A stretch of 63,820 bases of DNA, filler included, from Octopus bimaculoides (Eukaryota): the NCBI RefSeq assembly GCF_001194135.2. It is 8 parts of 7 records of this genome, joined end to end, with 100 filler letters (N's around TTAATTAATTAA, not from the genome) between each part and the next. Parts side by side here need not be neighbours in the genome. Positions count along the whole stretch, not along the records: positions 28,530 to 34,653 come from NC_068987.1; 7 more parts are not named here. One strand, written 5' to 3'. The notes beneath the pieces were generated by a model that worked only from the letters and a program-made list of their open reading frames with translations, was not told the DNA's origin and made no database searches. Made by a program: the position numbers and the translations under genes. Of this stretch, positions 1-63,820 are shown piece by piece. Position 1 is the first letter of the stretch. Each line of letters starts with the position of its first letter.

Positions 1-126
1 TTATTAGGTGTATGAAGATTGCTCTTCATATTGCATTTAAGGTTATGCTCACATTACTTAAATAAATTGAAGTAGCATGAAACGTGCGTACTGCAATCAC
101 TTTTGAAATCCGTGTTGCTTATTGTT

Positions 127-169
<43 letters not shown>

Positions 170-172
<3 letters not shown>

Positions 173-1421
173 GGTTGGCAACAAAGTAATTTCGGTTTTT
201 GAGTGTGAATGGAGGTTACTTTTTTTTATTCAGAAAATGAACTGTAATAAATTATACGTTCTCTATTTCGTTGTATAACCTTTTGCCATCTTTCTGGCAA
301 CTTCGTGATTCCGGACTCATAGAATTCATTGTTCTTATCAGCCAAAAACTGAAGCAAGTTTGATTTCAAGTCATTATCAACATTATTGCAAATTTTACCA
401 TTCAGAGAATTTTGCACTCTTCGAAATAAATGATAATCTGACGGTGCAAGGTCAGAGCTACATGGTAGATAGGATATTTCTTCCCAACGAAGCACCAATA
501 ATTTTTCACGACTTAGCAAAGACGTGTGTAGTCTATGCGTTGTCATGGTGGAACACATTTCCTTTACGAATTGCCGATTCTGGCCGTTTTTCTTTGATTG
601 TTTCCCCCGCTTTCATTAGTTGTTGAGAGTAAACGACTGAATGTATCGTTTGGTTCTTTCGAAGCGGCTCAAAATGGACAACAAATTTGTAATCTGACCA
701 ATTGACAGCATGACCTTTTTTGATGCAATTCAGCGTTCGATGCGGTTTGTGCTGATTCATTACACTTTGACTATGATCATATTCGATTGATCTTATTGTA
801 GACAATCCTTTTTGAATCACCAGTGATAATTCGTTTTAAAAATACCGACTGATTTCATTGCGCTTGAGATGCATGTCACAAATATTGCTTCGTAGTTTTA
901 AGTGAATCTCTTTCGTCTTATGTGGAACCCAAATATCGAGGTTATTGATGACTCCAAGACATTTTAAGTGATTTTCAATTATTTTGTGTGATACATTTAA
1001 CCTCCCTGCAATATCTTGCACAGTTATATGACAATCAGATTATGGCTTTATTTCGGTCATTATCAACTTCTTTGAATAAAAGAATCTCGAAAACAGAATT
1101 TTTTACACTATGCCTGACATGTGCATTCTGTTAAGCAATCAACGCCATAAACTTCACGTACGTCTTTGTGAGCCTCAGCAGCTTTCTTGCCTTTACGGAA
1201 ATAAAAAAGCAGAATATGTCGAAAATGTTCGTCCTTGCACTCCATGTTAAAATTGACTCTGAACTAGCGGCTGCAAACAAAATTACGCGTAAGTTTCTTC
1301 TAAAATAAGCTAAGAGTAACGGCTATCAAATGTCAATCGAATTTTTTTTTTTACTCTCAGAAAAGCCATTCAAAGAAATCGTCACTGTATTTCTTAAAGA
1401 CGAAATTACTTTCTTGCCAAC

Positions 1422-1425
<4 letters not shown>
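170..1425 (-). mobile_element. Full-length but dead mariner (DD34D) DNA transposon, about 1.26 kb, inserted in a (TA)n microsatellite
   Basis: TIRs: left TTCGGTTGGCAACAAAGTAATTTCG from 170; right, reverse-complemented, TTGTGTTGGCAAGAAAGTAATTTCG ending 1425. Long (TA)n on both sides. Transposase motifs on the minus strand. Confidence 0.95.
226..1245 (-). pseudogene. Mariner transposase pseudogene with stops and frameshifts
   Basis: Starts MECKDEHFRHILLFYFRKGKKAAEAH at 1245. ORF-track pieces contain WVPHK (WVPHEL motif), FHHDNA, SSDLAPSDYHLF (YSPDLAPSDY motif) and GITKLPERWQKVI in different frames. Confidence 0.93.
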
Positions 1426-1479
<54 letters not shown>

Positions 1480-1965
1480 GGCGAGTATTTTAGTTCGCTT
1501 GAAGCAGTGAGTATTGTTTGTAAAGAATAAAAGTTTAGAATGGTACAACAATGCACTATAAAACAGAAATTCATATGTTGAAAAATATCACAGACATTAT
1601 CATCAGGCACAAACTACATATCTTAGCAAATTATAAAAAATTAATAATCGTAAAACTGAAAAAGCAGTGTATAGAAAACGTGGAAGGTATATATGTATAT
1701 ATAATTTAGATTCAGTTGAATTAGGTACTTAAATTGAGACACCTTCTTAAGACGAACTAATTTTGCACGCTCACACAATATCAGTTCAGTATCAAACACT
1801 ATGCAGAATTTCCCCTGTTATTCTTGCAGTGTATGCAGATACTACGATCTAACTTAAATCCGCACTTGTTTGTTCAGACATGTACTTTATATAAAGATAT
1901 TTTCCATAAAACGTGTGAAGTGCAGATTCCAATGTATAGGAGTAAAATATAAATGAGTAACAAAT

Positions 1966-2700
1966 ATATATGTGTCAATTCATAATGGCCGCTTCAAGCG
2001 ACTTCTTTAATTCATCCATGAAAACATTACATCGTTACCAAGAAATTCTTCGCATGAGATGACTGCATATACGTCAAGTATAAAGGACAAGTTATATATT
2101 CAAACATATCATTAATAGAGTGCATATATTTACAATTATTCCGCTGCTAAATATTTTGGCAGAATGAAAAAAAGAAAAGGGACTATATAGCGACAAACTA
2201 GAAATTAGCATAGGCTATAACGGGTGGGGTATAAATGAGAGTCATGACCTCTTTACCTACACTTCAGTGACAATATGGAGAATGTAGCCTTCAAATCATC
2301 TAAAAAATAAAGAAAACATCTAAAATTATCTAAAGAATTTTTATTTATAGATATTTTGAGGATTACATTCTGTCTATTGTCTTGTAAGTGTAGGTAACAG
2401 GGTCATTACTCTCATTTATACCTCCCCACTACTTTAGCACATGCTGATTTCTAGTTGTCGGTAGAGATATAGTCCTTGATCTGATTTTGATTCTGCCATA
2501 AAATTTAGCGGCGGAATCATTGCAAATATTTGCTCTCTGTTGATGTTATGAATATGTTTGAATATCTAACTTGTCCTTTAAGCTTGAGGTCTAAGCAGTC
2601 ATCTGATGAGAACGGTTTCGTTGTAATGATGTAATCCTTGCATTTATCAATTAAAGGTGCTGCTTGAATCAGCCGTAATGAATTAACACTTATACAACTT
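1966..2700. repeat. About 730-bp palindromic foldback element (about 360-bp arms, almost no spacer)
   Basis: 2222-2320 (GGGGTATAAATGAGAGTCATGACC...) pairs with 2335-2430. 2055-2215 (GATGACTGC...AAAGGACAAGTTATATATTCAAACATAT...CTAGAAATTAGCAT) pairs with 2440-2615. Homology continues out to about 1966 and 2700. Confidence 0.85.
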
Positions 2701-2763
2701 TGCTATTCATTTCCATATATATATGTATATTTATATGTATGCATATGTATAGTTATATATTTT

Positions 2764-2807
<44 letters not shown>

Positions 2808-3837
2808 TATATAATATAGATATGTATGTGTATGTGAAGGTACACACACGCAATCGCACATACCCACACACGCGCACTCACACATATATAGAGGTAGACT
2901 TTATTTTATTTGTGGGTTAACTAGGTAACCTATGATTTTATGCGAAGTGATCCTCACACTCATTAAAATGTATTCCTCTTCTTATTGGATGGGAATACAC
3001 GAGCTTATGCGTGTTGGAGCGGGATTTCAAAATAAATACGCATATAATGAGAAACTGATGAGATTGTCTCCCTTGTCTTGGATTTTGCAAAGCATTGTGT
3101 TCACCATGGATTACTTAAGTAATTAATTATCTTATCATCGTGCACGATATCACATACCTATGTTAATAAATATATACATGTATGTACACATGCATACGAA
3201 TATATATAAAAAATCTAATATTACGCGCAAAGACATAAACACATGTATGTATACGTTTGGATACACACATAAATACAAACTTATATAAATGCATAGGTAC
3301 ATAATGCAAACACATACACACATGCACACACTCACCTGCAGCATGCGTTTTATTCATGTTTGAGTACGTGAACCTAATTATTTATGGGATTTCGTAGATT
3401 TTCGACGCCAAACATGGATGAGTTCATACGTTCAAGGTGGTAAACGTACGTTTTTCCTGTAAATCATATGATGTCATGAATATGTGCTATGCATATAAAT
3501 CTGTGTAGTTAGGGAATTCAGCATAAGTGCATGGAATGCACATGAAAATCATAATGTGCAAATAATCGATATCTCAAAACATACCTAGGCCCGAAGGGTG
3601 GTAGATTCGGTGCAGTTCATGTTTGAAACTTCGAAGTGTGATTTGTTTGCTGTGCATGCAACGGAAGAAAGCTTACTTCATACTTTGAACGCGCATTGTT
3701 AATGTTATATTTAATTTTTCTGTGATACAATGGTCGCATTAGCTGCCCCATCTTTATTTGCTGGAAATAGCAATGATTGTCGATATTAGCGGATATCTAT
3801 CTATTTATCTATCAATCTATTTATCTATATATTTATC

Positions 3838-3875
3838 TCTTTCACTCTCTCTCTCTCTTTCTCTATCTCTCTCTT

Positions 3876-3960
<85 letters not shown>
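3838..3960. repeat. Compound (CT)n-(AT)n microsatellite
   Basis: Read directly from the sequence. Confidence 0.95.
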
Positions 3961-3965
<5 letters not shown>

Positions 3966-4497
3966 TCTATATTTAAGAGATGAGGAATTATGGNNNNNNN
4001 NNNNNNNNNNNNNNNNNNNNNNNNNNNNNNNNNNNNNNNNNNNNNNNNNNNNNNNNNNNNNNNNNNNNNNNNNNNNNNNNNNNNNNNNNNNNNNNNNNNN
4101 NNNNNNNNNNNNNNNNNNNNNNNNNNNNNNNNNNNNNNNNNNNNNNNNNNNNNNNNNNNNNNNNNNNNNNNNNNNNNNNNNNNNNNNNNNNNNNNNNNNN
4201 NNNNNNNNNNNNNNNNNNNNNNNNNNNNNNNNNNNNNNNNNNNNNNNNNNNNNNNNNNNNNNNNNNNNNNNNNNNNNNNNNNNNNNNNNNNNNNNNNNNN
4301 NNNNNNNNNNNNNNNNNNNNNNNNNNNNNNNNNNNNNNNNNNNNNNNNNNNNNNNNNNNNNNNNNNNNNNNNNNNNNNNNNNNNNNNNNNNNNNNNNNNN
4401 NNNNNNNNNNNNNNNNNNNNNNNNNNNNNNNNNNNNNNNNNNNNNNNNNNNNNNNNNNNNNNNNNNNNNNNNNNNNNNNNNNNNNNNTGCACTTGTT

Positions 4498-4535
<38 letters not shown>

Positions 4536-5714
4536 ACTATGTATGTATATAATGATGTCAAACGAGATAGTTATATTTTGAAGTCATTTCATGCTTTACT
4601 TCCACCAACTCTTTCTCATTTTGAATTATTTTAACTGAGGAAGGTCTTGCGTAATGAATGTATGCTTGTACGTGCATATGTGTGAGTGTGCGCGCGCACG
4701 TGTGTGTGTGCATTCATATATGTATATGTTCGTATTTATGCATGCGTGTTATACACATTCATAAATACAATTTTTTCTATTGGAGAAAACAAATATATCA
4801 TCTCTATATAAGTAATATTTCATGTGGTTATATATTAACGCTAGGATTTATCATTAAATTTTTATTCATTTGAGCTTTTTTGTTATTTTCTAATTCTGCA
4901 ATGATTTATTTATTGTTTCTCTATTAGCAACCACAAATCTATGTATTTTCGCTCTATCCCTTACTCCCGATAGTTACTTATTCTTTAATATATATTCCTG
5001 TGTATGCCCGCAAACATTACTTCATCTATATCTTATACTCGCAGCCTAAGGCACTTCCAAGTAATCTCGCTTCGATCGATTTGCTTTTGTCTATATGTTA
5101 TTATCGTTAATTTTGCCTTTGTTTTTCCTATGAATATCTTACATTTTTCTCTCAGTACTTCCTATATCAATCTTTGTTATACATTTCTTTTATTTCAAAA
5201 TTTAAAACGACTCTCTCTATTTTTAGTTATTTTCATGTGATATTTATATGTGACTGCGATAAAAGGGATATGTATGAATGCAATTTTGCTAATACTTGGA
5301 TATTGGATGTATGCTTGTCTGCATGTGGGTGTGTACATGCACGCCTGCGCTTATGTATTTTCTATGTATGTATATGTATCTGAGTATGTGTGCATAGAAA
5401 ATTACCTTAGATATCATCCAAGCATTAGAAGTAAATAAATTACAGGTTATAGAGGTAAGACAAGGTACTTTCCAGAAGGTTTAAGATTTTTAAGGATAAC
5501 TAAATTACAAGAGGTGTATAGTCCATTTTTTGTATTATAGTGCATTGTTGTACCATTCAAAACTTTTTATTCTTTACAAACAATACACAATTCTTCAAAC
5601 GAACTACAATACTCTCCTATATATATTTATTTATTTACGTATATATATTTACATATAAACTTACTTGGAAATGGATGCATGGCTTTCAAATAACAAATAG
5701 TAAATAATATAATA

Positions 5715-6650
5715 TATATACACATGTATATATGGGTACATGTCATCACCACCGGTGCAAATAATATAACATACGTAAACAAACGAGTAAAATACGTAAA
5801 CAACGAAAACAACATGGAAAACAGGACAAGTAAATGCAGAGACAGGTCCCTTCATCAGTTGTCAGCTGTCTATCTACTCCTCATTTCGAGCATTCAACGT
5901 CAATATGAGTCTTCAAAGACAGATGCTCCTATAAATTCTGAAATGAATTTTAGGATTCATGGAGGGTTAAAATCGAGAACAAAAACATTACAAGGGAGAC
6001 AAGGAAACCAAACGAAAGCACTATACAGTTTTCTACCTCCATCCTTCTCTAATTCCCTTTTTCTCCTCCCTCTTTCACCGTTTTTATCTCTCTCCCTCCC
6101 CTCTTTCTATCTTACTCTCTCTCTCTCTCTCTATCGTTGTTCACACGTGGCCATCGTCCATCTTTCTTTTCCTCACGTGACCATCTTCCGTTTCCTCACG
6201 AGACCATCTTTGTTTTCCTGCACGGACGTTCAAAAGAGGTTCTTGTTTACTCTCTCTCTTTTATATTTTCTCTTTTCAAACAAATGTCTCTCACAGCTTT
6301 AACTATTTACTTCTTGTTCTGGACTAACGACCCTCCATGTTTGTTTTCGTTCGGTATGTCTCCAATGTCATGTTTATGTTCCCGATTTTGACCCACCATA
6401 TATCCTAAATTTTATTTTAGAATTTATAGGCGCAACTGTCTTTGGAGTCTAATATTGTCGTTGAATGCTCGAAATGAGGATTAGATAGACAGCTGACAAC
6501 TGATGAAGGGTCCTTTCTCGGTTTTTACTTGTCCCATTTTCCATGTTTTCTCGTTGTTTGCGTATTTAACTTGTTTGCTTACATATTTCATGTTATTTGC
6601 ACCGTTGGTGATTTCCTGTATCCATATATGCATGTACGTGTGTGTATATA
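5715..6650. mobile_element. Element with about 300-bp inverted arms around a CT-rich core, possibly Penelope-like (inverted pLTR)
   Basis: 5850-5925 CCCTTCATCAGTTGTCAGCTGTCTATCTACTCCTCATTTCGAGCATTCAACG is the reverse complement of 6435-6510. Arms extend to about 5715-6020 and 6340-6650. A third copy of the family lies at 22810-23220. Confidence 0.7.
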
Positions 6651-8020
6651 TAGAGTGGGGGGAAATAAATATTCGTACATGTTAAAATTCTTTATTTATT
6701 TAATTTCTAATGGGCATAAATGGGATATACCAATACTATATTTGCATACACATACATAAACTAAGAATATGCAAAAGAAACTAATAAATTATAGTAACTA
6801 ATGAATTTATATACAAATATAAATATTTAGTGGTGAAAAAAGTACTCGTACAGAACATAAATAACTGATAATTCTGATTTAACACTTCGTAGTATAACCA
6901 TTATTTAGTTCCACTTCAACCAATCTCTTCTTGTAGTTCTTAATCAATGACTCGCATGCTTCTTTAAGATTTTTTTCCCATTCTTCTTGACAAATTTTCT
7001 TCAAATCTGGAATGCACATTGGGGCTCTTGAATGAGTTTTAATTTTCAAATAACGCTAAAAATTTTCAATGGGGTCCATGTCAGGTGACTGGCTTGGCCA
7101 TTCTAATAATTTTATATTGTGATCGACAATTCATTTTTTGGTAGACTTCGCCGTGTGCTTAGGGTCGTTATCCTGTTGTAAAACCCACCATTCACAAAGA
7201 TTGAGCTTTTCTAAAGAGTCCCATAAATTACTGTTCAAAATGTCTTGATACATCTCTGCATTCATTCTACCATCTATCACATGTAAATTACCAGTGCTAT
7301 TTGCAGAGAAACACCCCTACACAATGATGTTGGCACTTCCAAACTTTACAGTAGGAATTATTTTTCGGCGAATAGGTGGTAACATAATTCCTCCAAACAT
7401 GGCTATGCGACCTCTGTTAGGAAATACAGCAAATCTGAACTCATCAGAGAATATGACAGTGCCCCAAACTGCTAATGGCCGCTCCAGCATCTCACTGGCC
7501 CAATCTGATCTCCGCTTCCTATTGGCTGGTCAGAGATGTGGCTTCCTTCTTCCTGCTCTGCCATAGTAACCACGTTTGTGGAGATACCTGACAGCTGTTC
7601 TGGGACTGACATCAACTTGCTCTACTATGTCAGAGTTCTTGCAACGAGGATTATATTCCACACTTCTCTTAGCAAAGAGAAGGGTCCTGCCAGAGGGCAT
7701 TGGTTGATCTGAACAAGGTGGTGTGGACTCTTTCCTCTCTCTCTGGTGAATTGCACAATAACTGTATTAACTGTAGACAGCTGGATCGCAAGGTTTTTCT
7801 GCGATGTTACGCTGACTATATTCACCTTCAGAATGACCCACAATACGGCATCTTTGATATTCAGACAGTTCCAAGGCTTCTTTTGTACATGGCGTGATTA
7901 AACAGTCACATGTAGAATCTGAAATATAAAAATGTCAATTAATAAGAAATAAAAACCTTTACAAGTTAGAGCAAACAGAAAACGATGTTCTATGGGGTGT
8001 CTATTTACTTCTAACATGTA
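6650..8020 (-). mobile_element. Degenerate Tc1-type (DD34E) DNA transposon
   Basis: Minus-strand translation gives LELSEYQRCRIVGH...SQRNIA (HTH region), WGTVIFSDEFRF, WVLQQDNDPKHTAKST and LLEWPSQSPDMDPIEN. The left end TA-GAGTGGGGGGAAATAAATATT resembles Tc1 TIRs; the right TIR is unclear. Confidence 0.9.
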
Positions 8021-9397
8021 TTTATATATATATATATATATATTATTTCGAACGATTCATCCACTCAGTATATTAGAAACTGCTCTGTATGCCTCACTTT
8101 CCGCTTAGTGAAGTGATATTTTACTTTCATAAGCGGGTTACTTCGTACTTCACGCGCTTCAATGCAAAATGAATGCAAATGCATCTATTGATATCAAGCC
8201 ATATGATTGGATATTTTCTCTCTATGAAATTAGTAAAAATGTTTTTTCCCTTAATTTCAGCAAATTCAAAATATGTTATTTATTAATTTAGCGCATAATT
8301 GTCGCTCTCATAACTCTAGCACACTTTTTTAACATTCTACTCTATGCTTTTAATATCAATGCTTTCAATTTTAATTATTAAAGAAATGCACTTAGTAAAA
8401 CATTTAATCTCCTAATATACGCATATAAAATCAATCTACATATTGCGCACGATAATAACTCAATTCGTATAGAAATGTTTCCTCTATTCATCATATAATG
8501 TCACATGAGATACAACGACAGAGTGACGTCATTGTGACTCATTGCACTAGAAACTCATATGAAAATAATTCCAAATTAATCGCACATTGTGTCACAGGAT
8601 TCCTCATGACTATATAAATTCGTTATTATCTAAGAGGTAGAAAAAGAAACAAATATTAGTGGATTTTTGTGGATCCTAAGAAAATGTTAATGCATTGCAC
8701 ACTGATTATATTACGATTTTGCTTTTGATCGCCCAAAACATGCTATTAATTATCGTTCGACTAAGGACGTTAAATAAAATACACTACCGTAAAATTAGCT
8801 TGGAAATTTCATCGCACCGGAATTAGCGGCAGGATCGTTTGAAATCGGTCTTACAGTATTATGAATCTAACAGCTAGGTTTTTACATTACATTACATGTA
8901 TATACATTGTGATAAATATACAGTATCATTACGGCTAGAACGATTTGTATATGATATTACTTATACTGTGGCAAAATGAATATGATCAAAATGCCATCGT
9001 TTTTGCGGGAATATAATTGAATTCAAGAACTTTTAATTTCAAAGTGCGAATCGAGAAAGAAATTAAACATGCTTTGATTATATATTTTTCAGTCTTGTTT
9101 ACATTGAGATTTAATGTATTGTGCAAACAAACGAGGTATGTAGCTAAAAAATAAACGTTCTCATTCAAAGGCAAATTAATGCAATTCTAAGAACATCGAG
9201 ATTATAGAAATTTATAAAATCTTTTTAAGGGATACGCACAATCATACCTTAATAGTTCGGTATATATAGACACATATATATCACAAATGGCATGTGTATG
9301 TATGTATGTATGTATGTATGTATGCATGTATGTATATATGTATACATGTGCGCTTGTACGTATGTATGTGTACATGTACGTATGTATGTATCTATCG

Positions 9398-9460
<63 letters not shown>

Positions 9461-12400
9461 NNNNNNNNNNNNNNNNNNNNNNNNNNNNNNNNNNNNNNNN
9501 NNNNNNNNNNNNNNNNNNNNNNNNNNNNNNNNNNNNNNNNNNNNNNNNNNNNNNNNNNNNNNNNNNNNNNNNNNNNNNNNNNNNNNNNNNNNNNNNNNNN
9601 NNNNNNNNNNNNNNNNNNNNNNNNNNNNNNNNNNNNNNNNNNNNNNNNNNNNNNNNNNNNNNNNNNNNNNNNNNNNNNNNNNNNNNNNNNNNNNNNNNNN
9701 NNNNNNNNNNNNNNNNNNNNNNNNNNNNNNNNNNNNNNNNNNNNNNNNNNNNNNNNNNNNNNNNNNNNNNNNNNNNNNNNNNNNNNNNNNNNNNNNNNNN
9801 NNNNNNNNNNNNNNNNNNNNNNNNNNNNNNNNNNNNNNNNNNNNNNNNNNNNNNNNNNNNNNNNNNNNNNNNNNNNNNNNNNNNNNNNNNNNNNNNNNNN
9901 NNNNNNNNNNNNNNNNNNNNNNNNNNNNNNNNNNNNNNNNNNNNNNNNNNNNNNNNNNNNNNNNNNNNNNNNNNNNNNNNNNNNNNNNNNNNNNNNNNNN
10001 NNNNNNNNNNNNNNNNNNNNNNNNNNNNNNNNNNNNNNNNNNNNNNNNNNNNNNNNNNNNNNNNNNNNNNNNNNNNNNNNNNNNNNNNNNNNNNNNNNNN
10101 NNNNNNNNNNNNNNNNNNNNNNNNNNNNNNNNNNNNNNNNNNNNNNNNNNNNNNNNNNNNNNNNNNNNNNNNNNNNNNNNNNNNNNNNNNNNNNNNNNNN
10201 NNNNNNNNNNNNNNNNNNNNNNNNNNNNNNNNNNNNNNNNNNNNNNNNNNNNNNNNNNNNNNNNNNNNNNNNNNNNNNNNNNNNNNNNNNNNNNNNNNNN
10301 NNNNNNNNNNNNNNNNTATATATATATATATATATATGTTTACGTACGTACCTGCTTACCCACCGATATACATATATTCATACATATGCATGAATATGTC
10401 TGAATGGTGTTGATATGTTGACAATATATGTGATCCTATGTATTTGAATAGATCTTTGGCATTGTTACGTATAACTATATTCAATTTTGAATACACCTTG
10501 CTTGTTTGAACATGAATAATTTCATGCTTATCACTTCCTGAAACTACTCAAAGATATGTTTATTGTTTGTAAATATATACTGAAAGGTAAGTAGAAATAT
10601 TCTAGTCATTTTGCATAGAAGCGAAATATTTTGAGTACTATACATATTTTAACGTTAGTATCTTTGGATATTTATGTCTCTATTAGTATCTTCATATAAT
10701 ATTTTGGAAATAAATTCTAACCAAATTTCCGCTCTTAAAACGACATCAATTTTATAAATCAATATATTATCATGTTCGTACTTTTCTCGGAGATGATGCT
10801 GAAAATGAAAACAGGATAACATGTGAAATAAGTTAAACGAGAAATAAATACCATTTAAATTGTATTAGTGACATACTTATATATTCATCTCATATTGATA
10901 TTTGTTGTGTGTTTACGTTCCAAAAGTAGGTGTCTACCTACAGTTATAAAGTTAATAATATATGCAATTATATATTTGTTGTCTTTGTAATTGTAATTGT
11001 GCTTATATACTATAATTGAGAATCTTCGCAGAAATATATTTAACAATGTTGAACTTAGAATTAATGGCCGTTGAATAACCAAGTGTTCATATGATAGAAT
11101 CATTATAATAAATATCACAACGTATGAAATGTGTATATTAACTACTCATGACTGCATTGCTTTAGAGAAGGGCAATCATTCGTTGTCGCTGATGAAGTAA
11201 AAAAGTTATATACACATGATAACAATAAGCAACTTTTAATAAGCTTCAGTTCATACGAACCCGAATAACTCATGTGCATTTAAATAATGAAATGAAAAGG
11301 AAGGGTAAAAAAGGAAACAAATGAAATAAAAATGCACCTCATACTGTAGTTCTAGACATTATTTTTGATGCCTATTTGGAAAATTAGAAAAAAGTAGAGA
11401 ATTGGCTTCTTCAAATATATGTGGTTTTCACATAGACTGATGCTAACTAAAGATGTATACATTTTCATATAGTGTACATATACAAAATAGCCAAGATCAA
11501 ATTCTAAGATATCAATATGTGTAACGTTATGCGGTAGAGTGATTTACCTGTTTGTATTCAGCGCTTATATAATAGAAAATATACAGTTTTGGTTGTATTA
11601 TACTGTATTACGTTTGAGTTGGGAAAATAGAGTACTGTCTTTCAACAAAAGTCTTTAAGTATTCATTCTTCCAGTTATTTTGCTATATTTTCACTCCATA
11701 TCTGCATTATATATGTTTGAAGAGATAACATTCCGTGAATATTTGAAGCATTTGACTTTTAGCCGAATTGATGTGTTATTTATGGTTTTGAATATGGAAA
11801 CCTTTTCATTAATACATAATTGTAAACAATTTCTACAGCTTTTGTACCGTCCTCCACTTGATATCAAAGTCATATTGTTTCAAGTGAGAGTATCAATCTA
11901 ATTGTTTTACTGATTTTTTTTTTGATTTCATAATTCTGACAGATGAAATATGGATGATATATTTTCCTATAAATTCCACCTTCCACAGATTCAACGTAGG
12001 TTACTGATATAAAAGTTAATTACAAATTTGTCTTATGCACGCTAGGAAATAGCTGACCTTCGCTAAAGATATTAGTTGAATTGAGTATCAGATGCTATTC
12101 GTTCATTTCCTTTCATACAGGTTACTTTAATCAGATCGGAAATATACAATTATTTTAGACTAAATAACGTTTAAAGACTAAAATACTTTCTCAGATAAAA
12201 TGTTACATATAGACGATGAGTTAGATGCATCCTAACAGACAAAAGTTATTCATTCGATGCAATAGGAAAAAAGATATATAAAGTATCATGTCGATAATTT
12301 TGTCTTTGATATAGCTGTCACCATTAATGCAGGTACTGTGATATTCTTACGTGTTGTCTTAGTAGACATATACCCATACGAAAGAAACACCTATTAAACA

Positions 12401-14137
12401 ACAATATTTATTGAACTAGATTTCCACTATCGATACTCAGTTTCGATAACAAATAAAATTAAAAGATTAAATTAAAAGATTAAATTAGTCTTTGAAAGTT
12501 CCACTGATACTGCAATGGGTGTTTAGAAGAATTAGATATGGTCTTAAAACCGTTCATCCATTATTACGAAAAATCGACAAAATATTATCTTGCTGACAAC
12601 ACGGATCTGAATCTGAAGTTTCTCATTACTAATCTTTTTCTTGTCTCTTTCAATTTTGAAAATATCACTAATAAGACCCGTTTCATAACAAAGGAAATAA
12701 ACGACCGAGACTGAAATCGTATACCAATATATACAAACATATGATTAGCTAGAAATTAAAACTAATGTTACCTAGTGAAAACAACATTTAATATGTAAGC
12801 ACGATATACGAAGTCTACAAAGCAAATTTCAATACCAGAATTTCAACCATATTTGTTTCTTCATAGAAATAAGGAAGTGGAATGACTACGCAGGCGTGGC
12901 AATTGATAGAATAACTAGAATTTGAAATGATTTTGGAAATCATCATTTGATCCAGGTCATAAAGAAAGGGTACTACTATTACCAAATTGAAAATAAGTCT
13001 AAAAACTCAATCAGAATTTATCATTAAATTACATAAGTCTGAATATATATTTTGTAGCACTAGTTTGTTAAAGCAGGAGTTGATTGAAATGATCACGTAA
13101 ATATCAACTGGAATGTATCATATATTTTCGATTATCCTGCTCAGTTTTCCTCAAGCATTAGGCTGTTTTAAGCTTTATAGCCTTTGCAATTTATATTCAC
13201 AAACGTTTCAGGTAATGCAATATACATGATACGAATAGGTAATAATATCGTCTAAATTTCGAACACGTCTGTCGCTTGTCAAGAAAAAGATATATCATTA
13301 CGGGAAAATATTATTAAATATGTCCCACTCCACTATGTGCATGGAATAGTCTTACTTTTACTCCTATAGAAACCTTCACCTATAGTCTTATAATATTCAT
13401 ATAAATACTTATACAGACATGCGAACACATATATACACACAAGGACGTACACACACACCAATATACGCTCACACACACAAACACACGCTCCCATATACGC
13501 ACAATTGCACACACACACATACACACACACATACATTCACACACATGCACACACACACACACATTCACCTAGGATGATGAAAACGATTTCTCACACAGAT
13601 AAACTAACATAATTTGTCATGTTTTATTAAAGGGTTTTCTGATTTTTTTCTCTTCTGTGATCGTGTATTTTTATTTTTTTCTATTTTTAAGTTTTCTTTT
13701 TACAGTTATCATGATGTATGTTTATGAATGTTATCCAAATTGGTTTTCATAAACATTTGTCTTACTGAGCTGAATCTCGATGAAGCATGTTACAGTTTAT
13801 GCAGTTTTCCTATTTTTCATATGTGTGATATTTTGTCAATTGCATAACGTTTTAATCATTGGTGTCCTATGTTTCTCAATTTAACACATTTCTTTTCTTG
13901 GCACGCACTATATCAATTTTTCTAATTGCTTTGATCTTTTTTTACGTTTTGCAGTGGCAGCTGGAAACTAAATGACCATATTTATTTCAGTCATTCTGTA
14001 TCATCTTATCACCAATTGGAATCGAATAAGGAACATTCGAATGGACTCCGTATGTTATATTTGTAAACAAGCAACATTTTCGTCCTTTCAGAGTGTGGTG
14101 GCAAAAATATAAATACTAAGCGAGTACAGTAAATGCA

Positions 14138-14975
14138 GTCAATATAGAGTTGAAGACCTGTTAACGAAACCAAAAAAAAAAAAAAAACCCGAGCCAACTA
14201 GGTATAAAATGTGTGTAGAAAACGAATATGAAAAAAGAATTGCGCAAACGAACGTGGGATGAGGGTAGAATACATTCGAAAACTTCACAAAATCCGATTT
14301 TATCCCCATAACTTTCAGGCAAATGGGTATCTATATTGATGAAATTTTATTAAAAAAATATCGTTCAAATGTAACAAATTACGATTATGAACAAATTTCT
14401 GAGGAAAATGTTTTCTGAAGAGGTGGGGAGAGGACTCTCGGAAGATTAACACGATCCGTTTTACAGAAACACGTTTGAAACAGCATAGATTACGATTATT
14501 AAGAAATTTGTTGGGAAAATGTTCTCCGAAAGGGTTGGGAAGAGGTCCGTCGGAAAGTTCACACCATCCGTTTTTTTTACCAAGTCATCCCCACGCATTT
14601 CACCAAAAGAAAAATAACACGAATTTTTGCGTGGAATCAACTTCCTTGACCTCCTATTCTCCAGAAACCCTATTTGGTAGTTCTAATCGTAATCTACGCT
14701 GTTGGAAAGGTGCTTCTGTGAAATGTCATTAAAAGATATCCATTTTCCTGAGGAGAAAGACACANNNNNNNNNNTCAATAAATATCCATTTTCTGAAAGT
14801 TATAGAGGGAAATCGGATCTTCTTAACTTTCTGAAAGTCCTTTCCCCAACCGATCCCCTCCTACGTTCGTTTGCGCAATTTTTTTTTTTATATTTGTTTT
14901 CTACACTCTTTTTAATACCTAGTAGACTGGCATTTTTTTGTTTTTCGTTAACGGATCTTTAACTTTATATTGACC
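14138..14975. mobile_element. Foldback/MITE-like element with about 200-bp TIRs and internal 70-bp direct subrepeats
   Basis: Left GTCAATATAGAGTTGAAGACCTGTTAACG...ACTAGGTAT...AATTGCGCAAACGAACGT matches the reverse complement of 14765-14975. Internal direct repeats at about 14390-14462 and 14502-14575. Confidence 0.8.
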
Positions 14976-17900
14976 GTAAGTGCTTGTATTATGCATGGAG
15001 GATGCATGATTTCGTCTCTATATATAATGCGAACTTAAACATACTGGCTCACAGAATCACACATGCATAAAATCATTTACATATATTCATCCATAAATTT
15101 TAGAAATTGATGCACAGTGTTTTCTGAACATCTGATGAGTGCAATGCTCTTACTTATAGGCCAGTGAATAAGAAATAAATATTTGGATCACACCTTATTA
15201 GAACTCTCTCTCAAGAAATCTGAAATTAACCCGTGGGAGAATACAAGGAAAGTAGCCGTCCACGATGTAGGTAGTCACAAAGGAAAAGGTCAAATATGAA
15301 ATTATTGATAAGTGAAAATTTATGTAATGGTTAACTGATCTATGTATCATAAAATGAATAACGTAAGTTTTAAAAGAATTTAATTATTCATATTTATGTG
15401 AGAAATATTGACTAGTTTGACACGCAACAAAATTTCAATTGACGAAATCTGTTAGTAGAAATAGTAGAAAGAGTTCCAACAGAAATGGATATCAATCAAG
15501 TGATATGAACACTCAAAAAAAAAACAAAAAACAATCCGCTCGATTTGCAACATTCAGATGACATCGGTACAAACAAACAATAATATGTAAGATCTTTGAA
15601 AACGAAGAAAACGGAGTAAATCCCCAGCAGCGAGCGCGGTTTGTAAGTTTAGCCACATAAAAAGAAGAAATAATTAAAAAATTCGCAACTATATGATTGA
15701 TTATGCACAATGTTCAATAGTTAATACTGTTTGCTGAGAAATATATATATTAAGTTGTAGATACTTAAACAAAAGTAAATCAATATCATACAGTATTCTA
15801 GGCTTCAGTTTTTGATTTTCTGCCAAACTCATGTAAATGCTTAATATTCCACGTATATACAAGTACACTAACATGAGTAATACCATGTAGTGAGAGAGAA
15901 ATCTAACACCAACAATTCAACTACAGTTCATATCTACATCGCTTGCATTTGTTTTCTTAGATAGTAACAACGGAATATATCATTAGTAATGCCATGAATA
16001 AACTAAAAAAATCGGAAACGACAATATGAAATAGTTCAAGGAGTATTGCAGGTTAGAATGTATGGCAGCATAAATCCCAATTTAAATTGACATCTAAAAT
16101 TCATACACATTACGTATGCAAAATTCATTTATACATACTGTGAATTATTTGTACTAATTAGCAATACACTCTCATTAACGTCTAGACAATATCTATATCC
16201 TTATGTTCCTTTCTGAATGTACAATATTCCATGCAAAAGAGTAAAGATGACTGATAAGCATACAAACATACAGAAGATCTTTACAAGATAAGGCGGATCG
16301 TATTTGATGTTCATACACGCACATATTAAATGTAATGTGCTTCCACATGATTGTTCTATAATTTTTCATATTCAGCTTTTCATAAAATCGTAAAATAAGC
16401 ATATAAATTTGTAAATATCTTTGAAATTTCTGCCAGAGTATTCCAGTAAACCTAATTACGTATATTCAAACACAAAGATACCTGCGCGCTTATCATGACA
16501 ACTATATACTGTTATATGCATTCTTGCGTATATACAATCATATCTACACACATATTCGTAAATGCAAACACATACACACACACACACACATACACAAACA
16601 CACACACATTCTCTCTCTNNNNNNNNNNNNNNNNNNNNNNNNNNNNNNNNNNNNNNNNNNNNNNNNNNNNNNNNNNNNNNNNNNNNNNNNNNNNNNNNNN
16701 NNNNNNNNNNNNNNNNNNNNNNNNNNNNNNNNNNNNNNNNNNNNNNNNNNNNNNNNNNNNNNNNNNNNNNNNNNNNNNNNNNNNNNNNNNNNNNNNNNNN
16801 NNNNNNNNNNNNNNNNNNNNNNNNNNNNNNNNNNNNNNNNNNNNNNNNNNNNNNNNNNNNNNNNNNNNNNNNNNNNNNTATATACATATATATATTATTT
16901 TATAGATAGATAGATAGATAGATAGATAGATGAGAGTGCGAAGTGAATTCATTTAATTTATGAGAAATAATACATACTTGACTAGCCTAAAGTAATACTT
17001 ACATAGATGTCTGTCGAATATTTGTAAAATGCATCAGCACTTCATAAACAATCGAGAGAAAAATATATGCATCAACTACGCTCATCAATATTCAAGCAAC
17101 TAACTTTATCTATCTTTATATAATGTAAAGAGTGCATATATTAATGCAAATTGCCTTAAATCAACAGATTTTTATATATTTATATAAAATAAATATCGTT
17201 ATGTTTTTACAGTACAAATTGGATTGAGAGGAACATAAAACTATAAATCGTTTCTGGGACATTCTAAATCAAATTAAATTTCCATATCGAATTCTAATCT
17301 TTCCCTCGTACGCCATTCACGATTGGTTCTACATATTTCTCATTTAATTATCTTTTTCTTTTTTTCTAGTTTTCTTTTATTCAAGCACTTCATCTCTGCT
17401 AATTATTAATCCATACAGAATGTTCTTCGAAAATGTCCTTATAGCATTATGATCAGATATTGGAATTACATATTTTCAGTTCTTAGCAAAAATTGAATAT
17501 ATAAACAAATCAACGTACATGTATAATATGTAAATCAAAGGCCCAATCTATACTGATAGATACCAAAGATTAGTCTGAAACTGTATCGATTGCCGTTTTA
17601 CCTAGTACATTTTACCTAATGATTTAAGCATTTCTAGTTAAAATGCCTCTAGACTTATTAGACATGTACAAATTAGGTTCAGTTTATATTTGTAATATGA
17701 TATGCAGTTAATAGTAAGTAACAATGCGCAATTAAATCACGCTTACACTTGTGCTATAAGTGTAAATCACAAATCAGAGTGATACATATTCTACAGCACT
17801 ATGAAATTTTCGTGATTAAAAATATATTCTTCATCGCTAATTTACATGTATTTAAGAAAACAACTTTTCATCTCATTTCCAAACCTACTCTCCATTAGAT

Positions 17901-18624
17901 GTCATTGTGTTTCATATCTTATTTTCAAATGGTCATCGTTTATTTACTCACGATTATATAGGTGGAAATGCGCTACAAGTTACTGTAACGTTCTTCAAAG
18001 TTGTAGATAACAATCTTCATTTTAAGGAGGTATTAAACAATCTGATACAATGAGCTCATAGGCAATGCAAATTATCATAGGCACCGTGTAAAACATAAAT
18101 GAATATATACAAGGAAAGAAAAAAATGCGTTCAGCAAGCGTTTTAATTTCACGAAATTACAAAAAATATTTGTAACCTGTCAAGATAGTCAGTTAAAGTT
18201 AATCTTGTACAAAGTAGTCATAGTTCTTGTGGGTTTCTCATGGTATAAGTCCTATAACAGTTTGCAGGGAACATATTTTTCAAATACAAACTTGCAAACT
18301 TGCTTGTGTATTTACTCCTATGTATTTTAACTCAAAAATAGTGTTCATCTACTATTTGATAACAAGTTTATAAGGATTATAAATTTGTAATTTCTCTAAA
18401 TTTAGCTACTTCTATTTTAACACAAAGTGGGAAGCGTTAGTAACAAGTAAACAAAAATATACACCGGTATGTCGAGTGCAGTGAAAAATTTACTATCGCT
18501 TGACTATACGCCATCACAATTCGTAGTGTTTATTTCTTCGAAGTTTAAATGTAATACCAGATATAAGTGAATACTAAGATATTTACTCTCCATGTAAAAG
18601 TAAGTACATGCCCAGAAACGTGCA

Positions 18625-18664
<40 letters not shown>

Positions 18665-18708
18665 NNNNNNNNNNNNNNNNNNNNNNNNNNNNNNNNNNNN
18701 NNNNNNNN

Positions 18709-18720
18709 TTAATTAATTAA
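18709..18720. other. Artificial six-frame-stop gap linker TTAATTAATTAA (also at 21963, 28474, 34698, 39408, 59053, 61644)
   Basis: Identical 12-mer centred in 100-base N blocks seven times. Confidence 0.95.
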
Positions 18721-18764
18721 NNNNNNNNNNNNNNNNNNNNNNNNNNNNNNNNNNNNNNNNNNNN

Positions 18765-18806
<42 letters not shown>

Positions 18807-19159
18807 TAAACGAGTTAAAAATAATTGTCATTACATATTTTTTCCATTATTGGAGCAAATATGGCTTACAGCTGTTTCCAGGCTTATTACTGATTGGTTT
18901 ACTCAATTAGTCTATTGATCAAATGACGAAAATTGAACAGCCTAAGAAAATTAGCGCTACTTTCATGAGACCCGTTTCTGGTTATAACAAACAGAGCAGA
19001 CCTCCCTATCACACCGTTACCCAGCCGGGTGGCGACATACCCGTTTCTTATTACGGGTAGGAGGATGCTTTCAGGGGAAACGAATTAAAACTATCGGGTC
19101 TAAAGAGTTGGATTACACACGAGAGGGCATCTTGCAGCATATTATAATCTTTCGTAAAT

Positions 19160-19250
19160 CGGTGTTACTGGAATGGCAGTTTTCTTTATGGAACCAAAGA
19201 TGGGACGAAAAGGTGAAGTTGATTTCCTGGGTATTGAACACAGACCGGCT
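19160..19250 (-). mobile_element. Highly degenerate SINE core fragment
   Basis: GGAACCAAAGATGGGACGAAAAGGTGAAGTTGA...TATTGAACACAGA resembles the SINE core seen at 48440-48495 and 53500-53550. Confidence 0.35.
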
Positions 19251-19449
19251 GATATCGTGGATGATGGGATGGAATGTGTATTTACGTGGAGTGAAGTTCT
19301 ACGCGCGCGTGAGAGTGTGTATAGAAATAGTGTGTAATAAGTTTATATATACACATACATACATATATATAAATATAACTATATATACATACATAACTAT
19401 ATATATACATACATGATCATATCTATATATATATACATATATACACGCA

Positions 19450-19481
<32 letters not shown>

Positions 19482-19491
19482 NNNNNNNNNN

Positions 19492-19528
<37 letters not shown>

Positions 19529-19561
19529 TATAATTACGTAGATAACAATGGGTGTACACAC

Positions 19562-19563
19562 AA

Positions 19564-19622
<59 letters not shown>

Positions 19623-19756
19623 TGCACGTATTTTATATATATATATATATATATAATTATATACACGTATTTATACATACAATAAAAATCATTCACATAT
19701 ATACACACATATATATACACACACACAGAAAGAGAGAGAGAGAGATAGAGAGAAGC

Positions 19757-19793
<37 letters not shown>

Positions 19794-19825
19794 AAAGAGA
19801 GTGAGAGAGAGAGAGAGAGAGAAAG
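19562..19825. repeat. Compound (GATA)n / (TA)n / (GA)n microsatellite
   Basis: Read directly. Further (GATA)n tracts at about 16905-16930, 20625-20720 and 21145-21190. Confidence 0.95.
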
Positions 19826-20164
19826 AGATACGTGCATACATATAAACCCACGAGCTTATATACACACAAACAGAATTTCATACACAAATACTGAGAGGCA
19901 CGTATACACACCAACACTCCGATGTAGATAGTTACGATTCTGAACGTTTCGAGTTCAAATCCCATCTGGTACCGTTTTAACACTCATCTTTTGGGGATCG
20001 GTGAAAAGTTCTTTACAAAGACTTAATTTGTTTTCCATTATCCCAAGTTTCATAGTTCCATGTTTACATCCAACTTATTATCAACAATTCACTGTGTGTG
20101 TGTGTATGTGTATCATGCCTATTTGTATTGAATGGGTGTATATATATGTGTGTGTATGTGTGTT

Positions 20165-20195
<31 letters not shown>

Positions 20196-20358
20196 GTTTG
20201 TGTGTGTGTGTGTGTGTGTTTCTCTTTATACATATAGACGTACATACATAGAAAGTGTTTATATATATATGAACAGATTCGTATACGTAAAACATGCATA
20301 TATATATATATATATATGTATATGTATGTATATATATATATGTATATATAAATATATA

Positions 20359-20593
20359 TAGTAAGCTCTCGTACTATCGAGGGTGTTACGTTCCAAAAAA
20401 AAAACCGTGATAGGTGAAAATCCACGAAGTAGAAACAATATTGTATTGTATATTTCTTTTTAATTATTTTTATAAGTTATATATATATATATTTATTTTA
20501 TTTCAGATCCAAACCAAACATCGCCGAGGAATCGTCGTACCTTAAATGATAAAACGCCATAGGCGAACCGCAATATATGGCAAGAGATCACTG
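20359..20593. mobile_element. Tigger/pogo-like MITE
   Basis: Left TAGTAAGCTCTCGTACTATCGAGGG versus right reverse-complement CAGTGATCTCTTGCCATATATTGCGG, a CAGT-type TIR. About 235 bp, in a TA-rich context. Confidence 0.65.
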
Positions 20594-20625
<32 letters not shown>

Positions 20626-20832
20626 GATAGATAGATAGATAGATAGATGGATAGATAGATGGATAGATAGATAGATAGATGGATAGATAGATGGATAGAT
20701 AGATAGATAGATAGATAGAAAGATACATACATATACAGAGTGAGAGATATACAAACAGAAAGATATGAAGACAGTCAAAATTATATATACATAAGCACAC
20801 ACACAAATATATATATCTACATACACACACAC

Positions 20833-20874
<42 letters not shown>

Positions 20875-20953
20875 NNNNNNNNNNNNNNNNNNNNNNNNNN
20901 NNNNNNNNNNNNNNNNNNNNNNNNNNNNNNNNNNNNNNNNNNNNNNNNNNNNN

Positions 20954-20998
<45 letters not shown>

Positions 20999-21148
20999 AT
21001 ATATATATACATGCATATTTCAAACAATATATATACATACATATATATTTCAACTATATATACATATATATGTGCACACATAGAAGAACTGAACGCAAAA
21101 CAACGTCGAGTCAACGTACATTTCTTAACCACAATGCTATGGATAGAC

Positions 21149-21191
<43 letters not shown>

Positions 21192-21261
21192 CTGCGTGTG
21201 TGCGAGGGAGAGAGAGAAAGAGAGAGAGAGGCAGACAGACAGACGGATGAGGAGACAGAGT

Positions 21262-21460
21262 GACAGCTGCCGCAGGCATTGTCGAATTGGTTAAGAACTA
21301 AGCTGCTAAATTCTGAATCTCCGGGATCGATACCGCCTTGCGGTACCTTTTCTCGGCAGAAAAGTATTTCACAATCGCTTCCGACCGGTATAAAAGTTCT
21401 TGCAAGTGTGTGTGAAATAAATTTGCCGAAAACTACGTGAGAATTTGTGCAGTGGATCGA
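21262..21460 (+). mobile_element. Degenerate tRNA-headed SINE
   Basis: GCAGGCATTGTCGAATTGGTTAAGA (A-box-like) followed by GGGATCGATACC (B-box-like). Confidence 0.5.
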
Positions 21461-21704
21461 ATTCGTATATTCAAGAAAAACAAAGAAACAGAAAAAAAAA
21501 AGCCCAAATCTAAGCAAGTCTCGCTCTCGCACAGACAGAAACTAAACCTGCTTCAGTATGGTGTTAAATAATATAGGGACACGTTGCTACGGTGTACTCG
21601 GCCTCTATGTAATACATAATTTGATTTAACTTCCAGGTAATGTTGAACATCGAAAAAAATAGACATTATGTGACCGGTCGCAAGGTATATCGGCAGGAAA
21701 AGAT

Positions 21705-21741
<37 letters not shown>

Positions 21742-22589
21742 ACATATATATCCATATATGTATGTATATACATATATATAAATGTATATATACAAACATA
21801 TGTATACGTATATATACGTATATACACAAACATATGTGTATACATATATAAATATATACATACACACATATATATATATATATTTATATATATATATACG
21901 TACATATATATACATAAANNNNNNNNNNNNNNNNNNNNNNNNNNNNNNNNNNNNNNNNNNNNTTAATTAATTAANNNNNNNNNNNNNNNNNNNNNNNNNN
22001 NNNNNNNNNNNNNNNNNNATATGTGTGAGATGTTTATATAAGTGGAGTGTGTCTGTGTGTCTGTGTGTCTGTACGTGATATACACAATGCACACAAACAG
22101 ACGCTGAACAGATGCAAATACACACACATACCCAAAGAATATATATGTGTGTGTGTGTATATGTGTAGGTACAGACGTAGATAGATGAATATAGATACAT
22201 ACCGCGAGAGATAGATAGATAGATAGAGAGAGAAATATGTGTCTGTGTGTCTAATATATGTCTAAAAGTTAGACATGATTTAGATTTGTATATGAGTTTA
22301 CGTTAATATATTTGCCTCCCACTCCCTCTCACTACCTCTCATCTCAGACCCTCCTTCTTTACACACGCATATAGATACACGCACACAGAGATGCAAATAC
22401 ATATGGTAACCCATACACAAAACAAATGCTTGTATCTATGTATTTCTGTTCACATCGGGATTCTTCTTTAAAGTTCACAATTATAGAAATAATAGCTTTT
22501 TACCAAGCAACAATGCTTTTACATCGATATAATGAGATAGTCCCATATGTACAGTAATTATAAATGTGTATAGCAATGTAAACACACAC

Positions 22590-22649
<60 letters not shown>

Positions 22650-22809
22650 CTTATATGTATGTATCTGTATATTCGTTTATGCCCCTACATATTTGTTTTC
22701 GTTCGGTTTCCTTGTATCTGTCCACTGTATTGTTTTTGTTCCCAAATTTGACCCTCCGTAAATCCCAAATTTTATTTTGGTACTTATAATATCCACTGTC
22801 TTCGAAGAC

Positions 22810-23220
22810 TTATATTGTCATTCAATGCTCGAAATGAGGAGAAGATAGACAGCCGACAGCTGATGAAGGGTCGTTCTTTATGCTACTTGTCCTGTTTTCC
22901 ATTTGTCTTTCGTTTGCGTATCAAACTCATTTGTTTTCGTATTTCATGTTGTTTACTGTTGGTGATGTCCAGTGGCCTTCTCTTCATGCTCATTTTCCCT
23001 CGTTCACTTCACTGTGTCCCTTTCATCTTTTCTCGCCCCTTCTTAATTCTTCTATCCCTCTGCCTCTACCTCTCTCTTTTCTCTCCCCACGTGACCGGTG
23101 TTCGGTCAGGCCTGACCTTTTTTTCTTGGTTCGAATACCATCCGTGCAACATCTATATTCCTTCCTGTGCTTGTCAAATCTTATGTCCCTGCCGTAAGGC
23201 TTTACTTCCACGCACGCCAG
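22810..23220 (+). mobile_element. Third copy of the repeat family forming the 5715-6650 foldback
   Basis: AATGCTCGAAATGAGGAGAAGATAGACAGCCGACAGCTGATGAAGGG matches 6465-6510 and is followed by the CT-rich CACGTGACC core seen at 6050-6200. Confidence 0.75.
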
Positions 23221-23571
23221 CTTAATTTAATTCGTCCTTAGTCGAAAGACATCTGTTGTTATGTCCTGTTAATTGCATTTGTATATGTATAACCTTTCTC
23301 TGTTTTTTGCGTCCTTGTTTTTGTATACATTCGCTGCTTTCTTCCAAGGAATCTAATGCTCTTAAGTTATTTTTTCCTTGAGGCTGGCCAGATTGGAGCA
23401 ATCTCAAGTATAACCAGCCGAAATTGCAAAGATAATCTGGAACTCGACTGAGAGAAAAAATCTCCGATCGACTCGTCCTGGTATTCCCTGTATCGTCTGT
23501 CTGTATATTTAGTTGTCCCTTTTTTGTTTCATCTAACTGTCTCGATGATTTGCGTTCTTGTCCCATTTTTG

Positions 23572-23612
<41 letters not shown>

Positions 23613-24157
23613 NNNNNNNNNNNNNNNNNNNNNNNNNNNNNNNNNNNNNNNNNNNNNNNNNNNNNNNNNNNNNNNNNNNNNNNNNNNNNNNNNNNNNNNN
23701 NNNNNNNNNNNNNNNNNNNNNNNNNNNNNNNNNNNNNNNNNNNNNNNNNNNNNNNNNNNNNNNNNNNNNNNNNNNNNNNNNNNNNNNNNNNNNNNNNNNN
23801 NNNNNNNNNNNNNNNNNNNNNNNNNNNNNNNNNNNNNNNNNNNNNNNNNNNNNNNNNNNNNNNNNNNNNNNNNNNNNNNNNNNNNNNNNNNNNNNNNNNN
23901 NNNNNNNNNNNNNNNNNNNNNNNNNNNNNNNNNNNNNNNNNNNNNNNNNNNNNNNNNNNNNNNNNNNNNNNNNNNNNNNNNNNNNNNNNNNNNNNNNNNN
24001 NNNNNNNNNNNNNNNNNNNNNNNNNNNNNNNNNNNNNNNNNNNNNNNNNNNNNNNNNNNNNNNNNNNNNNNNNNNNNNNNNNNNNNNNNNNNNNNNNNNN
24101 NNNNNNNNNNNNNNNNNNNNNNNNNNNNNNNNNNNNNNNNNNNNNNNNNNNNNNNNN

Positions 24158-24189
<32 letters not shown>

Positions 24190-25877
24190 GTATGTATGTA
24201 TGTAATTTTTTATATTTCACTGCACGGACTCGTCTGTATTTCCTGAAACGTTTGACTACATACGTATGTCGGCTTTAAAGAAAATATATGCAAAAACTTA
24301 GTTTTTCTTCTTATCGCCATGCTTTGCCTAAGAATTCATTCTTGTAAAATTTTATTATTCCAGATAGCAAGATCGAGTACATTGCGTACATTCTAGAGAT
24401 GTTTTCTTTCCCCAAAAACCGAAATTAAGCCGAGTTTTCCCCTAAACGTTTGTTACATATTTTTGAGCTTTAACAACAATTATTATAAACCTGAACGCGT
24501 ACTTTAGCTACTGGAATGGAAGACTCCACATACATGCTCCGCTGTCGGCTGCTTTTTCTCCTATGTTTCACTTGCCACATTGATTAGTACAAAAAGCTGG
24601 GGGGTTTTTCAGTGTTGTCCCGAACAACAATATGAGGTTGTGTTTTAATTTGATTGCTGATTTATTATTTGTTAGCACCAATATTCTTTTGATCCATCAA
24701 TCGCAATATGTTTTTTTTTTGCCCCAAACTTTCCCAGAACTAAAAGCCCATAATTAAATATTATCCTAATATAATTAGACTGACAGTGAAGGAAAACATG
24801 AAGTATCAATATATGTCATAATGCAAGGAACAAGACCGTCATAATTCATGAACCCTTTAACAAATTCAAACCTACGAGACTGATGGATATAACTGTACAA
24901 CTGAAGGATATCGCTGTACAACTAGTCTCTAAGGAATGGAAAAGATTCACAGACAATAAGAATATCAAACATATATTACCATCATCACCTATCAACGGAT
25001 ACATACATACCTACATACATACACACACCTATATATGATATACACACACATACACATATTTATGTGTATATGGATATATATATATATATATGCATATATG
25101 TATGTAGCTATATGTATATATGTATATATANNNNNNNNNNNNNNNNNNNNNNNNNNNNNNNNNNNNNNNNNNNNNNNNNNNNNNNNNNNNNNNNNNNNNN
25201 NNNNNNNNNNNNNNNNNNNNNNNNNNNNNNNNNNNNNNNNNNNNNNNNNNNNNNNNNNNNNNNNNNNNNNNNNNNNNNNNNNNNNNNNNNNNNNNNNNNN
25301 NNNNNNNNNNNNNNNNNNNNNNNNNNNNNNNNNNNNNNNNNNNNNNNNNNNNNNNNNNNNNNNNNNNNNNNNNNNNNNNNNNNNNNNNNNNNNNNNNNNN
25401 NNNNNNNNNNNNNNNNNNNNNNNNNNNNNNNNNNNNNNNNNNNNNNNNNNNNNNNNNNNNNNNNNNNNNNNNNNNNNNNNNNNNNNNNNNNNNNNNNNNN
25501 NNNNNNNNNNNNNNNNNNNNNNNNNNNNNNNNNNNNNNNNNNNNNNNNNNNNNNNNNNNNNNNNNNNNNNNNNNNNNNNNNNNNNNNNNNNNNNNNNNNN
25601 NNNNNNNNNNNNNNNNNNNNNNNNNNNNNNNNNNNNNNNNNNNNNNNNNNNNNNNNNNNNNNNNNNNNNNNNNNNNNNNNNNNNNNNNNNNNNNNNNNNN
25701 NNNNNNNNNNNNNNNNNNNNNNNNNNNNNNNNNNNNNNNNNNNNNNNNNNNNNNNNNNNNNNNNNNNNNNNNNNNNNNNNNNNNNNNNNNNNNNNNNNNN
25801 NNNNNNNNNNNNNNNNNNNNNNNNNNNNNNNNNNATATATATATATACATACATATGCATATACATATATACATATA

Positions 25878-26845
25878 GATTCCCCGCTAGTCTCCTGCAG
25901 GAATGTAAAAAACCAACTTGCAGTCCCTCAGACCAATCTCTGGAGAAATTCTGTAGACTCAGTTTATATATCGAAACATGTCCTATCCCAGTCTGTCATC
26001 CCGGTTTCCAAACAGGGAAACAGATCCCGCGCAGTCAACTATCACCCAATCTCACTCACCTCCCACATCATTAAAGTGTTTGAAAGGGTGGTAAGATCAA
26101 GGATAGCTGTCTTCCTGGAGACGCACAAACACCTAACTGCAGATCAGCATGGCATTCGCTGTGGCAGGGACTGGCTAACACATCTCTTACACCACCTTGA
26201 AGATATACTTAAAGTCTTGGGAACAGGTTCGAAATCTGATGTCATTTATCTTGACTTCAGTAAAGCGTTCGACAGGGTTGACCATAATATCTTACTCTCA
26301 AAATTGGCAAATTTTGGAATCCGTGGAAAACTTCTACACTGGATTAAGTATTTCCTGGCGAATAGAACACAAGAAGTTGTGGTCAATGGAGTCCACCCAA
26401 ACCCAGCAAAAGTCACCAGTAGTGTCCCTGAGGAGAATGACTTTGGCCCGCTCCTCTTTATTATTTACATAAATGACCTTTCCAGAGTCGTAAATCAATG
26501 CAAAGTGAAAATATTTGCTGATGACACTAAGCTCCATCAAATCGTCAAAGAAGAAGACCGAACTCAACTCCAGTCTGATCTATATGCTGTGAGTCAATGG
26601 GCAAACAAAAACACAGTGCAACTGAACGAGGGAAAATTTGAGAGGATGCATTTTGGAAGAAAGTCTATACTAAAACAGCCATACGCTCTTCCTTCAGGGG
26701 AACCGCTCACGGCATCTAATAAAATGAGAGACCTGGGTGTAATTGTTGATAACAGTCTCAGTTGGAGTGCCCACATCAACAATAAGGTCGGTATAGCTCG
26801 TAGGATGAGCTCCTGGATCTCATGAACCTTCCGGTCTGTTTTTAT
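25878..26845 (+). pseudogene. Reverse-transcriptase fragment of a CR1/L2-group LINE
   Basis: About 315 uninterrupted codons: NYHPISLTSHIIKVFER, QHGIR, YLDFSKAFDRVDH, GPLLFIIYINDL, FADDTKL (26514-26525). The GVPQGS motif has decayed to SVPEEN. Stop at 26823-26825. Truncated at both ends. Confidence 0.92.
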
Positions 26846-26895
26846 TCGCTGACTATGTAAATGTTTGCATGTACGTGCGAGGGAAGTGTGATGGT

Positions 26896-27112
26896 GGTGG
26901 GAGAGTTTGAAAAGTTCCTGGCTTTGGGTGAAACAAAACACAGGAGGATTAGTAAATTAGGATTTTATTCAACGTATTCCCCTCTCAGATCCAGAAACGT
27001 ATTGCAGCAATCCTTCAGTTCTTCTGGGCCATGTAGAAAAACTCGGAAGTTGGATTTCCAACCAAGCCTTTCACGAAACGCTTAATGCCAGTAGCTTTCC
27101 AGCACGCCTTCG
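26896..27112. mobile_element. Mariner-type MITE (diverged)
   Basis: Left GGGAGAGTTTGAAAAGTTCCTGGCTTT versus right reverse-complement (TA)CGAAGGCGTGCTGGAAAGCTACTGGCATT. Confidence 0.6.
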
Positions 27113-27134
27113 TAGGTATATATCTGTAAACGTA

Positions 27135-27364
27135 TTGGGTTGTCTGAAAAGTTCGTGCCGATTTTTAAAGGAAAGAAAAAAGGTCCATAAATACTTGCCA
27201 TTACATTTTTAATCAACCAAATATGAACCATTGTGTTGCATAATGCGTCTCCATCTTTCCTTTAACTTGAAATATACCCTCTTGCTAGAATTGAGGTGGT
27301 TTCATGGCATATAAATCGAAAGGTAAGCTACTATAAATCGGCACGAACTTTCCGGACAACCCAA
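27135..27364 (-). mobile_element. Young mariner-derived MITE (internal deletion derivative), 230 bp
   Basis: TIRs TTGGGTTGTCTGAAAAGTTCGTGCCGATTT and TTGGGTTGTCCGGAAAGTTCGTGCCGATTT (2 mismatches in 30), TA on both sides. The interior encodes KLKERWRRI, resembling a mariner transposase C-terminus. Confidence 0.9.
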
Positions 27365-27514
27365 TACATTTATACGTGCAAACTTAGACCTGTATGCCTA
27401 TGAGTGCATGTGCGCGTTATNNNNNNNNNNCGGCACGAACTTTCCGGACAACCCAATACATTTATACGTGCAAACTTAGACCTGTATGCCTATGAGTGCA
27501 TGTGCGCGTTATAT

Positions 27515-27746
27515 TGTGGTTAGGGCAATCGGCTCACAATCGTGTCCTTGGGCAAGGCACTTTATTTCATGTTTCTCCAGTACATTCAGTTGGCAAAAAA
27601 GAGTAGTGCCTGTATTTCAAAGGGCCAGCCTTGTCACACTCTGTGTTACCGTGAATCTCCCTGAGAACTACGTTAGGGGTACACGTCTCTGTGGAGTGCT
27701 CAGCCATTTGCATGATAATTTCAGGAACAAGCTGTTCCGTTGATCG
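27515..27746 (+). mobile_element. tRNA-derived SINE with internally deleted head
   Basis: TGTGGTTAGGGCAATCGGCTCACAATCG|TGTCCTTGGGCAAGGCACTT. The body shares about 130 bp with the inverted copy at 27981-28369. Confidence 0.8.
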
Positions 27747-27980
27747 TGCTCCTTCATATGTACGCATTTTTATACATCTACGAGTGTTTATGTACGCTTA
27801 TTACTAACTAAATTCTAGAATGTGTTATATATATTCACATTTCATTAATAACTCGTAGTTAGACTTTTCAAATTAGCCGTACATATGAAAATATGCTTGT
27901 AAACTTGTTCAACTCCCATACATACACACATACATACATACATACATACATACAGACATACATACATATATACATACATA

Positions 27981-28369
27981 CATCATGGCACTCCGTCGAT
28001 TACGACGACGAGTGTCCCAGTTGACCCGATCAACGGAACAGCCTGCTCGTGAAATAAGCATGCAAGTGGCTGAGCACTCCTAAGACACGTGTACCCTTAA
28101 AAGGAGTTCTTGGGGGAGATTCAGCATTACACGGAGTGTGACCAGACAGGCCTTTTGAAATACATATACAACAGAAACAGGAAGAAAGAGCGAGAGAAAG
28201 TTGTGGGGCAAGGGTAGAACAGGGTTCGCTACCCTACCCTTTGCCGGAGCCTCGTGTAGCTTTAGGTGATTTCGCTCAATAAATACTTACAACGCCCGGT
28301 CTGGGAATCAAAACCGCGATCCTACGACCGCGAGTCCGCCACCCTAACCACTGGGCCATTACCCCTCCA
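27981..28369 (-). mobile_element. Near full-length tRNA-derived SINE
   Basis: Reverse-complement head TGGAGGGGTAATGGCCCAGTGGTTAGGGTGGCGGACTCGCGGTCGTAGGATCGCGGTTTTGATTCCC has A and B boxes; simple-repeat tail at the left end. Confidence 0.85.
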
Positions 28370-28529
28370 GATACAAGCATACACAATACATATATACATA
28401 CGATACATACGTATATACGTATATATATANNNNNNNNNNNNNNNNNNNNNNNNNNNNNNNNNNNNNNNNNNNNTTAATTAATTAANNNNNNNNNNNNNNN
28501 NNNNNNNNNNNNNNNNNNNNNNNNNNNNN

Positions 28530-29619
28530 GATATAACCATTTTTGTTTGTTTGCTTGTTATATTTATCTCTCTCTTTTTCTTTTTTTTTTTTATCACGCA
28601 AATTTGCAAATACTAGTTACACGAGCTCCTCACACAATGTGCAGAAGCAATGAGGCGGTATATGAGAAGCGGGCTGCTTGGTTGTCAACACAGTTGACGA
28701 GGTCGGCCCACTATTAACAGACAAATAGACGGACAGCTATATGAGTATTTTTTTTTTGTTGTTTTCTTTGAATGCAAGAGATTTCTTTCAAGACGAATGA
28801 AATGAAATGGAAAAATTTTTTGGAAAAAAAAAAAAAAAAGATTTTCTCCATTAAATATGGACGACAACACCTGCTGTCACGTACGATAGTTAGAGCATGC
28901 ATACATCCACACATACACAGACATTCGTACAACCTCCTTTGCACAGGCAAACATGCATGTATGTACAGATACATATGAATGCATACAAACATGCATGGAT
29001 GCTTAAGTGCATGGTGGTCATGTTTCTTTTTCTTTTTTTATTTTATTTTTCCATTTATTTATTGTTTTTTTTATACAGTTGCTCATATAAGTACGTACAT
29101 CACAGCACATCCACGTTGCAATATAGAAAAAATGGGACAAATCAAAATTGCACTAGCTCAACTAGCGAAATGGGTCACTTAGCAGACGGACCTTACTGCC
29201 TTATCGGACCCTGGAATTAGTGATGTGGCACAACGGGAGGAGAGAAAAAAAAAAAGGGGGGGAAAAAAAAAAGATGTTGGTATTATTTGTTGACTGCTTC
29301 CAGAAATGAGAGAAGTTGTTGTTGTTGTTGTTTAATCAATCAGTTTTGGAACAGTCCCAGCAATTTTGACTTGAAGCAGTGTTGGTTGGAGGGTGAGATG
29401 CCAGTATGGCAAAGATATGGGGTTTTATAGGCACTGCCCTGATTATTTACCCACAGACTGACCAGAGGTCAACTTGCTGTTGACAGCAGGATTAAAAGTG
29501 GGTGCATGTTTTCTTTTCACCAACATGTAGGCCATCACCACCACATTGGACACAGCAGTTTCAGGTTGGAAAAAAGACAGTCTGTGACCCTGCATGCAGA
29601 TCGGCTACTGTCTAAAAAC
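28530..29619 (-). other. Probable 3' UTR of liprin-alpha
   Basis: Unique, TE-free sequence with homopolymer runs directly downstream of the stop. AATAAA on the minus strand at 29047-29042 and 29059-29054 are candidate poly(A) signals. Confidence 0.45.
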
Positions 29620-29658
29620 CTAGCATGAATAAACCGTAATAAGTACACATAGATATGA
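29620..29658 (-). CDS. Putative readthrough/recoding extension SYLCVLITVYSC-stop of liprin-alpha
   Basis: In frame after the TGA at 29661-29659, ending TAT TCA TGC TAG. No AG dinucleotide between the TGA and YSC. Confidence 0.5.
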   Translation of the reverse strand, partial: SYLCVLITVYSC

Positions 29659-29931
29659 TCAGTAGTTGCGCATATTTTCTGTGGTCCGGCGAGACATTGA
29701 CGAAGGATCAGGTCCTCGCCGGGTCCGCTGGGGTGACTGTTGCTGTCCTGCAAATGATTCCCCTGTTGTTGTTGTAGTAGTAGTAGTAGTAGTTGTTGTC
29801 GTAGTGGTGCTTGTTGATGCTGGTGTTGCCGACTCAACAGTTTCTTCTGTGGAACCTTCACGGCCTTTTGTATCCTTAGTTTTGAATTTTTTACGCCAAG
29901 ATGGAGCACGTCTGAATTTCCCACCTTCGCC
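29659..29931 (-). CDS. PPFIA1: Terminal coding exon of liprin-alpha (PPFIA/syd-2 family synaptic scaffold); upstream exons not found in this window
   Basis: Long poly-U tract and ...GAATCCAG acceptor (AG at 29933-29932). 90 codons: GEGGKFRRAPSWRKKFKTKD...S(T)15GESFAG...RRTTENMRNY-TGA. FRRAPSWRKKF is the post-SAM3 motif I recall from human PPFIA1. In-frame YSC-TAG downstream matches the liprin-alpha tail. The symbol is used for the family; orthology to one vertebrate paralogue is not implied. Confidence 0.88.
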   Translation of the reverse strand, partial: GEGGKFRRAPSWRKKFKTKDTKGREGSTEETVESATPASTSTTTTTTTTTTTTTTTGESFAGQQQSPQRTRRGPDPSSMSRRTTENMRNY

Positions 29932-29953
29932 CTGGATTCAAAAATGGAACAGG

Positions 29954-29992
<39 letters not shown>

Positions 29993-30581
29993 TGATATAA
30001 ATTTATTAATATTTTTGCAACAAACTGAATGACAGTGTTTAAATGAAACAGATGCTGTAAAAGAAAAAAATTAAATAGATTAAAAAAATATGACAGTAGC
30101 AACAAACTAAATGTTGTAGAGAAGTGAATGACTTCGACAATGAAGAAGGAAACGGCCAGTTTCCATCTCTGATTACTAAACAAGAAGCTACATAATTAAC
30201 TAGACAAATTTTCATAAACAAATAAGAAATAAAAGTTCCTTGGGTTTGTCATTTTTTTATATTTAGAAGATCACTGAAGATAGCAATGCAACATGTGAAC
30301 AGACAAATTTATTTTGAAAAAGAATGTAAGGAGCTCTGTTACCAAGTGGTGAGAAAACACCTATGGTTAAGTACACTATCAAAATATTTGACAAAGAAAA
30401 TTGATTCCAACTAAGATAGTAAATATATATGTAAAAGGAAGAGAAAGAGTTTCTGTCTAATAACACACACACAAACACAAATTATATAGAAAGGAAAATA
30501 ATCTTAAAGACATTCAAAAGATAGCCTGCCAGCTAAATTAGTTGGAAGGTAACAATATAATAAACAGGAGACTTTTGATTG

Positions 30582-30628
<47 letters not shown>

Positions 30629-31131
30629 TAGAGAGAGAGGGAGAGGCAGTGGTTAGGTAGGAGTGAGTAAGCCTCATCATTTTCTAATTTCTAAAACCTA
30701 AATTAATCAATCACTGTACCAAATTTACCCCAGTTCAACATGTCACTGTGAATTACCATTTCCATAGCTTTGTTTTGTACCCCCCCCCCCACACACACAC
30801 ACATACACTGCACTCCCAAGAACCCTGAAGATCCTTCCAAGAGCTTTCTGATTTACAGAGTGCATCAGAAAAGTCTCCCCTATTTTACATGGCTATTGTT
30901 GTGGCACTAGTGAAGTTAGGCAAATGGCAATGGTGTCTGCATGTAGCTAATGTTTTACCATTTTCTTTTACAGTTACTATCATGGCTTGAACCAGTATGC
31001 CCTGTGTTTGCTGTTGAAACATTTATCAAGAATAATAAATGTGAGCAGTCTCTTTTTGCAGCACTTTAAACTTTCAGAACAGGTGGACAGAGTTTCAAAT
31101 GGATTGAGATTTGATTAAGATACTAATTATT

Positions 31132-31352
31132 TCCTTTTGCATTTAAACCAGCAATATCCAACCCAAATACTTTACTTTGTTTTATGTTCAAACTGGCCAG
31201 ATCCAACCTCTTACACCTACCCTACAATGTCATTCTAAAAATAAACAGTCACATTATCAAAATCTCAAAGCTATGAGGTAATGCATGACTAATTCAAAAC
31301 AATGTGAATAAATAGCTGTTACGTTTGACAGAGTAATTTGAATGCAAAAGGG
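31132..31352. mobile_element. piggyBac-like MITE, older copy
   Basis: Same internal sequence as 33973-34190 (CACACCTACCCTACAATGTCATTCTAAAAATAAA); TIR CCTTTTGCATT/AATGCAAAAGGG with eroded TTAA. Confidence 0.8.
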
Positions 31353-32984
31353 TTTACAAAAGGGTTTAAGTGAGTTTCCTTACATCTCCCAGTCACCTGT
31401 AGTCTTATTTTATTTCCTTTTTCAAAAGGTGAATGAATTTTTGAAGCTAGATATTATACAATTCAATGCAGAGCCTGAACCATCTACACTGAATTCAATA
31501 TCATTTACTTTCCAAATATTCTTTACCTTTTACTCACCACAACCTCTAATTTGATAAAATTATCTCACTATTCCCCTATCAAGGCAGTAAACTTAACAGC
31601 TTTCCAAAAAAGCTTTCCATTTCTTCAAGTCAGCTAAATGGTCACAATTTTGTAAAAACACTTCTTACCAATAGCTGTAAATATTCTTCACTTCTAACCA
31701 ATATAATCTCCTGAAGTATGTTCTACTACATCACATTCCATATTGAAATCCTATGACACCCAACACTCCAAAACCCCAAGAGCTTCACTCGCAGCTAAAA
31801 GAGTGAAGAACACTGCTTACAACATTTGGAATGAGTTACATTCCATCTCAAGCTAAGAGGCATTCACATGAGCTGAGACAGGAGCCTCCATGCAGTGGCT
31901 TACTCTGCTATATTTGCCCGAGAAATCTTCTTTAGATTTTATTTCATGATCTTAAGAGACATTTACTCACTACCATAACAACCATCAGGGAAACAAAGAA
32001 TGCTTTTATTCATTGTATGCAAACTCACTCTCTCTCTCTCACACACACACACACACATGGCATGAGAATCTCCAAGATAAGCTCCCCACCTATGGTCTCC
32101 ATCCATCTCTTATTTCTCCGATCAGAAATTTCCTGTTGATTGCTGTCTATGTGTATGCTCTCTCTCTCTCACCCCACTCCAACCTATTCTATCAAATTTA
32201 CTGCTCCATAAGGTTGTTTACTACACTCATAGTTATATAACAGACACATATACACACGAATCCACTCTTCGTCCTTAAATAACCTGCAGTACCTAGACAG
32301 ACATCTTATGCTAAACACTGCACAAATTACCTAGATATGTCAAACATTGATAATTTTCATGAATACAGACTCCCCAACAGCATCCTCCAATAGGGATAAG
32401 ACAAGCTAATCTACTTTGATAGAACCAAAACATAATCACCATACAGAGCAAGGAAACCATTTTGAATTATACTAACCGTTTGCATGCATAGCATACAACT
32501 AAAACTTGTAAGGTGATTACAAATGCTAGAGGCTTTCTAATGATGCCAAACTCACAAGGGCCTTTCTGAAGATCACACACATATAACACTGTCAAAAGTG
32601 CATCTTAAAAACTAGACTTTCTCTTTCGAGTGAGACAATACTTTAGTGGCCAAATCTTAGCACAGCTCCTGTATCTAAGATGGTGATGTGGTTACACTCA
32701 AAGACTAAATCCAAAACAAAAAGCAATTCGGCTGATTGGTAACAATACATTCGACAATAAAGGTGCTTTTTCAAGGTGACACATTCGTAGGGGTGGAGCA
32801 TAGTTGATTGAATTGACTCCTGTAAATGACAGGTTAGCAATTTTATTGACTCTGCAGAGATGAAAGATAAATTTGACTGTAACAGGGTTTCAACCCAGAA
32901 CATAAGGAAAGAAAATCTCGTATTATACTGTCTCTGCCACTCCTCTGTTTAATGATAAGAATTTTTTTTCAAATTCAAGCACAA

Positions 32985-33130
32985 GGCCAGCAAATTTTAA
33001 GGGTGAGGGAGCAGCTAGTCAATTCATCAAACCTAGCACTTAACAGGTACTTTCATTGATGTTTGGCAGGATTTGAACTCAGAATGTAACAAGGCATTTT
33101 GTCTGATGCTCTAATGACTCGGCTAATACA
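32985..33130 (-). mobile_element. Degenerate SINE
   Basis: GCACAAGGCCAGCAAATTTT...GGATTTGAACTCAGAATGTAA resembles copies at 48330 and 53415. Confidence 0.6.
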
Positions 33131-33972
33131 CTGCCCTCTGTTCAATAATGATGGTTTCTTTCATAAATACAAGATTGCAAATTTTTTTTTTTTAGTTGAG
33201 TCAATTATATTGATGCCAGTATTTGAGAGGTAATCAGTGTAGCAACCCTTGAAAGAATGAAATGCAAAACACTTTTTATTTTAATAAAGAAAATTCACAA
33301 GGTGAAATTTTAGAGAGGAATAAGCTCCAGTACATACACGCACACACATACACATACATACATACATATATACATACATAGACTGGTGCTTATTTTACTA
33401 AACCTGAAAGCATGAAAAGCCAGGTCAACCCTGGCAAGAATAATCATCATAACAACTGAATGAAAAATAAAGAGATACAGCAGCAATAGAAAGGAAAAGA
33501 TCAATAACAACTTGAATATGAAATCTAAAAGAAAAGCCTTCTAAATCTACTTGTGATCATGCAAACACACACACACATACATTTAGAACAAATTAAAAAA
33601 ACAAACAAACAAACAAACAACAAGTAGGAAAATTGATTTTACTAAATTCACTTTCTGAAAAAACCGCTTTTTAGTCCAGTCACCTCAAAATTCACAGAGC
33701 TGCATCTGAATTTTATTCTAAAGAAAAGCCAACTAAATTAATAAAATAAAATTAAAAAAAAAAGGTTCTAAACAAGCATAAATACTATATATGTTAACAA
33801 ACATCAAAGGAAGAAGAGGGCAGAAAGAACTGAAAAAAAACCCCAAAAAAAAAAGAAAAATCATGCTTAAAACATAAACCCCCCACACATACACACTAAC
33901 AGTAGAAAACAATATTCCCTAAAATATGCAATGATAATGTACTTATACAAACACACACACACACACCTTTAA

Positions 33973-34190
33973 CCCTTTAGCATTTAAACCAGCCACATCT
34001 GGTCTAAATAGTCTACCTGTTTTATGCTCAAACCAGCCAGATCTGGCCACTCACACCTACCCTACAATGTCATTCTAAAAATAAATAATCACATCACTGA
34101 AATTTTGAAGCTATGAGATAATGCAGGATTAATTCAAAACAATGGGAATAAATAAGCATTACATTTGACAGTTGTCTGAATGCTTAAGGG
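33973..34190. mobile_element. piggyBac-like MITE, 218 bp
   Basis: TTAA|CCCTTTAGCATT...AATGCTTAAGGG|TTAA: TTAA target duplication plus CCCTT TIR. Confidence 0.88.
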
Positions 34191-34753
34191 TTAACTACGT
34201 AACTACACACAAGTAAAAATAAAGAGACCAGCATCGTCCATGCATAAACTGTTTGGCATGCCTCGTTAACTTTGACCAAAAATAATAATGAAATAAAACA
34301 AAAATAAAAACATAAAACTGAAAAAAAGTTGCTAAACTAAACATCAAACTATTTACTACAAATCCTACACCAGAAACACTGATCTAGATTATTTAGCATT
34401 GTCTCAGACTAACTATAGATTACACACACAAACAAACAAAAATTGAAATTTTAAAACAAAGGGGAAAAAAGTTAAAGGGGGGGGGGGGTTAAAAAAAATC
34501 AAAATAAGAAAAAGAATAAAATTTTTTTTAAATGTTTGCCAGGATATGTATGGGGTGTTGAAGAGATTGTTAGTGAACGAGGTGTGTAATACTTAAAACA
34601 ATAAAACTATTAGACAAATTAACTTAAAACACACACACACACACACACACACANNNNNNNNNNNNNNNNNNNNNNNNNNNNNNNNNNNNNNNNNNNNTTA
34701 ATTAATTAANNNNNNNNNNNNNNNNNNNNNNNNNNNNNNNNNNNNNNNNNNNN

Positions 34754-34796
<43 letters not shown>

Positions 34797-34989
34797 AACA
34801 GAAAAGTCCAGTGTAATCCATGGATAGGAGAGGTGCAGCTAAAGTGTACAAGAGTAGAAAGTTCAGGTAGAAAATCCAGGTAGAATAGTCCGAAGTGTAG
34901 ACGGTGTAGAAAATCCAAGAAAAGTTCGTTGGGTAATGAGAGGAGACAGTATCAACTGGTACAACCACGGGAGCGTATAATATGTGTGG

Positions 34990-35300
34990 AGAATTCACAA
35001 AAAAAAAACTTTTCTTTTCATTTTGACTCTTCGTTTTGACTCTATGTTTTGGGATCACTACTTTATTATCTCCCCTTCTTCCTAGCTTTCCCGTGTGACT
35101 CTCTTCTGGTGTTCGCCATGATAGATCGCTAGCCACAACACATTCTTTATTTTCTCTCCCTCCTTCTTTCACTGGAAGAGCGTAAGCTCGAAACGTTAAA
35201 GACTTTTTCACTTCCCGAGCGTTAAACTAATACATGTGTTTGTTGTCTACACTACCTGCCTTCGTCTTTTGTTTTTTATGAATTGTCCCCTTATATTGTT
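34990..35300 (+). mobile_element. Penelope-like terminal-repeat fragment with hammerhead-like motif
   Basis: GAAGAGCGTAAGCTCGAAACGTTAAAGACTTT...CCCGAGCG...ACCTG; homologous inverted copy at 58845-59007. Confidence 0.55.
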
Positions 35301-35759
35301 TTTTCTTCCAGTAATTACATATAGAACATGTTGAATTGCTTCTTCTCAAGGCAGCGCTCTCAGTGGTCAGTGCCTACTGGTAGTAGTAAACACATTTGAC
35401 CTCAGCTGAACCAAAGGGTGCGAAAATTCCTTTGTTTCTATGGCTGACCTCCCCGCCATCTACCGAATCTCTTTATATGATCTATTCACCAAACTGTTAC
35501 CCAACTAGTTCCTCAAACAATAGTAGTGGTGGTGATGGTGATAATGATAAAAATAAAATTGATGATAATATGCTACAGCTGCTAATGCTAAATAGTACTA
35601 ACACTACAATAATACAATGGCTACTATTATGATTGCACAGAAATCTGAGACCCAACTTTACCACTACACCTACCCCTGCTACTGTTGCTATTGCTGCAAC
35701 CACTACTGCTACTACATATAACAACAATAATATCAAAGATATCAGTCATGATGATGATG

Positions 35760-35827
<68 letters not shown>

Positions 35828-35850
35828 TATTATTATTATTATTATTATAA

Positions 35851-38667
35851 TGGAAGGAAACGGGTGGAGCCTCTTCCTTCTCCTCATGGGCTGATTAATG
35901 ATACATCTAGTGATGGTGTCACAATAAAAACTGGTAACTGCGCAACCTGATAATCACTACCTCACATGAGTGCTAATGAAAAAATAAAATATAGTGAATA
36001 ACGGCGGTAATGAAACTGAAGCCAATTATGGTGACAGTAGTACACCCAGTAGGCTCAGAGATTCTGGTCCGGCTCCAAGCTGTCGATATCTAGAAAGGGA
36101 CCACCACACACGGCGTAGATGCAGCAAGCAAATTAATGCTGAGGTCATGGAGTGTTACTACTTGAGCAGCCCAGTAGATGAAAATGGTGCTCAACTTAGG
36201 GGTTACCGACAGCGCATGTATGATCATTGGAAAGAAAAGGGAGTGTTTTATCTAACACAACAGAGACTATGTGATCAAGCTAGAGCAATAAGAAAAAATT
36301 GTTGGTTCACAGTAGTGGAGCTCGAAGCTATCAAAAGACGGGTCATGGAAAATAGTAGCAGAGATAACGTTGAAAATACAGTTCTAACTAAGAGGCTTAG
36401 ACATGCTCACGATGGAAATATCTGTGTTAGATCGAAAATAGAAAGGGGAGCTTAAAAGCGAACAAAAATACGGGGCGCTGAAGAGGAAGTATAATATTGA
36501 AAGAAAGGGTCTGAAAGTAGTAGTGGAGGAACTGAAACAGCGCTTCGTTGCAAAGTAAGCAAATATGCTAAGATACTACCAAAGAATGAAGGGTTACCAC
36601 CAGAATAGGTTATTCAGAGTAGTTCAGAAGATATTCTATGAAGAAATAAATGGAGAGTGTACAGATGAAAAGTTGATACCAGATAACATTGAAAGTGAAA
36701 GGTTTTGGAGTGACATCTGGAGCAAAAACAAGGAGCACAAGAAGGATGCTGAATGGTTGCAAGAACTGAAACAAACAGTAGTCTGTCCTAAACAGGCAAA
36801 ACTAGTCATTTCAGTTAGGGAAGTGAAGAAAATCAGCAAAAAAAATGAGAAAATGGAAGGCCCCGGGACTAGATAGAATTCAAGGCTACTGGATCAAAAG
36901 ATTTGGTGAATGTCATGCACAAATAGCTGCGCAACTCAACACCTTGTTAAATGCCGACTAAGTAACACCAGAGTGGCTGACAATGGGTAGGACAGTGTTT
37001 TACCTGAAAAACATCGAAAAATGCAATACGGTAGACAATTACAGGCCGATATCCTGTTGGCCACTTATGTGGAAGTTATTGACTGGAATACTCGCAGAGT
37101 CAATGTACGAACATCTGAAAAATAAATGGAGTCCTGCCACATGATCAGAAGGGTTGCAAGCATAAGTGCAGAGGTACTAAAGATCAACTCCTGATAGACA
37201 AAACTGTACTTAGAAGAGGAAATGCAACTTAGACATGTCATGGATCGACTATCGTAAGGCGTACGATATGATCCCACATTCTTGGATTATGGAGTGTATG
37301 AACCTATTTGTTATTGCATCGAATGTTGAGCGATTGCTTGGAAAAAGTATGGCGAATTGGAGGATGGACCTGCCAGCATATGGAAGAAGTTTAGGGACAG
37401 TAGAAATTAGGAGGGGCATCTTCCAAGGGGACTTCCTGTCTGAACTGATCTTTGTACTGTGCTTGATACCACTAACACTGATTCTGAGGAAAGCAAATGC
37501 TGGGTATAAATTCAAAAGTCACTAACTAAAAGTCAGCCATTTGTTATTCATGGATGACTTCAAACTGTACGGTAAAGAGGAATCCCAATTCAGTTCCCTC
37601 GTTGTATTCCTTCAGTGATGATATCAGAATGAAGTTCGGATTGAGAAAGTATTGTTTGTTAGTCTTCAAGAGAGGCAAAATCAAATGTATGGACGGGCTA
37701 ACGATACAATCGGGGGAGGTTATGAAGCAGATAGAAGAGACGGTCTATAGGTACTTAGGGATTTTGGAAATGGATAAAGTGATAGAGAAAGAAATGACAG
37801 AAAAATTTAAGGTGGAGTACTTGCGCAGACTGAAACTGATCCTTATGTTGAAATGAAACGGACGGAATAATATCGAATCTATCAACACCTGGACATTCAC
37901 TCCTTAGATATGGAGAAGTGGTTATCGCATGGACAGTTCACGAACTAAACAGCTTAAACAGAGAGAACAAGGAAGTTGCTAACTAGATATGGGTCACTCC
38001 ACAACACAGCAGAAAGTGATAAGTGCAGAATCTGTTGACAAAGCAGTGAAATCGTATGGCATATTTACCAGCCAATGTACGCCACTAGCCCGGAAGGAAT
38101 ACAAGAGACGCCACAACAATATAGCCAGGCTTGTCTATTGGACACTTTGCAATAAATATGGACTTGACAGAGCAAAAAATTGGTACGACCACAAACTTGA
38201 AGGCATCGTCGAAAATAGAAATGCAAAGATCCTATGGGATTTTATGATTCAGTCCGATCATGAGCTAGAGAATAGGAAGCCGGACATAGTCTTTATTGAG
38301 AAAGAAAACAAGCTATGCTGGATCATAGATATAGCTTGCCCAGCTGATAACAAGGTATGCGATAAGGAAGGAACGTCGAGAGATATGACATGTTAGCTTG
38401 GGAAGATAATCAGTTGTGGTCGATGCAAAACGTAGCAGTAGTACCAATAATTGTCGGAGCCCTGGGAACAATGAGCAAAAATCTTGAGAAGTATGTGGAA
38501 GAAATAGGGGCTGCAATAAGGGTGGATCACTTGCAGAAAACAGCACTGCTTGGAACCGGTGGAATACTCCGGAAGAGGCTCGAAAAATAAGAGGTGTTAC
38601 CTTAGTTCACTGGTAGTGAACAGCTGACACTGTAATACATCTCCAGCGTTAGAAGCTGTGCAAAGGC
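35851..38667 (+). mobile_element. Dong/R4-clade non-LTR retrotransposon (RT plus restriction-like endonuclease), degenerate, in an (AAT)n microsatellite
   Basis: N-terminal VMECYYLS...RGYRQRMYDHW...QRLCDQARAI; RT motifs WIDYRKAYDMIPHSWI, RGIFQGDFLS, LLFMDDFKLY; C-terminal RRHNNIARLVYW, KILWDF, RKPDIV, IIDIACP, PIIVGALG, LQKTALLG. (AAT)n on both flanks. Many stops and frameshifts. Confidence 0.92.
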
Positions 38668-38756
38668 AATAATAATAATAATAATAATAATAATNNNNNN
38701 NNNNGTGAACAGCTGACACTGTAATACATCTCCAGCGTTAGAAGCTGTGCAAAGGC

Positions 38757-38815
<59 letters not shown>

Positions 38816-38818
<3 letters not shown>

Positions 38819-39230
38819 TCCTGATGCAGTACAAGGCGGTGGCTCTCGTGGTTTTTGATCTTAACTGATTGGAAGAGTCATCATGTACATTGTTCTGTCT
38901 TGGTATAAAAGATGGGCTACAGAAAACATTCTGCTCAATACCACATATTTGCTTGTCAGTTGTTTGACCTTAACCAGTTGAACATGTCTTTTGGTGGCTG
39001 ACGATATGTGAATCTCTGATCACGTGCAGAAGTAGTAGGGAAGCATCATAGTTATGTGTTGAGAGAAAGTCTTTGGGATTCGAGTAATCCACATCTGAAA
39101 ACATGGGTATTTCGCTCATGTGTTGCATGTGCCTGGTGTACCCTTTTCACATGGGTAGTCATGATGGGTATACTGGTCTTCGTATATTTTACAACAATGT
39201 CACTTTGATGGCATGCACTGTTTTCTCAGT
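38816..39230. repeat. Interspersed repeat of unassigned class between (AAT)n and (AAC)n(AAT)n tracts
   Basis: Higher-GC block bounded by trinucleotide tracts. It resembles an Octopus repeat as I recall it; not verified by search. Confidence 0.45.
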
Positions 39231-39231
39231 C

Positions 39232-39363
<132 letters not shown>

Positions 39364-39662
39364 NNNNNNNNNNNNNNNNNNNNNNNNNNNNNNNNNNNNN
39401 NNNNNNNTTAATTAATTAANNNNNNNNNNNNNNNNNNNNNNNNNNNNNNNNNNNNNNNNNNNNATATATATATATATATATTATGTGTATTATATATATT
39501 ATATATATTATATATATATATACATACATAGATGTATATATAGATATATATATACATATACATGTATACATACCTATATATAGGTATGTATATACACCTT
39601 TGTGTATGTGTGTGTGTATTGCATATATACATCAAGATCTGATTGGCCAGGAATGAAAACAT

Positions 39663-39712
39663 TATGTACAGAACACATCATGTACAGAACACATCATGTA
39701 CAGAACACATGG
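39663..39712. repeat. 16-bp tandem repeat x3 (ATGTACAGAACACATC)
   Basis: Read directly. Confidence 0.95.
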
Positions 39713-42700
39713 TCTTTTATGTATTCACATCCAAAACACACTTAACGTTTTCATATCTCCAGTTTGGTGAGTAAATGACTCTTGTTGAAATTATAGTGTT
39801 GATAAATATATGACTAAATGCAAGAAATGCATTCACTGATTCTGCAAAAAAGCTCTTTGAAAAGACTGTTGTTTTTCAACAACTATTGCCTAATTCAAAA
39901 AATGTTCTGAATGGCAATTAGCAGTGAATATAGCCTTTGTACAGATCAAATATGTCCCAAACATATTCGAACTTACCTAAATGTTTGTTTACTCACAACA
40001 CTGCTTTTGTGTGCCAACTACAATATTTTGTTTAGCCAGGGCTGGTGTCATGCATGATCGATTCATGTTTCGATGCTGATTAACTATGAAGAGACAAATG
40101 TTTTCAAAGTCATTTCTGGATTGCTTCTCTTGTGATACATCGAGCTGATGATAGCCATGAAGCTAGAAACACATTCAGTAAATCAGCAAAACTGAAACAA
40201 CTGCTAGTGTTTTTCAGCAACTACTGCCAAAAGGGAGAAAGATTCTCAATGGCAATTAGCAGTGAATACAAGTCAAATACACCTCAAACATATTCGAACT
40301 GATCAACATATATAATTGTTTTTGAAAATGTGGGACCATCTTCAGAGAATGGCAAATCTATTTTCTAAGAAATAAAAAATGTTAGCCAGTTAGTAGAGTT
40401 GGTACATCAAATTCTTCAATAAATATTGGTTGGAAATGTCTGTACACTAATTTTGATCGTTTGCAACTAAGAATCAAAGGTAGTTAGGCATGATCTAAAT
40501 GAATATCCAAGTTCTGATGAACCCCAAAAGCCCACAAAACTATACTGGAGCAATACTTAATTAAGATAACAGAAGGAAAGTTCATCCAACTGGTAGCATG
40601 AGACATAAGACCCAGCTGGTACACATTTGGTAGTATGGGCCATCTCTAGAAAGCTCAAAAAACATACAAAGGGAGAGCAACAGAGCAAGAAACAACAAAT
40701 ATTGGTGCCAGAAGCTTCTGTTTGCAGAACACCACCAATCGCAGTATTCATACTAACTTGAAGTATGAAATTCTCAAATGTAGCAACAAAGTAGTTAGCA
40801 AAATCATGATGCTGCCAAATAACACTGAAGCCTTGGGATCTGTGACAAAGAATTTGAGATCAAACCTTTGAAAGCTAGACATTAATCTAGAACCGCATGT
40901 AGTGCAGAAAACCCACTCACCAGGCCCAGTAAGAATTATCTAGAAGGTACTTGAAACAGAGGTGAGAACAGATACAAGTAACATAAACAGAATTTTATAT
41001 AAGTAACAAATATTGCTCCTCATTCTACTCCATTAGTTGTTGGCTAATAAGAAGCATAATTAAACTGGTTGATTATTTAAGTCAGTTATCAGTTCTTCAT
41101 ATACTGTATGAAAAACTATGAAAATCATGAAGGTAGGTGAGGACTCAGATTTGAAAGTTTTGCTTGTGTACCCCTTAAATTTATGTTTCTTTTTTGGAAA
41201 TTATATTTGAAAGAACATTCTTGAAATTATATTCAAAATAACATTGCTTTACAACAAAATTTAAGGCAGTATTTAAAAAAATAACTTACAAAAAATAAGT
41301 TACCTACAAATATTCATTTATTTCCTTTGACTAAAATTTAATATTAATAATAATGAAATTTTATTGTTAAAAATCAATTATTTTACAGAACATTTTTGTT
41401 TTTGTTTATTTTATTTTGTTTGTTGTTTGTTTATTTGTTTTGACAGTTATTCTGTGTAGAAAATTAAGATATTTCCACTTAACTGGAAACAAAATATAAT
41501 GAAGTGTAGGGACATATATGTAATGATACAGATTCACAGAATATTAAACCTTTTACATATTATAGATTTGAAACAACATCTCAAAACCTGGTAACTAACC
41601 ATATCTTAAAGCCATGCTGATACCATTTATCTTTATAAACTAGCCAATCCACATTACAAACAAACCAAGTTGTTTTAACCAAAGCACCAAGATTTTGTCA
41701 TCGTTATTTTCACAAATAAAGGTTATACCTGCAGAGAATGTTTAAAAAAAATAAATAGAAACTCTTTGAAAACTGCTGTTCCTGCCAACAAAACAATAAC
41801 CGTTCTGATGAATATTTGAATTATATCAAGTGCTGACTTCACAATAGCCTTATCGGTGAGAGTGCAATAGCAATGCAGGAATTACTTCACTGCCTGCTGG
41901 CTGTATCAGCATTGATAATCCATTATGACAGCATGTAGCGGACATATGAGATATTGGTTGTCCATGAAAGGAAAGACACATACTGATTGTTGGAAATATC
42001 AGAAAATCATGTACATGGCACTTATTAAACTGGTCTGTTGCCACAGATGTTAGGAAGAAAACAAGAGGAAAAATTCAATTAATGCAGTCCATTCACTCAT
42101 CATTTCTCACACAAATTATCAGCAATTATAACAAGTCAAGTCAAAGTCTCAGAGTCATGACTGTTAGACAAGTGACTAAGAATGGAAAAACATCTGTTTA
42201 TTTGGATCACGTTTATTACTTGTCGAAATGATAATGAGGGCAAGAAATAAATTAGTCTGAGTATTAAATCAGTCACAGACGATGCTGGAAAAATGGCAAA
42301 AGTTCTATTTTGGTTGATTTGACAAAATTAATGTTTTATATACGGCAATGGAAATTAAGTACATGGCTATTAAAGACAAACAGTGATAATCTGGTTGAGT
42401 GAGAACATGATATATATATATAACCAGTTGGCTAAATGTTGCTTATAAATCTCAGTTGTCTGATATATTGGCTTCTAATGATTCACAATATTTCTATTCA
42501 GATATTTCTTAAAGTATGCGACATATGGCTCACCAGCTAAATTAGTATCATCTTCGAACATATTTTTCTTTTCACTGTTTCCATTGAGAATGACATGTAT
42601 GAATGCATTTGTATGTTTCTGTATGTGTGTGCATATTTGCATCTAGATATTTGCTTATATATATGTGTGTGCGTGTGTTTCCCTGCTGTGTTCCCAAGTC

Positions 42701-42809
42701 AACACAGAAGCCATACAGCAAAAGTGCTCCAGCTATGACCTTTCCATTTTTTATTATTATTATTGTTGTTATCATTATTACTACTATTATTATTATTATT
42801 ATCATTATT

Positions 42810-42998
42810 AAGGTGGTGAGCTGTTAGAACTGTTAGCATGCTGGGCAAAATGCTTAGGCATTTCGTCCATCTTTACACTCTGAGTTCAAATTCCACCAAG
42901 GTCGATTTTGCCTTCTATCCTTTTGGGGTTGAGGAAATAAGTACCAGTTGAGCACTGGGGTCCCCACAAATTTCAGGTTTTGTGCCTATAGTAGAAAG
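42810..42998 (+). mobile_element. SINE with conserved core and (ATC)/(ATT) tail
   Basis: GGTGGTGAGCTG...TCTGAGTTCAAATTCC (B-box-like), core GTCGATTTTGCCTTCTATCCTTTTGGGGTTGAGGAAATAAGTACCAG, end TGTGCCTATAGTAGAAAGG. Confidence 0.8.
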
Positions 42999-43018
42999 GA
43001 TTATCATCATCATCATCA

Positions 43019-43049
<31 letters not shown>

Positions 43050-43051
<2 letters not shown>

Positions 43052-43603
43052 GAAAACTCACAGCTTATTTTGTTGGGTATGATTGAAACTGTCAGCTGTC
43101 CACAGCCAGCAGACTAAGGTGACATTTGTTTACTAGTCATGCTTCAAGAACCCTGCGAAGAATTCTTGAAGTTACAAGCAATTCTGATTTTTGTGGGTGT
43201 TCTACCTTCACACTTGCACCAATCTTTTTCAGCCATGTTAATAGTTGAATGTTGATACTTCCAAGTGTATCAATTACTATTGGTATCACGTCCACTCTCT
43301 TCATTGACCACAACCTTCATATTTCCCACTTCAAATCATCATAGTTGTTTATTTTTTCTTCTTCTTTTACATTGATCCTGTTGTCACTGGGGCATGCTAT
43401 GTCAGTTATCAAACATGTTCTTTCTTTATTATTCACCACAACAATGTCCGGTTTCCAATGTCTGGTCGGGTGATCACACTGGATCATTGCATCCCACAGG
43501 ATTTTGCAATTCTCATTTTTGGTGACTACATGAGGAGTTTGTTCATACCATGTCTTTGCTTTTTGTAGGCCATGATTTCCACAGAGCTGCCAATGGATCA
43601 TTC

Positions 43604-43604
<1 letters not shown>
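43050..43604 (-). mobile_element. 5'-truncated Dong/R4 LINE 3' end (restriction-like endonuclease region)
   Basis: IHWQLCGNHGLQKAKTWYEQTP...KILWDAMIQCDHPTRHWKPDIVVVNNKERTCLITDIACPSD...KINNYDDLKWEI. (ATT)n on both sides. 3' UTR motif ACCTTAGT...GTGGACAGCTGACA...AAGCTGTG is shared with the 38667 end. Confidence 0.9.
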
Positions 43605-43635
<31 letters not shown>

Positions 43636-43654
43636 GATCATTATCATCATTCAG

Positions 43655-43865
43655 GCAGCAAACAGAATCTTTAGCACTCCAAACAAAATTCTTAGTAACA
43701 TTTGTCCATCATTACGATCTGAATTCAAATGTGGCCAAGGTTGACTTCATTTATTGTTCTTTCATCCAAGGTTGACTTTTCCTTTCATCCTTTTCAGGTT
43801 AATAAAATAAGCACCAGTCAAGTACAGGAGTCAAATTTCAGGTCTTGTGCCTATAATGGAAAGGA
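43655..43865 (+). mobile_element. SINE, same family as 42810
   Basis: Core GTTGACTTTTCCTTTCATCCTTTTCAGGTTAATAAAATAAGCACCAG; end TGTGCCTATAATGGAAAGG; internal duplication of CCAAGGTTGACTT. Confidence 0.75.
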
Positions 43866-44492
43866 TCATGCTTATTGCTGTTGTTGTCGTCTCCATTATT
43901 TGTATTTAAACTCTTCCACTTTTCCAATACCCAGCACCACCTCACAGAGTATTTGCCTAAACTGGGATCTGATATGCGTATTAGCATGTGTGAATGCATT
44001 TCTGTCATAGATATGTGTGTGTATGTATGTATCTATATGTGTGTGCATGTATGTGTGTGTACATATATGAATGTGTATGAACATGATATTAATTCTATTA
44101 GTCATGTTGAAATATAAAAGACAACATGAGTCAGTCTAAATCAAAATGGAATTCATTCAATCTGCCCCAACCCCTGTTCCGAGATGAAAAGTAATTTCAT
44201 TTCCTATCTTTGTTAAATGGTATTTTGTTGAGAAAAATTTTTGAAAACTTATTTCTTCATCATGGATATTGGGAATGATAAAACACCACAGAACTCACGA
44301 CACTTCTCTCTGCACTCTTCAACAAAAAAAAAGAAGTGTATATGCATGCATATATACACACACACACACATATATATATATATATCTATACATGCATATA
44401 TATATATATACACGAATGNNNNNNNNNNNNNNNNNNNNNNNNNNNNNNNNNNNNNNNNNNNNNNNNNNNNNNNNNNNNNNNNNNNNNNNNNN

Positions 44493-44525
<33 letters not shown>

Positions 44526-44580
44526 TGATGATGATGATGATGATATATATGTATATATATATACAAAGATACACACACAC

Positions 44581-44611
<31 letters not shown>

Positions 44612-44994
44612 ATTACATATATACTTGTAAGTTTATATATATGTGTGTGTATATATAAAAACACACCCACATAAACACACAGAAACACATGCACCTGTGT
44701 ACCACTTCTTCATACCATTTTTTCACATGTATCTGTTGAGCATAGTCTGAACTTGCTCAAAATACATAGACATATATGAATAAATGTATCGTTACACAAA
44801 CATATTCCAGAATAAAAGCCACACTGGGTTCATGTTTGGTGCAGAGTTGTCAAACGCTGTTTTCAGATTCATAGGCAGTGTTTGTTTAAATGTGTGCATA
44901 AGTTTGTATTTCCTTATGATGGTGGCAGTCACTTACACCGGGTTTGTTGTAAGCAACTGCCACCATCATAAAAGCAGTGTCCTTCATGTCCAGT

Positions 44995-45135
44995 CCTCTA
45001 CGTAAACATGTCTAGGCAAGGAGAAGTATTACCTCATATGGAAATAATTGAGGGTTGGCCACAGGAAGAGAATTCCAGCCGTAGAAAATGTACCTTTAAT
45101 GAATTCTATCTGGCCTCTTGCAAGCATGGAAAAAT
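44995..45135 (+). mobile_element. SINE 3' portion (RTE-type tail)
   Basis: GAGGGTTGGCCACAGGAAGAGAATTCCAGCCGTAGAAA...GCAAGCATGGAAAA is homologous to the inverted copy at 49578-49760. Confidence 0.6.
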
Positions 45136-45664
45136 GGTGGTGGTGGTGGTGGTGGTNNNNNNNNNNNNNNNNNNNNNNNNNNNNNNNNNNNNNNNNNNNN
45201 NNNNNNNNNNNNNNNNNNNNNNNNNNNNNNNNNNNNNNNNNNNNNAGGCTGATGAGAGGAGAGATGGGGAGGGGAGGGGAGAGGAGGATTTATTCTCAGT
45301 GGTTCATTTAAATATAGGAGTGATGGGATTCTTAATGATTCATTGTTAATGATTTATTCTTACTGATTTATTACTAATTTATTTTGACTGATTCACACTT
45401 ATTTTATTTCTAATGATTCATAGTAAATGATTTATTCTTAATGATTGATATAAACATAGGAGTGTAAGTAGTCTTAATGATTCATTGTTAATGATTTATT
45501 CTTAATGATTTATTCCTAATGATTTATTATGACTGATTCACACTTAATTTATTTCTAATGATTCATAGTAAATGATTTATTCTTAATGATTGATATAAAC
45601 ATAGGAGTGTAAGCAGCGTTAATGATTTATTGTTAACGTCATATGTGTTTTATATATGCATATA

Positions 45665-45840
45665 TATTATACACATACATACAATAGGCTTCTTTCAGTT
45701 CCCTTCTATCAAATCCACTCACAAGTCATTGGACAGTCTGAAGCTGTAATAGAAAACACTTGCCCAAGGTGCTGTGCAGTGGGTTTGAACTTAGAACCAT
45801 GTCGTTGGAAACAAACTTCTTACGACAGAGTCACACTCAC
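45665..45840 (-). mobile_element. tRNA-headed SINE
   Basis: CAAATCCACTCACAAG...AGAAAACACTTGCCCAAGGTGC...GTGGGTTTGAACTTAGAACC is the reverse complement of a SINE head like 59580. Confidence 0.75.
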
Positions 45841-45857
45841 ACCTATTATTGTTAATG

Positions 45858-46095
45858 TGGAGGTGAGTGGCTTAGTGGTTATGGTGTTGGACTCATGACC
45901 ATAAGATTGTAGCTCCGATTCCTGGACTGGGCAACACATTGTGTTCTTGAGCAAAGCACTTCATTTCATGTTCTCCAGTCAACTCAGATGACAAAAATGA
46001 GTAATCCTGTGACAGACCATTGTCTTGTCCAGGTGGAGAATTCATACAACATGGAAGCTGGAAAACCAACCCTTATGTGTTGGCATGACTTGAAA
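45858..46095 (+). mobile_element. tRNA-headed SINE
   Basis: TGGAGGTGAGTGGCTTAGTGGTTATGGTGTTGGACTCATGACC...CCGATTCCTGGACTGGG...TTCTTGAGCAAAGCACTT. Confidence 0.75.
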
Positions 46096-46129
46096 ACATA
46101 ACCTTACTTTTTACTTTATTATTGTTAAC

Positions 46130-46320
46130 AATTTAAAGGCCATGAACAGGCAAAACCATTAGCACTCTGGACAAAATGCTCAGCAGCATTTCATCTTTCA
46201 TGTTCTGAGTTCAAATTCTCTCAAGGTTGACTTTGCTTTTCATCCTTTTGGGGTCAATGAAATAAGTACCTGTCAAGTACCAGTATTGATGTAATCAACT
46301 TCCCTCTCCCCTTGTAAATC
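46130..46320 (+). mobile_element. SINE with conserved core
   Basis: TCTGAGTTCAAATTC...GGTTGACTTTGCTTTTCATCCTTTTGGGGTCAATGAAATAAGTACC. Confidence 0.75.
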
Positions 46321-46534
46321 ATTATTATTAATGGTATATTGTTGATAATTCATTTCTCATGATTTATTATTAATGATTCACTCTTAATGATTTATTCCTA
46401 ATGATTTATTGTTAATGGTTTATTGGTTTATTGCTAATGGTTTATTGCTAATGAGTTATTTCTAATGATTTATTGTTCAGGATTTATTCCTCATGATTTG
46501 TTGTTAATGAATTATTATTAATGATTTATTATTA

Positions 46535-46735
46535 CTCTTTTACTTGTTTCAGTCATTTGACTGTGGCCATGCTGGCGCACCACCTTTAGTCGAAGAAATC
46601 GGCCCCAGGACTTATTCTTTGTAAGCCTAGTACTTATTCTATCAGTCTCTTTTTGCCAAACTGCTAGGTTACGGGGACGTAAACACACCAGCATCGGTTG
46701 TCAAGCGATGTTGGGGGACAAACACAGACACACAA
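46535..46735 (-). mobile_element. SINE (TTTCAGTCATTTGACTGTGGCCATGCTGG family)
   Basis: About 90 percent similar by eye to 62205-62400 over about 190 bp. Confidence 0.85.
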
Positions 46736-46753
46736 ACTTATACATACACATAC

Positions 46754-46791
<38 letters not shown>

Positions 46792-48324
46792 CAGGCTATA
46801 GTAGAAAACACTTGCCCAAGGGTGCCACACAGCCACTCCTGCGCCTATGACTTATTGACTTATTTCTAATGATTTACTGTTAATTATTCGTTTTAATGGT
46901 TCATTCCTAATGATTTATTCTTAATGATTTATTTAAACATAGTGATGAGATTCATAACGATTTAGTCTAAACAATGTATTAAGCATATATTCTTAATGAT
47001 TTCCCTAGATGAGATTGAATCCAATAGACAAGGAACACCAGGAAGAAGAATTAGTGTTTAGTATTGTGTCTGGGAGGTAGGAAATGTCAGACAAGAAGGA
47101 AGCTGGTAAACTACTCAAATACAATTTTTACCCATTCTAAATGATTTTGCATCTGTTTTCCTTCAAGCATGACTTGGATTCTTTTTGCTTTCTATGAATT
47201 ATGTTACAGATGGTTGCCATTTCAAATGCTAATCAGCCTTGAAAGAAGAATGAGGACATATTTTCTGAGTAAGGGCCTATTCAGATGATTCAGTCGTAAA
47301 AGTGCTTTTGTTGTTGTTGTTGTTGTTGTTTAACTCCAGTTTAGCCTTGATCCAACACACCTATAATGAAAATGCATTGCAGCCATGACATGACTATCTA
47401 TATTTTAATTAAGACCGCATTACTTAATGTAGTCTAAGACACATGATGGTCATATTTAAGATATATGATGTAAGGAAAATTTCACTGTTATTTCTAGCAA
47501 CTCCAGTAACCATCCAGAACAGTGATTCTCGACCATTTTTTGCTAATTAACCCTTTGATTTATATTTTATTCTACTGGGCCTCCATAGCCATTCGCTGTA
47601 TGTATAAGAAAAATCTTACTGCATTTTTATAATTAGATCTTTGTAGGAATTGTATAAAAAGTTTTAGATATTTTCAATATTGTAGAAATATAACCAATTT
47701 ATTACACATAAATTTTATCAACAAAGTCTTGTATGGACCCCAGTAAAGAACTCCTAACCTAGAGACTCACTCATTGACAGTGGTATCTTAAGGGAATTTG
47801 TTGGGTTTTTTTCTCTGGTGTTGGATAGTCTTTGGATTGTTCTGTTTGAAAATAGCCCCTTCAAAAGACTATCTGGACTGAATGCCTGTTCATCTCAAAG
47901 TTAAACCCCTGCTACTGCTATTCATTTTCTATTGAGTATACTGAAGCAATGTGAAATAAAGTGCCATGCTCAAAGACACAATGTGCCATATCGTTAGGGT
48001 CATGGGTCAAACATTCATGGATACTGTCAAAGATATTGGCATTCAAATTAGTTACTCAACTGTTCTTTCTAGCTGTGATTATTCATTCTTTATTGTAAAG
48101 GCACATGGCATATGGCAATAGTAGTAAGAATGTTCAGCTCATAATTCTATGGTCACATTTTCAAATCCCAGACTAGGCAACATATTATCATTGAGTACAA
48201 CATTTCAATTCATGTTGCTACAATCCAGTTTACTGAAAAGGAGCTGGGTATTAGCCTTGCAACAGGTTGACATCTTGTCTTGAGAGTATTTTCAAAGTTT
48301 GAAGTAGCAACTGCTCAATACTTT

Positions 48325-48560
48325 ATTTCTTATTTCTTTATTGCCAACAAGGGGCTACACACAGAGGAGACAAACAAGGACAGACAAACGGATTAAGTCG
48401 ATTATATTGACCCCAGTGCGTGACTGGTACTTATTTAATGGACCCCAAAAAGATGAAAGGCAAAGTCGACCTCGGCAGAATTTGAACTCAGAACGTAGTG
48501 GCAGACGAAATACTGCTAAGCATTTTGCCCGGCATGCTAACGGTTCTACCAGCTCACCAC
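48325..48560 (-). mobile_element. SINE with conserved core
   Basis: GACCCCAGTGCGTGACTGGTACTTATTTAATGGACCCCAAAAAGATGAAAGGCAAAGTCGACCTCGGCAGAATTTGAACTCAGAACG. Confidence 0.85.
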
Positions 48561-49577
48561 CTTCAAACTTTATTTTTTCCCACACTTTATGTCTGCTAGA
48601 GAAAAGCCACTACCTTTGTTCTCCATTGGCCTCAAAATGATGATGGCTGTAAACATATTAATCTGACTAAAAATCAAATGAGTGAAGAGAAATAACTCAG
48701 TGGTGTCAGTGGCATGAATTGCACTGAATACTTCAGAGAAAAAAAAATTCATACTTGGTTCACATTTTCTTCCTATTTGGAGAACAGGAATAAAAACCTC
48801 GTAGTAGATATTAATGACTTTCAAAGAAATGGAAAGATAATTTCGAACTAATTCCTCAAGTTAATCTACATGCTTAGTAGAGGGTCCTTTTATTTTTCAG
48901 CCAAGAAACTACAATTGTGTCTTGACTACTAAAAGAGCTTAGACTTCTCTTCATTGGTTCATTATTAGCATGTGTTTGTTGTTGCTGTTGAGGTGAGTTC
49001 TGAGTGAACAAACCTAAAATTAAAAGCATTCCAGCATGACCATCCTATCTGTATTCAAATTTTCTATATTTAAGACAACATAATTCAATATGTTCTTCAT
49101 CTTAAAAGACAGCAGGTTGTGATTTAAGCGAGAAATAGTTGCTATTTCAGTATGGTGAATGACCACATAGAGAATAAGCAATAAAATAAGTTGATGGTGA
49201 TGATGCTGATGGTATTATTGGTGTTGTTATTGTTGTTGTTTAGCCCCAGGTCAGCCTCTTGATTGAGCAGACTTATAAGCAAAACATCCAAGACCATCTC
49301 TGCTGTTTTCCTCTGCTATATTACATATTGGATTATATTGTCCAATGTGTCTTTCATTAATTTAAACTGTAAGATAAAATATTAAGGGATATTTGGTAAC
49401 TATTTCTAGCTTACAGAATGCCACCATAGTCACCCTTGTTAATGTTAGAGGTACCAATACTGATGATGCTGTAGTTATTGTTATTGTTGTTTGTCTTTAG
49501 ATCAGCCCCAGTAGAGTAAGCCCATGATCAAAATCATTCTAGCCATAACCGTCATCCTTCTCATTTGGCTTTTTTCA

Positions 49578-49960
49578 TACTATCATCATCATCATCATCG
49601 TTGTCGTTTAACGTCCGCTTTCCATGCTAGCATGGGTTGGACGATTTGACTGAGGACTGGTGGACCAGATGGCTACTCCAGGCTCCAATCTGATTTGGCA
49701 GAGTTTCTACAGCTGGATGCCCTTCCTAATGCCAACCACTCCGAGAGTGTAGTGGGTGCTTTTACGTGCCACCGGCACGAGGGCCAGTCAGGTGGTATTT
49801 GGCAACAGCCACATTCAAAATGGTGTATTTTATGTGCCACCTGCACAGGAGCCAGTTCGGCGGCACTGGCAACGATCTCGCTTGAATGTCTCTTCACGTA
49901 CCATCCGACACAAGTGTCAGGAAGGCGATGCTGGGCACAGGTGCCATGACGGTTTCGCTT
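49578..49960 (-). mobile_element. SINE with RTE-type 3' end and (GAT)n tail
   Basis: (CAT)n-CGTTTAACGTCCGCTTTCCATGCTAGCATGGG...TTTCTACAGCTGGATGCCCTTCCTAATGCCAACC; internal GTGCCACC.GCAC subrepeats. Confidence 0.75.
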
Positions 49961-52900
49961 TCTGCAATAAATACATTTGTATTTAAGATGAAAAGACAGC
50001 AGAGTGGGATTTGACAGAGATTTAGTTGCTGTTTCTGATAGTTAAGTGACCACTTTCAAAGTCGTTGTTATTTAACCCTAGGTCTATTGCGATCAAGGAG
50101 ACCTATGACCAAAAGCTTTCTAGTTGTTAACTTCCTAGTTTTATTTTTTGAATTTATCTCGGCCTACATTATCTCATGTATCCTAATATATGACAAGACT
50201 CTACAACAAAAATGGTAGCAGCAGCAACAATGACAATTACAACAATAACAACAAAGACAAGCAAACAAACAACAGTGATAGTGATAANNNNNNNNNNNNN
50301 NNNNNNNNNNNNNNNNNNNNNNNNNNNNNNNNNNNNNNNNNNNNNNNNNNNNNNNNNNNNNNNNNNNNNNNNNNNNNNNNNNNNNNNNNNNNNNNNNNNN
50401 NNNNNNNNNNNNNNNNNNNNNNNNNNNNNNNNNNNNNNNNNNNNNNNNNNNNNNNNNNNNNNNNNNNNNNNNNNNNNNNNNNNNNNNNNNNNNNNNNNNN
50501 NNNNNNNNNNNNNNNNNNNNNNNNNNNNNNNNNNNNNNNNNNNNNNNNNNNNNNNNNNNNNNNNNNNNNNNNNNNNNNNNNNNNNNNNNNNNNNNNNNNN
50601 NNNNNNNNNNNNNNNNNNNNNNNNNNNNNNNNNNNNNNNNNNNNNNNNNNNNNNNNNNNNNNNNNNNNNNNNNNNNNNNNNNNNNNNNNNNNNNNNNNNN
50701 NNNNNNNNNNNNNNNNNNNNNNNNNNNNNNNNNNNNNNNNNNNNNNNNNNNNNNNNNNNNNNNNNNNNNNNNNNNNNNNNNNNNNNNNNNNNNNNNNNNN
50801 NNNNNNNNNNNNNNNNNNNNNNNNNNNNNNNNNNNNNNNNNNNNNNNNNNNNNNNNNNNNNNNNNNNNNNNNNNNNNNNNNNNNNNNNNNNNNNNNNNNN
50901 NNNNNNNNNNNNNNNNNNNNNNNNNNNNNNNNNNNNNNNNNNNNNNNNNNNNNNNNNNNNNNNNNNNNNNNNNNNNNNNNNNNNNNNNNNNNNNNNNNNN
51001 NNNNNNNNNNNNNNNNNNNNNNNNNNNNNNNNNNNNNNNNNNNNNNNNNNNNNNNNNNNNNNNNNNNNNNNNNNNNNNNNNNNNNNNNNNNNNNNNNNNN
51101 NNNNNNNNNNNNNNNNNNNNNNNNNNNNNNNNNNNNNNNNNNNNNNNNNNNNNNNNNNNNNNNNNNNNNNNNNNNNNNNNNNNNNCATGTATGTATATAA
51201 GTAAAAAAATATATATATACATGTACATATATATATGTATGTATATATGTGTATGTATTAGTGTGTGTGAGTATGTGTGTGTGTGTGTATGTGTGTGTGT
51301 GTGTGTGTGTGTGCATTCCTATCATTCAATCTATGCAACCTTGGAAAAATAGCTTTTAAATGATGGTTATGAGGATGATGATGACAAGAATGATGAGAAC
51401 AATGACAACAATGATATAACAATGGCAGTGATGATGATAATCATCATGATGATGATCATCATCATCATCATCATGACGATGATGAAGATGATGATAATGT
51501 CTATGACAATGAAGATGATGGTTGTCATGGTAATGATGAAGGTGATGATGATGATGATGCACATGTGATGAATATTTGTTAGCAGATGCATATATGTATG
51601 TATCAGTATGAGCACATGTTTATGTACATGCATGTGTGACAATGTGTATGTGTTTGTGCGTGTGTAGATATGTTATGAAGACATGTTTGCGTAAATGTGC
51701 CTATGTTTCTGTAGATCCAATGCATACGCATAGGCTAGTGTGTATGTACATGTATCGATGCGTACAGTTATACATACATGCATGCAGAGAAGTGTTCATG
51801 AGCATACATGAAAATGTGCATAGCTATATATATGNNNNNNNNNNNNNNNNNNNNNNNNNNNNNNNNNNNNNNNNNNNNNNNNNNNNNNNNNNNNNNNNNN
51901 NNNNNNNNNNNNNNNNNNNNNNNNNNNNNNNNNNNNNNNNNNNNNNNNNNNNNNNNNNNNNNNNNNNNNNNNNNNNNNNNNNNNNNNNNNNNNNNNNNNN
52001 NNNNNNNNNNNNNNNNNNNNNNNNNNNNNNNNNNNNNNNNNNNNNNNNNNNNNNNNNNNNNNNNNNNNNNNNNNNNNNNNNNNNNNNNNNNNNNNNNNNN
52101 NNNNNNNNNNNNNNNNNNNNNNNNNNNNNNNNNNNNNNNNNNNNNNNNNNNNNNNNNNNNNNNNNNNNNNNNNNNNNNNNNNNNNNNNNNNNNNNNNNNN
52201 NNNNNNNNNNNNNNNNNNNNNNNNNNNNNNNNNNNNNNNNNNNNNNNNNNNNNNNNNNNNNNNNNNNNNNNNNNNNNNNNNNNNNNNNNNNNNNNNNNNN
52301 NNNNNNNNNNNNNNNNNNNNNNNNNNNNNNNNNNNNNNNNNNNNNNNNNNNNNNNNNNNNNNNNNNNNNNNNNNNNNNNNNNNNNNNNNNNNNNNNNNNN
52401 NNNNNNNNNNNNNNNNNNNNNNNNNNNNNNNNNNNNNNNNNNNNNNNNNNNNNNNNNNNNNNNNNNNNNNNNNNNNNNNNNNNNNNNNNNNNNNNNNNNN
52501 NNNNNNNNNNNNNNNNNNNNNNNNNNNNNNNNNNNNNNNNNNNNNNNNNNNNNNNNNNNNNNNNNNNNNNNNNNNNNNNNNNNNNNNNNNNNNNNNNNNN
52601 NNNNNNNNNNNNNNNNNNNNNNNNNNNNNNNNNNNNNNNNNNNNNNNNNNNNNNNNNNNNNNNNNNNNNNNNNNNNNNNNNNNNNNNNNNNNNNNNNNNN
52701 NNNATATATATATATATATATACATACATATATATATTTACATGTATATACACAGACACACATGTGTGCATGTATATATAAACACATAAAAGAGTGTAAG
52801 TATATATATATTTGATATATATCTGAGATATATTATTGCATGGATTTCTATATTTTTATGTATTACAATGTATATGTATTGAAATATTAACATTCATATA

Positions 52901-53119
52901 CATGACTGCATGTATTGTGTATAAACAATGTTTTTGTAAAGATTTTATATGCATTATGTATGTGTATATGATAGGATTACGTTTATATGTATTAATAAAG
53001 ATATACATATACGCATACATACACATGTGTGTGTTTGTGTGTGTGTGTGTGTACATGTATATGCATGTATGCTTGTGCGTATATATAANNNNNNNNNNAT
53101 ATATAATGTATTGAATACA

Positions 53120-53162
<43 letters not shown>

Positions 53163-53254
53163 AAATATATCTATATTCATTTACGTTCATATATTGATAT
53201 ATATAAATATATATATATATATTCATATATAGATATATATTTATCTATATTCAG

Positions 53255-53293
<39 letters not shown>

Positions 53294-53414
53294 NNNNNNN
53301 NNNNNNNNNNNNNNNNNNNNNNNNNNNNNNNNNNNNNNNNNNNNNNNNNNNNNNNNNNNNNNNNNNNNNNNNNNNNNNNNNNNNNNNNNNNNNTATATAT
53401 ATATATATACATAT

Positions 53415-53550
53415 TCTTTTCTACTCTAGGCACAAGGTCCGAAACTTTGGGGGAGAGGGCCAGTTGATTAGATCGACCCAGTACGCAACAGGTACTTAAT
53501 TTTTCAACCCCAAAAAGATGAAAGGCAAAGTCGGCCTCAGTGGAATTTGA
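53415..53550 (-). mobile_element. SINE 3' half
   Basis: TTTCTACTCTAGGCACAAGG...GATTAGATCGACCCAGTACGCAACAGGTACTTAATT...GATGAAAGGCAAAGTCGGCCTCAGTGGAATTTGA. Confidence 0.8.
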
Positions 53551-53589
53551 TATACATATATATTGTATTTTGTTTTTGCCAAAAGAACA

Positions 53590-53740
53590 CACACTCTATA
53601 TGTTCGTTCTTCACTCGTTATTGTTCTTATTTTATCTAATGTCCACTGTCTAGAAATCTTTCATCACACATCTGTGACTTCTTCAGTGACCTTTTCCATC
53701 CATGTGTATCCTCCTGCTCAACTTGGTCCATATGTATGTG

Positions 53741-53774
<34 letters not shown>

Positions 53775-54345
53775 CGTTTATCAATTCATTTTGCAAGATT
53801 CCTGATGTGAAATTGTGTGTTGAAACAGATATTGTTGTATTTCGGGATGGTCATTTTATTTATTTATTTTTCCTTTTTTTGCCAAATAAACACATGCACT
53901 ACATATATATTTTTTTCTTCACTCGTTTATTACAGGTCTTATTTATTTTATTTTATGTCCATTGTCCGGAAATCTTTTGTCACACATCTGTGACCTCTTC
54001 AGCGACACTTTTCATTTCTGTGTGTGATCTTGCTCCATTTACTCCATTCTGTTCTTCTAAGATGTGTATCCTTATGTGCGCATGCATTTGTGTCCTTGTT
54101 TGGGGTGGGGGTGCATACGTGTGTGTATAGTGTGTGTGTATGCTTGTGTGTGTGTGTCATAGTTTTTAGCAGCAGTGTGGCCTTTCACTCAGCCCCATCT
54201 TCTCATCCCAATGTGCTGTTGCTATTGAGAAAAAAATAAGACTAGTAATAAATGAGTGAAGAAAAAAAACATATATAATGCGTGTGTTTATTTGGCAAAA
54301 AACATAAATAAATAAATAAAATGACCGTCCCAAAATACAACAATA
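53590..54345. repeat. Local direct plus inverted duplication
   Basis: 53600-53700 is repeated directly at 53915-54015; 53827-53945 is repeated inverted at 54228-54345. Confidence 0.8.
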
Positions 54346-54897
54346 TATATGTGTGTGCATGTGTATGTGTATATGTATACATATATATATTTATGTATAT
54401 ATATATATATATATATNNNNNNNNNNNNNNNNNNNNNNNNNNNNNNNNNNNNNNNNNNNNNNNNNNNNNNNNNNNNNNNNNNNNNNNNNNNNNNNNNNNN
54501 NNNNNNNNNNNNNNNNNNNNNNNNNNNNNNNNNNNNNNNNNNNNNNNNNNNNNNNNNNNNNNNNNNNNNNNNNNNNNNNNNNNNNNNNNNNNNNNNNNNN
54601 NNNNNNNNNNNNNNNNNNNNNNNNNNNNNNNNNNNNNNNNNNNNNNNNNNNNNNNNNNNNNNNNNNNNNNNNNNNNNNNNNNNNNNNNNNNNNNNNNNNN
54701 NNNNNNNNNNNNNNNNNNNNNNNNNNNNNNNNNNNNNNNNNNNNNNNNNNNNNNNNNNNNNNNNNNNNNNNNNNNNNNNNNNNNNNNNNNNNNNNNNNNN
54801 NNNNNNNNNNNNNNNNNNNNNNNNNNNNNNNNNNNNNNNNNNNNNNNNNNNNNNNNNNNNNNNNNNNNNNNNNNNNNNNNNNNNNNNNNNNNNNNNN

Positions 54898-54931
<34 letters not shown>

Positions 54932-54934
<3 letters not shown>

Positions 54935-55810
54935 GGTGCAATGAGTAAATTGTTGCCATTTTATGTTTTTAATTTTGCGCATATGCATTGTTTGTTTTTT
55001 ATTTTGTCAACTACACAGTATAATAGAGCCAGCAATTCGCTCGGCCAGAAATTTGGAAATGACATGCTGTACTGCTTGGCATTCACACTGGAAGCTCCAA
55101 TATGAACATTCACACTGGAAGCTCCATATGAACAGAGTGTTTGGGTATCAATCTGAAGACAGTGCAATCTGAAGACATGTAGCAATAGGGATAAAAATAA
55201 AAATACAGTCAATATCATGGTGTTTGGAGTGATCACTAGTGATGGTGACGTTATGCCTCTGTTCCTCTTCCCACACGGCCTCAGACTCAACACAGAGGTC
55301 CACATCAAGTGGCTGGAAGAGCTAGTGCTGCCCTGGGTCAAGAGAGTGGCTGCTGGAAGACACTGTGTCTGGTAACAGGACTCTGCACCATGCCGTACAA
55401 GCAGGAGAATTTAGTCATGGCTGTCACACAATTTCTGTGACCTGTGACCACATTGCCCCTAACATCTGACAACCTAACTCCCCAGACTGCAATCCTCTTG
55501 ATTATTATGTATGGGGCACAGTTGAGTGAGAGACCAACAAAATTCCTCGTAACACCAAAGATGAACTGAAGGCAAGATTATGGCAGCATTCACCAACCTA
55601 AACAAGGAGGCCATCCAGAAGAGTTGCAGGAGATTCTGAAGACGTCCGGAGGCCATGGTTGAAGCCAATGGCAATTTAACTGAATAAATTTACTCTTTAG
55701 TATTTCAAGATATTTTAAAGTAATTTTGGTAAACAAATCTGTTAAAATGAGACCTCAGTGCTATTTTCATTTTTGTATAATTTAGACGATAGTTTATTCA
55801 CCACACTCTG
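54932..55810 (+). mobile_element. Internally deleted maT (DD37D) Tc1/mariner-superfamily element
   Basis: TIRs CAGGGTGCAATGAGTAAATTGTTGCC and reverse-complement CAGAGTGTGGTGAATAAACTATCGTC. Remnants IMVFGVITSDGDVM, QDSAPC and PNSPDCNPLDYYVWG; spacing fits D37D once a 7-bp CTGTGAC duplication is removed. (TA)n on the left. Confidence 0.85.
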
Positions 55811-55921
55811 AGTGTTTGTGTGTGTGTGTGTGTGTAAAGCAACAAAAGCATTTACATAATCATGCAAACACATATATTATACATGTATTTTTTGTGTGTG
55901 TACTTTGTGGGGTTTGGGTGA

Positions 55922-55959
<38 letters not shown>

Positions 55960-56436
55960 ATATGTGTGTAGTTTGTGGGGGTTGGGGTGAATATGTGTGT
56001 GTGTGTGATATATCTGTGTGAGTTTTCATGTGTCTATGTGTCACTGTGTGTATGCATACCTGCTGTCCTTGTATGAATATGTGCAGTTTTAATTATATGT
56101 AAATATGTACGTCTCTATGTATATATAGTCTGTTACTATGAAGCTCTGGTGATCTCTACAGACAGCAATCCTGAATGTTACTGTGTCGACTGAAAGTTCC
56201 AGAAGAAAATCCTTGTCTTATATCTTCATAATATTCCTGGAGGCTTCATTACTTTTGTACTTCCTTCCTTCCTACATATCTACATACATTTATACATACA
56301 TATATTCCTACATAGAACTACGCGTGCACACATGCACACATGTGTATCAATGTAAATATACACATATATATATATACATAGATGCACACACATACATACA
56401 TACATAATACATACATACATATATATATATATTATA

Positions 56437-56470
<34 letters not shown>

Positions 56471-57441
56471 CATGTATATATATATGTATACATGTGTGTA
56501 TGTGCTTGTATGTATGTAGGCATGTTTGTATGTAGGTACATAGGTAGGGATGCATGTATATATGCATGCTTACATATACATATACATAATCATGCAAGTA
56601 TAGCTACATATTTATAAATGCACAGATGAAAACATATACATACATGTATACACTTGAACTTGTGTGTACACACACACACACATATATTATGAAAAAATAG
56701 GCATATGTGTGTATATATATATGTATGTATGCATGTATGTATGTATATATAGATACATACATACATACATACATACATACATGCATACATACATGTGAAT
56801 GTGTATGTATGTTTATACATACTTACATAAACACATACGTATACATGTAGGCATTAGCAAAAATAGATAAACACACACACACACAGACAAATACTTACAT
56901 GTACATGTATAATCCCATTCACTACATACACCCCAAAGTCTCAGAGACATAAAAGTATATGCATGAAATACATGAATATTCACATACATATATGTACATA
57001 CATTTACAAATATGCACGCACACACACACACACACACACATACAGACACACGTGCACACAGGCACACAAACATATACACACATGTGTGTGCACATACACA
57101 TACATACACGGAGCCAGTCTGGCCTTCACTTTATGGTGATAATTAGGAAAAACAATCATGAGGGCTCCGAGGCAGAGCATGGATAGTTTCATAAAAGTAT
57201 CAGTTTTGTTAATGAGATGAATGTAAATTATGGCACTACACAACCCCTAATGGCACTATGAACAGTGGCAGGATAGAGAATCACTTTGGAAATTACAGAA
57301 GAAATTATAAATACACACACACGTCTACACACATATATAAACACAATAACACACACACACACACACGTCCACACATACAAACACACAAACACAACAACAC
57401 ACATATTTTCATTTATATATCTACTAATCTCTCTCTCTTTT

Positions 57442-57499
<58 letters not shown>

Positions 57500-57611
57500 A
57501 ATGTACATTCATACATGCACACACACATACATACACATCCATTAAATATTCATGTATATCTAAATATATATCAACACATTTGTATATACACATATATATT
57601 TGGATGTGTGG

Positions 57612-57655
<44 letters not shown>

Positions 57656-57741
57656 TCACAAAAAACATATACATATACATAGACACATCGACCTACATAT
57701 AAATATTTTTACACATTACAGATGTCACATCTATAACATTC

Positions 57742-57789
<48 letters not shown>

Positions 57790-57950
57790 TACATATACAT
57801 ATAAATAACATCTACATACATATATAAAACATCAACATTATGTGTGTGTGTGTGTGTGTGTGTGTACACATATATGCATGCATGTGCATATGCTTGTGTT
57901 CATATGTATACATACATATCTGCGCCTATCTATCTATCTATCTCTCTTTC

Positions 57951-57993
<43 letters not shown>

Positions 57994-58069
57994 GTATGTA
58001 TATAAAATAAATATTTATAAACATATATGTACATATGTATTTATATATACATATGTATGTGTGTGTGTG

Positions 58070-58100
<31 letters not shown>

Positions 58101-58110
58101 NNNNNNNNNN

Positions 58111-58152
<42 letters not shown>

Positions 58153-58454
58153 CTGTGCTAGCAAGTAATATGTGAAATGCAATAATGATAATAATGATAA
58201 GAGCAATAACGAGACATGGAAAAAAAATTAATTAAATGAAAAAGAATAATGAAAAAGAGAAGAAAATGGAAAACAAGAAGAAAATAGAAACAGACGGTAA
58301 GAAGGATAATGAGAGGCTAGAAATGGTGGGAGAGAGTAAGTGATTAATGTAAAATAATAATAGAACAATAAACTAATAATAATTAATCAATCAGAAAAAA
58401 TATGTAATTAAGCAATAAAAGGCAACAGCAATCATAAACATAAATACATTCCCA

Positions 58455-58598
58455 TAATTAACACCAACAACAGCAGCGATGACAACATCGACAGCAGCAG
58501 CAGCAGCAGCAACAACAACAATGACAGTGGTAATAGCAATAACAGCTACAATAATACAAATAACAAAAATAAGAACAACTATAATAATAATGATGGTG

Positions 58599-58629
<31 letters not shown>

Positions 58630-58637
58630 TAATAATG

Positions 58638-58690
<53 letters not shown>

Positions 58691-58700
58691 ATAACATTAA
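58455..58700. repeat. Compound (AAC)/(AGC)/(AAT)n trinucleotide tract
   Basis: Read directly. A similar degenerate (GAT)n tract lies at 51360-51560. Confidence 0.9.
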
Positions 58701-58784
58701 TAATATATTGGTTATCTATACATTGTTTGGTTCACTAATACAATAATTTCAGAACACAGATATGTTCACTCACACACATACACA

Positions 58785-58819
<35 letters not shown>

Positions 58820-58844
58820 TTTATATATATATATATATATATAT

Positions 58845-59007
58845 GGGAGAATATACAAATAATAACAACAGACGAGGACAGGTGGTGTAAATAACAAAAG
58901 TATATATTAGTATGACGCTCGGGAATACGGAAAGTCTTTGACGTTTCGAGCTACGCTCTTCAACAGAAAGAATACGGAGACAAGGAGAAAAACACGGAGA
59001 AAAAAAA
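58845..59007 (-). mobile_element. Penelope-like terminal-repeat fragment with hammerhead-like motif
   Basis: Reverse complement TCTTT-CTGTTGAA-GAGC-GTA-GCTC-GAAACGTC-AAAGA; aligns with 35165-35290. Confidence 0.55.
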
Positions 59008-59107
59008 NNNNNNNNNNNNNNNNNNNNNNNNNNNNNNNNNNNNNNNNNNNNTTAATTAATTAANNNNNNNNNNNNNNNNNNNNNNNNNNNNNNNNNNNNN
59101 NNNNNNN

Positions 59108-59164
<57 letters not shown>

Positions 59165-59577
59165 AGACTCGGGTCAAGGACAATGGCAGAGTACGTGTTC
59201 TGCATATTTATGTATATATGTACATACGTATTTACGTTTATATGCAAATTTGCGTTTATTTATACATGCATGTATGTATACATAAACGCATGTATTAATG
59301 AATTCTATTCCTTGTACTGAGTGTCGGGCGTGGACAACGAATTCACACCTCGACACCGTACAATTTCTTATCCTGAGACATGAATATATTCAGTTCTGAC
59401 TTCTGTTTATCGGTACTACAATATTGACATATGCGTATATATATGTGCATTGGTTGTTTATAAAAAGCACATCTGATTCCGTTGATAAACAAATAACAAT
59501 TTTCCATATCAATTTAGAAATACATGTGTTATGCATTCCCGTTCTTGGAATGCGTAATTAGTTGACAAAAGTACAAT

Positions 59578-59700
59578 GTGCGCAGGCGTGGCCATGTGGT
59601 TTGAGAAGCATGCTTTCTCACTACGTTGTTTTGAGTTCAGTCATACTGCGTAGCGCCTCCTGCGAGTGTCTTCAACTAAAACCCGGGACGACCGAAGAGT
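59578..59700 (+). mobile_element. tRNA-headed SINE 5' part
   Basis: GCGCAGGCGTGGCCATGTGGTTTGAGAAGC...GAGTTCAGTC...GAGTGTCTTCAACTA. Confidence 0.7.
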
Positions 59701-59749
59701 GTGTGTAAATTTAATATAATAAGGAAACTGAAAGAAAAACATTGTGTAT

Positions 59750-59781
<32 letters not shown>

Positions 59782-60519
59782 NNNNNNNNNNNNNNNNNNN
59801 NNNNNNNNNNNNNNNNNNNNNNNNNNNNNNNNNNNNNNNNNNNNNNNNNNNNNNNNNNNNNNNNNNNNNNNNNNNNNNNNNNNNNNNNNNNNNNNNNNNN
59901 NNNNNNNNNNNNNNNNNNNNNNNNNNNNNNNNNNNNNNNNNNNNNNNNNNNNNNNNNNNNNNNNNNNNNNNNNNNNNNNNNNNNNNNNNNNNNNNNNNNN
60001 NNNNNNNNNNNNNNNNNNNNNNNNNNNNNNNNNNNNNNNNNNNNNNNNNNNNNNNNNNNNNNNNNNNNNNNNNNNNNNNNNNNNNNNNNNNNAATATGGT
60101 ATAACTGGTGGCACATAAATACACACACCAGTTATACCATATTCAATTCCAATGTAGATATAATACTACGAGTTAATTAATCTGTGTGCGTATGTGTGTA
60201 TGTGTATTTGTGGGTTCCTGTATGTTTGTGTGTTTGCTTTTGTGTATATATAGGTGTACGAGTATGTAGATGCTCTTCAACCGGAAGGCATTTGATGACG
60301 GTCTTAGTGGTACTCAGTATTCCGTTGTTGAAGAATGTGTGGGGTGTGGGAAGAATATTGGACTGGTATGTGAAAGAGACACAGAGGTATCTTGAACTTC
60401 CTCTCTAGAGATCTGCCCTTGCTGTCTCCTCAAGGTCATACTAGCGACCGACTTCAACATCAGCAGTGAATTTGTTAGAGCATCATGTAAAACTAATGTC
60501 ATTGTGTATAGGAAAACGA

Positions 60520-60625
60520 TCTCTCTCTCTCTCTCTATTTCTCTCTCTCTCTATTTCTCTCTCTCTTTCTTTCTATCTCTCGCTCTCTTTCTATCTATCT
60601 CTCTCTTTCTCTCTCTCTCTCTCTC

Positions 60626-60670
<45 letters not shown>

Positions 60671-60689
60671 TTCTCTCTCTCTCTCTCTT

Positions 60690-60729
<40 letters not shown>

Positions 60730-60776
60730 CCTCTCTCTCTATCTATCTATCTCTTTCTCTCTCTCTCTTTCTCTGT
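60520..60776. repeat. Long imperfect (CT)n tract
   Basis: Read directly. Confidence 0.95.
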
Positions 60777-60826
60777 TCACACATATACGCACATACATAC
60801 ACACACATATATTTATGTGTGTGTGA

Positions 60827-60859
<33 letters not shown>

Positions 60860-61018
60860 NNNNNNNNNNTCCGATCTTATATATACACACACACACACAA
60901 AAAAATATATATATACATACATGCATACATACATATTTGTACACACACACATATTTATATATATACATACACAGAGAAGGAGAGTGAGTGTGTGTGTGAG
61001 AGAGAGAGAGAGCGAGAG

Positions 61019-61067
<49 letters not shown>

Positions 61068-62204
61068 GAGTGAATCATTCTTACACATGTATACATATAT
61101 ATACGTGTGGTGGTGGTGGTGGTGGTGAGGGGGTGCATGTGTGTTTGTATGGGAGTGAATACACGTGTATATTCTCGGGGAAACTTATTTCGATGCTCTT
61201 CGTAAATCGGTCCCATGGGAGGATACAAGCAACACACACGATTATTTCCCATCCACAGCATGGTGATACACAGACACACAAGCACATATAGGACAGTCAA
61301 AGCGAGTCGAAACCGGTGCATACTCATCAATCGTTCTCTTCTTCATGAGGAGATCGTTTTGTAGTCTTCTTTACATTGACTTGTTGACAAAATGTCTTTG
61401 TTTTATGTTCTCAGTCAAATGACCGTGGAACACGTGAGCGCGTTTAACACACACTCACACATACTAATATGCTTACATACACAACTCCGTACAAACGTGT
61501 AGATACATACATGTATATATGTATATGTATACACACACACATACACACAAACACACAGACACACACAACCACATAAATATATATATATATATATATATAN
61601 NNNNNNNNNNNNNNNNNNNNNNNNNNNNNNNNNNNNNNNNNNNTTAATTAATTAANNNNNNNNNNNNNNNNNNNNNNNNNNNNNNNNNNNNNNNNNNNNT
61701 CAAGTTCCAAATGTGAATTTGCTTGTGTTAACTACATCCCAAAGATGGAGCCTTGTATCTTTGTTGGAAACAGTCTCCCTCCTCAGTGGAAGATTTGTAA
61801 TAAGTAATAAAAAAAAAAAAAGATAGACGAGACCTACATACATACTTTGAAATATTTTCATAGACACAGAGATATGCACCTTCATCTGCGTACAGAACCT
61901 CATGCATTGCAATACAAAGCCCACAGAGATATAATTGTCGTTTTGATGATATCACTATTTTCACATACTCATACATACACACACATATTTATATATACAT
62001 ACACCCATTTATATACAGTAACATGCAAACGTACACACACACACATACACACTCGCATACATGCACCCGCATGCACACACACATACAACATACACATATA
62101 TACATACATATACGAGCCAACAAGGGAGCCTCAAAGAAGCATCATCGCACACGGCCAGCCAGCTAGAAATAGCTACCAAATTTCTCTTTAATCATACTCT
62201 CTCT

Positions 62205-62392
62205 TTTACTCTTTTAGTTGTTTCAGTCATTTGACTGTGGCCATGCTGGAGCACCACCTTTAGTCGAACAAGTCAACCCCAGGACTTATTCTTAGTAAGC
62301 CTAGTACTTATTCTATCAGTCTCTTTTGCCGAACCGCTAGGTTATGGGGACATAAACATACCAGCATCGGTTGTCAAGCGATGTTGGGCGGA

Positions 62393-62400
<8 letters not shown>
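62205..62400 (-). mobile_element. SINE, same family as 46535
   Basis: GTTTCAGTCATTTGACTGTGGCCATGCTGGAGCACCACCTTTAGTCGAAC...GGTTGTCAAGCGATGTTGGG. Confidence 0.85.
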
Positions 62401-62454
<54 letters not shown>

Positions 62455-63387
62455 TTCGCATAAGTACCATATTCNNNNNNNNNNNNNNNNNNNNNNNNNN
62501 NNNNNNNNNNNNNNNNNNNNNNNNNNNNNNNNNNNNNNNNNNNNNNNNNNNNNNNNNNNNNNNNNNNNNNNNNNNNNNNNNNNNNNNNNNNNNNNNNNNN
62601 NNNNNNNNNNNNNNNNNNNNNNNNNNNNNNNNNNNNNNNNNNNNNNNNNNNNNNNNNNNNNNNNNNNNNNNNNNNNNNNNNNNNNNNNNNNNNNNNNNNN
62701 NNNNNNNNNNNNNNNNNNNNNNNNNNNNNNNNNNNNNNNNNNNNNNNNNNNNNNNNNNNNNNNNNNNNNNNNNNNNNNNNNNNNNNNNNNNNNNNNNNNN
62801 NNNNNNNNNNNNNNNNNNNNNNNNNNNNNNNNNNNNNNNNNNNNNNNNNNNNNNNNNNNNNNNNNNNNNNNNNNNNNNNNNNNNNNNNNNNNNNNNNNNN
62901 NNNNNNNNNNNNNNNNNNNNNNNNNNNNNNNNNNNNNNNNNNNNNNNNNNNNNNNNNNNNNNNNNNNNNNNNNNNNNNNNNNNNNNNNNNNNNNNNNNNN
63001 NNNNNNNNNNNNNNNNNNNNNNNNNNNNNNNNNNNNNNNNNNNNNNNNNNNNNNNNNNNNNNNNNNNNNNNNNNNNNNNNNNNNNNNNNNNNNNNNNNNN
63101 NNNNNNNNNNNNNNNNNNNNNNNNNNNNNNNNNNNNNNNNNNNNNNNNNNNNNNNNNNNNNNNNNNNNNNNNNNNNNNNNNNNNNNNNNNNNNNNNNNNN
63201 NNNNNNNNNNNNNNNNNNNNNNNNNNNNNNNNNNNNNNNNNNNNNNNNNNNNNNNNNNNNNNNNNNNNNNNNNNNNNNNNNNNNNNNNNNNAAGGTATCA
63301 TCACACCAGAGCCTTATCACCCACCATTGCAAAGAAATGGACTCTTCTAAAGGTACCCAAGAGTATGAGATCTTTTACTTGTTTCAG

Positions 63388-63470
63388 TGTGGAGGCGCAA
63401 TGGCCCAGTGGTTAGGATCGCGGTTTCGATTCCCAGACCGGGCGTTGTGAGTGTTTATTGAGCGAAAACA
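63388..63470 (+). mobile_element. SINE head with a 22-nt internal deletion
   Basis: GGAGGCGCAATGGCCCAGTGGTTAGG|ATCGCGGTTTCGATTCCCAGACCGGGCGTTGTGAGTGTTTATTGAGCGAAA compared with the intact copy at 28275-28369. Confidence 0.85.
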
Positions 63471-63654
63471 GATACGTATACTCTTAACATAATTCTCGGG
63501 TAGAATACTCGCGACATCAATGACAAGTCTGGTCTGGTCTTCTGAATTATAAGGTAGAGTCTATCGGACAGGCTTCTTTAGTTTCTTTCTACGCAAACTC
63601 ATATATCTGGCGGTGATGGGAGCAGTCTGTGGCTATTGTAAAATGCAATTATCT

Positions 63655-63740
63655 AAGATAGCCGCTTACTGGGATCGAACCCAAAGCTTCATAGTTAAAA
63701 ACAAGAGAACTTCCTTACCCCTCAGACATGCTTGGCTACA
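63655..63740 (-). mobile_element. Degenerate tRNA-like SINE head
   Basis: Reverse complement contains GGGTTCGATCCCAGTAAGCGG (B-box-like) and an A-box-like GTAGCCAAGC...GGTAAGG. Confidence 0.45.
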
Positions 63741-63820
63741 ACGATCACCATTAGCACTCTTGTAACTAACACAATTATCATTTAATTCGATCCCTAGCAC
63801 TGCAGCCATCACCACCCGGG

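What the first reader, a model, noticed from the sequence alone, without database searches (positions are those of the whole stretch)
29620..29661. Liprin-alpha PDZ-ligand tail (YSC) lies 12 codons behind an in-frame UGA: candidate readthrough or A-to-I stop recoding switch
Seen: the minus-strand frame reads ...ENMRNY-TGA-SYLCVLITVYSC-TAG, and there is no AG between the TGA and YSC, so canonical splicing cannot skip the stop. Established: vertebrate liprin-alpha1 ends in VRTYSC, a motif that binds GRIP-family PDZ domains; coleoid cephalopods recode neural mRNAs extensively by ADAR; UGA edited to UGI is read as Trp. Inference: an exact YSC-stop in the right frame is unlikely by chance (rough codon-frequency estimate around 1e-4 or lower over about 15 positions), so two C-termini, with and without the PDZ ligand, may be produced by readthrough or editing of the stop. 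I am not aware of this being described for a cephalopod synaptic scaffold. Alternatives: base-call error, a private nonsense allele (for example CGA to TGA), or a missing base that would make ACG an ACAG acceptor.
Basis: partly seen in the sequence, partly recalled or inferred. Interest (0 to 1): 0.82.

Follow-up and report, generated by a model that had tools for sequence, protein, structure and literature searches.

The report
Octopus liprin-alpha stop with hidden YSC
The last exon of an octopus liprin-alpha gene ends at a real, conserved UGA that is followed in frame by 12 codons ending in YSC-stop. That stretch sits inside a block conserved as RNA, not as protein, so it is best read as an ordinary stop plus a conserved 3'UTR element, with read-through to a PDZ-binding tail untested.

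Summary
On the minus strand the last liprin-alpha exon (29931-29662) reads ...TTENMRNY, TGA (29661-29659), SYLCVLITVYSC, TAG (29622-29620), with no AG in between.

A spliced RNA-seq contig of the same species matches the genome at 1109 of 1109 bases. This rules out a base-call error, a missing base and splicing inside the stretch.

Three further transcript sequences, from at least one and probably two other coleoid species, keep the TGA, the 12-codon frame and YSC-TAG. Synonymous sites elsewhere in the same gene are saturated between them and octopus (pS 0.77).

The conservation is at the nucleotide level:
- pN/pS in the extension is about 0.65-1.
- Identity is just as high for about 55 nt beyond the TAG.
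- The 124-127 nt upstream exon extension is also 94% identical.

Other evidence bearing on recoding:
- Other lophotrochozoans stop at the same place with TGA, TAA or TAG. Alignment puts that stop where the vertebrate Ser of VRTYSC lies.
- All five assembled transcripts read A at the stop.
- The A has a 5' G, which ADAR disfavours, and is predicted unpaired. The +4 base is U.
- All five transcripts carry an earlier stop (...DEHLI*), so in them this exon is 3'UTR.

Verdict: an ordinary stop inside a conserved RNA block. Functional read-through remains a testable minority possibility (about 0.2). Stop-loss editing is unlikely.

The parts
29932..29990 (-). End of the last intron: long T tract (about 32 T) and cag acceptor (29934-29932).
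   Evidence: Sequence. The junction is used in the spliced transcript L011, whose identity with the genome begins exactly at 29932/29931. The same exon boundary (..YAG|GGN GAA GG) is seen in other molluscs.
29662..29931 (-). Coding part of the last liprin-alpha exon, 90 codons: GEGGKFRRAPSWRKKF...SRRTTENMRNY.
   Evidence: Codons 1-33 carry a clear coding signature between octopus and the other coleoids (pS 0.44-0.49, pN 0.04-0.05; Fisher p = 2.4e-5).
29764..29808 (-). Poly-threonine tract (15 Thr, ACN repeats). Its length and sequence vary between coleoids.
29659..29661 (-). TGA stop codon with +4 base T. It closes the ...RN[YF] tail that is conserved across lophotrochozoans.
   Evidence: TGA in the octopus genome and RNA and in L001, L002, L004 and L012. 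A stop sits at the same position in oyster (TGA), L005 (TGA), L007 and L009 (TAG), L010 (TAA) and L014 (TAA).
29623..29658 (-). In-frame 12-codon stretch SYLCVLITVYSC. It would give a C-terminal Y-S-C only if the TGA were decoded.
   Evidence: The other coleoids read SYLCLLIMVYSC (L001, L002) and SYLCLLNMVYSC (L004, L012), with the same length and frame. There are four variable sites: one synonymous, three non-synonymous.
29620..29622 (-). TAG that ends the 12-codon stretch.
29565..29682 (-). Core of a block conserved at nucleotide level, from about 21 nt before the TGA to about 55 nt after the TAG. Octopus differs from the other coleoids at 5-11% of sites here. Weaker conservation extends to about 29766 upstream and about 29525 downstream.
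   Evidence: Alignments; counts. The comparison with saturated synonymous sites in the SAM region (pS 0.77-0.79) gives Fisher p = 1e-23.
29548..29640 (-). Predicted imperfect hairpin in the proximal 3'UTR. The YSC-TAG nucleotides lie in its 5' arm and the stem core is AGACAGU/ACUGUCU.
   Evidence: The same fold is predicted in three species with z-scores of -1.3 to -2.2. Only one-sided compatible changes are seen and no true covariation, so the support is weak.
28824..29619 (-). Rest of the 3'UTR, covered by transcript L011, with further small islands conserved with L002 (for example 29101-29166).

Best explanation
The TGA at 29661-29659 is the ordinary termination codon of the long isoform of coleoid liprin-alpha. 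Translation ends at ...ENMRNY-COOH. This is the normal lophotrochozoan tail and corresponds to the vertebrate ...VRTYSC tail without its last two residues.

The 36 nt behind the stop, the TAG and roughly the next 55-100 nt form the start of the 3'UTR. They lie in a block held constant by selection on the RNA sequence itself: a regulatory or structural UTR element, possibly the predicted hairpin at 29548-29640. Selection on an encoded peptide is not what holds it constant. The in-frame YSC-TAG is carried along by that constraint.

In the only mRNA form actually seen, in five contigs, the preceding exon is extended by 124-127 nt through a downstream 5' splice site. That extension ends the reading frame earlier (...RRLDE-VHSR[L/P]PLSVQGPPSWDEHLI*), so the whole exon discussed here is 3'UTR in that isoform.

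Shown: the sequence, its conservation, the isoform, and the lack of a codon-level signature. Inferred: that the block acts as an RNA element, and that read-through, if any, is only background.
For: 1. A stop directly after N[Y/F] is found in every lophotrochozoan exon recovered, and with all three stop codons. MAFFT aligns MRNY-- under GRTFSQ and VRTYSC.
2. Between octopus and the other coleoids, synonymous sites in the SAM region are saturated (pS 0.77-0.79). The TGA-to-TAG stretch differs at only 3-4 of 42 nt, and the next 55 nt at 4-6 of 55. There is no step at the TAG.
3. In the extension pS is 0.11 and pN 0.07-0.11, with substitutions at codon positions 3, 1, 2 and 2. That is no coding signature, in contrast with codons 1-33 of the same exon (pN/pS about 0.1, p = 2.4e-5).
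4. The upstream 124-127 nt exon extension, partly behind its own stop, is equally conserved at 94%. The constraint is therefore regional.
5. L011 is 100% identical to the genome over 1109 nt, with no A-to-G change anywhere. L001, L002, L004 and L012 also read TGA.
6. The +4 base is U. The A of the UGA has a 5' G and a pairing probability of 0.02. No SECIS or any other Rfam family reaches threshold.
7. A review states that PDZ-binding motifs occur in vertebrate liprin-alphas but not in invertebrate homologs (PMC8044993).
Against: - An in-frame YSC directly before the next stop has a chance of only about 1.8e-4, and this explanation treats it as coincidence or relic.
- No indel and no stop occurs inside the 12 codons in four distinct coleoid sequences, while a length-variable C run starts 15 nt after the TAG.
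- The three non-synonymous changes lie in the middle of the extension. SYLC and VYSC are invariant, as expected if only the last residues mattered.
- UGA is the leakiest stop codon.
- The RNA function of the block is not identified. The fold z-scores are weak (-0.16 for 191 nt; -1.3 to -2.2 for the hairpin) and there is no covariation.
- Assembled contigs show only majority bases, so editing or variants below about 50% would be missed.
Confidence: 0.6

Rival explanations
1. Functional translational read-through. A fraction of ribosomes decode the UGA (as Trp, Arg or Cys) in the isoform that reads this exon. This makes liprin-alpha with a 13-residue extension ending in Y-S-C-COOH, a class II PDZ ligand like the vertebrate one. 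The conserved RNA just downstream would help or regulate read-through.
For: The chance of YSC-stop is about 1.8e-4. The TGA, the frame, the length and VYSC-TAG are identical in octopus and in three further coleoid sequences despite saturated neutral divergence. There are no indels within the extension, but there are just after it. UGA is the leakiest stop codon (established knowledge). A conserved predicted hairpin follows.
Against: There is no coding signature (pN/pS 0.65-1). Conservation is equally strong after the TAG and in the upstream non-coding extension, so it says nothing specific about translation. The +4 base is U, not C, and there is no CUAG-type context. The hairpin starts about 21 nt after the UGA and contains the second stop, unlike known stimulators that start about 8 nt downstream. 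The extension is hydrophobic (LCVLITV). Other molluscs use TAA or TAG here and have no such tail. Every transcript seen terminates upstream of this exon.
Confidence: 0.2
2. A-to-I stop-loss editing. ADAR converts the UGA to UGI, which is read as Trp, in neural tissue and so switches on the YSC tail.
For: Stop-loss editing is a recognised class in coleoid editomes (PMC8382921). Coleoid mRNAs are heavily edited (PMC4384741). Nucleotide-level conservation around the site resembles what is described around conserved editing sites (own knowledge: Liscovitch-Brauer et al. 2017, which could not be read here).
Against: The target A is preceded by G, the least favoured 5' neighbour for ADARs, and followed by U (established knowledge; sequence). 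Its predicted pairing probability is 0.02 and no long duplex is found. L011 shows no A-to-G difference from the genome in 1109 nt, and four other contigs read A. The protein searches found no ORF with W at this place. The oyster proteins that show W are code-4 translation artefacts.
Confidence: 0.04
3. Evolutionary relic. The downstream YSC is left over from an older or duplicated copy of the C-terminal coding sequence, displaced by small duplications or indels. It is no longer translated and survives only because it lies in the RNA-constrained block. This reading of the motif's origin is compatible with the best explanation.
For: The tail region is prone to small tandem duplication: oyster carries an in-frame 30-nt copy of the tail including its TGA. 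A non-coleoid mollusc-like contig, L005, has RTYSC in the +1 frame 10 nt after its TGA, not followed by a stop (chance about 3e-5). Relatives such as L006 and P0012 still end in RTFSQ-stop.
Against: The similarity between the L005 and coleoid 3'UTRs is not significant, so homology of the two YSC stretches is unproven. Truncation at N[Y/F] looks ancient, being shared by bivalves, coleoids and other groups, and a neutral relic should not last that long. No clear repeat unit can be shown in the coleoid sequence.
Confidence: 0.12
4. Artefact or private allele: a base-call error, a nonsense polymorphism of the sequenced animal, or a lost base that hides an AG acceptor.
For: None was found.
Against: An independent RNA-seq contig is identical over 1109 nt and is colinear with the genome. 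The same TGA and spacing occur in the other coleoids.
Confidence: 0.01

Closest known systems
Vertebrate liprin-alpha C-terminal class II PDZ-binding motif (VRTYSC-COOH), which binds GRIP1 PDZ6 (PDB 1N7F)
   Same: It is the same gene family and the same exon motif (FRRAPSWRKKF). The hypothetical extension would end in the identical Y-S-C-COOH.
   Different: By alignment the vertebrate YSC corresponds to the octopus NY-stop, not to the downstream YSC. The octopus YSC lies behind a stop codon and is preceded by a hydrophobic stretch instead of ..DTATVRT. The vertebrate tail is encoded by a separate last exon: the genomic ORFs P0022 and P0026 break after SPMDG. PBMs are reported as absent from invertebrate homologs (PMC8044993).
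Vertebrate liprin-alpha1 splice isoform lacking the PDZ-binding motif
   Same: Two C-termini arise from one gene. Here the coleoid transcripts also show an alternative C-terminus (...DEHLI*) made by alternative 5' splice site use (literature).
   Different: The coleoid switch that was actually observed is made by splicing, upstream of the exon in question. Neither of the two demonstrated coleoid ends (..DEHLI inferred from RNA, ..MRNY inferred from conservation) carries YSC.
Functional translational read-through that exposes a cryptic C-terminal short motif (for example the peroxisomal signals of mammalian LDHB and MDH1, AQP4 extended form, and Drosophila read-through genes); from own knowledge
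   Same: A UGA stop, a short in-frame extension conserved between species, and a functional motif exactly at the new C-terminus.
   Different: The known cases have a leaky context (UGA-C, UGA CUAG) and/or a protein-coding substitution signature in the extension, plus experimental support. Here the context is UGA-U, there is no coding signature, and there are no data on translation.
Stop-loss A-to-I editing in coleoid cephalopods (Shoshan et al. 2021, PMC8382921)
   Same: A coleoid neural gene with an in-frame stop followed by an open frame.
   Different: The paper describes UAG to UGG, where the A has the favoured 5' U and 3' G. Here the A of the UGA has a 5' G, and no A-to-G change is seen in any assembled transcript.
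Deeply conserved 3'UTR or alternative-exon blocks (regulatory UTR islands, conserved poison-exon-like extensions); from own knowledge
   Same: Nucleotide-level conservation far above neutral, indifferent to reading frame and to stop codons, spanning an alternatively spliced extension with a premature stop 61-64 nt before the last junction.
   Different: No trans-acting factor, microRNA site or validated structure has been identified for this block.

Membership tests
Liprin-alpha (PPFIA / SYD-2) C-terminal exon | Lies directly downstream of the third SAM domain in the mRNA | tested here: met
   The transcripts L001 and L011 join the SAM-domain ORF to this exon. P0027 has a Pfam SAM_2 hit, and the homologs found are named liprin-alpha.
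Liprin-alpha (PPFIA / SYD-2) C-terminal exon | Conserved FRRAPSWRKKF motif followed by a basic or Ser/Thr-rich tail | tested here: met
   R7-F16 and K19-D20 are invariant across molluscs and vertebrates.
Liprin-alpha PDZ-binding motif (class II, ..Y-S-C-COOH) | Y-S-C immediately followed by a stop codon | tested here: met
   TAT TCA TGC TAG at 29631-29620, conserved in four coleoid sequences.
Liprin-alpha PDZ-binding motif (class II, ..Y-S-C-COOH) | Is part of the translated protein (no stop codon before it) | tested here: not met
   An in-frame TGA lies 12 codons upstream in the genome and in all RNA contigs. Whether that stop is bypassed could not be tested.
Liprin-alpha PDZ-binding motif (class II, ..Y-S-C-COOH) | Positional homology with the vertebrate VRTYSC | tested here: not met
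   MAFFT places MRNY-stop under VRTY(SC) and GRTF(SQ).
Programmed stop-codon read-through | In-frame extension without stops or frameshifts, conserved between species | tested here: met
   Twelve codons of the same length in octopus, L001/L002, L004 and L012. This holds only within coleoids and is absent from other lophotrochozoans.
Programmed stop-codon read-through | Protein-coding substitution pattern in the extension (excess of synonymous change) | tested here: not met
   pS 0.11 against pN 0.07-0.11: one synonymous and three non-synonymous changes (Fisher p = 1.0). Power is low because there are only four variable sites.
Programmed stop-codon read-through | Leaky stop context (UGA followed by C, or the CUAG motif) or a stimulatory structure about 8 nt downstream | tested here: not met
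   The context is UGA-UCA. The predicted hairpin begins about 21 nt downstream, with z-scores of only -1.3 to -2.2.
Programmed stop-codon read-through | Ribosome footprints or peptides beyond the stop | not testable with these tools
A-to-I stop-loss editing (ADAR) | A in the genome, G in the RNA | tested here: not met
   L011 matches the genome at 1109 of 1109 positions, and the other four contigs read TGA. Only consensus bases are visible, so low-level editing is not excluded.
A-to-I stop-loss editing (ADAR) | Favourable neighbours (5' U or A, 3' G) and a double-stranded context | tested here: not met
   The neighbours are 5' G and 3' U. The pairing probability of the A is 0.02, and the fold z-score is -0.16.
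Selenocysteine UGA | SECIS element in the 3'UTR | tested here: not met
   The Rfam scan of 28530-30100 at E<=1 gives no SECIS, only sub-threshold microRNA and snoRNA noise in a low-complexity stretch.

The most novel reading that the evidence does not exclude
Coleoid cephalopods give part of their liprin-alpha a vertebrate-type class II PDZ ligand (..VYSC-COOH) by decoding a deeply conserved UGA, through read-through or, less likely, editing. The surrounding ultra-conserved RNA block would act as the control element. This would be a recoding-based, convergent counterpart of the vertebrate splice switch between PBM-plus and PBM-minus forms, in a lineage whose liprin-alpha is thought to lack a PBM.
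Probability: 0.2. Interest if true: 0.75.

Novelty: new member of a known kind. Interest (0 to 1): 0.4.

Why it matters
If the stop is simply a stop, the useful results are descriptive.
- Molluscan liprin-alpha ends two residues short of the vertebrate PDZ ligand.
- Coleoids have an abundant alternative C-terminus (...DEHLI) made by a conserved 124-127 nt exon extension.
- About 500 nt of the 3' end of the mRNA is conserved between octopus and distant coleoids far beyond neutral expectation. This marks an unknown RNA-level function in a key synaptic scaffold gene.

If the UGA is decoded even partly, it would add a clean example of a cryptic PDZ ligand exposed by recoding. It would also link liprin-alpha to GRIP-type partners in cephalopod synapses. 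That is cheap to test with existing RNA-seq, Ribo-seq or proteomics data, or with a reporter.

Tried and rejected
- Oyster proteins P0007-P0009 with W at the stop looked like recoding. The DNA has TGA and the proteins had been translated with a TGA=Trp table. Likewise the QQ in P0010 contains a TAG read as Gln.
- Apparent nucleotide homology between the L005 and coleoid 3'UTRs (GTACTTATT / TTATTCATG / CCGAT.TGCAT) is not better than shuffles: 75-82 of 500 shuffles score as well.
- The search for a long duplex around the stop found only poly-A/poly-T matches. The single-sequence fold has z = -0.16. RNAalifold found no compensatory pairs.
- Rfam gave no SECIS, no microRNA and no other family at threshold.
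- The preceding exon and its extension are not in the 6.1 kb piece, so the splice sites of the alternative extension could not be examined in the genome.
- Literature searches found no paper combining liprin with cephalopod editing and none with liprin-alpha plus TYSC. The SRA run numbers are not mentioned in any held paper, so the species of L001, L004, L005 and L012 remain unnamed. The 2017 Cell paper on cephalopod editing is not held, and the large editing-site tables are not available.
- The protein databases hold almost no full-length eukaryotic gene models for this exon. Annotated cephalopod C-termini could therefore not be compared.
- Two simulation scripts timed out. The analytic estimate was used instead.
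Full report
**1. The observation**

On the minus strand the piece contains the last exon of a liprin-alpha gene.
- A run of about 32 T and a cag acceptor (29934-29932) precede the exon.
- The frame starting at 29931 reads GEGGKFRRAPSWRKKFKTKDTKGREGSTEETVESATPASTS(T)15GESFAGQQQSPQRTRRGPDPSSMSRRTTENMRNY.
- It is followed by TGA (29661-29659), SYLCVLITVYSC (29658-29623) and TAG (29622-29620).
- There is no AG between the two stops.
- With the base composition of the local 3'UTR, the chance that the first in-frame stop is preceded by Y-S-C is 1.8e-4.

**2. The bases are real and nothing is spliced out**

A protein search with the upstream SAM region led to a Logan RNA-seq contig, L011 (SRR32601320).
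- It is a spliced transcript of the same species.
- Its nucleotides 779-1887 are 100% identical to window 29932..28824.

This confirms the acceptor and shows a 3'UTR of at least 796 nt colinear with the genome. It excludes a base-call error, a missing base that would create an acceptor, and any intron between the TGA and YSC. It also shows no A-to-G difference anywhere in 1109 nt.

**3. Which gene, and what the normal C-terminus is**

In transcripts L001 and L011 the exon follows a long ORF with liprin-alpha SAM domains. The motif FRRAPSWRKKF is invariant from molluscs to vertebrates.

Exons from other lophotrochozoans, taken from genomic contigs with the same YAG|GGN GAA GG boundary, end as follows:

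| Source | End of exon and stop |
|---|---|
| Oyster L003 | ...RRTTEHMMNY-TGA |
| P0002 (protein only; no DNA on record, so stop codon not seen) | ...TTEHMRNF |
| L005 | ...STETARNF-TGA |
| L007, L009 | ...TETMRNF-TAG |
| L014 | ...TETMRNF-TAA |
| L010 | ...TETAFNY-TAA |
| L006, P0012 | ...TTENGRTFSQ-TAG |

Vertebrate sequences end ...KRLDTATVRTYSC (P0021, P0043).

MAFFT aligns MRNY-- with GRTFSQ and VRTYSC. The mollusc stop therefore sits where the vertebrate Ser of YSC lies. A stop directly after N[Y/F], written with any of the three stop codons, is the normal state in these animals.

This agrees with the review statement that PDZ-binding motifs are found in vertebrate liprin-alphas but not in invertebrate homologs (PMC8044993). 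VRTYSC is the class II ligand for GRIP (PMC13311821).

Two apparent recoded proteins in the database turned out to be artefacts of translation tables: W for TGA in P0007-P0009 and Q for TAG in P0010.

**4. Other coleoids**

Four further transcript contigs from other runs carry the exon: L001 and L002 (SRR27666071, SRR27666070), L004 (SRR5319792) and L012 (ERR4009645).
- All have TGA, exactly 12 in-frame codons and YSC-TAG.
- L001 and L002 read SYLCLLIMVYSC.
- L004 and L012 read SYLCLLNMVYSC.

In the SAM region, however, octopus differs from L001 and L004 at 77-79% of synonymous sites (saturated) with pN of 0.013-0.022, while L001 against L004 gives dS of 0.28. The comparison therefore spans a deep split, most likely octopod against decapodiform. 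That assignment is an inference.

**5. What kind of conservation it is**

Octopus compared with L001 and L004:

| Region | pS | pN | Raw differences |
|---|---|---|---|
| SAM region | 0.77-0.79 | 0.013-0.022 | |
| Exon codons 1-33 | 0.44-0.49 | 0.04-0.05 | |
| Exon codons 56-90 | 0.19-0.24 | 0.12-0.13 | |
| 12-codon extension | 0.11 | 0.07-0.11 | |
| TGA to TAG | | | 3-4 of 42 |
| Next 55 nt | | | 4-6 of 55 |
| 56-100 nt after the TAG | | | 10-28% |
| 100-200 nt after the TAG | | | about 46% |

- Codons 1-33 show a clear coding signature (Fisher p = 2.4e-5).
- Codons 56-90 are not distinguishable from equal rates (p = 0.53).
- The extension has four variable sites, at codon positions 3, 1, 2 and 2: one synonymous and three non-synonymous (V/L, T/M, I/N).
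- A block from about 100 nt before the TGA to about 100 nt after it is therefore held constant at the nucleotide level, about 90-95% identical where neutral sites are saturated (p = 1e-23). There is no step at the TAG and no codon periodicity.
- The 124-127 nt exon extension upstream (section 6) is likewise 94% identical, including the 61-64 nt behind its own stop.

The conservation of YSC-TAG is real but not specific to it. It says that the RNA sequence matters, not that a peptide is made.

Points that still fit a translated tail:
- There is no indel in the 42 nt, while a C run 15 nt after the TAG varies between 2, 3 and 4 C.
- SYLC and VYSC are invariant.

With so few changes neither point is significant.

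**6.

All five transcript contigs join ...LGTERRLDE to a 124-nt (127 nt in octopus) continuation that begins GTGCAC. This is the 5' splice site read through as exon. It encodes VHSR[L/P]PLSVQGPPSWDEHLI-TGA and is then spliced (...TTCAATG|GGCGAAGG) to the exon studied here.

In this isoform, the only one assembled in five runs:
- The protein ends in ...DEHLI.
- The stop lies 61-64 nt before the last junction.
- The whole GEGGKF exon is 3'UTR.

The isoform that uses the upstream 5' splice site (...RRLDE|GEGGKF...) was not seen. It is implied by the coding signature of codons 1-33 and by conservation of the peptide across phyla. Coleoids therefore already have two C-termini made by splicing, as vertebrate liprin-alpha1 does. 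Neither demonstrated end carries YSC.

**7. Tests of the two proposed mechanisms**

Editing:
- The A of the UGA is preceded by G, the 5' neighbour ADARs disfavour most, and followed by U (established knowledge).
- Squid editing sites show the usual neighbour preferences (PMC4384741).
- Stop-loss editing in coleoids is described for UAG to UGG (PMC8382921).
- In the folded exon the A has a pairing probability of 0.02.
- The 191-nt fold around the stop is no more stable than shuffles (z = -0.16).
- No long complementary partner was found.
- All five contigs read A. Contigs show only majority bases, so low-level editing is not excluded.

Read-through:
- UGA is the leakiest stop codon, but the +4 base is U and there is no CUAG-type context.
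- A conserved imperfect hairpin is predicted at 29548-29640. Its z-scores are -1.3 to -2.2, the same fold is predicted in three species, and only one-sided compatible changes are seen.
- It starts about 21 nt after the UGA and contains the YSC-TAG nucleotides in its 5' arm. That could explain why those nucleotides are fixed, but it is not the geometry of known read-through stimulators.

Selenocysteine: there is no SECIS in the Rfam scan.

**8. Where the YSC might come from**

The coincidence (1.8e-4) is not explained by the best explanation. Three observations suggest the tail region is a place of small duplications and relics:
- Oyster has a perfect in-frame 30-nt tandem copy of the tail including the TGA: CGC ACC ACC GAA CAC ATG ATG AAT TAC TGA / CGA ACC ACC GAA TGC GTG ACG AAC CAT TGA.
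- The non-coleoid contig L005 reads ...RNF TGA TGT GAT TAA. In its +1 frame it reads FDVINRTYSCKVHQ.... This is the exact vertebrate RTYSC, with a chance of about 3e-5 per 60 nt, or about 3e-4 after allowing for the roughly eight species inspected. It is out of frame and not terminal.
- Its apparent nucleotide similarity to the coleoid stretch is not significant.

I cannot tell whether these are relics of an ancestral ..RT[Y/F]SC end, independent accidents, or signs of recoding in several lineages. This remains unexplained (notebook).

**9. Verdict**

Most likely (0.6) the TGA is an ordinary stop, and the 12 codons are the beginning of a 3'UTR that is strongly constrained as RNA.

| Rival | Probability | Note |
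|---|---|---|
| Functional read-through giving a YSC tail | about 0.2 | Legitimate and cheap to test |
| Relic origin of the motif | about 0.12 | Compatible with the main explanation |
| Stop-loss editing | about 0.04 | |
| Artefact | about 0.01 | Excluded |

Compared with what is known, this is a new member of known kinds: a conserved UTR block and an alternative C-terminal isoform in a known scaffold gene. If read-through were shown, it would be a new example of a cryptic C-terminal motif exposed by recoding.

Noticed in passing
L011:652-778; L001:2163-2286; L004 and L012 likewise (the genomic copy is not in the piece): Every coleoid transcript contig extends the exon before the last intron by 124-127 nt through a downstream 5' splice site. 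This gives an alternative liprin-alpha C-terminus ...RRLDEVHSR[L/P]PLSVQGPPSWDEHLI* whose stop lies 61-64 nt before the last exon junction. The extension is 94% identical between octopus and the distant coleoids.
   Followed up: partly
L005:1600-1680: In an unnamed mollusc-like genomic contig the exon ends ...ARNF TGA TGT GAT TAA. The +1 frame starting at the UUU_UGA reads FDVINRTYSCKVHQ..., which contains the exact vertebrate RTYSC but is out of frame and not followed by a stop. UUU UGA U resembles known +1 shift sites. Unexplained.
   Followed up: partly
L003:975-1034: Oyster liprin-alpha has an in-frame 30-nt tandem duplicate of its last nine codons plus the TGA (RTTEHMMNY* / RTTECVTNH*).
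   Followed up: no
P0007-P0009 and P0010: Database proteins that appear to read through the stop (W, or Q) come from gene calling with alternative genetic codes (TGA=Trp, TAG=Gln) on eukaryotic contigs. They are not recoding.
   Followed up: yes
window 29764-29808 (-): A run of 15 threonine codons (ACN repeats) sits in the coding exon. Its length and composition differ between coleoid species, and the tract is absent from bivalves and the other relatives.
   Followed up: no
window 31133-31331 and 33974-34171 (+): Two copies, about 200 nt long and 74-83% identical, of a dispersed repeat lie in the last intron, 2.84 kb apart in the same orientation. They are probably an interspersed (SINE-like) element.
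   Followed up: no
window 29954-29985; 30585-30645; 34629-34653: Simple repeats occur in the intron: a 32-nt A run on the plus strand (the T tract in front of the acceptor), (GA)30 and (AC)12.
   Followed up: no
window 29101-29166 and 28801-28832 (-): Further small islands of the 3'UTR are conserved (83-87%) between octopus and the distant coleoid L002, far from the stop codon.
   Followed up: no
P0022, P0026, L015, L017: In vertebrates the homologous exon ends after ...SPMDG and the last 18 residues (..RLD.ATVRTYSC) lie on a separate final exon. Molluscs have no intron there.
   Followed up: partly
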